Shown: positions 1 through 64,000 of the stretch, in pieces
Layout of the letters: each line of letters begins with the position of its first letter
How positions within the stretch are numbered: the first letter of the stretch is position 1
Assembly (NCBI RefSeq): GCF_006345805.1
Contig: NC_043020.1
Span: 13,888,001 to 13,952,000 of the forward strand
Reading direction: 5' to 3'
DNA from: Octopus sinensis
Taxonomy: Eukaryota
Length of the DNA: 64,000 bases
Position numbers and translations under genes: made by a program
Notes under the pieces: model-generated
Told to the model about the DNA's origin: nothing
What the model saw: only the letters and a program-made list of their open reading frames with translations
The model's database searches: none

Positions 1-908
1 GGGTGGAGAGCTGAACCATCCTGGGGTACAGAGGATTCGCAATCTAGACTAGGGTCTGAAAGTTTACCACACCATAGTGGGTTACACCATGGTTCCTCTG
101 CTTTGTGAAAGAAGTAGGCAGAAAGAGTGAGAGAAAGTTGTGGTGAAAGAGTACAGCAGGGTTCACCACCCCTCCCTGCCAGAGTCTCATGGAACTTAGG
201 TGTCTTTGCTCAATAAACACTCACAATGCCCAGTCTGGGAATTGAAACCACGTTCTTATGACCGCGAGTCCACTGCCCTAACCACTGGGCCATTGCGCCT
301 CCACCCTAGTGGAAGCCATCTGCTCGCGATACTAGAGGGCACACACTCTCCTACCCTGATGTAATCTCCAGGGATACAGGCATCCAGCAACAGGACCTCC
401 GTAATGCTATGATGGACCGTGAAGTCTAGCGTAACACAGTAAATTCCATTGCCTCGACCACGGTCGAACAATGATGACGACAAGTTGTTGTTGTCATCAT
501 TATCATTCACCTTTACACACTCAATAAAATAAATACCATTAAAATACTGAATACTGAATACTCAATATTCAATATATGCAGGTCTGGCTGTGTGATAAAA
601 AGCTTGCTTCCCAACCACATTTACATTCTGTCTTTACATTCTGAGTTCAAATTCCACCGAGGTTGACTTTGACTTTCATCCTTTCGGGATTGATAAATTA
701 AGTATTAATGAAACACTGGGGTCGATGAAATCAACTAACCCTCTTCCCAAATTTCAGGCCTTGCGCCCTATAGTGGAAAGGATTATAATTATTAATTTCA
801 CTGTTCTGTTTCGTAATTAATTGGCCTGTTCTTTTTTTTTTTAACAAATATTAATACTTGCTTTACCCCAATACCTATATCTAACCCTGTACCTGTTTGA
901 TTTTTCAG

Positions 909-968
909 TGGAATAATATCTGCAGCAATGGAGATCATAAAAGTTGACGGCCCTTCAGGTTTCTTTGG
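909..968 (+). CDS. MTCH2: MTCH2-like coding exon
   Basis: ttttcag|tgga...tttgg|gtaagt; GIISAAMEIIKVDGPSGFFG (carrier EG..GFF.G-type motif). Confidence 0.85.
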
Positions 969-3644
969 GTAAGTAATTGCCATAAATCCTCGAGTATAGT
1001 CCGCCCTTGAGTATAATACACAGGGGATTTTTAGGGGGCTGTTCCACTGAAAAACCTAAACCTTGTGTATAATAACGTCCTTTATTATTATTGTATACCT
1101 ATCTATATACCGTAAATCCTCGAGTATAGTCCGCCCTTGGGTATAATATGCAGGGGATTTTTAGGAGGCTGTTCAACTTCTCTAACTTGAGTCAAGGAGG
1201 TCTATATAACGTGCTTGGTTTGTAAAAATGTATGCAGTAACATCCTTTATTATTATTGTATACCTATCTATATACCGTAAATCCTCAAGTATAGTCCGCC
1301 CTTGGGTATAATACGCAGGGGATTTTTAGGGGGCTGTTCAACTTCTCTAACTTGAGTCAAGGAGGTCTATATAACGTGCTTGGTTTGTAAAAATGTATGC
1401 AGTAACGTCCTTTATTATTATTGTATACCTATCTATATACCGTAAATCCTCGAGTATAGTCCGCCCTTGGGTATAATATGCAGGGGATTTTTAGGGGGCT
1501 GTTCAACTGAAAAACCTAAACCTTGTGTATAATACGCACCCCTTCTCTAACTTGAGTCAAGGAGGTCTACATAACGTGCTTGGTTTGTAAAAATGTATGC
1601 AGTAACGTCCTTTATTATTATTGTATACCTATCTATATACCGTAAATCCTCGAGTATAGTCCGCCCTTGAGTATAATATGCAGGGGATTTTTAGGGGGCT
1701 GTTCCACTGAAAAACCTAAACCTTGTGTATAATACGCACCCCTTCTCTAACTTGAGTCAAGGAGATCTATATAACGTGCTTGGTTTGTAAAAATGTATAT
1801 GGTAACGTCCTTTATTATTATTGTATATATAACATTATTGGCGTTAGGAAGGGCATCCAGCTGTAGAAACATTGCCAGATAAGACTGGAGCCTGGTGCAG
1901 CCTTCTGGCTTCCCAGATCCCCGGTCGAACCGTCCAACCCATGCTAGCATGGAGAACGGACGTTAAACGATGATGAGGATGATGAACATAATGCAAATGT
2001 GTAGCTTTTTTGTGCATTTTGTTTGCAGAAAGTAAAGAAATAACAGTAATAATAGTAATAACGTTTAATAAACGTTGCTTATTGCAAGTCATGGATGATT
2101 CTTTTATGACTTCATTGCTTTCAGGCTTAGCTTAAGGTATTTTCGCACCTGACATCACAAAATGCATCTGAATAAACATTGCTGGACAGCAAATAGAGAC
2201 TCGGACATTGCTTAGAAAATAATTTTCATTTTTAACCTCGTATGTAGTACGCACTAGGGATTTTGACCTTGAAATTTTGGGGAAAAAAATGCAGATTATA
2301 CTCGAGAATTTACGGTATTGCTCTTTACTCTGACATTTCCTGGAAAATCTATTCCAGAATTGAACCTAGAAATTCCACTAATTAACTTTGTTTTTACTCC
2401 ACATTTTTCAGTGGCCTTGTACCACGACTGCTAGGAGATTCAATCAACCTGGCATCAACTAGTATCCTCACATACATCCTCAACAAATATATCATCCAAG
2501 ACAAGGTGAGTCTCATTAAAGAGAGGTTAATTAAAATACTTGAATGTTCTTAGCAAGTTTTATTATGGGTATATTTGTTGTTTTTTAAGCCATCTGATTT
2601 CAAGGGTGAGGAGGGATTTTTGTAATTATTTGGTAATTATTTGACTACCAGTTCCAGTCAATGCACCATGGCCATGCTGCGACATCACTATCATGTTCTA
2701 CACATTTTTATTTATTTTCACTAATTTTTGTAAATATAATAATTAAAATTTAATGACGCAACTAATGGGAATTTTATATTCAGAATCTCACTTTAAAAAA
2801 AATTGTATTTTAAAAACCAGGTTTTAATTTTTCTGACATAATCATATTTTATGACAAATAGCAGCATCTGCAGCATCATTTTAACATCCATTGTTCATGC
2901 TGGCATGGATTGGACAGTTTGATCAGAGGTGGCAAGCTGGGGAGCTGCACCACCAGACTCCAGTCTGATTTGGCATGGTTTCTTATTTCTTTATTGTCCA
3001 CAAGGGGCTAAACATAGAGGGGACAAACAAGGACAGACAAAGGGATTAAGTCGATTACATCGACCCCAGTGCTTAACTGGTACTTAATTTATCGACCCCG
3101 AAAAGATGAAAGGCAAAGTCGACCTCAGTGGAATTTGAACTCCGAACGTAACAGCAGACAAAATACCACTAAGCATTTCGCCCGGCATGCTAACGTTTCT
3201 GCCAACTCACTGCCTTTCTACAGCTGGATGTCCTTCCTAATGCCAACCACTTTACAGAGTGTACTGGATGCTTTTACATGGCGCTGCAGAAGCACTTTTA
3301 AGTGGATCAGCACAAGTGCTTTTACGTGGTACCACCACGAGTGCTTTGCACCATCGGAGGGACTGATCTTAATATTTCTGCTGCAGAGTACAGGTCTTCT
3401 TGAGTACAGCAAGGTGTCAGGCATCTCGGTCCTTTGTCATCTTGCCTGAAAGGCTCAGCATCCTGAGGTTGCTCTTCAGCAAGAATAATTAATTAAAGCA
3501 GTGAAATTGAATTGCTTATAGGTACAGGTGTGGTTGTGTGGTTAAGAAGTTTGCTCTGCAATCACCTGAGTTGCGTACTGGGGTCAATCTAATCGATTGA
3601 TCCCCTACCCCAAAATTTCAGGCCTTATGCCTAGCATAGAAAAG

Positions 3645-3676
<32 letters not shown>

Positions 3677-6600
3677 GGCACGTCCCAATGCTGGTGGTAC
3701 GTAAAAAGCACCATCCGACTGTGGCCATTTGCCAGCCCCGTCTGGCACCTGTGCTGGTGGCATGTAAAAAGCACCCACTACACTCATGGAGTGGTTGGCG
3801 TTAGGAAGGGCATCCAGCCGTAGAAACACTGCCAGATCAGATTGGGCCTGGTGCAGCCTTCTGGCCTCCCAGACCCCAGTTGAACCGTCCAACCCATGCT
3901 AGCATGGAAAGTGAACGTGAAATGATGATGATGATGATAAGGTGATGAGCTGGCAGAATCATTAGCATGCCAGGTCAAATGCTTAGTGGCATTTCAGCCA
4001 TCTTTGTGTTCTGAGTTCAAATCCCGCCAGGTTTGAATTTGCCTTTCATCCTTTCGGGTCCAATTGGCTGCTGGAGTTGATGTCATTGTTTATCCCCTTC
4101 TCCCAAATTTCTGGCCTTGTGCCTATAATAGAAAGAATTGTCGATCCTACTACACGAGGTAATGTCTAACAGAAAATATTCTACTAAATATTCAGGAGTG
4201 GCTGTGTGGTAAAGAGCTTGCTAACCAACCACATGGTTCCGGGTTCAGTCCCACTTCGTGGCATCTTGGGCAAGTGTCTTCTGCTATAGCCCCGGGCCGA
4301 CCAATGCCTTGTGAGTGGATTTGGTAGACGGAAACTGAAAGAAGCCTGTCGTATATATGTATATATATGTATATGTGTGTGTCTGTGTTTGTCCCCCTAG
4401 CATTGCTTGACAACCGATGCTGGTGTATTTACGTCCCCGTTACTTAGCGGTTCGGCAAAAGAGACCGATAGAATAAGTACTGGGCTTACAAAGAATAAGT
4501 CCCTGGGTCGATTTGCTCGACTAAAGGTGGTGCTCCAGCATGGCCGCAGTCAAATGACTGAAACAAGTAAAAGAGTAAAGAGCTGTTACTGTATCATTAA
4601 ATGTTATGCCTGATCTCAGGAAGACTTCATTGTTAACTTCAATATTTTTTGTCTCTTTCCAGAAAGTGTCTGTATATACTGCTGCTTTTGTTGGCGTAAG
4701 TATCATTTCTTGTGCTTTTAGCAAGAAGCCTGGTTGGTTTTTTGGGGGGTTTTTTCCCTTTTTTCATTCTACCTCTCTCTTTATCTCTCTACTTCTTTTT
4801 TGCTTATTATCTCATTCTTTTTTGCATAAATACTCCCTTACATAACCAATTACACTGTAATAAAATTTTGATTTTTTTTTTCTTTTGTCTTTGATCAGTA
4901 AGTGTTATAAGGTTGTCCCAAAAGTTCGTAGAAAGTCTTGGAAAATAATGGTCTTTATTTTGAGGAATAATTTTTGTTGTTTTTGTTAAAAATTCAATTT
5001 TCGCAAGTGTTTACAAACTTTTGGGACAACCTGATATTTCATATTTACTTCAATACCAATTACACTGCGTAACAACATTTATATTTTTTTGTTTTTGGTT
5101 AGTAAGGTATTATTTCTTATTTGGTCCTATCTAGAAATCAAAGGAAATCACTACTATACCCTTCAAATTTTGCTTTTGTAACCTGGACACCAATGTTTTG
5201 AAACTGACCTATTTTCCATTACATTTCAGACAGATTCAGCACTGATTTGCTGAAGCAGAAATATCATTATAGCAAATAATAGCTCAGTACTATAGATTTG
5301 CTTGTCAGTTGCTTGACCTTAACCACTTGAGCACGTCCCTTAATGGCTGGCAATATGTGCACTTCTGATGATGAGCAGGAGTAGTTGGGGAGCCATGTGT
5401 TGAGAGGGAGCAAGGTTGTTGCCAGTACCGCCTGATTGGCCCTGTGCCGGTGGCACATAAAAGCCCCCACTACACTCTCGGAGTGGTTGGCGTTAGGAAG
5501 GGCATCCGGCTGTAGAAACTCTGCCAGATCAAGATTGAAGCCTGGTGCAACCATCTGGTTCGCCAGCCCTCAGTCATTCATCCAACCCATGCTAGCCTGG
5601 AAAGCGGACGTTAAATGATGATGATGATGATAAAGCAAAGCTTGAAGGAAATATTAGCCATTTTTCACAGGTTCTAGGGGTAAGCAAATAAGAAATGATA
5701 GTTGCTACCCAAGGACAAAAATCATGTTAGACAGGGTTATAGGAGTGGAGTTATTGATGTGTGTTTACTTCACAACCTCACCTGCATGGTACCTTGTACA
5801 TGTGTCTTCTATAACAATCAACCAAAGCATGTTTATGATATTCAATAAATGGAAACTGTGTGGAAGCCTGTCAAAGGAATCATTCTTGTTTTTGGGTGGT
5901 GGACCTAATGTTTCACCCTGTTTAACACCCGCATCACCTTGTTCTTTGGTGCCCTCAGCAGGTTCCACTCTTGTTGACTCAACTTAGGGGTAAGGATTAT
6001 TTACTGTCTCCAATCTCAGAGGTTGTGGAATCAGGGATGCTGACCTTCAACTTGATAAAAGCCCTTCAACTTGATAAAAGCCCCTCAACTTGATAAAAGC
6101 CCCTCCTACTTATCATCGTCCTCCAGGCCATAGGAGAGGAATTCAAGACTTGAGGACCATGGGGGGGAACTACTATATGCTGATGATATTGTCCCCATAG
6201 CAGAATCTGTAGCAGAATTAGAAAAGAAATTCCAGATGTGGGAACAGAACCTGGAATGAAAGAGTCTTAAAGTAAACTTAGCAAACACTAAGGTCCTAAG
6301 TAAGTAAGAAATCAGACAGGACCCTTCACTCTTCCAGTAAATGGCCCTACTTGATATGTAGGGGGTAAACAGAGATTCTATTTGGTGTACCCAGTGCCTT
6401 GCCACGGACACAATAGTTGGAAGGTTAACAGAGAAAGTAGTGTTTATATGTGAGAAATGTAAAAAAAAAAAAAAGATAAAAACCTAGCGTGATGTCCCCT
6501 TTAATAATAATGTTCTTATAAATGAATAAAAAGCAGTAACATTATGTCTCCTTTCAGTAATGGCATTTTTATAAATGAATAACAAAGATGAATTTAATCA

Positions 6601-9600
6601 AATGTCTTTCCATTTTTACTTTCACTTTCACAAGAGAACTGTTTTTGTTGTTGCAGCTCCTGGTCAACCAGTTGACGTATCCTTTTGGTCTTGTGTCAGT
6701 TGTGATGATGGTTAATGGAAGCGGGTAAGTAAATTGTTGTTAGCTAATGATTTTAGGAATCGTTAAGAAATGTTTCATTCATAAATGAACGCAAAACAAA
6801 ATCCGGATCTTTTCGGTTTGAACGGCAGTTTTTAACATAATTTCTAGGTAACTAAAAAATTTAAAACTTCATATACTGGTAGAATGTGTTTATAAAACAT
6901 CTTTTTCTCTTGGCTTTATTGAGAAAATTCTATAGTTTGTAAGATATTTGTTGTTTTTTTTTCTTCAATTTCTCAACCAATCAGTGATGTCTATTGAGTT
7001 AAAAAAACATTCTGTGCCATATGAATATGTTCCTCGTTTAAGAAACAGATTGGGTTTATTTACATTTGTGAAGAAAAAAAGATACCTTTCCCCACACCTC
7101 TAACCCTAACCCTAAAACAGATTGAAATGCAATATATCGATACTATGGGTGACAATTTCATATGATACCACTAGAAAAAACTGCCGTTCAAACCGAAAAG
7201 ATCCTGGTTTTAATGGAAGAAGCAAGGGCAGCAGCACTCTTGATCCTTTTCAAATGCCTGTGACAGGGAGAAAAGAGTTATTCTGGAACCAAAGATTTGG
7301 CCTAAATGCTTACACCAATATTTATTATAATGCATGGAGCTAAGGTAGCATGTCAGCAGAACAGGTAGAATGTAGGATAAAATGCTTTGCAGCATTGACT
7401 GTCTTTATGTACTGAGTTCAAAATCTGCCCAAGTCAACCTTGCCTTTCATCTTTTTGAGGAAGATAAAATATCAATGACCTTATAAAAGCTTTTTCCCAC
7501 CCTTCACCATTAACATTGAAAAGATGGAAATATTACTGAAAATTTGAGTGTTGTAGTTTAGGAAAATTTAACCCTTTAGTATTTAAGATGATTTTGAGGA
7601 CAATGAACAGTGAAGTTTATTACAAATTTTTAAATAATGAATTTAAAATCAACTCTATTTTCGACCCTCTGCCAATAATTTTTATCATTTTTCTCTCTTT
7701 AAAACATTGAATGACTTATTCCAAAGAAATAAACGAAAATAATCCGTTTGTAAATATTTCCTTTTGTAGATTAATTGCTGCAATGCCTCCCAATATGCCA
7801 TTTTACCGTTCTTGGGTTGATTGCTGGAACCATTTGAGTTCAATTGTAAGTAGCTGCATACATTTCATCTGTAAAAGAAATTCTTCAAAATTTTTTTATC
7901 TTTTATTTCTGTAAACATTTTATTTTTCATCTATTTTTGTTTCACTTCCAACAAGTCATTACAAAGATTTCTTGCCTGTTTCCACTGAGAGCAAAATATT
8001 GTTAAAGCCTTCTCAACAATTTTAAAACAATTTAAAGAGTTCTATTTTCTTTGAAATTTATCCCAACGCCAGGTCATAGTGCTAGTGCATGCATAGACAG
8101 CTGCATGCATGCGCACATACACGCGAGTACTGTCCAAATCTCCAACCAATCACATACAGCTAGCTGGCATTCAATTGGCATATCAAGTTTCAGTCATTTT
8201 GATTGGGTTTTGGATAGAAAATTCACAAAAAAGTCACTTCTATTGATTTTTTTAAGGGCTTTGCGGGGTGACTGGGGAAATGTAAAGATGTGCACGACCA
8301 CCCTTGGACAGTTTTGAATGACCATAGAAAGTGTGAGCCCTCTAACTGAAAAATTGTGGATTTGTATAAAGGATACACACACACACACACAGACAGACAT
8401 TTTGCCGTTTATATATAGAGAGATGTTATATTTTTATTTAGTTGATTTACTTGGTTCTGCCAATATCAGATTGTTTCTCTGACAGTATTAATGCCTTACA
8501 TTTCATGTTGTCTCTTTCTCTCTCTCTTTCTCCTCTCCCTATTTTAATTTGGCACTTTAATATTATCCTACAAACTTTTCACAACCATTTCCCCTGGTTT
8601 TAAAAATTTCCTAGTCCTTATTGAATACCAGGGCTGTGGCTCAGTGGTTAGAGCATCGAGCTTACAATCGTGAGGCTGTGAGTTCAAATCCTGGACCGGG
8701 CTGCGTGTTGTGTTCTTGAGCAAGACACTTTATTTCACGTTGCTCCAGTTCACTCAGCTGTAGAAATGAGTTGCGATGTCACAGGTGCCAAGCTGTATCG
8801 GCCCCTTTGCCTTTCCCTTGGATAACACTGGTGGCGTGGAGAGGGGAGGCCGGTATGCATGGGCGACTGCTGCTCTTCCATAAACAACCTTGCCCGAACT
8901 TGTGACTGGGAGGGTAACTTTCTAGGTGCAATCCCATGGTCAGTGTCGTGACCGAAGGGGGTCCCGATGTTACTCTCTGTTTACTCTTTTACTTGTTTCA
9001 GTCATTTGACTGCAGCCATGCTGGAGCACCGTCTTTAGTCGAGCAAATAGACCCCGGGACTTATTCTTTGTAAGCCCAGTACTTATTCTATCGGTCTCTT
9101 TTGCCGAACTGCTAAGTGACGGGGACGTAAACACACCAGCATCGGTTGTCAAGCAGTGCTAGGGGGACAAACACAGACACACATACACTTATATATACAT
9201 ATATACAACAGGCTTCTTTCAGTTTCCGTCTACCAAATCCACTCACAAGGCATTGGTCGGCCCGGGGCTATAGCAGAAGACACTTGCCCAAGATGCCACG
9301 CAGTGGGACTGAACCCGGAACCATGTGGTTGGTTAGCAAGCTACTTACCACACAGCCACTCCTGCGCCTTAATTATTCTAATTAATAATTCTTTTTATTT
9401 TTTTTTTAATTAATAATAAAAACAACTCCTGCCATCCTCCATCATATTTATCTCCCCTTCTTACTTTTCACAACCATTTCTCCTGGTTTAAAAAATTTCC
9501 TAGTCCCTTTTGAAAACCAGGCCTAACATTCTAATTAATAATAAAAACGACTCCTGCCATCCTCCATCGTATTTCTCTCCCCTTAGTTCTCACTGAGACC

Positions 9601-12411
9601 TAAGTATCTCAATCTTTACCCAAACTCTTCTTTTCAGTCTACACTGTCATTATTGTTACCTGTGTCTGAATAGAATCCAATCTACTTTTTGTGTGTCTCT
9701 CACCTGGATATTAACAATAAAGACCAATATCTCTCTCTTCCTTCATCTTCAGCCACTAATGGATATTCTATTATTTCGCCTCATTTTCCATACCCTTTCC
9801 TCTCACATGTGAAGGTGCACGGCTTGAGCTTACAATTGTGAGGTTGTGTGTTAGATTCCCATACTAGCTGTGTGTTGTGTTTTTGAGCAAGACCCTTTAT
9901 TTCAAGTTGCTCCAGTTCACTCAGCTGTAGAAATGAGTTGTGATGCCACTGGTGCCAAGCTGTATCAGCCTTTGCCTTTTCCCTTGGACAACACTGGTGG
10001 CATGGAGTTGACCTTTATTCTCTAGAAAAACGCCGCCGCCGTGGTGATCTCATTCTTGCTCACAGCATCATAAGCGGAAAGTGTAACCTCTCGAAAGAGC
10101 TGTTCTTCACTCCTGCTCCATAGCATCGGCTGTGGGGTCACTCCGAAAAGCTCTATCTGCAACGATTTCATCTCAATCGAAGGAGAAGGGCTTTCTCCAT
10201 CCGGGTTGCAGATCCATGGAATAAGCTGCCAGACGAGATAGTGAAGATGCCGACAACCGCTCGGTTCAAAGTCTCTCTTGACCAGAAATGGCCTGAACTC
10301 TTTGCATGAACACCCTCCCTGTACATAACTCCATGTGCCCCTACATGGCCTTGCTTTCTGCTTTTTGAGCCAAAAAATTAACTTAACTTAACATGGTCTG
10401 CTGCTGGTCATTCACAAACAACCTTGCCCAGACTTGTACTTCAGATATGAGCTAAGTGCAATCCCATGGTCACTCATGACTAAAGGGGGTCTTTACCCTC
10501 TCACTATCTTAAACTGTCTTCCTAAGTGTCTTTATCTTTCATTTCACATAGATTCTCCAAATATTGTTGTTCTTTCCACCTCCAATTTGAACCTCTGCCT
10601 TTATCATCACTGTCTCTAACCACTGATTTATCAAGGTGACACACTTCATGTCTTCCTACTTTGCAACAGCCATTAGAGCCTTACCCCCCAATCACTTTGG
10701 TTTTGCCCAGCAGTTAACTGCTGGAATTCTGCTAATTCTTTACCGGTGAGTGTGTTAAATCATAACAGTTGTTAGTTGTCGGAGCACTGCATCCTTCAAA
10801 ACTTCCATGCTTCCTGAGATTCGCCAACACTACACTTGATTTTCTCCCCTCCATACACACACAAGCATGTATCTGACTCATACATTGTTCGCTTTCCAGA
10901 CATTTCTACATTACTGCATGTACTTTATATGCACTTTCTGACAAGTTGTGGTCCACCTGAGCACTGTATACAATAATTTCATTATTATTATTATATAAGG
11001 CACCAAAAGAGAGTGACTCTCTCCAGACACAACAGAATTTACTGAATAACTTTGGCAACAAATGTTTCCTGTCTAATTCTATCTCCTAGACAGGGTACTG
11101 ACACCAGCAACATAAATGCTTCCTCATTCATCACACAACCAAAGCACATTACAAACTTACAACCCAAGTTTAATCAGATAATTCAATATCAATTACACTG
11201 CGTAACAACATTTTTATTTTTTAGTCTTTGGTTAGTAAGGTGTTATTTCTTATTTGGTCCTATCTAGAAATCAAAGGAAATCACTACTATTCCCTTCAAA
11301 CTTTGCTTTTTTGACCTGGACATCAATGTTTTGAAATTGACCTATTTTCCATTACACTTCAGACAGATTCAGCACTGAGTTGCTGAAGCAGAAATATCAT
11401 TATAGCAAATAATAGCTCAGTACCACAGATTTGCTTGTCAGTTGCTTGACCATAACCACTTGAGGATGTCCCTTAGTGATTGACAATATGTGCATCTCTG
11501 AGCAAAAGTTGTGGGAGAGCATCATAGTCATATGTTGAGAGGGATTCTTTGGGGTTTGAATAAATATAACAAAAACAAAGCACAAGTGTGACCATAACCT
11601 TGTGGCCTATGCTAGGGGTGTAACCAGTCTACTTGTGCGTGCCTTTTCTTCATTGGACACTAAACTCTGCTTGCAAAGACCAGTTGAGGCCAGTGAAATC
11701 GAAGTTGAAATCAAATTCGGTGACTGGCATCCGTTGCTAGTGGAGCGCTAAGAGTACCATACCAGTGAGATCGTTGCCAGAGCAACAAGCTGGCCTTTGT
11801 GCCGATGGCACATTAAGCACACCATTTGAGCGTGATCCTTACCGCGTCGCCTTACTAGCACTTGTGCTTGTGGCATGTGAAATATTCGAGCAAGGTCGTC
11901 GCCAGTGCCACTGTACTGGCTCCTGTGCAGGTGGCACGTAAAAAGCACCATTTGGGCATGGCCGTTGCCAGTACCACCAAACTGGCCCTCGTGCCGGTGG
12001 CACGTAAAAGCACACACTACACTCTCGGAGTGGTTGGCGTTAGGAACGGCATCCAGCTGTAGAAACTCTGCCAGATCAAGATTGAAGCCTGGTGCAGCCA
12101 TCTGGTTCACCAGTCCTCAGTCAAATCGTCCAACCCATGCCAGCATGGAAAGCGGACCTTAAATGATGATAAAAGTTTGAAGGAAATATTAAGCATTTTT
12201 CATAGTTTCTAGGGGTACGTGAACAGGAAATAACAATTGCTATCCAAGGACAAAAGTCATGTTAAATAGTGTTATCAAATAACTAAATTTTTGTTTTCTT
12301 ATTTCTTTACAGAGCCAGCTGAAGAGAGGTTCTGGTCTGTTATGGCGTGTCTACACACCTCCCAAAGGACTTGAGGGACAGCTTTCTATCGAAGGCAGCT
12401 ATATTGCCTGA
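909..12411 (+). CDS. MTCH2: Mitochondrial carrier homolog (MTCH2/MTCH-like), 3' part of a spliced gene; exons 909-968, 2412-2505, 4663-4695, 6657-6724, 7770-7845, 12313-12411
   Basis: All six exons have AG/GT boundaries and matching phases. Joined translation: GIISAAMEIIKVDGPSGFFG-GLVPRLLGDSINLASTSILTYILNKYIIQDK-KVSVYTAAFVG-LLVNQLTYPFGLVSVVMMVNGSG-LIAAMPPNMPFYRSWVDCWNHLSSI-SQLKRGSGLLWRVYTPPKG...IA*. It matches the recalled MTCH2 motifs GLVPRLLGD, LTYPF.LVS, PPY.P.Y.SW.DCW and RG.SL..R. The 5' exons lie upstream of the window. Confidence 0.93.
981..2317. mobile_element. pogo/Tigger-type MITE with a tandemly amplified left end
   Basis: (ta)ccgtaaatcctcgagtatagtccgc repeated five times (981, 1110, 1274, 1439, 1639) versus the right TIR gcagattatactcgagaatttacggta; SINE inserted at 1838-1985. 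Confidence 0.75.
2412..2505 (+). CDS. MTCH2: MTCH2-like coding exon
   Basis: ttttcag|tggc...acaag|gtgag; GLVPRLLGDSINLASTSILTYILNKYIIQDK. Confidence 0.92.
4663..4695 (+). CDS. MTCH2: MTCH2-like short (33 nt) coding exon
   Basis: ctttccag|aaagtg...ttggc|gtaagt; KVSVYTAAFVG; phase 0/0 and fills the gap between the flanking exons. Confidence 0.8.
4907..5036. mobile_element. Small Tc1/mariner-type MITE
   Basis: TIRs aggttgtcccaaaagtt / aacttttgggacaacct, flanked by TA. Confidence 0.65.
6105..6460 (+). mobile_element. Decayed RTE-like RT fragment
   Basis: ELLYADDIV-like segment at ~6167-6195, with stops downstream. Confidence 0.6.
6657..6724 (+). CDS. MTCH2: MTCH2-like coding exon
   Basis: ttgcag|ctcctg...agcgg|gtaagt; LLVNQLTYPFGLVSVVMMVNGS. 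Confidence 0.92.
6805..7204 (+). mobile_element. MITE family with GG-terminal TIRs and internal (TAACCC)n
   Basis: ggatcttttcggtttgaacggcagtttt ... aaaactgccgttcaaaccgaaaagatcc. Confidence 0.85.
7770..7845 (+). CDS. MTCH2: MTCH2-like coding exon
   Basis: ttttgtag|atta...caatt|gtaagt; LIAAMPPNMPFYRSWVDCWNHLSSI. Confidence 0.92.
8636..8960 (+). mobile_element. tRNA-derived SINE family D (also ~9815-10500, split by a LINE; 47450-47722 -)
   Basis: gtggctcagtggttagagc...gagttcaaatcc head, shared body. Confidence 0.75.
12313..12411 (+). CDS. MTCH2: MTCH2-like terminal coding exon
   Basis: ctttacag|agccag...gcctga; SQLKRGSGLLWRVYTPPKGLEGQLSIEGSYIA*. Confidence 0.88.
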   Translation, partial: SQLKRGSGLLWRVYTPPKGLEGQLSIEGSYIA

Positions 12412-13346
12412 ATGGCAAAGAATTTGATTCTTTTTGGGAAAGGAACCTGTGCCTATTTGTCAACCATGCAATAACATTGACTGTTGTAGAATCTGAGAGA
12501 AAACGAAATGTTTGTTCCAATTCAAAATATTTTTGGTTTGGAATTTGAAAAAAAAAAAAAAAAAATTACAAAATCTATTCTAAAACTTGTACTTGCTATT
12601 TCACAACTCTTTGACTCCAAAAACCAGTATGACACCAACCAAGCATTAGTTTCCAGTTCTAGGTATTCTCTACAACTCTGTAGCACACCAAGGAAAGTTT
12701 GTGTTGTCCTCTCCCCCACCCCACCCCGTCCCGTCTTCCGACAAGTTTCCCTACTTGAACATGTTGCAGATTTTGTTTTACCTTTTCTTACTTCATCAAA
12801 TTTCCCTAAAAAAATAAATAAATTAATTAATTAATTAACTAATTAAAGGAGGATCTGAAGTAATAGAGTGGTTTGAGAGGTTTAAAGTTCTGAAGTCCTG
12901 GACCCCATAAATCCAAACTTCACTGTTCGTTTTCCTTTGTCGTGAGTAAACATTATTCTTATAACAACACAATACAAATTTCGAAACGAATAACTTCTTT
13001 TTTAAAGTTCAGCAATTGTTCATACAGCATAACACTTCACCAGTTTGACATCCAAATGGCAGAAATATTTCAGTGTTGGAAAAGATAACCAATATTATTA
13101 TCATTATTATTATTATTATTATTAAGGTGGTAAACTGATAGAATTGTTAGTATGTCAGGCAAAAATGCTTTGCAGAATTTCATCATTCTGTGTTCAAATT
13201 TTACCATGGTTAACTTTGCCTTTCATCCTTTCAGGGTCGATAAATTAAGTACCAGTGATACACTGGGGTTGATGTAATTGACTAGTCCCCTCCCCCAAAA
13301 TTTCAGGTCTTGTGTCTTTAGTAGAAAGGATTATTATTATTATTGT

Positions 13347-13384
<38 letters not shown>

Positions 13385-14520
13385 TTATTAAGGCAATAAG
13401 CTGGCAGAATCATTAACATGCCAGGCAAAATTGCTTAGCAGAATATTGTCTATCTGTACATTCTGGGATCAAATTCCACTGAGGTCAACTTTGCTTTTTT
13501 CATCCTCTTGGGGTCAATAAAATAAGTACCAGTTGAGCACTGGGGTCAATGTAATTCATTTAGCCCCTTCCCCCCCCCCAAAAAATTACTGGCCTTGTGC
13601 CGAAATTTGAAATAATTATTATTTGTATTATTTTGTTGTTAATAAGGCAGCAAGCTGGCAGTATTGTTAGCATGCCGGGTAAAAAGGCTTAGTGGCAGAA
13701 TGTACAGACATCCATCTGTACATTCTGAGTTCAAATTCCACCAAGGTTAACTTTGCCTTTCATCCACTCCGGGTGTCAATAAAATAAATACCAGTTGAGC
13801 ACTGGTGTCGATGTATTTTAGCCCCTTTCACAAACTACTGGCCTTGTGCCAAAATTTGAAACTGTTATTATTATTATTAATATTATTATTATTATTATTA
13901 CTACTACTACTATTGTTTGTCTTTCTGCTCCATAGTTACTTTAGAGATATCTCTTCATTTTGTACCGTTTCTATAAACATCATCAATTGATATTTCATTA
14001 AACTTCAGATTGCTTTTTTTTTTATTTTAAACTCGTCTTCTTTGATGTTTTTTTTTAAAAATGTGTCTCAAATTAAAATATCCTAAAAATAAACAGTTTC
14101 TGGCAAAATGCAAAACTATAAGTTGGTCATGGAATTCTACTGAAGCAACTTTCTCAGATGTTCGTAAATCTCAGAAAATTTTCAGTTCTATATTTTGAAG
14201 AATTACTTTCACTAAAGACCATAACTTTCAGTCCTATAAATCATAACATCAACCATTTCTGTGAAATGTTGTATATTGTCTAACCATATATAACTAAAGA
14301 CATTTTAAAATTAGGAAATGTTTAAAATTCAGTAAATTCATTATTTTTCCAGCTTTTTTGTTAAATGAGAAAAAAAATGCATGTTTTATAAATATTCCTC
14401 TATTTTCCTTTTGTTTCATAGAAATTTATTATTATTATTATCATCATTAAAGTGTAAGGTGATGAGCTGGCAGAATCATTAGCATGCTAGGTGAAATGCC
14501 TGGTGGTATTTTATCTGCTG

Positions 14521-15002
14521 AAGGCGGCGAGCTGGCAGAAACATTAGCACGCCAGGCGAAATGCTTAGCGGTATTTCGTCTGTCGTTACGTTCTGAGTTC
14601 AAATTCCGCCGAGGTCGACTTTGCCTTTCATCCTTTCGGGGGTCGATAAATTAAGTACCAGTTATGCACTGGGCTCGATATAATCGACTTAATCCGTTTG
14701 TCTGTCCTTGTTTGTCTTCTCTGTGTTTAGCCCCTTGTGGGTAATAAAGAAATAGGTATTTTATCTGCTGAAGGCGGCGAGCTGGCTGAAACGTTAGCAC
14801 GCCGGGCGAAATGCTTGGCGGTATTTCATCTGTCGTTACGTTCTGAGTTCAAATTCCGGCAAGGTCGACTTTGCCTTTTATCCTTTCGGGGTCGATAAAT
14901 TAAGTACCAGTTATGCACTGGGGTCGAAATAATCGTCTTAATCCGTTTGTCTGTCCTTGTTTGTCCTCTCTGTGTTTAGCCCCTTGTGGGTAGTAAAAAA
15001 AT
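14521..15002 (+). mobile_element. SINE family B tandem pair (others ~2985, 22134, 30118, 30754-31386, 34235, 38205, 39891, 49853, 50926-51515, 53816, 55242; older relatives clustered at 13100-17400)
   Basis: aggcggcgagctggcagaaacgttag...gagttcaaattcc...gcctttcatcctttcggggtcgataaa...aaagaaata; TSD GGTATTTTATCTGCTG. Confidence 0.9.
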
Positions 15003-15714
15003 AGGTATTTTATCTGCTGCTACATTCTGAGTTCAAATTCCACTGAGATTGCCTTTGCTTTTCATCTTTCCGGGGTTAAGAAAACTACCAGTGAAACAGT
15101 TGGGGTTGATGTAATCAACTGTCCCCTTCTCCCAAATTTCAGGTTCTGTGTCTTATAGTAGAAAGGGTTATTATCATTAAGGTGGCAAACTGGCAGAATC
15201 GTTAGCCTGCCAAACAAAATGCTTGGCAGCATTTCTTCTGGTTGTACATTCTGAGTTCAAATTCTGCTGAGGTTGATCTTGACTTTCAGCTTTTCAGTAC
15301 TAGTTCAGTGCAGAGATCAATTTAATCCACTAGTCTCCTTCCCTGCAAAATTTCAGACCCTGTGTCTATAGTAGAAAAGATTATTATTATCATTATTATT
15401 ATTATTATTATTTCTTCAGATGATGAGTTTCACATTTTTTAAAGAGAATATAGGTTGCTATTCAGAAATTTGTATTGATGTGAAAAATCTATCACTATTC
15501 AAATGTGTATCTTATGTATTCTGTTTCTGCTATGGTGTAATATTAATCTTACTGCCAACTACCATCCTTTCATTTCTTCATGTGGCAACCGTTTCCAACA
15601 TTCTTTTAAACAACAATAATTTTTAAGACCTCCCCAACCCCCACCTTTTTTTTTTTTTTTTTTTGTAATTTCTGAAACTAATCAAAAATCAAAAACTGGC
15701 AAATAAAATTCAAA

Positions 15715-15755
<41 letters not shown>

Positions 15756-17477
15756 TTATTTACCTCAAGGATATTTCAGTCTCAACAAAAACCCTAAAAG
15801 CATTTCTTGATAATCTTCTTACCTTCATGCCTGTGCTCGTATCCATTTCATGAGAAGATGGAAAAAAACTAATTGACCCTGGATTGACCTGAACCCAAAA
15901 CTATAAGCACCAAGTTAAGTATTAGCAAGAATCGAACATCTTTTCATCTGTTTTCTTTTACTCTAGAGAAGAAGACTGTTCTATGTGCATTGTAAACCTA
16001 TCTTCAACATCACAACACTCAATTTTTTCAAGATGTAAGAAACCATTATTATATTTAGAATGCTACACATGAGCTATGTCCCCCTTTGAGGGCAACAGTA
16101 TGTTTACCAGGAAAAAATTGGGTTTACTTGGCAACAATGCTTTAAATCAGTCGCTCTCTACTAACGCTTGAAATTGTTGTTGTTGCTGTTGAAGTGACAA
16201 GCTGGCCGAATAGTGTGTTGGACAAAATGCCCAGAGGCATGTCCTCTGAGTTTTTACATTCTGAGTTCAAATACTTACTACCAAATACCACCAAGGTCAA
16301 CTTTTGCCTTTCATCCTTTCAAGGTTGATAAAATAAGTACCAGTTGAACATTGGGGTCAATGTAATTGACTTAAACCCCTTCCCAGAACTTGCCTTATGC
16401 CAAAATTTGAAATCGTTGTTGTTGTTGTAAGGCAGTGAACTGGTAGATTTGTTAGCTTGCTGGGTAAAATGGTTAGTGGCATTTTGTCCATCACTTTGTT
16501 TTCTGTTCAAATTCCACTGAGGTTGACTTTACCTTTCATCATTTCAGGGTTGATAAAATAAGTACCGGTTGAACTCTGGGATTAATCTAATTGGCTTTCT
16601 TCTCCCCCAAAATTGCTGGCCTTGTGCCAAAATTTGAAACCATTATAATTATTATTACTACTACTACTACTACTCCTACTATTACTACTACTACTACTAT
16701 CATTATTAAGGCAGCAAGCTGGCAGAATTGCTACCACACTGGACAATGCTTAGCGGTATTTCACCAATCGCTACGTTCTGAGTTCAAATTCTGCCGAGGT
16801 CGATTTTGCCTTTCGTCCTTTTGGGGTTGATAAATTAAGTACCAGTGTAACACTGGGGTGAGTGTATTTCACCAGTCCCCTCCCCACAAATTTCAGGCCT
16901 TGAGCCTATAGTAGAAAAAAAATTATTAAAAAGGCAGTGAGCTGGCAGAATCGTAAACATGCCGGGCAAAATGCTTAGCAGTGTTACATCTGTCTTTACA
17001 TTCTGAGTTCAAATTCCACCGAGGTCAGCTTTACCTTTCATCCTTTTGAGGTTGGTAAAATAAGTACTAATTGTGTACTGGGGTTGATGTAATCAACTTG
17101 CCCCTTCCCCTGAATTATGGCCTCATGCCAAAATTTGAACTTATTATTATTAAGGCAGCCAGCTGGCAGAATCATTAAGCATTTTGCACACCTTTACATT
17201 CTGAGTTCAAATTTCACCGAGGTCGACTTGCCTTTCATTCTTTTGGGGGTCAATAAATTAAGCACCAGTGAAACACTAGGATCAGTGTAATTGACTAGTC
17301 CCCTTACCCAAAATTTCAGGCCTTGTAATTTTAGTAGAAAGGATTATTATCATTATTATTATTATTGTTATTATTATTATTATATTATTATTATTATTAT
17401 TATTATGTTTGTGGTATTCAGTTATGGCTCTCTGCATCTTGAGCTCAACCCCAGTTTGCCCTCCACATAATTTTGAC

Positions 17478-18045
17478 CCTTCTGAGATCAATAAATTGAT
17501 GGGCCAGTCAAGTCCTGGGATCAATGATATCAACTGATCCCTTCCCTCTAAAATTGCTGACCTTTTGCCTAAATTAGAAGTTGTTATTATTGCCATGTCC
17601 AGCTTGCCCCCTACGTAATTTATACCCTTCTGAGATCAATAAATTGATGGGCCAGTCAAGTCCTGGGATCAATGATATCAACTGATCCCTTCCCTCCTAA
17701 ATTGCTGACCTTCTGCCTAAATTAGAAGTTGTTATTATTGCCATGTCCAGCTTGCCCCCTACATAATTTATACCCTTCTGAGATCAATAAATTGATGGGC
17801 CAGTCAAGTCCTGGGATCAATGATATCAACTGATCCCTTCCCTCTAAAATTGCTGACCTTCTGCCTAAATTAGAAGTTGTTATTATTGCCATGTCCAGCT
17901 TGCCCCCTACATAATTTATACCCTTCTGAGATCAATAAATTGATGGGCCAGTCAAGTCCTGGGATCAATGATATCAACTGATCCCTTCCCTCTAAAATTG
18001 CTGACCTTTTGCCTAAATTAGAAGTTGTTATTATTGCCATGTCCA
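17478..18045. repeat. Tandem array, 148-bp unit x ~4, SINE-derived
   Basis: tctgagatcaataaattgatgggccag at 17481, 17629, 17777, 17925. Confidence 0.92.
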
Positions 18046-19984
18046 TCAGTGGATCCTGCAGATAACATGTTATGATTGCCTAAAAATCTGACAGGGTCGG
18101 CAGTGAGTTGATTAAGAAATAAATCCGTTGCTGTATTTTTAATTGAATTTTGTTGAACTCTACCTTCATAACGATCAAATGGTGACCTTTTGTCTCATAA
18201 GCTATCACCTGCTTTATATGTTCTTAGTCTTAACAGTGTTCGTCACTTTTATTGTTGACATTCACTCCAATTATGATTTGATATTTAAGCTTTTCTAAGG
18301 AATTATCATTCAAATAATTTCATGTTTTTGTCCCTAATACCCCAATGTGTATGTGTATTGATGTTTTATACTGCAAACTTTCAACTATTGAAGTTGGTTG
18401 TAGTTACAAAAACGATAGAGATTTTTACATTCCATTTTCTTTGTGACATTAAGGAAATTCAAGGCAATTCCCCCACTTGGCCATAGCCTATAAGTACTGG
18501 GGGGGGGGGCAATGTAATCGACCAAATCCATTCCCCTAAAATTACTGGCCTTGTGCCAAAATTCGAAGCATAAAACAAAATAAACTTCATCACTTCAATA
18601 TTTCCATGACTCTTAGATCTGCCTTCTTTGCATCCAATACTTGGATTAACATCGGCCACCAGGTCTTTAGCTGCCTCTAACAGAGTCCACTCTGTTGCAA
18701 TTATTTGAATGAAGTCTCCCTCTGGTCAAAGGATAACCAATAAGTTGTGGTTTGTTCCTCTCTTTCCCTTATAACCAACAGTCTCAGAGACCTTGTAATA
18801 TGGTCACAGAGACTGTCCTTTCTTCTCTGGCTAAAACATTTGAAATAATTGAAGAAACTACCCCCCATATTGTTGACATTTGTAGTTATGGCATAACGTA
18901 AATAGTTGAAATGAAATTTTGAAGAAGGTTTCTATAACTATGATACAAACTTGATGTTTACCACATTCAAACATTTCATTTTTATAAAGTAGAGGAAGAA
19001 ATGACATTCAGAATAAACCAATGGTTTGTACACTTAGTTTTATTTCCTTTAGTGGATTAGCAAATAATGCAAATAAAATGCTAGGCAACAACTTATTTCA
19101 TTAAAACACTCTTCAATCGAATAAAACCGATGTAGTAAGTAAAATTTATTCAAATATTTTGCTATCTCACAATCTATTGGCATAGATTCTTTTGTTGTTT
19201 TTTTTTTTTCTTTCACGTCATGTTGATTTAAATAACAGACACCATTAAATCTCATTTCTTGTCCTAAAAAGAAAAGAAATAAAACAGTTACTGTTTTATT
19301 TTCAAAACTGATTATAAAAATATTTCTGATATTTTTAATTGTTATATAGAATTAGTTTGTTTCTTGAAGAATATTTTTTATTTTTTTAAAGTTTCCAGAC
19401 CTTACCTTCCTGTCTCAAAGACAGAAGATATAGGATCACTTATTATTTACTTCTAATTACTGATTGTACAAACTTCAAATTTGTCTTAGATTCCAGCAAA
19501 AAATTGTTGTAAAAACATTTGTTATTAGAATAAAGTTTACTCAGTTTTTCAAATAACTTAAAATGATTATTTTTCTATTTTCTATGGGAAGTGTTTGGGA
19601 ATCATTGTTGGGGCCATTGGTAAGGTGCGTGGACAGGCATGAGGCCACTGAGACACTTGGAAACATGCTGGTGGGACGATGAATTTGGAAAGAGAGATTG
19701 ATGAGAAGAGGAAGAGGGTCTGAGAATGGTATAAGGTTTGGAATATGGTAGCAAAAGAGGGTTACAGGGTTGCAAAGATAAGAAGTAGCAACAGCAAAAG
19801 CATAGCAGTTACAAATTTGGAGGTTAAGGGGTCAGTGAGAAGTATCTAAGATTGTAAAGTAGTGATGTATTTGAAAGGAACTGCTTGAAAGATGAAATAA
19901 GACAAATTGTTGTGGAATCACAAAGAATTAAAGGAAGGGGGAAGGGATATCATCATCATTTAGTGTCCACTTTCCATGCTGGAA

Positions 19985-20626
19985 TAAGTTAAGTTAATTT
20001 TTTGGCTCAAAAAGCAAAAAGCAAGGCCATGTAGGGGGACATGGAGTTATGTACAGGGGTATTCAGGCCATTTCTGGTCAAGAGAGACTTTGAACCGAGT
20101 GGTCGTCGGCATCTTCACTATCTCGTCCGGCAGCTTATTCCACGGATCCGCAACCCAGACGGAGAAAGCCCCTCTCCTTCGATTGAGATGAAATCGTCAC
20201 AAATAGAGCTTTTCGGAGTGACCCCGCAGCCGACGCTCTGGAGCAGGAGTGAAGAACAGCTCTTTCGAGAGGTTACACTTTCCGCTTATGATGTTGTGAG
20301 CAAGAATGAGATCACCACGGCGTCGTCGTTTTTCTAGAGGATAAAGGTCGAGCATCTTCAGCCTTTCTTCATAAGACAAATGCTTGAGACCAAGAACCAT
20401 GCGTGTAGCCAGCTTCTGGACTCTTTCGAGATGATGTATGTCTTTGAGGAGATAAGGAGAAGAGGCTTGAATCCCGTACTCCAAAATGGGTCTCACCAGC
20501 GTGACATAGAGCGGTAGGAATATGGCTGCTGTGAGCATTCCGAATGACCGTCGAATCAAAAACAGAACTCCGCGTGCTTTATTGGCAGCATGGACGCACT
20601 GGGCCGAAGGCGAAAAGGAAGAATCC
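19985..20626 (-). mobile_element. CR1-clade LINE 3' end (other copies ~10008-10392 +, ~46995-47430 +)
   Basis: LYVTLVRPILEY...LERVQKLATRMV.GL..LSYEERL..L.L..LEKRR.RGDLI; (TTAAC)n-type tail. Confidence 0.9.
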
Positions 20627-22928
20627 AGCAAGATTAGGTAGTTTGACTGGAACTGGTAAGCTGGATAGCTGCACCAAGTTCCAATCTGATTTGGTATGGT
20701 TTCTACAGCTGGATGCCCTTCCTAATGCCAACTACTCCTAAGAGTGTAGTGGATGCCTTTTGAGTGTCACCAGAGAATAAATACAATGGTGACATCAAGG
20801 GGGATCCAGTTTTAGCACTGATAGAGGAGGTAATTGAAGAAGCAATAAGAATAATGAGGATGGGAAAAGTAGGAGAGAGAAATGGATTTGTTGGGAAATA
20901 TAGTGAGGCGGTGGCGAGCTGGCAGAAATGTTAAAACGCCTGGCGAAATGCTTAGCAGTATTTCGTCTGTCACTACGTTCTGAGTTCAAATTCCGTTGAG
21001 GTTGACTTTGCCTTTCAGAAAGTTGGGTGGGGTGAAGAGGAGGAAGACTGTATCAGAGATCTGTAAGTTGGTGGAAGAAGAGAGCATTTCTTTGGATTGA
21101 GAATTGGATGCTTTCATTCCTCTATACAAGAGAAAACGTAATCTCTAGGACTGTGGTTCAAATTGAACAGTTATGTTATTGGAACATAAAATGAAAGTTT
21201 TAGGAAGAGTGTTGAGGAAACAAGGAAAATAATTAAATATTTGGATCTATGTTACAACTGACTTGGTAGAGACAAGATTATCCACAGGTATCTTAACTAC
21301 AATTTCCATTTGATTTTTATTTTGATGTTGGTGCTGATGTACTTGACTCAATAGGTCTCCTCAAGAACAGCAGGTCACTCTACGATCCAAGGTTAGCACA
21401 GCAGGCTGTCCTGCGAGCATGAACTCACTTCATTTGTTGGGTCTTTGAATCCTCAAGAACAGCGGGTCACTCTACGATCCAAGGTTAGCACAGCAGGCTG
21501 TCCTGCAAGCCACGAACTCACATCATTTGTCGGGTCTTCGCAGTCACAGCATATCTCAGAGGTCTCGGTATTCGTCATTTCCTCTGTGAGGCCCAATGTG
21601 CCACCGGCATGGGTATCACAACTACAATATCCATTCGATTTTTATTTTGATCTTGATGTACTTGACACAATAGGTCTCCTCAAGCACAGCAGGCCGTCCT
21701 GTGAGCCATGAACTCACTTCAGGTCTTCGAAGTCACAGCATATCTCCAGAGGTCTCGGTCTTTTGTAATAGCCTCTGTGAGGCCCAACGTATGTGCTAAT
21801 GTGTGAGAGAATGTCTAACCATCAGAACAAAGAACAGTAATGAGGTTGAAATGAAGGAGTACAGCAAGGAGCAGCTTGAACATCACTGCTATTTGAACTT
21901 GAGATGGAAGTATTGTGTTATAGTATAAAAGAGAAGGGGTCACTTTAGGAATTGTTGTTTGCCTGATTTGGTAATTAATAACTGAAAGTATGGATGGATT
22001 GAAGGAAAAGATTAGGTAGAAGAAATGTTGGGAGCAAAAGAGAACAAAGTATGGATGAATTCAAGGAGAAGAAATGTTGGGAGCAAAAGAGATATGAAAA
22101 TGAATATCAAAATAAGGTGATGACAGGTGGTAAAGGCGGCAGGCTGGCAGAAACATTAGAACGTCAGGTGAAATGCTTAGCGGTATTTCGTCTGTCTTTA
22201 CGTTCTGAGTTCAAATTCCGCCGAGGTCAACTTTGCCTTTCATCCTTTCAGGGTCGATAAATTAAGTACCAGTTACGCACTGGAGTCGATGTAATCGACT
22301 TAGTCCGTTTGTCTGTCCTCTCTGTGTTTAGCCCCTTGTGGGTAGTAAAGAAATAGGTGGTAAAGCATGTGAGCATAATCCCAAACTGGATTTGAACCAG
22401 GAATCTTTATTTCTAAACTAAGGTTACAATGCTAACCTCAAGGAATGACAACTTGAAATGTAAATATTGGTAAAAAAAATTTTTAATCTCTTAAGATGAA
22501 GTGAATGGTTTAAAGAACTCTAGCCACATCAAAAATTCCTGCCAGGTGTTTTAACAATTAATGAAATTGCATTGACTTTCAGGCATCTTCTTTCTCTATT
22601 CAGCAACTGATGAAGAATATGACGACACAGTCAACACCTCAACAGTTTACAGAACAAATATTTGGTGTTTAGTAAAATCAAATGGAAAAGAAAATAACAT
22701 TTTTGAAATTCTCCTTCCAAGCTTTACTCTTTTACTTGTTTCAGTCATTTGGACTGCAGCCATGCTGGAGCACCGCCTTTAATCGAGCAACTCGACCCCG
22801 GGACTTATTCATTGTAAGCCCAGTACTTATTCTATCGGTCTCTTTTGCCGAACCGCTAAGTGACGGGGACGTAAACACACCAGCATCAGTTGTCAAGCAA
22901 TGCTAGGGGAACAAACACAGATGCACAA

Positions 22929-22984
<56 letters not shown>

Positions 22985-23324
22985 GACAGGCTTCTTTCAG
23001 TTTCCGTCAACCAAATCCACTCACAAGGCTTTGGTCGGCCCGGGGCTATAGTAGAAGACACTTGCCCAAGATGCCACGCAGTGGGACTGAACCCGGAACC
23101 ATGTGGTTGGTTAACAAGCTACTTACCACACAGTCACTCCTGCGCCTTTCAGTGTAAACTACCAGTCTGTATAACATTATATATATTCAAACATGGAATG
23201 GCACTAACTTTAATAGTTTGTTTCAGAGAAACTTCTGAAAGAAACTTGTGAGTTTTTTTTAAAAGAAAAAGGCTTCACTCAGAACGTTGGAGGATTGTTA
23301 GACACTGTTTTGAACCTTAATTCG

Positions 23325-23732
23325 TTTCGGTTTGAACGGCAGTTTTTTAACATAATTTCCACGTAACTAAACACTTTTAAACTTCGTATACTGGTAGAAT
23401 GTGTTTATAAAACATATTTTTCTATTGGCTTTATTGAGAAAATTCTATAGTTTGTAAGATATTTGTTGTTGTTTTTCTTCAATTTCTGCAGTTTCAACCA
23501 TTCAATGACGTCTATTGAGGTGAAAACATTCTGTGCCGTATGAATATGTCCCTCGTTTAAGAAACACATTGGGTTTATTTACATTTCTGAAGAAAAAAAG
23601 ATACCCTTCCAGCCACCCCTAACCCTAACCCTAAAACAGATTGAAATGCAATAGATCGATACGAGGGTCATAATTACGGGTGGCAATTTCATATGACACC
23701 GCTAGAAAAAAACTGCCGAACCGAAAAGATCC
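23325..23732 (+). mobile_element. Same MITE family, left TIR clipped
   Basis: Colinear with 6805-7204. Confidence 0.8.
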
Positions 23733-23968
23733 CACATCTAAATACGTTAAAAGGTGCACGAGTAAAGTTTAAAGTGAAGGCGAAAATTTTACCATTCCGT
23801 TTAATTATTTTCGGGCATCTATCATATTATATTTAAATAATAACTTAAAACAAATAATTCAAAATGATTCAATCGACATCAACTCCTTTACTATCATCAA
23901 CAAAACAATTTTATCAGTAGATATTCTGTTACCCCCTCTATTTTAAAGTAAACTCTTCCAATGGAATA

Positions 23969-24176
23969 AACCGGAAGTAGCTCTCTATTAAACCAAATAT
24001 TTTCTGTTTGTTGTTATTTCTAATTAAAATTCATCAGAATTAAATTTTAGGCATATTTCTGGCTATAGAATTTAAAAAAAAGTTTTTGGGATGTTTTCAC
24101 AGGGAATGGTTTATGCTATTTGTATCGCTAAATTCCTATAAACTATCGGTAATATTTGGAAAAACTACTTCCGGTT
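23969..24176. promoter_or_regulatory. Putative promoter with two inverted ETS-type sites (AACCGGAAGTAG)
   Basis: AACCGGAAGTAG at 23969-23980 and its exact reverse complement at 24165-24176, 100-310 bp upstream of the THAP gene ATG. CCGGAAGT is the ETS/GABP core typical of housekeeping promoters. Confidence 0.55.
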
Positions 24177-24280
24177 CGATACACCCCCCCCCCGTCCACT
24201 GCTATTTCTGTTTATTTGTTTTTATTTCTTGTATAAATAATTAATCTACGAGTAAATATTTACGTCTGGATGCAATAATT

Positions 24281-24348
24281 ATGTCCCAGTGTGCAGCATT
24301 GAATTGCAAGAGTGTAACGTCAGAAGGTAGCGGCAAAACCTTTCATTT
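24281..24348 (+). CDS. Exon 1: N-terminal half of THAP domain
   Basis: ATG, MSQCAALNCKSVTSEGSGKTFH, tt|gtgagt donor; CxxxxC...FH pattern of THAP. Confidence 0.85.
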
Positions 24349-27300
24349 GTGAGTATAAATCTATTATTATACTTGACAAAAAATCCCCGTAAATTAAAAA
24401 AAATATTTTGATAAATTAATAATTATTTGAATTATTTGCAGCCGGATTATTTCTTTTTACAAATATTGTATTTAACGTTTTAAACATTTTTTTTTAAGGA
24501 ATATTTTCGATAAAAAGTAGTAAAATATTTTTTCCATTCATTTCCTAACACGTGGTTTTATTTATTTATTTATTTTATTTTATTTTTAATAATTTAATGT
24601 AAGCAATAACGTAACGGCAATGCCCTTAAAATCCTTTTTGTAGGGGTCCCTTTATAATATTAGGATTGCTATGGTTGATTTTTCGGATCTTTTCGGTTTG
24701 AACGGCAGTTTTTTGAAATAATTTCCACGTAACTAAACACTTTTAAACTTTGTATACTGGTAGAATATGTTTATAAAACATCTTTTTCTCTTGGCTTTAT
24801 TGAGAAAATTCTATAGCTTGTAAGATATTTGGTCTTTAATTTCTTCAATTTCTGCAATTTCAACCAATCAATGACGTCTATTGAGGTAAAAAGAAAACAT
24901 TCTGTGCCGTATGAATATGTCCCTCGTTTAAGAAACAGATTGGGTTTATTTACATTTGTGAAGAAAAACAGATACCCTTCCCACTACCCCTAACCCTAAC
25001 CCTAAAATAGATTGAAATGCAATAGATCGATACTAGGGTCATAATTATGGGTGACAATTTCATATGACACCGCTAGAAAAAACTGCCGTTCAAACCGAAA
25101 ACATCCGATTTTTCAACTGTCAATGTATTACGGAAGAAATATGGACAGAATTCTGGTTTAAGCATCCCCATCTAACTCCTCATAACTTTTATATTTTTTT
25201 GAATTTCCATAAGATTTTTGCGAACGGGAATTCATACGATTATGGAAAATTTTTTTTTCATTCTTTTAAAACCCTACCCACCACTTTATAAATCCTAAAA
25301 GTTCCACTCTTTATCGGATTTTTTTTTGCATAAATTCCAGCAGGGGACCACCCTTGGATGCGTCATCATTCCATTAAATGTGTTTATGAGGAGAAAAATA
25401 TTGAGAAAGATATGTCAGGGTGGCAAATAAACGAGGACGGTATCAGGGGGTCATGGGATGTGCTAAAAACAACAGCTAAATCGTCCTTAAATCACAGTTT
25501 TTTTGGATTTTTTTACACAAGTGTATGAATTCCTGAATGTAGAACACAAATTCGCAAAAATTTTCGGAAAATTCCAGAAAAAAAAAAGTAAAAATCTTAT
25601 GGCGCAGGAGTGGCTGTGTGGTAAGTAGCTTGTCAACCAACCACATGGTTCCGGGTTCAGTCCCACTGCGTGGCATCTTGGGCAAGTGTCTTCTGCTATA
25701 GCCCCGGGCCGACCAATGCCTTGTGAGTGGATTTGGTAGACGGAAACTGAAAGAAGCCTGTCATATATATGTATGTGTGTGTATGTGTTTGTGTGTATGT
25801 GTTTGTGTGTCTGTGTTTGTCCCCCTAGCATTGCTTGACAGCCGATGCTGGTGTGTTTACGTCCCCGTCACTTAGCGGTTTGGCAAAAGAGACCGATAGA
25901 ATAAGTACTGGGCTTATAAAGAATAAGTCCCGGGGTCGATTTGCTCGACTAAAGGCGGTGCTCCAGCATGGCCGCAGTCAAATGACTGAAACAAGTAAAA
26001 GAGTATGGAGGATTATATGGATTTTGATAGAATTTCAGAGAGTTAGAGGAATGGGCAAAGCGTTTAGTGCGGTGACAATGGTGTTACTCCAGAGCAGTGG
26101 AAAACTGCCAGTGTTATCCCTCTGTTCAAAAAAGGTGACCGCACATCGCCTGTCAACTATTGCCCCGTTAGTCTTACTAGCTGCATCGCCAAACTGATGG
26201 AATCCTGTATCAGGGAAACCCTCTGGAACTTCTGGAAGTCTCACAGCCTCATCCAGCTGTCACAATTTGGATTTATTCCTAACTCCAGCTGCTGTAATCA
26301 ACTCATCGAGTTTCTTGAGGACGTTACCCAAATCACTGATCATGGATCCTGGGTGGATGTTGTTTACTTGGACTTTGCTAAGGCTTTTAACTCTGTGCCA
26401 CACAAAAGACTTATGGTGAAGCTCTCTGCGTTGAGCGTAAGAGACAAACTCTATAACTGGTTGATGTCCTTTATTTTCGGCCGAAAAAAGGTTGTCACAG
26501 TTCTAGGACAGCACTCTTCGCCCTATGAGATGACATGTGGTGTACCACAGGGATCTGTTCTTGGCCTCCTTTTATTTGTTGCATATGTTAATGAAGGCAC
26601 AAAAAAAGAAGATAATACAGCAAGTTTTGTCCAGAAGAGTAGGAGCCATTGTAGTAGCAGTAGATGACACAAAGAGATGAAGCCACACGTCTGTAACTTA
26701 ACAAATGCACAGCTGTTTATCTGTTATTATTAGACAGCATTACTGAGATCTTATTTGGGTACTACTTGAGAACAGTGGTCCCGGTGCGCGCACTTGCGTA
26801 GTCGCGCATCCGCGCTAGCCAGTCGTGGCTAGTCGATCCTACAATGACTACCTAGCAAAGTAAATAAAACACAAAATAGATAATTTTTTTTTCCTCAAAA
26901 CAAATTATTTTTGTTAAACAGGAGTGGCTGTGTGGTAAGTAGCTTGTTTACCAACCACATGGTTCCGGGTTCAGTCCCACTGCGTGGCACCTTGGGCAAG
27001 TGTCTTCTACTTTAGCCTCAGGCCGACCAAAGCCTTGTGAGTGGATTTGGTAGATGGAAACTGAAAGAAGCCCGTTGTATATATGTATGTATATATATAT
27101 ATGCGTGTGTGTGTGGTTGTGTGTCTGTGTTTGTCCCCCTAGCATTGCTTGACAACCGATGCTGGTGTGTTTATGTCCCCGTTACTTAGCGGTTCGGCAA
27201 AAGAGACCGATAGGATAAGTACTGGGCTTACAAAAGAATAAGTCCCGGGGTCGATTTGCTTGACTAAAGGCGGTGCTCCAGCATGGCCGCAGTCAAATGA

Positions 27301-30022
27301 CTGAAACTAGTAAAAGAGTAAAGTAAATCATTTTTTAAACAAAATAACACAAAAACACAAAGTAAGGATCGACTAGTCATGACTTGCTAGCGCAGATGCG
27401 CGACTACACGAGTGCACGCACCGGGACCACTGTTCTCAAGTAGTACCCTTATTTGTCCCTGTTGAGTAAATAAACTCTTATACCATTTAGTGGAATTTGT
27501 AGTTGTGATACCAGTGCCGGTGGCACGTAAGAGAACCATCCGAATGTGGCCGTAGCCAGCGCCGCTCTGACTGGCCTCCGTGCCGGTGGCACGTAACAAA
27601 CACCATCTGATCGTGGCCATTGCCAGCCTCGCCTGGCCTTCGTGCCGATGGCACGTAAAAAGCACCATCTGAGCGTGGCCATTGCCAGCCCCGCCCTGAC
27701 TGGTCTCCGTGCCGGTGGCACGTAACAAACACCATCCGATCGTGGCCGTTCGCCAGCCTCGCCTGGCACCTGTGTCGGTGGCACGTAAAAAGCACCCACT
27801 ACACTCATGGAGTGGTTGGCATTTGGAAGGGCATCCAGCGGTAGAAACACTGCCAGATCAGACTGGGCCTGGTGCAGCCTTCGGGCTTCCCAGACCCCAG
27901 TTGAACCGTTCAACCTATGCTAGCATAGAAAGCGGACGTTAAACGATGATGATGATGATTTAATGGAACAATTCTGTGAACGATAAGTTACAAGGATGTA
28001 AACACACCAGCACTAGTTGTTAAGCGGTTGTTGTGTTCATAGACAAACACAGACACGAAGATACACACACACATACATCATCATCGTTTAATGTTCACTT
28101 TCCATGCTGGTATGAGTTGGACAGTTAGACATGGTGCTGACTAGCAGGGAACTGTCTGGATTCCAACTGTCTGTTGTGGCATGGTTGGATGGCCTTCCTA
28201 ATGCCAACCACTTAACAGAGTGTGCTGGGTGCTTTTTATGTGCCACTAGCACGAGTACATTTATGCAACATTAGCACAGGTGTGATTACATAGCACAGCA
28301 CAGGTAGTGTTCCTATTTTTTTTTTGTACTAAAATATTAAAATAAAATCAATAAAGAATCTATGTAAGGTATACTAGCCATCTCAATATGGCTAACCAGT
28401 AAGGGTGGGTGTTACTTTAGCTTGTAGCCCCAAGAGATCATCGTCTCCAGCTGGCTTTAGGCACACTTTCTGTGCACTTATGATATTTGCAAAGGGAGGT
28501 CATCCCTCCCTCATCAACCTAGGTGACACGCACAGACTGCAGTTTCTAGGTGTTTGCCTGTCTTCAGCATACGGCAGTCACTGGTTGTCGATGAAGGGAG
28601 TCCCAATGCAAATCTTTATATCGAAAAACTGTATGCAGTTTTTCAAGATCAGTGACGAAAAGTTACTGGAAAAACCATATAAAGATTTGCATTGGGACTC
28701 CCTTCATCGACAACTGGTGACTGCCGTACATTGAAGACAGGCAAATACCTAGAAATTGCAGTCCGTGCGTGTCACCTAGGTTGACGAAGGAGGGATGACC
28801 TCCCTTTGCAAATATCATAAGGGCACAGAAAGTGTGCCTAAAGCCAGCTGGAGACGATGATCTCCTGGGGCTACAAGCTACAGTAACACCCACCCTTAGT
28901 GGTTAGCCATATTTAGATGGCTAGTATACCTTACATTGTCGTGCAGTTACTGTTTACATCTCGTTCAGAGATTTATTATTGCAATAAAGAATCGCTATAC
29001 ACTTATTCATGTTTGTAACAAAATATCTTCTTTTGGCACTTACAGATTCCCCAAAGATGCCATTCAACGGCAATGTTGGCTGCTCGGAATGAAACGAGAA
29101 AACTATTGGCCTTCAGAGACATCTGTGTTATGTTCCAACCACTTTGAACCTGACTGCTTTGACCAAATCGGTCAAACAACTCAGCTAAGAAAGGATGCAA
29201 TTCCCACCATATTTAAAACTACAAATAGTCTTAAAAAGGTAAGATGTTATTTCATCTCATCACTCTACATCGGTTTTCCCATCATCACCATCACAGTCAT
29301 CATTGTTTTAACGTCTATTTTTACATAACTGACATGGGTCTGTCGTGCAGTTTACTGCTACTCATCTTCATCTTCATCATCATCATCATTTAGCGTCCGC
29401 TTTCCATGCTAGCATGGGTTGGGACGGTTCAACTTGGGTCTGGGAAGCCAGAAGGCTGCACCAGGCCCAGTCTGATCTGGCAATGTTTCTACAGCTGGAT
29501 GCCCTTCCTAATGCCAACCACTCCGTGAGTGTAGTGGGTGCTTTTTGCGTGCCAGATGTGGCTGGCAAACGGCCACAATCGGATGGTGTTTTTTACGTGC
29601 ACGGAGGCCAGTTGGGGTGGCGCTGGCAACGGCCACATTCGGATGGTGCTTTTTACGTGCCACCGGCACGGAAGCCAGTCGGGGCGGCACTGGCAACGGC
29701 CATGTTCGGATGGTTCTCTTGTGCTACCGGCACTGGTATCACAGCTACAATTTCCATTGATGTTGATCGATTTTGATTTTGATTTCATTTTTTTTTTATC
29801 ATCTCAACTCTGGAGCTCTCTAGCCTGAGATCTGATCACATGCAGTGTCCTCTTTCTTCATGCCCCATGTGGCACTATCAAGTGCCTTTCCTACATGTTA
29901 AACAAGGTCACTTCTCAGATGATGCTGGGTTTTTTGTCATGCACTTTAAAGAAGTTCATTTGCTTTAAAGAAGATCCAAGGAAAATATGAATAACAACAA
30001 TGTAACTTCAGCTTCACTAATG

Positions 30023-30063
<41 letters not shown>

Positions 30064-33000
30064 CCTTGGAAATACTCTACAATCTAGATGTATTGTAAAA
30101 TGCTTCTTTACGTTTCTTATTTCTTTACTGCCCACAAGGCGCTATACACAGAGGGCACAAACAAGGACAGACAAACAGATTGTCAATTATATCGACCCCA
30201 GTGCTTAACTGGTACTTATTTAATCAACTTCAAAAGGATGAAAGGCAAAGTCGACCTCAGTGGAATTTGAACTCAGAATGTAGCGGCAGATGAAATACCA
30301 CTAAGCATTTCACCCGGTGTGCTAACGTTTCTGCCAGCTCGCGGCCTTTACGTTTCTGTCTACCAAATCCAATCCCAAGGCTTTAGTCGGCCAGGGCTAC
30401 GGTAGAAGATACTTCTCCAAGGGTGTCATACAGTGGGATTGAACCCAGGTCCATGTGGTTGGGAAGTAAACTTCTTACCACACAGCCACCCCTGCACCTC
30501 AGGGATGGCTGAGTCTTTTATGCTGTCAAACACAGTACATAATTATAACATTGTGCAATTAAATTTCATAGTGTATTATTCATTGTTTATATTTTTGTGT
30601 TACAGCTTTCCACATCCATTCAGCCAATGTTGAAAGGAGGACTTTACAAATGCAACAAGTGTAAATACTCGACAGACAAAAAGCCAAACTGGTACAAACA
30701 TAGGAATAAACATTTAGGTAGGTGAACATATTTCTATTTAATAGCTTAATAACTATTTCTTTACTACCCACAAGGGGCTAAACACAGAGGGGACAAACAA
30801 GGACAGACAAAAGGTTTAAGTCGATTACATCAACCACAGTGCGTAACTGGCACTTAATTTATCGACCCCGAAAGGATGAAAGGCAAAGTCGACCTCGGCG
30901 GAATTTGAACTCAGAATGTAGTGGCAGACAAAATACCTATTTCTTTACTACCCTCAAGGGGCTAAACACAGAGGGGACAAACAAGGACAGACAAATGGAC
31001 TAAGTCGATTACATCGACCCCGAAAGGATGAAAGGCAAAGTCGACCTCGGTGGAATTTGAACTCAGAACGTAACGGCAGACGAAATACGGCTACGCATTT
31101 CGCCCGGCGTGCTAATGTTTCTGCCAGCTCGCCGCCTTTTAATAGCTTAATACCTATTTCTTTATTACCCACAAGGGGCTAAACACAGAGGGGACAAACA
31201 AGGACAGGCAAACGGATTAAGTCGATTACATCGACCCCAGTGCGTAACTGGTACTTAATTTATCGACCCCGAAAGGATGAAAGGCAAAGTCGACCTCGGT
31301 GGAATTTGAACTCAGAACGTAACGGCAGACGAAATACGGCTACGCATTTCGTCCGGCGTGCTAACGTTTCTGCCAGCTCGCCGCCTTTTAATAGCTTAAT
31401 ATACCATTGCTTTCATACACACACAGACACACACTCATACGCACACACTCCAAACCATACACATGCATGCGTACTATCGAAGACATCGCAGGATGTGTTG
31501 AATGACTGCAAAGAGGAAATCTATATGACAGATTTTGCTGCTGTTTCTATGCGGCATTATTAAGTGTCTGCTAGAAATAGCAGCAAAATCTGACTTGTAT
31601 CACACCTTAACTTTAAAAAAATCATTTTGAGATAATGTACTCTTAGATACATTCATCATTATCATCATCCTCATCATCATCATCCTTTAACGTCCGTTTT
31701 TCATGCTGCCATGGGTTGGACCATTAAACCTACACTTCAAAGCCACAGTCGAACCAATTCTACTATATGGCTCAGAAACCTGGACGTTATCAAAGAAGCT
31801 TGAGAGGCAGTTAGATGGAACCTACACTCGCCTCCTTATGAGAGCTCAAAATCTCTCGTGGAGGCGCCATCCAACCAAAATGCAAATATATGGGAAACTA
31901 CCACCTGTGTCATCTCTTGTGAAAGGTGGGAGAGTCCAGTTTGCTGGACATTGTTGTAGAGCTGAAAACAAGGCAATTTCTACTCTTCTCCTCTGGAAGC
32001 CATCTACTCGCAATACCAGAGGGCGCACACTCTCCTACCCTGATGTAATCTCCAGGGTTACCGGCATCCAGCAACAGGACCTCCGTAATGCTATGATGGA
32101 CCGTGAAGTCTGGCGTAGCATGGTAAATTCCATTGTCTCAACCACGGTCAAACAATGATGATGATGATTAAACCTAAAAGAAAATGGGATTGTCACAGCT
32201 GGAATGTCTTTGATCCCCTGAACATGTGCATGGTGTGCAACGTGAAACGAAGTGTGTTCTGCTCAAAAATGCATCCCTCTACCCAACTCTAGGAATTGAA
32301 TTGTGATCGTGAGTGTAACACCTTCACCATTGAACCACTCACCTTCATGCGTGTGTGTTTGTGTGATGTGCATCTATACATGTATGTAGATGGCTGTGTG
32401 ATTTTAAGGTCTAATTTGCAACCTTGTGGTTTGGGGGTTTGGTCCCAGTGCACTGCTCCTTGTGTATCTTCTGTTGCCCCAGGCTGATTAATGCCATGTA
32501 GAGGAAATTGGTAGGCATTTCAACTGTGTGGTCTCAAGTTCAATCCCACTACATGACACTTTAGGCAAGTTTCTTCTACCATGGCCTCAAGCAAAAGGGA
32601 CTGATAGAGTAAGTACCAAACTTAAAAATAATAAATACTGAGTTTGACCCATTCAACTAAAATGCTTCAAGGTGGTGCCCCAGCATGGCCGCAGTCTGAA
32701 ACAAATGAAAGATAAAATATCACAAGGAATCTGGTCCACAGGTCCATGGCCTGGGATTGGTATTTTATTATTGATCAAATCCAAAATCAAAATCGATCAA
32801 CATCAATGGAAATTGCAGTTGTGATACCAGTGCTGGTGGTACGTTGGTATGTAAGAGAACCATCCGAACGTGGCCGTTGCCAGCACCGCCTCGACTGGCC
32901 TCGTGCCGGTGGCACGTAAAAAGCACCATCCAATCGTGGCCGTTTGCCAGCCTTGTCTGGCACCTGTGTCGGTGGCACGTAAAAAGCACCCACTACACTC

Positions 33001-36000
33001 ACGGAGTGGTTGGTGTTAGGAAGGGCATCCAGCTGTAGAAACATTGCCAGATCAGACTTGGCCTGGTGCAGCCTTCTGGCTTCCCAGACCCCAGTTGAAC
33101 CGTCCAACCCATGCTAGCATGGAAAGCGGATGCTAAACGAGGATGATGATGATGATCATCATAGGAGAATGAAAGGTAAAAGTTGGCCTTGATGGGATTT
33201 GAACTCAGAGCCGAGACAATTGGAGCAAATACTGCAAGGCTTTTGCAATCCAATACTCTACTGACTGTACCAAATCATCTCAAAAACAAAATGTTGGTCC
33301 ACTGCCACAATACTGCTTACACCTGTCCTAACAGTGCCAATCTCTAATTGTAGAGGAGCATGTGGAAGGGATAGACCCAGGTAAACATGGGACGAAGTGG
33401 GGAGAAAGGATCTTCAGACGTTGGACCTCACAGAGGGGATGGCAAGGGAACCAGAACTCCTAGGAGTTTGCTGTGCTTGAGAAGACACGTCAAACTAAGT
33501 AAAATTGTGGTTGTCTTTGCATCCCTCTTCAGCTGAACATTCCTAATTTTGCAGGCTCATGGGTGCTGGCACTGCACAAAAAGCACCCATGCTGGTGCTG
33601 TGCAAAAGCATCCCGTACACTCTGTAAAGAGGTTGGCATTAGGAAGGGCATCCAGCTATAGAAATCATGCCAAAACAGACATGAAGCCCAGGCAGCTCTT
33701 CAGTTGGCCAGGTCCTGTCAAATCGTCCAACCCATGCCAGCGTGGAAAATGAATGTTAAATGATGATGATGAGGAGGAGGCTGAAGAATACCCTGTTCCA
33801 TGACTGTGAAACAGAGCACTGTGTAACCAAATTTAAATTTTTTTTTGTCTTTGGTCAGTAAGTGTTATTTCCTATTTGCTTCTATCTTGAAATCAAAGGA
33901 AAAGACTACCATTCCCTTCAAACTTTGTTTTTCCGACCTGAACATCAATGTCTTGAAACTGACCTATTTTCCATTACACTTCAAACAGATTCAGCACTGA
34001 CTTGCTGAAGCAGAAATATCATTATAGCAAATATTCTGTCCATTACCAGAGATTTGCTTGTCAGTTGCTTGATTGCAACCACTTGAGTATGTCTCTTAGT
34101 GGCTGACAATATGTGCATCTCTGATCATGAGCAGGAGTAGTTGGGGAGTATCATAGCCATGAGTTGAAAGGAATTCTTAGGAGTTTGAATAAATGTAGCA
34201 ATAGCAAAGTTTGAAGGCTTTATTAGCCATTTTAAGGCGACAAGCTGGCCGAAACATTAGCACACCGGGCGAAATGCGTAGCCGTATTTCGTCTGCCGTT
34301 ACGTTCTGAGTTCAAATTCCGCCGTGGTCGACTTTGCCTTTCATCCTTTCGGGGTCGATTAAATAAGTACCAGTTACGCACTGGGGTCGATATAATCGAC
34401 TTAATCCGTTTGTATGTCCTTGTTTGTCCCCTCTGTGTTTAGCCCCCTGTGGGTAGTAAAGAAATAGGTATTTCGTCTGTCGTTAGGTTCTGAGTTCAAA
34501 TTCCGCCGAGGTCGACTTTACCTTTCATCCTTTCGGGGTCAATAAAAAAAGTACCAGTTTCGCACTGGGGTCGATATAATCGACTTAATCCATTTGTCTG
34601 TCCTTGTTTGTCCCCTCTATGTTTAGCCCCTTGTGGGTAGTGAAAAAAAAAATTTTACATGGCAAATAGAAAATTACAATTGTTACCCAATGATAAAAAT
34701 TGTTTTAATGATGTGACTTATTGAAAATATTGATTTAAGTTGATATTTCTGACTTACTGGCTTTTTTAACGAGGAGTTTCAAACTGCAATATTTCCGAAA
34801 TGCTCCTAATATATTTGGTTTATCATTCAGGTTTACGACGCCACTGTTGTACAGAATGTAACTACAAAGCAACGACAAGCAGCAACCTCAAGCGCCACCT
34901 GGCAATCCATGCGGATCTTAGGGAATTCAAATGTCCCTTTTGCTATAATTTCTTTCGCCAAAAGATTCACCTGGACAAACATATACTCTATAAACATGAG
35001 GTAACTAAAAAATGTTGTTTTAAGAATTTCATTTCCTAGCACAAAGCCACCTCCTTCATCGAACGTCTGTTTTCCATGCTGGCATGGGTTGGACAGTTCG
35101 ACAGGGGCTAGACAGCCAGAGAGCTACCCAGGATCTGTTTGTCTATTTTGGCTTAGTATCTAAAGTTGAATCATCATCATCATCATTTAGCGTCCGCTTT
35201 CCATGCTAGCATGGGTTGGACGGTTCAACTGGGGTCTGGGAAGCCAGAAGGCTGCACCAGGCCCAGTCTGATCTGGCAATGATTCTACGGCTGGATGCCC
35301 TTCCTAATGCCAACCACTCCGTGAGTGTAGCGGTTGCTTTTTACATGCCACCGGCACAGGTGCCAGACGAGGCTGGCAAACGGCCACGATCAGATGGTGC
35401 TTTTTACGTGCCGCTGGCACGGAGATCGGACGGTGCTTTTTACGTGCCACCGGCACAGGTGCCAGACGAGGCTGGCAAATGCCCACGATTGGATGGTGCT
35501 TTTTACGTGCCACCGGCACGGAGGCCAGACGAGGCTGGCAAACGGCCACGATCGGATGGTGTTTGTTACTTGCCACCGGCATGCTAATGCCAACCACTTT
35601 GCACAGTGTGCTGGGTGCCTTTTACGTGAGTGCTTTTTATGTGAAACTGACATGGGTACTTTTTATGTGAAACTGGCATGGGTCCTTTTTATGTGGCGCT
35701 GACATGAATGCTTTTTACATGGCATCAGTACAAGCACCTTTTACATGGCATTGGCATGAATGTTTCTTTCATGGTGCCAGCATGAGAGCCTTTTAAATGG
35801 CGCCGGCAAAACAGCTTTTCTGTTGTGCTAGCACAAGTGCTTTTTACATGGCACCAACACAAGTGCTTTTTATGTGGCACCAGCATGAGTGCTTTTCACT
35901 GAAATGGAGAAGTTATTGTTCTCAACGACGGACAGAAATAGATAGAGATGCGAGTTGTAGCCAAAACAGTTGAGTTTGTGAGAAATAATGCTGTTGACCT

Positions 36001-39000
36001 CAAGATACAGCTTTTAGCTATGTCACATGTTTCAAATTTTTGCATTTAGCTACCTTCTTTTATTCTTTAACTTGTTTCAGTCACTTGGTTGCAGCCATGC
36101 TGGAGCACCACCTTGGGGGGTTTTAGTCAAAAAAATTGATTCCAAGACTTATTCTTTAATCCTAATACTTGTTTCTTTTGCCAAACTGCTAAGTTACAGG
36201 GATGTAAACACACCAACACTGGTTGTCAAGCGGTGATGGCGGGACAAATACAGACACAAGACATACATACATACATATATATGCATACATATATGAGAGG
36301 CTTCTTTCAGTTTCTGTTTACCAAATCCACTGACAAGGCTTTGGTCAGCCTGAAGCTATAGTAAAAAAGACATCTGCCCAAAGTACCACGCAGCAGGGCT
36401 GAACCCAGAACCATGTGGTTGGGAAGCAAGCTTCTTACCACACAGCCATGCCTGTAATGATTTTTATTAATTACACTATCACTAATTAACATGTTTAAAT
36501 ATTCTTTTCTTTCTCAGCGCAAAAGATCAAAGTTGGACCTGACCAAAGCGTTAAGCCGTGAAGCACTGAAAAGGGTTTCCTCTCCTAAAGTTAACACAAA
36601 AGATTCCCAGCTAAATACGGACCTTTACAATCAAGACAGAATCCTTAAACCAATTCAGATCTGGTAACTTAATATTTCTTTAACCCCCTTAGCATAAAGG
36701 TTACTTTATCAAATGTACTGTATTTGATGGCCTATAAGACACACAAGTGCATAGGACGCACCTTAGCCCTGGCTATACTTTAGTAAAATAAATTAAAATA
36801 ACTTTATGTTATTACTGGTAATTATAAGCAATTTATTGCATCCACATTCAATATAAACATACCATACGAGTGTGATCATTGACAGAGCGGCTAACCGGCT
36901 TCTGTGCCAGTGGCACTTAAAGGGCACCATTCGAGCGTGATCGTTACCAGCATCGCCTTACTGGCACTTGTGCCCGTGCTAGTAGGGTGCCAAGAGCACC
37001 ATCTGAGGGTGATTGGCTTCTGTACCAGTGGCACGTGTAAAAGGATTTGAGCGAGGTCGTTGCCAGTACCGCCTGACTGGCCCCCGTGCCGGTGGTACAT
37101 AAAAAGCACCCACTACACTCTCGGAGTAGTTGGCATTAGGAAGGGCATCCAGCTGTAGAAACTCTGCCAAATCAAGATTGGAACCTGGTGCAACCATCTG
37201 GTTTGCCAGCCCTCAGTCAAAATCATCCAACCCATGCTAGCATGGAAAGTGGACGTTAAACGATGATGATGATGATGATACTGTAGGCGATTGTTCACCT
37301 ATAGATAGCAACACATGTTTTGTAAACATACATACCGTTTTGAGCCTACATTAAGTGCATTGGATGCCATTTTGGGATAAAAAAAAGGTGTGTTTTATTG
37401 GCCATCGAATATGGTAATTCTTACTGATTCACATTGTTTTGAATTACCCCTGCATTGTCTTGTAGCTTTGAGATTTCAATGATAATCTTTTATTCTTTTA
37501 CTTGTGTCAGTCCTTTGACTGTGGCCATGCTGGAGCACCACCTTGAAGGGTTTTAGCCAAACAAGCTGACTCCAGGACTTATTTCTTTTTTAAGCCTAGT
37601 ACTTATTCTATCAATTTCTTTTGCTGAACTGCTAAGTTGTGGGGATGTAAACACACTAACACCTGTTGTCAAGCAGTGATGGGGGGATAAACATAGACAA
37701 AAAGATACACACACACACATATATACGACGGTCTTCTTTCAGTTTCTGTCTACCAAATCCACTGATAAGGCTTTGGTAGGTCCTAGGTTTTAAAAGAAGA
37801 CACTTGCCCACGTTGCCACGCTGTGAAACTGAACCCAGAACCATGTGGTTGAGAAGCTAGCTTCTTACCACACAGCCACACCTGTGTTAATAATTGTATA
37901 TTTTTAGAACGACATTGTAGGGTAGGTGTGAAAGGTCAGATCCAGCCAGTTTGAACACAGTTGGATGTAGTTTGGAGGAGATTTGGTCGTTATGTTTAGC
38001 AAGTCAAAATTACCACAATCAACTTGTTGGTTCCAGTTTCCGTCTACCAAATCCACTGATAAGACTTTGGTAGGTCCTAAGTTTTAAAAGAAGACACTTG
38101 CCCAAGGTGCCACGCTGTGAAACTGAACCCAGAACCATGTGGTTGAGAAACTAGCTTCTTACCACACAGCCACACCTGTGCTTATAATTGTATATTTTTA
38201 GAACGGTGGCGAGCTGGCAGAAACGTTAGCACACCGGGCGAAATGCTTTGCGGTACCTCGTCCGCTGCTGCGTTCTGAGTTCAAATTCCGCCGAGGTCCA
38301 CTTTGCCTTTCATCCTTTCGGGGTCAATAAATTAAGTACCAGTTACGCACTGGGGTCGATGTAATCGACTTAATACCTATGTCTGTCCTTGTTTGTCCCC
38401 TCTGTGTTTAGCCCCTTGTGGGTAATAAAGAAATATGTATATTTTTAGAACGACATTGTAGGGTAGGTGTGAAAGGTCAGATCCGGCCAGTTTGAACAAA
38501 GTTGGATGTAGTTTGGAGGAGATTTGGTTGTTATGTCTAGCAAGTCAAAATGACCACAATCAACTTGTTTGTTCCTAATTATTTTGTTGTTTATTTTTCT
38601 TTTTATTTCAACTTAGTTGTCTTTTATGGTAAATAGGAACATTAATCTTGAGATTTATTTGAAGGGAGATTCCTGAAGATCCGGTTCCTTTATCCGATGG
38701 TAAACATGATGAGCAGAGTTCCGAACAGGAACTTCAGTTTTCCGAACAAAAACCACAATACTCAGAAAATAATCAGCAATATTCCCAGCAGGAACTTCGG
38801 TATTCCGACCAAGACGATGCCGTTCCTCCAATGGTCTATGTTCCACCCCGCTCCAAGAAAGTCCATATTGTCTCTGAGCATCAGTACCATGTCATGGAAA
38901 GTTTGGCACAACTCTGGAAGAAAGGCAAATTGTGTGATGCTGCCATCGGAAATGGAAGTTCTGTGTTGATGGTGAGCCTCGACTGTTTTCAATTTTGTTT

Positions 39001-39478
39001 TTTTCTCTCTTTTACTTGTTTCTGTCATTGGACTGTGGCCATGCTGGGGCACCACTTTGAAAAATTTTTTAGTCAAATGAATCGACCTCAGGGGTTATTA
39101 TATCAGCTTTATGGTACTTATTCTATTGGCCTCTTTAGCCCTACTGCTAAGTTATGGGGATGTAAACAAACCAACATTGGTTGTCAGGTGGTGGTAGGGG
39201 ACAAATGCAGACACAAAGACACACACTCTCTCACACACACACACACTCATATATATATCTATAAATGATCTAATATCTATACAGCCTTGGTGCTTTATCT
39301 TATTACGCAAAAAAATTCTTATATACACACGCTGACATAGAACCAACATTGAACCCTTTATTCACAATATTACCGAATATGGAACTTAACTATGGTCTGT
39401 CTATAGAACTTATTCAGCATTACCTGACACCTTTGGGTCTCAATGACACCATTATCTCTTATAACCTCAACTTCTCGC

Positions 39479-39514
<36 letters not shown>

Positions 39515-42500
39515 ACAACTTCTTTCAGTTTCCATCTACCAAATCCACTCACAAGGCTTTGGTCAGCTCAAGGCTATAGTAGAAGACACTCACCCAAGGT
39601 GCCATGCAGTGGGACTGAGCCCAGAACCATATGGTTAGGAAGCAGACTTCTTGCTACACCTCTGGTACAAATTGAAACAGTTTAACCAAACTGTCAAAAT
39701 TTAGGATATGTTTGCATTTTTTAACATTTCATTAATTTGTAGTGATCATTTCATGATGAATTTAAATGTTTGTGGGCAATATTCAGTGATCTACCTGTTT
39801 CTTGGTCAGCTTGACCATGTTATATGGTGTGACAAACTGGGTTACATCATGTTTCAGTAGCTCCATATTTCACTGGGCAGGTGAAATTAACGAGCTGGCA
39901 GAAACATTAGCATGCCGAGCGAAATGCTAAGCGGTATTTGGTCTGTCTTTACGTTCTGAGTTCAAATTCCGCCGAGGTCGACTTTGCCTTTCATCCTTTC
40001 AGGGTCGATAAATTAAGTACCAGTTACGCACTGGGGTCGATATAATCGACTTACTCTGTCTGTCTGTCCTGTTTGTCTCCTCTGTATTTAGCCCCTTGTG
40101 GGTAGTAAAGAAATAGGTATTTCGTCTGTCTTTACATTCTGAGTTCAAATTCCGCCAAGGTCAACTTTGCCTTTCATCCTTTCGGGGTTGATAAATTAAG
40201 TAGCAGTTAACGCTCTGGGGTCGATGTAATCGACTTAATCCTTTTGTCTGTCCTTGTTTGTCCCCTCTATGTTTAGCCCCTTGTGGGCAATAAAGAAATA
40301 AGAAACCATGCCAAATCAGAATGGAACCTGGTGCAGCTCCCAGCTTACCAATTTTCAGTCAAACTATCCAACCCATGCCAGCATGGAAAGCAGATGTTAA
40401 ACAATGATTATGATGTTCTTTTCTTTTGTCTCGTGACCTCACTAGTGCTGATGGCACACAAAAAAAAAATGGAAAAACACCCACTGGTTGGTGTTAGGAA
40501 GAGCATCCAAATGTAGAAACTATGTGAAACCTGACATTGAAGCTTGATGCAGCTCTGCAGCTCATTTGATCCTGCCGAAACAGCCACTCCATGCCATCAT
40601 GGAAAGTGAACAGATTTCCATTGAAATCTGTTATTTCTGTGTTTAGGCGCAGGAGTGGCTGTGTGGTAAGTAGCTTGTTTACCAACCACATGGTTCCGGG
40701 TTCAGTCCCACTACGTGGCACTTTGGGCAAGTGTCTTCTACTATAGCCTCGGGCCGACCAAAGCCTTATGAGTGGATTTGGTAGACGGAAACTGAAAGAA
40801 GCCCGTCGTATATATGTATATATGTGTGTGTATGTGTTTGTCTCCCTAGCATTGCTTGACAACCGATGCTGGTGTGTTTATGTCCCCGTCACTTGGCAGT
40901 TCGGCAAAGGAGACCGATAGAACAAGTACTGGGCTTACAAAGAATAGGTCCCGGGGTCGATTTGCTCGATTAAAGGCGGTGCTCCAGCATGGCCACAGTC
41001 ATAATGAATGAAACAAGTAAAAAGAGAAAAAAAACCCTTTAATATTCAGATTTTTCTGTCAGATGTAAAACTTCTTCATTCACATTACTTTAAACTAATT
41101 ATACATTATGTTGTAGCTTTGAGATTTTGATGATGTGATTGTTTGTTTTTAGAAGGACATTATTGGGAAGGTGTGAAAAACCAGATTTAGCTGGTTTGAG
41201 CATAAAACAATAAGAATATCTGGGCCGGATGTAACCAGTTTAAATGGTAAAGGGTTAGATTTAATAATAATAATAATAATAATTGTGTACAGTGCTCAGG
41301 TGCACTACAACTCATCTAAAGTGTATATATAATCAGGTGTAGTTTCGGTGGATTTCGGAAAGCATGAGGGCCTTAAAGGATGCAGTGTCATGGCAGTCAA
41401 CAACTGATGCAGGCAGTTTATTCCATGCTTCAGCAACTCTGAGCGTGAAAAAATGTTTCCGAAAGTCATGGGAGCTGTGTTGTTTTCTGAGTTTGTAGGC
41501 ATGTCCATGTGTGTTAGACACATGGGGATCAAAAAGGTGTTCAGTGTTGTTGTTGGTGAGGTGGTTGATAACTTTGTGGGTTTTTACCAAGTCCGTCAAG
41601 AAATTTTCAGGATTTAGTTAAAAAAAAAACCTTTCATTATTGAACATGTGTTTGGAACATGATACAAAATTATACTGGAAAGTTTTAATTTAAATACAAC
41701 CCATCTTAACAGTGGCATTTTTCTATCACAGAGCCAGAGAAAAGGTCAAACAGTTTGGTATCAAACAAAAGGTTAGCATGAGATAAATATTACAACATTT
41801 TCATCTTTCACGTCCGTTTTAATTATTATTATTATTATTAAACTATTTAACTATGCAATCTTCATTTGCAGGTTCACAAGATCGTCTTACTTGCTGTCTG
41901 TCCGAAGCTACTTTCAACCGTTGATACATACTACAACCAGTTTCTTATGGTCAACCTACCCCAAACTGTGAGCAGTGAAGCTCTCAATGCTTTTGCAGAA
42001 TACATTTACAAGGGTCACTTAAACCTGGACCCAGATTTGCTGAATCAATTAAGGACAATAGCACTATGTTTAGAAATTGATGATTTGAAGCAATTATGTG
42101 ATTCGGAAAGTGATTCATCTTCCTCTAAGGGCCAGCTCCCTAACAGTAAGAAAGCCTCTGATCCAGCACCTGACACAATAACCCTTACGTTTTATCCTCC
42201 ACAAACGCAACAGTCATCAGAAAATGAAGTCAATTTATCGAGTTCCTTTGCTGTTTCCAGCCATAATCTCCAATCAGTTATGAAATCGCAAGCTAATGTT
42301 ACAATTAAGAAAGAAATGACCCCAGGTAAAGCACAACTGACTCGTTTCCCGTCTCAAAAAGACCTGGTTGAACCAAAAAGTAGCGCGAATCTGGTCAATG
42401 TAGCGAGATCGGAGGTAAGAGATATTTACGAACATTTTCAGAATAACGATTTAGTTAGCACATCGATTGCTGTCTGTGATGAAGAACAGAACTTGACGTC

Positions 42501-43032
42501 TCACGTCAAATCGACGCCTCTCGATGTCAATCTACAACAGTATACTTATCTCCCTTTAAATGATCGCTCTCAAGTCCCACCAGAACCCACTTCATCCCTT
42601 CACGATGCAGCCGTTAATAATTTTTCTCCAGTAAATCATCCGGAACCCCCTTTAGAATCTCTTGTTAAAATGGAACCGGTTATCATTGAAGATGATTCCG
42701 ACGATGATTCTCTCTTACCGTCGCCATCTTCGACTTTCATGGATTCGTCCCATATCTCTTCTTCCAGACCCATCGATGACAGCTTATCAGAAATAATCAC
42801 CACCAACTGTTCAACTAACCTGAGCGACTCGTTAACAAACAATCACTGCCAAGACGGCACCAATTCCCCAGGCATCAATTTATCTCATATTGCTGTTAGC
42901 AGTCGGCATAAAGGAGATTCTTTTTTGAATCCTGAAATATTTCGGTATAATCGTCAAGTCGAAAGACATTTTACATCGAAAGAGATTAATTCAACACTGA
43001 ATGACGAAATCTACACTAAAGATTTTAGATAA
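24281..43032 (+). CDS. Predicted 718-aa THAP + 3x C2H2 zinc finger + BTB/POZ transcription factor; exons 24281-24348, 29046-29238, 30606-30717, 34831-35000, 36518-36663, 38665-38971, 41872-43032
   Basis: Seven GT-AG exons with phases 2,0,1,0,2,0 join into an open 2157-nt frame. THAP C2CH: MSQCAALNC...TFHLFP..W..P...LCSNHF...DAIPTIF. There are three C2H2 fingers. BTB: LWKKGKLCD...VHKIVLLA...FAEYIYKG. That all exons share one mRNA is inferred. Confidence 0.8.
24685..25106 (+). mobile_element. Same MITE family with 8-bp TSD (Merlin-like)
   Basis: TSD GATTTTTC at 24677-24684 and 25107-25114; GG termini plus an 8-bp TSD are typical of Merlin/IS1016. Confidence 0.8.
25601..26005 (+). mobile_element. 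tRNA-derived SINE family A (other copies ~4194, 8970, 22723, 26919, 36060, 37488, 39005, 40646, 43755, 56070, 59825, 63520)
   Basis: Head ggcgcaggagtggctgtgtggtaag (box A) ... gggttcagtccc (box B), central (TA/TG)n, tail gaaacaagtaaaagag; many near-identical dispersed copies. Confidence 0.9.
26040..26592 (+). mobile_element. CR1-clade LINE reverse transcriptase fragment
   Basis: QFGFIP..SC..QL, VDVVYLDFAKAFNSVPH, GVPQGSVLG. Confidence 0.9.
26758..27447. mobile_element. Merlin-like MITE (~85-bp GC-rich TIRs) with nested SINE
   Basis: ggtactacttgagaacagtggtcccggtgcg... / ...cgcaccgggaccactgttctcaagtagtacc; TSD CTTATTTG at 26750-26757 and 27448-27455. Confidence 0.8.
27505..27958 (+). mobile_element. 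SINE family C with internal tandem ~60-bp units and (GAT)n tail (others ~1838, 3678, 5415, 11600, 29376, 32775, 35171, 36866, 45900, 49006, 57829)
   Basis: gtgccggtggcacgtaaaaagcacc units, then ggttggcgttaggaagggcatccag...catggaaagcggacgttaaacgatgatg. Confidence 0.88.
28529..28573 (-). ncRNA. Type I hammerhead ribozyme motif (intact core, weakened stems)
   Basis: Reverse complement: CGTATG-CTGAAGA-CAGGC aaac ACCTA-GAAAC TGCA GTC-TGTGCG. Confidence 0.65.
28725..28769 (+). ncRNA. Degenerate type I hammerhead motif
   Basis: CGTACA-TTGAAGA-CAGGC aaat ACCTA-GAAAT TGCA GTC-CGTGCG; C3U core change. Confidence 0.5.
29046..29238 (+). CDS. Exon 2: C-terminal half of THAP domain
   Basis: tacag|attcccc...aaaaag|gtaag; FPKDAIQRQCWLLGMKRENYWPSETSVLCSNHFEPDCF...LRKDAIPTIF (AVPTIF box). 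Confidence 0.93.
30606..30717 (+). CDS. Exon 3: C2H2 zinc finger 1
   Basis: ttacag|ctttcc...catttag|gtagg; YKCNKCKYSTDKKPNWYKHRNKH. Confidence 0.85.
31716..32168 (+). mobile_element. RTE-like LINE 3' fragment (also 46170-46490 -, 310-480 +)
   Basis: ILLYGSETWTL...LDG.YTRLL...FAGHC.R...DRE.WR; (GAT)n tail. Confidence 0.8.
34831..35000 (+). CDS. Exon 4: C2H2 zinc fingers 2 and 3
   Basis: cattcag|gttta...catgag|gtaac; CTECNYKATTSSNLKRHLAIH and FKCPFCYNFFRQKIHLDKHILYKH. Confidence 0.92.
36518..36663 (+). CDS. Exon 5: basic linker (NLS-like RKRSK)
   Basis: tttctcag|cgcaaa...atctg|gtaac; open frame, phase 0/2. Confidence 0.7.
36716..37415. mobile_element. pogo-type MITE with nested SINE
   Basis: tactgtatttgatggcctataagacacac ... 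gtgtgttttattggccatcgaatatggta. Confidence 0.6.
38665..38971 (+). CDS. Exon 6: Q/S/E repeat linker and start of BTB domain
   Basis: tttgaag|ggag (weak AAG acceptor, the first one after an in-frame TGA); ends HVMESLAQLWKKGKLCDAAIGNGSSVLM|gtgag. Confidence 0.8.
41872..43032 (+). CDS. Exon 7: rest of BTB domain and long S/P/D-rich C-terminus
   Basis: atttgcag|gttcac; VHKIVLLAVCPKLL...EALNAFAEYIYKGHL...ALCLEIDDLKQLC; largest ORF in the window (388 aa in the track). Confidence 0.93.
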   Translation, partial: VHKIVLLAVCPKLLSTVDTYYNQFLMVNLPQTVSSEALNAFAEYIYKGHLNLDPDLLNQLRTIALCLEIDDLKQLCDSESDSSSSKGQLPNSKKASDPAPDTITLTFYPPQTQQSSENEVNLSSSFAVSSHNLQSVMKSQANVTIKKEMTPGKAQLTRFPSQKDLVEPKSSANLVNVARSEVRDIYEHFQNNDLVSTSIAVCDEEQNLTSHVKSTPLDVNLQQYTYLPLNDRSQVPPEPTSSLHDAAVNNFSPVNHPEPPLESLVKMEPVIIEDDSDDDSLLPSPSSTFMDSSHISSSRPIDDSLSEIITTNCSTNLSDSLTNNHCQDGTNSPGINLSHIAVSSRHKGDSFLNPEIFRYNRQVERHFTSKEINSTLNDEIYTKDFR

Positions 43033-43064
43033 CATTTATGTAAACATAATCAGATTTGATATTT

Positions 43065-43410
43065 CAGATAACCCGTGGACATATTTACAAAGTAAGAAAA
43101 CAGCACAGCTCCCATGACTTCAGGAAACATTTTTTCACGCTGAGAGTTGCTGAAGCGTGGAACAAACTGCCGGCATCGGTTGTTAGTTGTCGGAGCACTG
43201 CATCCTTCAAAACTTCCATGCTTCCTGAGATTCGCCAACACTACACCTGATTTTCTCCCCTCCATACACACACAAGCCTGTATCTGACTCATACATTGTT
43301 CGCTTTCCAGACATTTGTACATTACTGCATATGCTTTATACGCACTTTCTGACAAGTTGTGGTGCACTTGAGCACTGAATACAATAATTTCATTATTATT
43401 ATTATTATTA
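43065..43410 (+). mobile_element. CR1-clade LINE 3' end, second family (also 41270-41598 -, ~10765-10993 +)
   Basis: TRGH.YK......FRKHFFTLRVAEAWNKLP, (ATT)n tail. Confidence 0.85.
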
Positions 43411-43954
43411 TCATTTAATCATCATTGCAGTCATGATTTAAACCATTTACAGCCCCTTATTGTATTTCTGTTCATTTCAGTATGTGTTTAAGATCTCTCC
43501 AAATACATTCAAACCATTTTGTCTTGAACCTGCCATCACCTACCTCTCTTGTTAGTCTCTATTTTGTTACTTCGGTACATATTGAAAGCGTTGTATTACT
43601 TTCCTCGTTTCTCAGACTCACGCGTTCTACAAGCAATGGCTTCATCTTCAAGGTCAACACAAAGAAAACTGAAATTATGAACCGGCCAGCCCTTACATGT
43701 GTGGTGCCTGCATACATGGTCAAAGACTACGTTCTGTAGACTCTCTCTCTCTTTCTCTTTACTCTTTTACTTGTTTCAGTCATTTGACTGCGGCCATGCT
43801 GGAGCACCACCTTTAGTCCAGCAAATTGACCCCAGGACTTATTCTTTGTAAGCCTAGTACTTATTCTATCGGTCTCTTTTGCCGAACCGCTAAGTTACGG
43901 GGACATGAACACACCAGCATCGGTTGTCAAGCAATCTTAGAGGAACAAACACAA

Positions 43955-44014
<60 letters not shown>

Positions 44015-44617
44015 GACAGGCTTCTTTCAGTTTCCGTCTACCAAATCCACTCAAGGCTTTGGTCGGCCTGAGGCTATAGTAGAAGACACTTGCCAAAAGT
44101 ACCATGCAGTGGGACTGAACCCGCAACCATGTGGTTGGTAAACAAGCTACTTACCACACAGCCACTCCTGCGCCTATTGTTGCTAATTCTACATAATTTG
44201 GCAGCAAAATCAAGCATCATTCACATTGCCGATGAAGACAGCATTGCTTGTAGCAGACTTTGTAAGAAGATCTGGGAGAGAAAATGTCTGCCTCCAAACC
44301 CCTTTAAAAGTCCACAGATCTTTTGTTGTGCTATCTTTGTTGTTTACAGCAAACTCTCCAAGAAGTTTGGTAGATCCTGCCTCACGCATTTCTTGGCAGG
44401 ACAAGGTCTCAGAGACTAAGGAACTCGATTGCATAATGTTGCCCAACCAATCTGGTCATTTTGCCAAAATAAAACATGAATGCATTCCCAAAAATGCTTT
44501 TCTGCTCTTTCTCTTTTCCTTTCTTTTTCTTATAATTTATACTAAATTTAATAATAAATCTTAGAGCGAGTTATAAACAGTAGCTGCAACACATTGTGAT
44601 GTATATTTGCCATTTAA

Positions 44618-44838
44618 CCCTTTAGTGTTCGCATTATTCTCCCAAAATTAATCCTTTTTTATCCACATTGTTTTGAACTAATCATGCCTTATCTTGTAGC
44701 TTTGAGATTTTGATGAGGTAGCTGTTAATTTTTTAAACAATATTCTAGGGTTGGTGTGAGAGACCAGATGTGGCCAGTTTGAACATAAAACAGGCAGAAT
44801 ACTTTTGGCCAGATATGGCCGGTTTAAATGCTAAAGGG
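44618..44838. mobile_element. piggyBac-type MITE (relatives near 36680, 41035-41255, 61212-61431)
   Basis: TTAA|CCCTTTAG...CTAAAGGG termini. Confidence 0.65.
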
Positions 44839-44972
44839 AACCCCCAAGGGTGGATGCCACTGTAGTTTGTAGCCCCAGGAGGACACCTCCTCCAGCTGGC
44901 TATAGACACACTTTCTGTGCCCTATCAGTGTTTGCAAAGGGAAGCTATCCTTCCCGTCTTCAACTTATGATA

Positions 44973-45017
44973 CACACGGACTCGAGTTTCTGGGTATTGA
45001 CCCGTCATCGGCATGTG
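44973..45017 (-). ncRNA. Type I hammerhead ribozyme, inverted copy
   Basis: Reverse complement: CACATG-CCGATGA-CGGGT caat ACCCA-GAAAC TCGA GTC-CGTGTG. Confidence 0.7.
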
Positions 45018-45269
45018 ACAATCACAGTTGTCGATGAGAAGTAGGTTCCCGTCCTCCTGGGGCTACAAACTACAGTAGCATCCACCCTTAGGGGTTAGCC
45101 ATATTTAAATGGCAAATATACGTCACGATGTGTTGTAGCTACTGTTTATAACTCGTTCTGAGATTTATTATTGCTTGTTTACACTTTTTCGATATCAGTG
45201 TCTATCGATACTGGAAAAAGTATAAGTGTTTGTGAAGGGAACCTGCTTCTCATCGACAACTGTGATTGT

Positions 45270-45314
45270 CACACGCCGATGATGGGTCAATACCCAGAAA
45301 CTCGAGTCCGTGTG
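45270..45314 (+). ncRNA. Minimal type I hammerhead ribozyme (U4C variant)
   Basis: CACACG-CCGATGA-TGGGT caat ACCCA-GAAAC TCGA GTC-CGTGTG: stem I 6 bp, stem II 5 bp, palindromic stem III, GUC cleavage triplet. Confidence 0.8.
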
Positions 45315-47736
45315 TATCATAAGTTGGAGACAGGAAGGATGGCTTCCCTTTGCAAATACTGATAGGGCACAGAAAGTGTGTCTATAGCTAGCTGGAGGAG
45401 GTGTCCTCCTGGGGCTACAAACTACAGTAGCATCCACCCTTAGGGGTTAGCCATATTTAAATGGCAAATATACATCACGTTATACTAAATTTATAGTAGC
45501 AGAAATAGGTTTGCTATACTTGTCAACATAACAAAAGTTTCTTTAAATTCAATAGTTCAAAACAAGTACTTCTCAAACAATTAATTGTATAAAAGAAATG
45601 AAAATTTGAGGAACAAGATGATAAATTTTCCATATATTTTGGTGAGAAATTTATTTCAAATTTGGACATCTGCATATTTTTGATTGATCACTTCTCCAAA
45701 CTGACCCTATTTTTTATTATTCTCAAATGATGCTCATGATTAAGCTTCACCCCCACCCCAACTCCACTAATCCATTAGATTAACTGCATCAATTAAACCT
45801 ACCACTTACTGCATCAATAACATTGCAAAGCACTCATTTAACCAAAACTGTAAGCAGTATAGCAGCAATGGGTATATTTTGGATCCTAGTTTGCTTTGAT
45901 CATCATCATCAACATCATCATTTAACGTCCGCTTTCCATGCTGGCATGGGTTGGACGATTTGACTGAAGTCTGGCGAACCAGACTCCGATCTGATCTGGC
46001 AGTGTTTCTACAGCTTGATGCCCTTCCTAACGCCAACCACTCCGAGAGTGTAGTGGGTACTTTTATGTGCCACCGGCACGATGGCCAGTTTGGTGGTACT
46101 GGCAACGGCCACGCCCAAATGGTGCTTTTTATGTGCCACCTGCACAGGAGCCAGTCCATGCATGCACACATCATCATCATCATTGTTCGACCGTGGTCGA
46201 GACAATGGAATTTACCATGCTACGCCAGACTTCATGGTCCATCATGGCATTACGGAGGTCCTGTTGCTGGATGCCTGTATCCCTGGAGATTACATCAGGG
46301 TAGGAGAGTGTGCGCCCTCTGATATTGTGAGTAGATGGCTTCCAGAGGAGAAGAGTAGAAATTACTTCTTTTTCAGCTCTACAACAATGTCCAGCAGACT
46401 GGACTCTCCTACCTTTCACAAGAGATGACACAGGTGGTAGTTTCCCATATATTTGCATTTTGGTTGATGGCGCTTCCACAAGAGATTTTGAATACAGTCA
46501 GAAATCTTGTTATATGCTACAAACTGTAATTTCTTTGGATGAGTATATTTTAAGTATCGTGAGCATTCTTATGTGACAGTGGCACAAGTGCTTTTTACGT
46601 GACACCAGCACAGGACTCTTGAAGACTAATCCTCTTCACCAGGGGTAGTCACCTTAACAATTCTTGAGTACAGCAAAGTTCCAGGCATCCCGCCCCTTTA
46701 TTTTCTCGTCTGAAAGGTTCAGCATCCAGAGGTTGTCCTTCAGTACTTAATTCCATGACTTCCTGGGTCTCCCACTTCCATGTGTTCCATCTACTTTGAG
46801 AGATCAGTACTTCTTTATGGTGCTGTCAGCATCCATCTGCATCATATGACCAAACCAGCATAGTCTTCTTCTCTCTTGCACTCTGCATCTAATTCCTCTT
46901 ATGCCCAAATTCTCTCTCATTACACTGGCACGCCGTCAGACATGTACACTTACATTACACATCCAGTGGAGCATACTAGCCTCATTTCTCTCTAGCCTTT
47001 GCATATATGCTTGGTCTCAAGTATTTGTCTTATGAAGAAAGGCTGAAGACGCTCGACCTTTATTCTCTCGAAAAACGCCGCCGCCGTGGTGATCTCATTC
47101 TTGCTCACAACATCATAAGCGGAAAGTGTAACCTCTCGAAAGAGCTGTTCTTCACTCCTGCTCCAGAGCGTCAGCTGCGGGGTCACTCCGAAAAGCTCTA
47201 TTTGCGACGATTTCATCTCATCGAAGGAGAGGGGCTTTCTCCGTCCGGGATGCAGATCCGTGGAATAAGCTGCCAGACGAGATAGTGAAGATTCCGACGA
47301 CCGCTCGTTTCAAAGTCTCCCTTGACAAGAAATGGCCTGAACTCTTTGCATGAACACCACCCTGTACATAACATCATGTCCCCCTACATGGCCTTGCTCT
47401 TTGCTTTTTGAGCCAAAAAATTAACTTAACTATATGTATGTAAAAAGGTAAAGAGTGAAAATCCCGTTCAGTCATGAACGACCATGGGATTACTCCTAGA
47501 AAGTTATCCTCCAGGGCACAAGTCCAGGCAAGGTTTTTTGTGGAAGGCCAGCAGTCGCCCATGCATACCAGCCTCCCCTCTCTATGCCACTGATGTTATC
47601 CAAGGGAAAGACAAAGGCTGATCCAGCTTGGCACCAGCGACATGGCAACTCATTTCGTTCAAGAAAAACAACAAGCAGCCTGGTCTGGAAACAGAACTCA
47701 CTACCTCATGATTGTGAGCCTGAATATATATATATA

Positions 47737-48501
47737 CTAGCATTATGATCCAGCAACGCCAGGTCATAGTGCTAGTGCATGCATATACAGCTGCATGCAT
47801 GCACACATACACGTGAGTATTGTCCAAATCTCTGACCAATCACATACAGCTAGCTGGCATTCAATTGGTGTATCAAATTTCAGGCATTTTGATTGGGTTT
47901 TGGATAGAAAATTCACAAAAAAGTCATTTCTATTGATTTTTTAATGGCTTTGCGGGGTGACTGGGGAAATGTAAAGATGTGCACGACCACCCTTGGATGG
48001 TTTTGAATGACCATAGAAAGTGCGAGCCCTCTAACTGAAAAATTGTGGATTTGTATAAAGGATGGATGGAAGCACTCCGTCGGTTACGACGATGAGGGTT
48101 CCGGTTGATCTGATCAACGGAACAGCCTGCTCGTGAAATTAACGTGTAAGTGGCTGAGCACTCCACAGACACGTGTACCCTTAACGTAGTTCTCGGGGAT
48201 ATTCAGCGTGACACAGAGAGTGACAAGGCCGGCCCTTTGAAATACAGGTACAACAGAAACAGGAAGTAAGAGTGAGAGAAAGTTGTGGTGAAAGAGTACA
48301 GCAGGGATCACCACCATCCCTGCCGGAGCCTCGTGGAGCTTTAGGTGTTTTCGCTCAATAAACACTCACAACGCCCGGTCTGGGAATTGAAACCACGATC
48401 CTACGACCGTGAGTCCGCTGCCCTAACCACTGGGCCATTGCGCCTCTGTATAAAGGATACACACACACAGACAGACATTGTGCCATTTATATATATAGAG
48501 A
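47737..48501 (-). mobile_element. Non-autonomous Helitron-like element (second copy ~8062-8422) with nested SINE 48063-48447
   Basis: The minus strand starts TCTCTATATATAAA and ends in a hairpin plus CTAG; the nested SINE has TSD TGTATAAAGGAT. Confidence 0.6.
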
Positions 48502-49211
48502 TACTGCGTCCCACATTATTAGGCAAATCAACCTTCTCTCGATGAACAAATGTATATTCATTCAAAATCAGTTGTTTTCAGACCGCAACAAATGATGGCC
48601 ATTTTTGTGATTGGGCAACATTTTCACCGTCACAAATTATTAGGCAAGTATAATAAAAATGATAATTGCGTCAGGACAAACATTTATTTAATCCAACAGT
48701 AAAGGTTTGATAAAAGGAACGTAGTGTAAATAACGGACAGGTGAGACTATTGAAAAGGTTGCAAGATGCAACGAAAATAAGGGGAAATTTTACCGGTGAG
48801 TGTGTTAAATTATAAGGCACAAAAAGAAAATGCTTCTCCCACGAACTCCCATAAAGTATCTTGCAAACCAAATCCAGTTTATGGGATTATCTTTGGTTTC
48901 ACATACATAAAACGTTTAGCTTTATGGCATATCATCAGATCCCCTAAACCTATTGCCCTTTATAGACATGAAACCTAAAGTAATTGCATAAATCAGCCTT
49001 CCCCCAGTGCAGGTGGCACGTAAAAAGCACCCACTACACTCACGGAGTGGTTGGCGTTAGGAAGGGCATCCAGCTGTAGAAACATTGCCAGATAAGACCG
49101 GAGCCTGGTGCAGCCTTCTGGCTTCCCAGATCCCCGGTCGAACCGTCTAACCCATGCTAGCATGGAGAACGGACATTAAACGATGATGATATATATATAT
49201 ATATATATATA

Positions 49212-49392
49212 GTTAATCCAAACAAGAAAACACAAAAAAACACAGCAACGCGAGGACGTGGAACAAATAAAGTATTATTGGACGCTCAGGGAAGAAGGAG
49301 GGTTTAACATTTCAAGCGGAGCTCTTTGTCGGAAACAAAGGAGAAGGGAAGACAGAGGAAAAAAATTGCTGGCGGTGCTCACGAGGTCACAT
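49212..49392 (-). mobile_element. Penelope-like terminal remnant with CpG-decayed hammerhead (49302-49336)
   Basis: Follows (TA)n. Reverse complement gtttCCGACAAAGAGCtccGCTTGAAATGTTAaac resembles C(C/T)GACGAAGAGC...GCTCGAAACGTTA after CpG transitions. Confidence 0.45.
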
Positions 49393-50351
49393 GCGAGCAA
49401 AACGACCCTCCCCCGTCCAATGGATGGTGCTGAGTTGTCAAACATTTAAACCAAATTTTCTCAAAACAACTTGTCTGACCGTCCCATAGGCCTCCTCTTT
49501 GAGAAACACTGATTTAGCCTAAATTTGAGACACCAGCAAAAGAAGAAATAAAGATAGACTTTTTTTCTATTCCAAAGAAAAACGATTTTATTCACACAAA
49601 TATGCAACCGAAGAGTTTCAAGTACCAGTAACGATAAGGCTGTTGACTGGGAGAACACAAACATGGTTTAAACAGTAAGCTTAGCAGAAAAGAAACATGC
49701 CTTTAAGCAGTACAAAAACAGCAAAACATGGAAGGTGCAGTTATGTACAGGTTGACGGAAGAAAAAAAGGACAAAAACGGCTTAATCGGTCGCATTCTCA
49801 CCTGGAATCGATTTTTGTAAACTTTTTCAAGACTTATACACGCCCTGATACCTATTTCTTTATTACCCACATGGGTACAAACAAGGACAGACATAGGTAT
49901 TAAGTCGATTACATCGACCCCAGTGTGTAACTGGTACTTAATTTACTGACCCCGAAAGGATGAAAAGCAAAGTCGACCTCACAACGTAGCGACAGACGAA
50001 ATACCTATTTCTTTATTACCCACAAAGGGCTAAACACAGAGGGGACAAACAAGGACAGACATAGGTATTAAGTCGATTACATCGACTCCAGTGCGTAACT
50101 GGTACTTAATTTATCGACCCCGAAAGGATGAAAGGCAAAGTCGACCTCGGCGGAATTTAAACTCACAACGTAACGGCAGCCGAAATACCGCTAAGCATTT
50201 CGCCCGGCGTGCTAACGTTTCTGCCAGCTCGCTGCCTTACATGCCCTGATACCGTCGGTATCAACATATCAAATTTGAGCGCAATCGGATGGAGGATGCC
50301 CAAGATCCAAGAAGACACACAGACAGACAGACAGACAGAACGGATTTTATA

Positions 50352-50397
<46 letters not shown>

Positions 50398-51540
50398 GTA
50401 TCAAGGACCTATAGTCCTTTAAGGGATGTTAGCATCCTAGTTCTCCAGTTTATACCAACACGCAAGTCAACCAACGCTTTGAAATGTTGAAATTGAATTA
50501 ATTTTGTTCAACTTCAGCATGGCCACAGTCAAATGATTGAAACAAGTAAAAGGAAAACAAATAAAATAGAAGATATATATATATATATATATATCTATAT
50601 GTGTGTGTGTTTGTGTGTAAGAAGTAAAAAGGATTAGCAAATCCAGATATATATCTAGAAAGCCATCAGTGTTAATGAAACAATACTAATAAATACTAAT
50701 AAATTCAAGTAGAATTAACATCCAAATTATTAGCATCGTAGATCGTTTTCATATTTTGGCACAAGGCCAGCAATTTCGGGGGTGGGGATATATCGATTAC
50801 ATCGACCCCAGTACTCAATTGGTATTTATTTCATCGACGCCGAAACCCTCGGTGGGATTCGAACTTGGGACGTGAAGACGGACGAAAGTGTCGCTAAGCA
50901 TTTTGCCAGGCGTGCATATGATTCTTATTTCTTTACTACCCACAAGGGGCTAAACACAAAGCGGACAAACAAGGACAGACAAACGGATTAAATCGATTAC
51001 ATCGACCCCAGTGCGTAACTGGTACTTAATTTATCGACCCCGAAAGGGTGAAAGGTAAAGTCGATCTCGGCAGAATTTGAACTCAGAACGTAATGCCAGA
51101 CGAAATACCTATTTCTTTACTATCTACAAGGGGCTAACACAGAGGGGACAAACAAGGACAGACAAAGGTATTAAGTCGATTACATCGACCCCAGTGCGTA
51201 ACTGGTACTTAATTTATCGACCCCGAAAGGGTGAAAGGTAAAGTCGAACTCGGCAGAATTTGAACTCAGAACTTAATGCCAGACGAAATACCTATTTCTT
51301 TACTACCCACACGGGGCTAAACATAGAGGGGACAAACAAGGACAAACAAACGGATTAAGTCGATTACATCGACCCCGGTGCGTAACTGGTACTTAATTTA
51401 TCGACGACGAAAGGTGTAAGTCGACCTCGGCGGAATTTGAACTCAGAACGTAATGCCAGACGAAATACGGCTACGCATTTTGCCCGGCATGCTAACGTTT
51501 CTGCCAGCTCGCCGCCCTTTTTTAAAAGTGGCCCGCAAAA

Positions 51541-51614
51541 ATGCTACGGTGAATTGAACTCTGCACCTCTCAAATTCCAGCTGAGCGCTCTGTACCACTG
51601 AGCCAAACGGTCAC
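51541..51614 (-). pseudogene. tRNA-like sequence with box A/box B
   Basis: Reverse complement tggctcagtggtacagagcg-ctcag ctGGAat ttgag-aggtgcagagttcaattc; T and acceptor stems are imperfect. Confidence 0.4.
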
Positions 51615-51726
51615 TGACAGTAAATCTACATATCGCTTAGAAAGAATTACTAGAAATTCAAAGCTCACACACACACATACATACATACATACATACACAC
51701 ACCGTGAAGAGAGAGACGAAGGTAAG

Positions 51727-51782
51727 ATGGCTTGTAGCAGCAGCAGAAGATATCGAGCTGTACCCTCAAGTTTATTGTCAAG
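51727..51782 (+). CDS. AMN1: AMN1-like exon 1
   Basis: ATG...tcaag|gttcgt; the phase 2 end fits the next exon. Confidence 0.65.
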
Positions 51783-54700
51783 GTTCGTTCAGCAAAATAT
51801 ATTTTTTACGTATTATCTTTTAATGTGTTTGTTATTGCAAGAAATATTGTGTTTTGTATTACGACACTCATGCACGCGTGTGTATATATTTTTGTAGACG
51901 TATATATATAACTGTAACCATGTCCCAGTGTACGACTGTAATAGCTATAACATTACCCCTCAGGAGCCGTCGTAGGGGCATTTTAGGTCCCTCCCTGTGT
52001 AAATTAATGCATTGGGCCCCTATAATATTTATTTCTTGATAGCAAGTCACAACGTATATAGAACGTAATTGACCCCTAAGACTCGTAAACTTCTCAAGAA
52101 ACTACCCCGTGTACTCATACATTAAGATAGTAATGCCCACCCCACCTCTAGTGAATGGGGGATAAAGTCTTGGTCAGTTAGGGGTCTGGACCTTTATTTT
52201 TTGTCTCTAAAACAGGTCAAGCGTCCGAAGGTTTTAAAACTTCTTCTTTTCTTGCTCCACGAATAAAACCATTTCCCACTAAAACCAGTTGAAACGGTGA
52301 CCATCCCGTATAAAAAGATATTTATGTTTATCTTTGACCAACTTCTCCTGGGTACACCAGTCTCTTTACTAATTTAGGGGTAGATATAGCTGTTATTTCT
52401 AGCAGAACTCACTCGTTGCCTGATGAAGAATTGTGATAAATATGTTGACATTACCTATTTTAACGTAAAAAATTTATTGTAAATTATATATGTCTTACTA
52501 TTAGTACTAATATTTTGGAAATCTTTGTTTATAATATAAATTTGGGGCACTAAAATTATTTAATATTTGGGTATTTCTTTCGCGACAGGGTCTTTGTTTA
52601 CATGTTTTATCCTGAAAAATTTCCGTCCCGTATAAAAAGATATTTATGTTTATTGTGACCAACTTCTGGGTACACCAGTCTCTTTACTATTTAGGGGTAG
52701 ACATAGCTGCTATTTTAGCAGAACTCACTCGTTGCCTGATGAAGAATTGTGATAAATATGTTGACATTACCTATTTTAACGTAAAATAATTATTGTAAAT
52801 TATATATGTCTTACTATTAGTACTAATATTTTGGAATATATTTGTTATAATATAAATTTGGGGCACTAAAATTATTTAATATTTGGGTATTTCTTTCGCG
52901 ACAGGGTCTTTGTTTACATGTTTCTATCCTGAAAATATTTCCGTTCCCGTATAAAAAGATATTTATGTTTATCTGTGACCAACTTCTGGGTACACCAGTC
53001 TCTTTACTAATTTAGGGGTAGACATAGCTGCTATTTCTAGCAGAACTCACTCGTTGCCTGATGAAGAATTGTGATAAATATGTTGACATTACCTATTTTA
53101 ACGTAAAATAATTATTGTAAATTATATATGTCTTACTATTAGTACTAATATTTTGGAATATATTTGTTATAATATAAATTTGGGGCACTAAAATTATTTA
53201 ATATTTGGGTATTTCTTTCGCGACAGGGTCTTTGTTTACATGTTTCTATCCTGAAAATATTTCCGTTCCAGTATAAAAAGATATTTATGTTTATCTGTGA
53301 CCAACTTCTCCTGGGTACACTAGTCTCTTTACTAATTTAGGGGTAGATATAGCTGTTATTTCTAGCAGAACTCGTTCTTTGACTACTGAAGAATTGTGAT
53401 AAATATGTTCACATTATCTATTTTAACGTAAAATTATAGTAAAAGATATTTATGTTTATCTGTGACCAACTTCTCCTGGGTACACCAGTCTCTTTACTAA
53501 TTTAGGGGTAGACATAGCTGCTATTTCTAGCAGAACTCACTCGTTGACTGATGAAGAATTGTGATAAATATGTTGACATTACCTATTTTAACATAAAATT
53601 ATAGTAAATTAGGCAATTATATATGTCTTACTATTAGTACTAATATTTTGGAATATATTTGTTATGATATAAATTTGGGATACTAAAATTATTTAATATT
53701 TGGGTATTTCTTTTGCGACAGGATTTTTTGTTTACATGTTTCTATCCTGAAAGTATTTCCGTTTCCGTTCATCATAAAATTATTTTTTGGGATATCGATT
53801 TGACAGAGCAGGTTTAAGGCGGCGAGCTGGCAGAAACGTTAGCACGCCGGGCGAAATGCTTAGCGGTATTTCGTCTGCCGTTACGTTCTGAGTTCAAATT
53901 CCGCCGAGGTCGACTTTGCCTTTCATCCTTTCAGGGTCGATAAATTAAGTACCAGTTACGCACTGGGTCCATGTAGTCGACATAATACCTATGTCTGTTA
54001 TTGTTTAGCCCCTTGTGGGTAGTAAAGAAATAGGTATTTCGTCTGCCGTTACGTTCTGAGTTCAAATTCCGCCGAGGTCGACTTTCCCTTTCATCCTTTC
54101 GGAGTCAATAAATTAAGTACCAGTTACGCACTGGAGTCGATATAATCGACTTAATACCTATGTCTGTTATTGTTTGTCCCCTCTATGTTTAGCCCCTTGT
54201 GGGTAATAAAGAAATAGGTGTAAAGACTTTGTTAACACCTGGTGACTTGAAATCGATTTCTAATTACCCATAGTAATTAGAAATTCGATTTCATCATTTC
54301 CTTTCGATAATCTGAATACGGTTTCAAGTTACTGAAAGCTGAATGAGGGAAATCGCTACACTAGTCTTTACAAGTTTCGAACCTTTATACTCTAAGTTCA
54401 AATCCTACCTACAGCTACTTTCTTTCATCCGTCTGTGGGTCGATAAAAGAAAGATCTAGAATTTAGGATCATTTCTGTATGGCTTCTCATTTTGAAATTT
54501 TAGAATTAAGCGAACATTTTCAAATTTAGTATATACAGTTAATGTTACAGAAAGAAAAAAATTAGAAAAATATTTCGTTTTTTTGGATTTGGTTTGCAAG
54601 ATTCTTTATATGAGTTCGTGTGTTGAAGTATATTCGGTTGTGTCTGGGGAGAGTAATTTTCTTTTTGTGCCTTTATTATGTAACACACTCACCGGTAAAA

Positions 54701-57700
54701 TGTCCACTTAATTCTTATTAAATAAGAATTAAGTGGAAAGGATCTTTTTCTTTTGAACGGCACATGTCAACACAATTTCTAGTTAACTAAACACTTTAAA
54801 ACTTCGTATACTGGTAGAATGTGTCAAAATAAAACATTTTTTTCTCTTGGCTTTCTTGAGAAAATTGTAATTTGTTTATTTAACGTAGTTTAGCTCAATT
54901 AGAGGAAATTGATTGGTTAAAATTCGAAAAATTAAACTACGTTAAACAAACGAATTACAATTTTCTCAAAGCCAAGAGAAAAAAATGTTTTATTTTGACA
55001 CATTCTACCAGTATACGAAGTTTTAAAGTGTTTAGTTAACTAGAAATTGTGTTGACATGTGCCGTTCAAAAGGAAAAGATCCCAAAATGAAGACTCTCCC
55101 CAGACACAACAGAATTTGAAAAATGTTATAGAGATTTAAAGTTTGATAATTTTAACCCAGTCAGAAAACAATTTAAAAGCTGGCAATTACCCAAAATTTG
55201 CAAATTTTAAAAGCTATAACATTCTATTTATTAACTTAAGGACAGAACCGTTAGCACGTCGGGCGAAATGCGTAGCCGTATTTCGTCTGTCGTTACGTTC
55301 CGAGTTCAAATTCCGCCAAGGTCGACTTTGCCTTTCATCCTTTCGGGGTCGATAAATTAAGTACCAGTTACGCACTGGGGTTGATGTAATCGACTTAATC
55401 CCTTTGTCTGTCCTTGTTTGTCCCCTCTGTGTTTAGCCCCTTGTGGGTAGTAAAGAAATAGGTATTTCGTCTAGCATTACGTTCCGAGTTCAAATTCCGC
55501 CGAGGTCGACTTTACCTTTCATCCTTTTGGGGTCGATAAATAAAGTACCAGTTACGCACTGGGGTCGATGTAATCGACTTAATCCCCTTCGTCTGTCCTT
55601 GTTTGTCCCCTCTGTGTGTAGCCCCTTGTGGGTAGTAAAGAAATATATGTTCTGTACACATTTACCTTTCAGTTGTTTATTCCCACGTCAACCCTGCATT
55701 CCAACCGTGACCATACCGTCTTTTTAAAGAATATTAGACTACTGGGTTGTTTACTGTAATCAAACGCATGTTACATTTAAGGAAGATACAACCAAAAAAC
55801 CCAGCTACAACACAAGTAACACTACGTTATCCACTGCAAACTCTCTTTATTTGGTTGTTATTTCTGTTATGGTGAACAAAATGGTCTTCTTAAATTCATT
55901 TATTAAACAAGCGGAAACGCAACCATTTACCCGGTGAAATAATTACACAGTATTTGGTCGTGTTAACATTTTATGTCGTCCAAAGAATGGAAAGTGGACA
56001 TAGAATGATGATACTTATATATTTACATATGTTGGTTTCTATGCATAGTTACTCTCTCTCTCTCTCTCTTCTCTTTTACTTGTTTCAGTCATGTGACTGT
56101 GGCCATGCTGGAGCACCGCCTTTAGTCGAGCAAATCGATCCCAGGACTTATTCTTTGTAAGCCTAGTACTTATTCTATCAGTCTCTTTTGCTGAACCGAT
56201 AAGTTTACGGGAACGTAAACACACCAGCATCGGTTGTCAAGCCATGTTGTGGGGACAAACATATACATACACAAACACACACATATATATACGACGGGCT
56301 TCTTTCAGTTTCCGTCTACCAAATCCACTCACAAGGCTTTGGTCAGCCCGAGGCTATAGTAGAAGACACTTGCCCAAGGGAGACAGGATAAACTACCTGC
56401 ATCAACTTGCTATAAAAGCAGGTAGTAATTTTACCTTGTCTTTATTCTTAGTGCAAGTTTTGAAGAGTGCGGTTCGATTTTAACAGTTATTTTTTTCAAA
56501 ACTATAATGGAAGTGACAAAGGAGCATATTCAGTATATTTTGGTTTATGAGTTCAATAGAAGCAACAACACAACGGAAAGTGTGAGGAATATTAATGCAG
56601 TATATGGGGATTGGACAATAAGTGTAAGCCAGTGTCAACAGTGGTTCCAGAAATTCTGAGCTAAAAACTAGTCTCATCGTAGCTCAATGAGGACATCCTG
56701 CAAACCCTGGTGGAACAAAATGCAATTGTAACTGTTGAGGAACTAGCCAAAGAAGCTAGAATTTGGTTATTCAACCATTCATGGACACCTGTGTGCCATT
56801 GGAAAAGTCAACAAATTGGGTCAATGGGTTACTCACAAACTTTCCAAGTTTAATCGCATGCAGAGAGTAAATGTGTGCTCTTCCTTGCTGTCATGTCTCA
56901 CGAATGAACCTTATTGGACTGAATAGGGACTAGTGACAAGAAATGGGTTCTCTATAAAAATGTCAAGTACCAAAGACAGTGGGTAGAGAAAGGAGAAACA
57001 CCAGCACCCCAGGTTAAAGAAGATCTTCACTAACATAAGATGATATCTGTTTGATGGGATATGAATGGTTTAGTCCACTTTGAACTTTTAAACCCAAACC
57101 AAACGATAACAAAGGAGATCTACTGCAAGCAGCGTGAGTGGCTTAAGTCAGCGCTAGAAGAAAATTGACCATCTTTGGTTTCAAGACGAAAGATGGTCTT
57201 CCATCGGGATAATGCTTGGCCATATACAGTGAGGATGGACATTTCAAAGGCTGGAGCAGTTTGAATGGGAAGGAATGACTCACCCACCATATTCGCTCCA
57301 TCTGGTTATCATTTATTCTGTAGTCTTCAAAATCATTTGGACAGAAAAAATATGAATTCTGTAGACAAGGTCAGAACAGTACTGGAGGAGTATTTTTGGT
57401 CATGGACAAGTGAATTTTGGAAGACGAACATTACAAGTCTACCAGATAGATGGAAGAGCATTGTAGAAAATGAAGGAAAGTATATTTTAGATTAAAAAAG
57501 AAATTTATCTTAATTTTGAAAATTAAAACAAGTATTAAAAAAACTGCATTATTTATGGGATGACCCAATATATTGAATGTTATATATACATTTTGGTTTT
57601 ATTGTTTTGGCCTGAACAATAAAAAAAAACAACTCTTTTCCTCCACTAGATCTATGCAGATATTCTTAACCAACTTAGAAAATGATGGTAAATCTCTACA

Positions 57701-58849
57701 GTTGTTACCAGTTGACTTACGTGAAAAATGCCTGAACTATATGTCTTTGAGAGGTTTGCTCTCAGATCAGAACTTGAAGAATGTAAGTTGATGTTTGTTT
57801 AACATTTTCTTTTCTTTGTGTTTATTATTTGGCGTTAGGAAGGGCATCCAGCTGTAGAAACTCTGCCAGATCAAGACTGGAGCTTGGTGCAGCCATCTGG
57901 TTCGCCAGCCCACAGTCAAACCATCCAACCCATGCCAGCATGGAAAGCAGACGTTGAATGACAATGATGATTCTCTCTCATCTTTTACATTTTTTGTAAT
58001 CATTTCCCAAATTTACCCATCTGTACTTTGAATGGTTTTACATATTTCTCCAGTTTGAGTCAATAAGTACACCTTTATGCAGTTGCTTGATCTGCTGGAA
58101 ATGGCAGCCAACTCTCCCTCAGATCACACCCCATAGCTTCTTTTTATAAGAGCACTACATAAGATAATGTAGTGTTAAATAAATTAATTAAAAAACTTGG
58201 GTGTGGGGAAGATATTGAAACTGGGGCAGTTTTGGTCATAGGTCTACTTGATCAAGGCTAACTGGGGCTAAATAACAATTTCATAATTCTCTAATGAGTT
58301 TGGAGCAGTGATTTTGAACCAAATCACTGGGTATGTGGTCAGACTTTACAATCAAACCACCATAGTTTTACATGATTGGTCTATTAAACCAACCAATCAG
58401 CATAAGGTGATGGCATAGACTGGATTTACTTGAACGTTCTAGAATTTGATTTCCAGTCCCATATAAAATCCATTTGGTATGTAGTTTAGATAGCAAGCAG
58501 CCAACACAGACTGCCTTGGACAGAGGACTCGAGGTCCTCTGTTACCACAAAAATAGCGCACTTGATTTCAGATATATGAAGCTGGCCACATGTTGCTGTA
58601 CCAATAACTTTTCTGTAAGCTCAAAGCAGTGTCTCTCTCCCTGTCTGTAATTATTGCTGTTATTAACTATAAATGACCAACATAGATTTTCTTTGTGTGA
58701 CAATCAATACTTCAATTAAACATTTGCAGGTGATGTTTAAGTTATTTTTTTCAGGCAACCAAGAAACATATTTTCATTCACCAATTCAACCATGGCACAG
58801 CAAACAATCAGCACCCATGTGACAAGTCCATTAATTTTGTAGATCCTTG

Positions 58850-58897
<48 letters not shown>

Positions 58898-59219
58898 AAA
58901 TTAAATTATATTAGAGATAAAACCACTATTAGGCAAATCAAACAATGAAAAACATAAACCAAAACATAAAAATAATTAATATAATATACAAAATATATAA
59001 AATTTAAAATTATTAATTTATATTTATAAATTTTTATATTTTTCAAATATTTTTTAATTTAAATTAATAAATTTTTTAATTTCTCAACTTTTTTTTTACA
59101 CACACACACACGCACACACACACACACTTATTATCTTGTATTAAAATTTTTAATACTTTTTGATAGTTGTATAATAAGTGTGTGTGTATGTATATATATA
59201 TTAATTTTGTAGATTCTTG

Positions 59220-59263
<44 letters not shown>

Positions 59264-59438
59264 AAATTAAATTAAATTAGAGATAAAACCACTATTAGGC
59301 AAATCAAACAATGAAAAACATAAACCAAAATAAATATAATATACAAAATATATAAAATTTAAAATTATTAATTTATATTTATAAATTTTTATATTTAAAA
59401 AAATATTTTTAAATTTTAAATTAATAAATTTTAAAACT

Positions 59439-59487
<49 letters not shown>

Positions 59488-60042
59488 TATCTTATATTAA
59501 ACTTTTTAATACTTTTTGATAGTTATATAATAAGTGTGTGTGTGTGTGTGTGCGAAGTCATTTAACCCTATTATCTCCCCTAATTTCATGAAAATTTCAG
59601 GTTTTTATTTGAAATTTCTAGAGTTGATTCCTTGATAAATACAACAGCAATATATCAAATTAGAAAAAGACCTGGTTGAAAAATGTTCTTAGATAATCAC
59701 TTTTACTCAGAATGCCTGTACTTGCATCTTCACCAGGGCATTACAGATTTATATCTAAATTTGTGGCCAATATTCAAGGAATTTTGCCACCACAGAATGT
59801 TACAAATCACCTTGAACTCTTATTGTTCTCTTACTCTTTTACTTGTTTCAGTCAGTTGACTGCGGCCATGCCGGAGCACCGCCTTTAGTCGAGCAAATCG
59901 ACCCCAGGACTTATTCTTTGTAAGCCTAGTACTTATTCTATTGGTCTCTTTTGCCGAACCACTAAGTTACGGGGACGTAAACACATCAGCATCAGTTGTC
60001 AAGCAATATTGGGGAGACAAACAGACACACAGATATATACAC

Positions 60043-60094
<52 letters not shown>

Positions 60095-60643
60095 AATATT
60101 AGGGAATAAATCCAAATTTACAGGGAAAAAATCAGATTTAGGATTAAATCCAATTTTATAGTAAAATATTATATAATATTATTAGAGACAAAACCACTAT
60201 TTTGCAAAACAAACAAGGAAATACTTAATCAATACATAAAATTTTAATAAAAAGTCAAAAAAACCGCCACTACAATTGTTTCTTGTCTTGATCGACAATC
60301 TTCAGGTGGACTTCCAATTTACAAGTCAGTTTCGGGCCTCTTTCAGTTTCCGTCTACCAAATCCACTCAAGGCTTAGGTCGGCCCGAGTCTATAGTAGAA
60401 AACACTTGCCCAAGGTGCCACGCAGTATTGAACCCAGGACCATGTGGTTAATAAGCAAGCTACTTACCACACAACCACTCCTCCGCCTATCTCTCATAAT
60501 TTGAAACTGACTTGTAAATTGGAAGTCCACCTGAAGATTGTCGATCAAGACAAGAAACAATTGTAGTGGCGGTTTTTTTGACTTTTTATTAAAATTTTGT
60601 GTCTTTCGTTGTTTGTTTTGCAAAATAGTGGTTTTGTCTCTAA

Positions 60644-60698
<55 letters not shown>

Positions 60699-61726
60699 CG
60701 GGCCTCTTTCAGTTTCTGTCTACCAAATCCACTCAAGGCTTAGGTCGGCCCGAGTCTATAGTAGAAAACACTTGCCCAAGGTGCCACGCAGTATTGAACC
60801 CAGGACCATGTGGTTAATAAGCAAGCTACTTACCACACAACCACTCCTCCGCCTATCTCTCATCTTAGCACACAAAAAAGATTAAATATTTAAAAGATTT
60901 TATTTCATTTTCCAAAATTTCCTATAATTTGAAGTTAGAAGCTTTTCCAGATAAACATATCAAATATATCTTATTTTTGTAAATATTCTTTATTTTCAGG
61001 TAATCCACAACAACCTCAAAAAACTAGATCTGTCCGCATCTTCAGTTACAGAAGCTGGCTTAGTCAACTTAAATCAATGTTCTAAACTTCAAAATCTTAA
61101 CCTTAGTTCTTACCATCAAGAAATTCGATTTTCATCACCATGTAAGTTTTTGAATGTCTGTTGTTTTAAATCCTATTATAATTTTCTAGAATTGTTCCCC
61201 CAAATGTGTAACCCTTTAGTGTTCAGATTATTCAATCAAACATAATGCTTATTGATTTACATTGATTTGAATTAATCATGAATTATCTCATATCTTCAAG
61301 ATCTTGATGGTGTAATTACTTAATGTAGAATAACATTGTAGGGTAGGTGCGAGGGCCTGGATCTGGTCAGTTTGAACATAAAACAGATTAACTATTTTGG
61401 CCAGATATGGCCGGTTTAAATACTAAAGGGGTAAAAACTAAATTCAAATTTGTTTTTTCTGAAAATTATTTTCATTATCTCTTTTTTTGAACTTCTCTTT
61501 CCTCACAGGTCTCATCAATTCCATCAAGCATTGCCTTTCTATTCAAGTATTGAATCTAAGTCGTTGTCACAATGTTGATGATGCTACTGTGGTTGCTTTG
61601 TCTAGATCCTGCCGGAATATTCATTGTTTAAATTTAAGCCAATGTTCCAAAGTCACAGACGTAGCAATGCAAGCTCTGGGAGAAAATTGCCATTACTTGA
61701 GGAGTATAGACTTCAGTAGAAATTCA
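51727..61726 (+). CDS. AMN1: AMN1-like leucine-rich repeat protein, 5' part; exons 51727-51782, 57650-57782, 61000-61141, 61509-61726
   Basis: Phase-consistent GT-AG exons: [28 protein letters not shown]...[62 protein letters not shown]...-CLINSIKHC...[19 protein letters not shown]...[25 protein letters not shown]. This is colinear with recalled human AMN1 (LPPNIKDRL..MS.QG.ITD, LDL...I.DA.L..L..C.KL..LNL, ALG.NC..L..VDFS). Confidence 0.9.
52305..53768. repeat. Tandem array, ~320-bp unit x ~4.5, in AMN1 intron 1
   Basis: cc(c/a)gtataaaaagatatttatgttta at 52305, 52627, 52946, 53268; partial restart at 53441. Confidence 0.92.
54740..55082. mobile_element. Fold-back (almost fully palindromic) relative of the same MITE family
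   Basis: gatctttttcttttgaacggcacatg...catgtgccgttcaaaaggaaaagatcc; arms ~150 bp. Confidence 0.75.
56400..57570 (+). mobile_element. Decayed mariner (Tc1/mariner) transposase pseudogene
   Basis: ATG at 56507 ([16 protein letters not shown]); degenerate WVTHKL (WVPHEL), [15 protein letters not shown] and [13 protein letters not shown] motifs with stops and frameshifts; right TIR ...gcattatttatgggatgacccaata. Confidence 0.9.
57650..57782 (+). CDS. AMN1: AMN1-like exon 2
   Basis: ccactag|atct...aagaat|gtaagt. Confidence 0.9.
58833..59552. repeat. Tandem duplication (~370 bp x2) of (TA)n plus a Penelope-like tail
   Basis: ttaattttgtagat(c/t)cttgc(TA)n...ttagagataaaaccactatt occurs twice; the tail resembles ttagagacaaaaccactatt at 60182. 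Confidence 0.6.
60267..60309 (-). ncRNA. Type I hammerhead ribozyme, exact inverted copy of 60527-60569
   Basis: ccactacaattgtttcttgtcttgatcgacaatcttcaggtgg is the reverse complement of the + strand motif. Confidence 0.85.
60527..60569 (+). ncRNA. Minimal type I hammerhead ribozyme (canonical core)
   Basis: CCAC-CTGAAGA-TTGTC gatcaa GACAA-GAAAC AATT GTA-GTGG. Confidence 0.85.
61000..61141 (+). CDS. AMN1: AMN1-like exon 3
   Basis: ttttcag|gtaatc...ccat|gtaagt; LRR LKKLDLS. Confidence 0.9.
61509..61726 (+). CDS. AMN1: AMN1-like exon 4
   Basis: ctcacag|gtctc...aattca|gtaggt; cysteine-containing LRRs. Confidence 0.92.
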
Positions 61727-61756
61727 GTAGGTCACTTATTTTCTTCACTGCTATGC

Positions 61757-61776
61757 ATACACACACACACACACAT

Positions 61777-61834
<58 letters not shown>

Positions 61835-61875
61835 ATATATATATATACACACATACATACATATACACACACACA

Positions 61876-61921
<46 letters not shown>

Positions 61922-62136
61922 CACACATATATATATACACACATATATATACACACACATATATACACACACACATATATATACACACACACACATATAT
62001 ATACACACACACACATATATATATACACACACACACACATATATATACACACACACACACATACACATATATATATACACACACATACACATATATATAT
62101 ACACACATACACATATATATATACACACACGCATAC

Positions 62137-62171
<35 letters not shown>

Positions 62172-62205
62172 TATATATGCACACATGCACAAATATATAT
62201 ATGCA
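61757..62205. repeat. Compound (CA)n/(TA)n microsatellite
   Basis: Direct reading; source of several spurious long ORFs. Confidence 0.95.
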
Positions 62206-62516
62206 ACATCAACATATGTATAAACAAACTGTGTTAATCAATTAGGCATTAAAACAGAATGACTCTCCCTAGACAATAAAATATGCTTCAACACACGAAT
62301 TCACTAAAGAATCTTGCATACCAAATACAAAATCTTATATCTGTTTTTAGAAGCATCGAAAGTGTATCATATTATATCCAATTTTCCCTGGTGTTTTCAT
62401 GGCAATACTGCATTCAAAATATCATACTGTCTTATCTGTATAATATGATACACATTCGACATTTCTAAAACACAAATGTAAGTTTTTTTTAAATTTGAAG
62501 GAGATTGTTGTCAGCA

Positions 62517-62587
62517 GGCAGTTTAGCTTAATGGTAAAGTACTCAGCCAGTCTCTGAGAGATGTGGGTTCGAGTCCTGTGGCTGTTT
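62517..62587 (+). pseudogene. tRNA-like cloverleaf (anticodon AGT), degenerate or element-borne
   Basis: D arm gctt/aagt, anticodon arm ctcag-ccAGTct-ctgag, T loop ggttcgagtcc, T5 run at 62597; many G-U pairs and C at position 33. Confidence 0.5.
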
Positions 62588-62684
62588 GTTGACAACTTTT
62601 TCGGTCTTACAAGGGTAATAATACCCAATTTTTCCTGCTGCTTTTATAGCAATACTGTATTCAAAATATTACTTTCTGGTCTGT

Positions 62685-62760
<76 letters not shown>

Positions 62761-62789
62761 CAAGTTCGACAAATTATATTTTATGACGT

Positions 62790-62863
62790 ACCCCACCGAT
62801 GATCTGAGGATAATTATGTAAGTAAAATTGCATAATTTATTAAGTGAAACAATTGTATGGGGT
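62790..62863 (+). ncRNA. Type I hammerhead with long stem II (U4C variant)
   Basis: ACCCCA-CCGATGA-[tctgaggat AATTATGTAA gtaaaa TTGCATAATT tattaagt]-GAAAC AATT GTA-TGGGGT; within a segment bounded by (TA)n tracts. Confidence 0.7.
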
Positions 62864-63042
62864 TAATCTATATTTTTGTTATTTTTCATTTGTCCTGCTC
62901 GCTTACGTTCTTAGTGTGCTAAATTTTTTCTTGAGAACAATCCTTAGTGGTTGAGTCCCTTTGCGGATCTATATCTAGCATAAGTGCGTCCACATAGTGG
63001 ATTCTCTCTCATATTTGTATGTGTATATATATGTGTGTATAT

Positions 63043-63086
<44 letters not shown>

Positions 63087-63925
63087 GTTCTTGACTATGC
63101 ACAGAATATGAGAACAAACTTTAAATTTCCAATTTCTTTCTTATATCGTAATCCTTGTCTTTGAATTTTTAAACTTTGATAAGATGATGGTGATGAGCTG
63201 GCAGAAATGTTTGTACACCAAGCAAAATGCTTAGTGGAATTTCATCTGTCTTTATGTTCTGAGCTCAAATGCTTTTCGTCCTTTGAATGTCGATAAAATA
63301 AGTACCAGTTGAATACTGGGGTCAGTGTAATCGACTTACTCCCTCCCCTGAACTTGCTGGCCTTGTGCCAAAATTAGAAACCAGTATTAAATAAAATGGA
63401 CATACACATTGAAACTGGTAATATTTTATAAAAGTCACTGAATGTAACAAATATAAAAATACTTATCCTGTCTAGCTAAAGGGGTAAATAGTTTTAAAAA
63501 TCTTTAAACATGCAGCCATTCAGGTGTGGCTGTGTGGTAAGAAACTTGCCTCTCAACCATATGGTTCCAAGTTCAGTCCCACTGTGTTGCATCTTGGACA
63601 AGTGCCTTCTACTATAACCTTGGGCCAACCAAAGCCTTGTGAGTGGGTTTGGTAGACAGAAACTGAAAGAAGCCTGTCGTGTGTGTGTGTGAATATATAT
63701 ATATGCATCTAATATAGGATAAAATTTTTTCCAAAATAAAATTTAATCAATGGCCAACATATTAAAAAATACCTTTAAAGGTTAAACTTATAAACAAGGG
63801 CAAAATAAAAAAATTCCTAATGCCAAATATACCGTAACATCGTCCATAACCATATAATTCATCACTATAAGTACATGTCTTGAAGAAAGCCGACAGAAAT
63901 TTCTAAAAAATTCCGTTATTACCAC

Positions 63926-63977
63926 ATCAGACCCAATTTCAGAGTTAGTCCATAAGAATCTTCTCTTCATCAGTGAT
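63926..63977 (-). ncRNA. Type I hammerhead motif
   Basis: Reverse complement: ATCA-CTGATGA-AGAG (18-nt loop) CTCT-GAAAT TGG GTC-TGAT. Confidence 0.6.
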
Positions 63978-64000
63978 AAATGCAGCAAAGGAATAAATGG

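What the first reader, a model, noticed from the sequence alone, without database searches (positions are those of the whole stretch)
24281..43032. Transcription factor with atypical THAP - (C2H2)3 - BTB architecture
Seen: seven phase-compatible exons give a single 718-aa ORF. Established: THAP domains are N-terminal and related to the P-element transposase DNA-binding domain, and ZBTB proteins normally have an N-terminal BTB with C-terminal fingers. Here the BTB is internal and follows two different DNA-binding modules, a combination I do not recognise from named genes. The THAP exon pair ends in phase 0 and could have been added by exon shuffling. SUMO-type motifs (IKKE, VKME), a SIM-like VIIEDDSDDD and RKRSK fit a nuclear regulator. 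Inference: a lineage-specific chimeric transcription factor.
Basis: partly seen in the sequence, partly recalled or inferred. Interest (0 to 1): 0.75.

Follow-up and report, generated by a model that had tools for sequence, protein, structure and literature searches.

The report
Octopus regulator with borrowed zinc fingers
This octopus gene encodes one protein that joins a THAP DNA-binding domain, three zinc fingers likely copied from an older mollusc gene, and a BTB domain predicted to pair, so it likely acts as a gene regulator that reads part of the older gene's DNA sites.

Summary
Confirmed. Seven exons give a 718-aa ORF, identical to RefSeq LOC115223897, with THAP, three C2H2 fingers and an internal BTB. 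The THAP-to-finger junction is spliced in 4 of 4 runs; the later junctions rest on contig lengths and annotation.

THAP-before-BTB is not unique. The gene belongs to a coleoid family with at least 25 two-exon BTB cassettes in this genome, fronted by transposase-type DNA-binding heads. The scan noted that family on other DNA, and a paper's supplement lists the orthologue as 'THAP BTB'.

What is new is the fingers. Exons 3-4 match two internal exons of a conserved mollusc zinc-finger gene on another contig: same internal and 3' splice sites, an identical 170-nt exon length, a frame-neutral phase 0-0 block, pS 0.93 against pN 0.17, and 8 of 9 main base-contact residues kept. Only the three Octopus orthologues, of 263 proteins held, carry all three domains. 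Likely a dimeric regulator sharing part of the donor's DNA sites; DNA binding is untested.

The parts
24281..24348 (+). Exon 1 (coding part): ATG and first THAP half (C4, C9); ends in phase 2
   Evidence: same intron position and phase in the C14 paralogue and in one THAP head of the C3 array
29046..29238 (+). Exon 2: second THAP half (C52, H55, AIPTIF box); ends in phase 0
   Evidence: PF05485, E 1e-11; covered and spliced to 30606 in 4 of 4 runs; best PDB sequence match human THAP2, E 1.2e-16
30606..30717 (+). Exon 3: zinc finger 1, 112 nt, phase 0 to 1; counterpart of a predicted 109-nt phase 0-to-1 exon of the donor gene at G000:C3:90098860-90098968
34831..35000 (+). Exon 4: zinc fingers 2-3, 170 nt, phase 1 to 0; counterpart of a 170-nt donor exon at G000:C3:90100390-90100559 (70% nt identity)
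36518..36663 (+). Exon 5: basic patch and linker, phase 0 to 2; same position and phases as the first constant exon of the C3 array (236 nt, 0 to 2)
   Evidence: positional match only, no sequence likeness shown
38665..38971 (+). Exon 6: Gln-rich linker and start of the BTB (N-terminal strand and helix 1), phase 2 to 0
41872..43032 (+). Exon 7 (coding part): rest of the BTB and a low-confidence (likely disordered) tail with SUMO-like and SIM-like motifs; stop codon
   Evidence: whole stretch held by public runs

Best explanation
This is one expressed octopus gene of a coleoid family that puts DNA-binding heads in front of a shared BTB cassette, and it likely gained three extra zinc fingers when two internal exons of an older mollusc zinc-finger gene were copied into the intron behind its THAP head. 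The copied block starts and ends in phase 0, so it fitted without breaking the frame. The protein is predicted to dimerise through a ZBTB-type BTB. It would then present two THAP and two three-finger modules, and bind part of the donor factor's site (finger helices nearly unchanged), possibly next to a THAP site. The BTB and the SUMO-like tail would bring in partners or co-regulators. Shown: exon structure, ORF, THAP-to-finger splice, family membership, match of exon borders. Inferred: order of events, dimer, DNA target, regulatory output.
For: ORF and identical RefSeq protein. Junction in 4 of 4 runs and contig-length fit. O. sinensis against O. bimaculoides: THAP 84/87, finger exons 93/94, BTB 113/114, but linker 103/118 and tail 268/305, so all three domains are conserved. 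Donor: single best genome hit, E 1.7e-21 against 3.8e-7 for the next; same 170-nt exon and borders; finger-1 exon with the same donor site and a predicted phase-0 acceptor; pS 0.93 and pN 0.17 over 82 codons. 14 of 14 donor-family proteins lack THAP and BTB. Positions -1/3/6 are KNK, TNR, QHK against KNK, TNR, QHR in the octopus donor. Family: same phase-0 intron inside the BTB in 23 of 25 cassettes by my pattern; the other two are supported and protein P0019. The C14 paralogue is THAP then BTB with no finger hit. BTB fold: best Foldseek hits are mostly ZBTB/Bach/BCL6 BTBs. Homodimer model: score 0.70 against best control 0.00, at least 84% contact agreement, pLDDT at least 85; the mark was reached by 17 of 29 eukaryote homodimers (animals 7 of 16) and 0 of 30 single chains; solved ZBTB dimers exist, so the pass may come from likeness.
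Against: The runs are 'RNA?' guesses held as contigs. The O. vulgaris record is named after the O. sinensis protein, so it is not independent. The THAP tree does not pair the window THAP with the C14 THAP: C14 goes with gar THAPs at 95/81, and the best match of the window THAP is a Babylonia THAP+ZF protein at 53%. BTB trees leave window, C14, C23 and C3 unresolved. So 'THAP-BTB first' rests on phases and layout, not on a tree. The finger tree has 0 of 17 supported forks, so the copy cannot be dated. No unique intron likeness to the donor remains; the matches are multi-hit repeats. The fingers have low confidence in the AlphaFold model. No DNA-binding data exist.
Confidence: 0.72

Rival explanations
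1. Same protein, other order: a finger-BTB gene formed first and the THAP exon pair was added in front later.
For: THAP exon 2 ends in phase 0. The window THAP is not sister to the C14 THAP. A Met sits at position 95 in exon 3 in all three species. The family takes on new heads repeatedly.
Against: Exon 3 is the counterpart of an internal donor exon and begins at an acceptor, so it needed an upstream exon. No finger-plus-BTB protein without THAP among 263 proteins held. A THAP-BTB paralogue without fingers exists and has an Argonauta orthologue.
Confidence: 0.15
2. The fingers are kept for protein or RNA contacts, or to interfere with the donor factor, and THAP alone sets the DNA target.
For: Only fingers 1-3 of a longer array were copied. 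The copy has drifted: 71% identity to both the octopus donor and the Sepia protein, against 86% between those two.
Against: 8 of 9 positions at -1/3/6 are kept although synonymous sites are near saturation, as expected if base reading is under selection.
Confidence: 0.1
3. The model fuses two neighbouring genes (THAP-fingers and BTB).
For: The exon 6 acceptor is weak.
Against: Contig lengths in two studies fit the full model. 718-aa models in O. sinensis and O. bimaculoides records. No other head found in introns or within 34 kb upstream.
Confidence: 0.03

Closest known systems
Octopus 'THAP BTB' and 'CENPB BTB' proteins in PMC10027918 (passages of main text and rows of supplementary file 3 read)
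   Same: The supplement lists the O. bimaculoides orthologue XP_014779299 / LOC106875595 as 'THAP BTB' (15 occurrences of that label in the file). The text says that Octopus THAP and CENPB proteins are mostly associated with BTB.
   Different: The row for this gene does not mention the fingers, and 'C2H2' and 'isoform' occur 0 times in the main text. The paper treats BTB as transposon-derived and does not describe exon structure or a donor gene.
Vertebrate ZBTB transcription factors (Miz-1/ZBTB17, BCL6, PLZF, ZBTB8A)
   Same: ZBTB-type BTB with N-terminal extension: best BTB sequence match Miz-1, fold matches, dimer model with residues 294-299 on the partner's 380-385; C2H2 fingers.
   Different: Order reversed (fingers before BTB), THAP added, fingers taken from an unrelated mollusc gene, only 20-26% identity to solved BTBs.
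Drosophila mod(mdg4) and lola (PMC11426971, passages read)
   Same: One BTB body combined with many DNA-binding modules (at least 30 and 20 isoforms). This fits the family's C3 locus.
   Different: There the BTB is N-terminal and TTK-type (FxLRWN motif, hexamers) and isoforms form by trans-splicing. Here the heads are 5', the BTB lacks that motif, all 28 head hits at C3 lie on the gene's strand, and the window gene has one fixed head.
Host-transposase fusion genes (bioRxiv 10.1101/2020.05.07.082677, abstract and passages read) and KCTD1b (PMC3212892, passages read)
   Same: New regulators by exon shuffling of DNA-binding domains; KCTD1b has a Crypton DUF3504 domain in front of a BTB, like the C23 paralogue here.
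   Different: In those fusions the captured piece is a transposase, in 8 of 9 cases through an acceptor in front of it. Here the traceable capture is two host exons from a conserved zinc-finger gene.
THAP1/THAP2-type proteins
   Same: Best PDB matches are human THAP2 (E 1.2e-16) and THAP1 (E 8e-11).
   Different: They have no BTB or C2H2 array (recalled). No transposase catalytic domain follows the THAP here.

Membership tests
THAP-domain protein | N-terminal C2CH zinc site with conserved P, W, F, P and an AVPTIF-type box (definition recalled) | tested here: met
   C4, C9, C52, H55, P25, W34, F56 and AIPTIF in the sequence; PF05485 58 bits against cut-off 23.9
THAP-domain protein | Sequence-specific DNA binding | not testable with these tools
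   no assay
ZBTB (BTB-zinc finger) | Dimerising BTB with N-terminal extension | tested here: met
   PF00651 38 bits against cut-off 20.5; fold matches; predicted dimer 0.70 against 0.00, possibly by likeness
ZBTB (BTB-zinc finger) | BTB at the N-terminus, C2H2 fingers C-terminal to it | tested here: not met
   fingers 103-180, BTB 311-413, no finger pattern after the BTB; works like a ZBTB, is not filed as one
TTK-type BTB (mod(mdg4), lola) | FxLRWN motif in the N-terminal extension (PMC11426971) | tested here: not met
   residues 294-302 do not carry it
Coleoid head-plus-BTB family | Two-exon BTB with a phase-0 intron before the xHK/xHR strand | tested here: met
   (23 of 25 cassettes by pattern, the window among them)
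Coleoid head-plus-BTB family | 5' DNA-binding head joined through a phase-0 acceptor | tested here: met
   C3 array donors and acceptor are phase 0
Coleoid head-plus-BTB family, multi-head type | Several alternative first exons on one BTB body | tested here: not met
   no further head hit in the window or 10 kb upstream; one unbroken contig across exons 2-3 in X1, X17 and X7; RefSeq name carries no isoform number
Autonomous P-element or other THAP transposon | Transposase catalytic domain behind the THAP | tested here: not met
   no such Pfam hit at E up to 0.1; exon 2 has one 100% match in the genome

The most novel reading that the evidence does not exclude
The family's phase-0 acceptor in front of the BTB cassette is a general landing site that takes in host transcription-factor exons as well as transposase heads. 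This gene would be the case in which the cephalopod BTB network captured the DNA-reading fingers of an ancient molluscan regulator, so that it and its BTB partners, perhaps including the many isoforms of the C3 array, are sent to that regulator's target genes in octopuses only.
Probability: 0.3. Interest if true: 0.72.

Novelty: new variant of a known kind. Interest (0 to 1): 0.5.

Why it matters
It is a clean case of a new transcription factor assembled by exon shuffling in which the donor exons, splice phases and retained recognition residues can all be pointed to. That gives a direct test: the chimera and the donor should share a DNA sub-site. It also extends an under-described cephalopod family, so far seen with transposase-type heads, to host-gene capture. 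The gene itself is annotated and listed in a supplement, and the wider family was already noted by this scan, which limits the surprise.

Tried and rejected
Fresh P-element origin of the THAP: no catalytic domain, closest to THAP2-type domains; whether it came from a host gene or a THAP-bearing transposon is unresolved. THAP and fingers arriving together from a THAP+ZF gene such as Babylonia P0101: its fingers are only 34% identical, against 55-72% for the donor family. ZBTB11 as source: 34% on a short stretch only. Finger tree: no supported fork. THAP tree: no supported set holds the window row. BTB trees: one search left out two cassettes for which my donor pattern failed; one search left out the frog ZBTB11 row, P0115, P0119, P0121 and the C11:12.85 Mb cassette. 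dN/dS between Octopus orthologues was not computed because no orthologous CDS was held as a stored sequence; three listed differences in one X9 contig are all third-position (two synonymous, one E to D), too few to weigh. No run is on record as RNA (no RNA holder listed). The top 150 of the 50% representative search are mostly long zinc-finger arrays, so absence of the family outside coleoids was not tested. Atlas: the BTB gives generic BTB clusters; the donor family could not be named there. Paper searches: THAP domain+BTB+C2H2+domain architecture, 0 papers; four LOC ids, 0; THAP+C2H2+BTB, 38 papers, 25 listed, none on this architecture by title or abstract start; one of them, PMC12111275, checked by passages, holds only family counts; some searches gave only PMC10027918 and PMC3212892 as relevant. 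Most subscription papers and bioRxiv supplements were not searchable. My early note that no head lies between the C3 BTB cassettes was wrong: one CENP-B-like hit lies between cassettes 1 and 2.
Full report
Observation. The translation is identical to P0001, RefSeq XP_029650480.1 / LOC115223897, named Octopus sinensis by its source; its cluster holds 718-aa O. vulgaris and O. bimaculoides proteins. Pfam finds THAP (4-79), C2H2 and BTB (311-413), and three finger patterns lie at 103-180. The window is G000:C24:13888001-13952000.

One transcript. Twenty of 24 listed runs, from 7 studies, hold exon 7; none is on record as RNA. On 29000-30745, 4 of 4 runs from 4 studies show the joint 29238^30606 with GT..AG ends and no cover in unique intron bins, so they behave as spliced RNA. 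I did not lay the later junctions. The contigs that carry exons 2-3 in X1 (2260 nt) and X17 (2285 nt) each run 1850 nt past exon 3. Exons 4-7 need 1782 nt, which predicts an end at 43100, 30 nt into a repeat starting at 43071, where such a contig would be expected to break. Against O. bimaculoides the three domains are nearly fixed (84/87, 93/94, 113/114) while linker and tail vary (103/118, 268/305).

The family. A genome search with the exon 7 BTB gave 26 matches, 21 of them at 43% identity or more. In 1.2 Mb fetched around them I found 25 two-exon BTB cassettes; 23 show the same phase-0 intron by my pattern, and the other two are supported and protein P0019. Upstream of them lie THAP, DUF3504, CENP-B, FLYWCH, Psq and Brinker-type heads. 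Sixteen of 30 THAP hits in the genome fall in these loci (one search read). Named relatives are from Octopus, Argonauta and Sepia; other molluscs were not properly tested.

The largest locus, G000:C3:139.74-139.93 Mb, has 28 head hits upstream of its first BTB, all on the gene's strand. RefSeq isoforms of its O. bimaculoides counterpart are numbered to X36; the 24 that I compared share a 534-aa C-terminus and differ in head. Four different upstream exons join one acceptor in RNA contigs: in 4 of 4, 2 of 4 and 3 of 4 runs as joints with short sides of 23-27 nt, and in 3 of 4 runs as a loose end. All four donors and the acceptor are phase 0. The scan's earlier notes describe this family on other DNA; I read them after reaching this reading. 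The window gene is a one-head member: no other head hit in the window or 10 kb upstream. Its phases before the BTB (0, then 0 to 2, then 2 to 0) match the constant exons of the C3 locus.

The fingers. Residues 92-189 match fingers 1-3 of long multi-finger proteins from Sepia (65%) and the gastropod Batillaria (63%). The octopus copy of that gene is at G000:C3:90.09-90.10 Mb, the only strong genome hit besides the window (E 1.7e-21; next 3.8e-7). Its finger 2-3 exon is 170 nt with the same phase-1 start and phase-0 end as window exon 4, at 70% nt identity. Its finger-1 exon ends at the same site as window exon 3 and has a predicted phase-0 acceptor giving 109 nt against 112 nt. Kept intron positions point to a DNA-level copy, not a retrocopy (inference). 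Over 82 codons pS is 0.93 and pN 0.17: the copy is old and constrained. None of 14 donor-family proteins has THAP or BTB. Positions -1/3/6 read KNK, TNR, QHK against KNK, TNR, QHR in the octopus donor. Among 263 proteins held, only the three Octopus orthologues match all three domains; the word-based searches could miss diverged orthologues.

Order of events. The finger block is phase 0-0 and copies internal exons, so it most simply entered the phase-0 intron behind a THAP head. The C14 paralogue has that finger-free layout, with the same THAP intron positions, and an Argonauta orthologue (99/98). The trees do not prove this: the two THAPs are not sisters, deep BTB forks are open, and the finger tree is unresolved.

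How it likely works. THAP is closest to human THAP2 among solved structures, and the BTB to Miz-1. AlphaFold models THAP and BTB with confidence, the fingers and tail without (only 2 of 25 rows had the fingers). The fold matches mostly ZBTB, Bach and BCL6 BTBs. A two-copy model of 290-415 scores 0.70 against 0.00 for the best of 3 controls, with at least 84% contact agreement and pLDDT at least 85; 17 of 29 eukaryote homodimers and 0 of 30 single chains reached the mark, and the pass may come from likeness to solved ZBTB dimers. I therefore read the protein as a dimeric regulator with two kinds of DNA reader, whose fingers likely keep part of the donor's specificity. The roles of the SUMO-like and SIM-like motifs are recalled from general knowledge; a SUMO-like motif is in the tail of 11 of 12 family proteins.

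What is in print. PMC10027918 (passages and supplement rows read) notes Octopus THAP and CENPB proteins with BTB and lists this gene's orthologue as 'THAP BTB'; 'C2H2' and 'isoform' do not occur in its main text. mod(mdg4) and lola are the functional analogues of the multi-head locus (PMC11426971, passages). KCTD1b is a precedent for a transposon domain in front of a BTB (PMC3212892, passages), and transposase capture is a known route to new factors (10.1101/2020.05.07.082677, abstract and passages). Searches found no description of the finger capture; subscription papers were mostly out of reach.

Verdict. A real gene and a new variant of a known kind: an ordinary one-head member of the coleoid head-plus-BTB family, made unusual by a traceable capture of host zinc-finger exons. 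Interest 0.5.

Noticed in passing
G000:C3:139,742,730-139,926,109 (- strand; L050-L072): Array of 28 DNA-binding-head hits on one strand in front of one BTB body; four upstream exons were seen joined to the same phase-0 acceptor in RNA contigs. Already noted by the scan.
   Followed up: yes
G000:C3:139,780,934-139,784,688 and 139,766,684-139,766,779 (- strand): Three half-THAP heads take their last zinc ligand (His) from a shared downstream linker exon.
   Followed up: partly
G000:C3:139,539,017-139,712,855 (- strand): Eleven further two-exon BTB cassettes in tandem behind the first, with only one head hit among them. A supplement row shows an O. bimaculoides model (LOC106877737) with a THAP head like one of the array's distal heads on a cassette of this type, so heads may also choose among BTB bodies.
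   Followed up: no
G000:C3:141.86-141.98 Mb, C16:36.65-36.72 Mb, C24:28.54-28.57 Mb, C2:41.60-41.65 Mb: Smaller loci with several heads in front of BTB cassettes; one group of models carries a DDE_3 or CG-1 domain.
   Followed up: partly
Proteins P0125/P0231 (cluster with Sepia records) and P0179/P0242: Same BTB body with THAP or FLYWCH, and with THAP or ZSWIM3_N heads, in transcript-type records, so head swapping likely extends to cuttlefish.
   Followed up: partly
G000:C3:139,743,353 region (L050:3353-3770, - strand): A head exon joined to the constant acceptor in 4 of 4 runs encodes a Cys/His-rich frame that my queries did not match; it resembles hAT-type TTF fingers (recalled).
   Followed up: no
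G000:C3:90.09-90.10 Mb: Donor gene: conserved, unnamed multi-finger protein with 14 relatives at 55-72% identity in fingers 1-3; its family name was not established.
   Followed up: partly
window 28362-28621 and 28677-28936: 260-nt inverted repeat, 94% complementary, 55 nt apart, in intron 1; MITE-like.
   Followed up: no
window 23971 and 24167: Two opposed CCGGAAGT (ETS-type, recalled) motifs upstream of the ATG, the only two in the window.
   Followed up: no
window 60955-61760 (+): Exons of a leucine-rich-repeat gene (LRR_6; AMN1-like, recalled), useful as a synteny marker.
   Followed up: no
window 26068-26667, 31691-32158 (+): Fragments of LINE-type reverse transcriptase frames in introns 1 and 3 (recognised from memory).
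   Followed up: no
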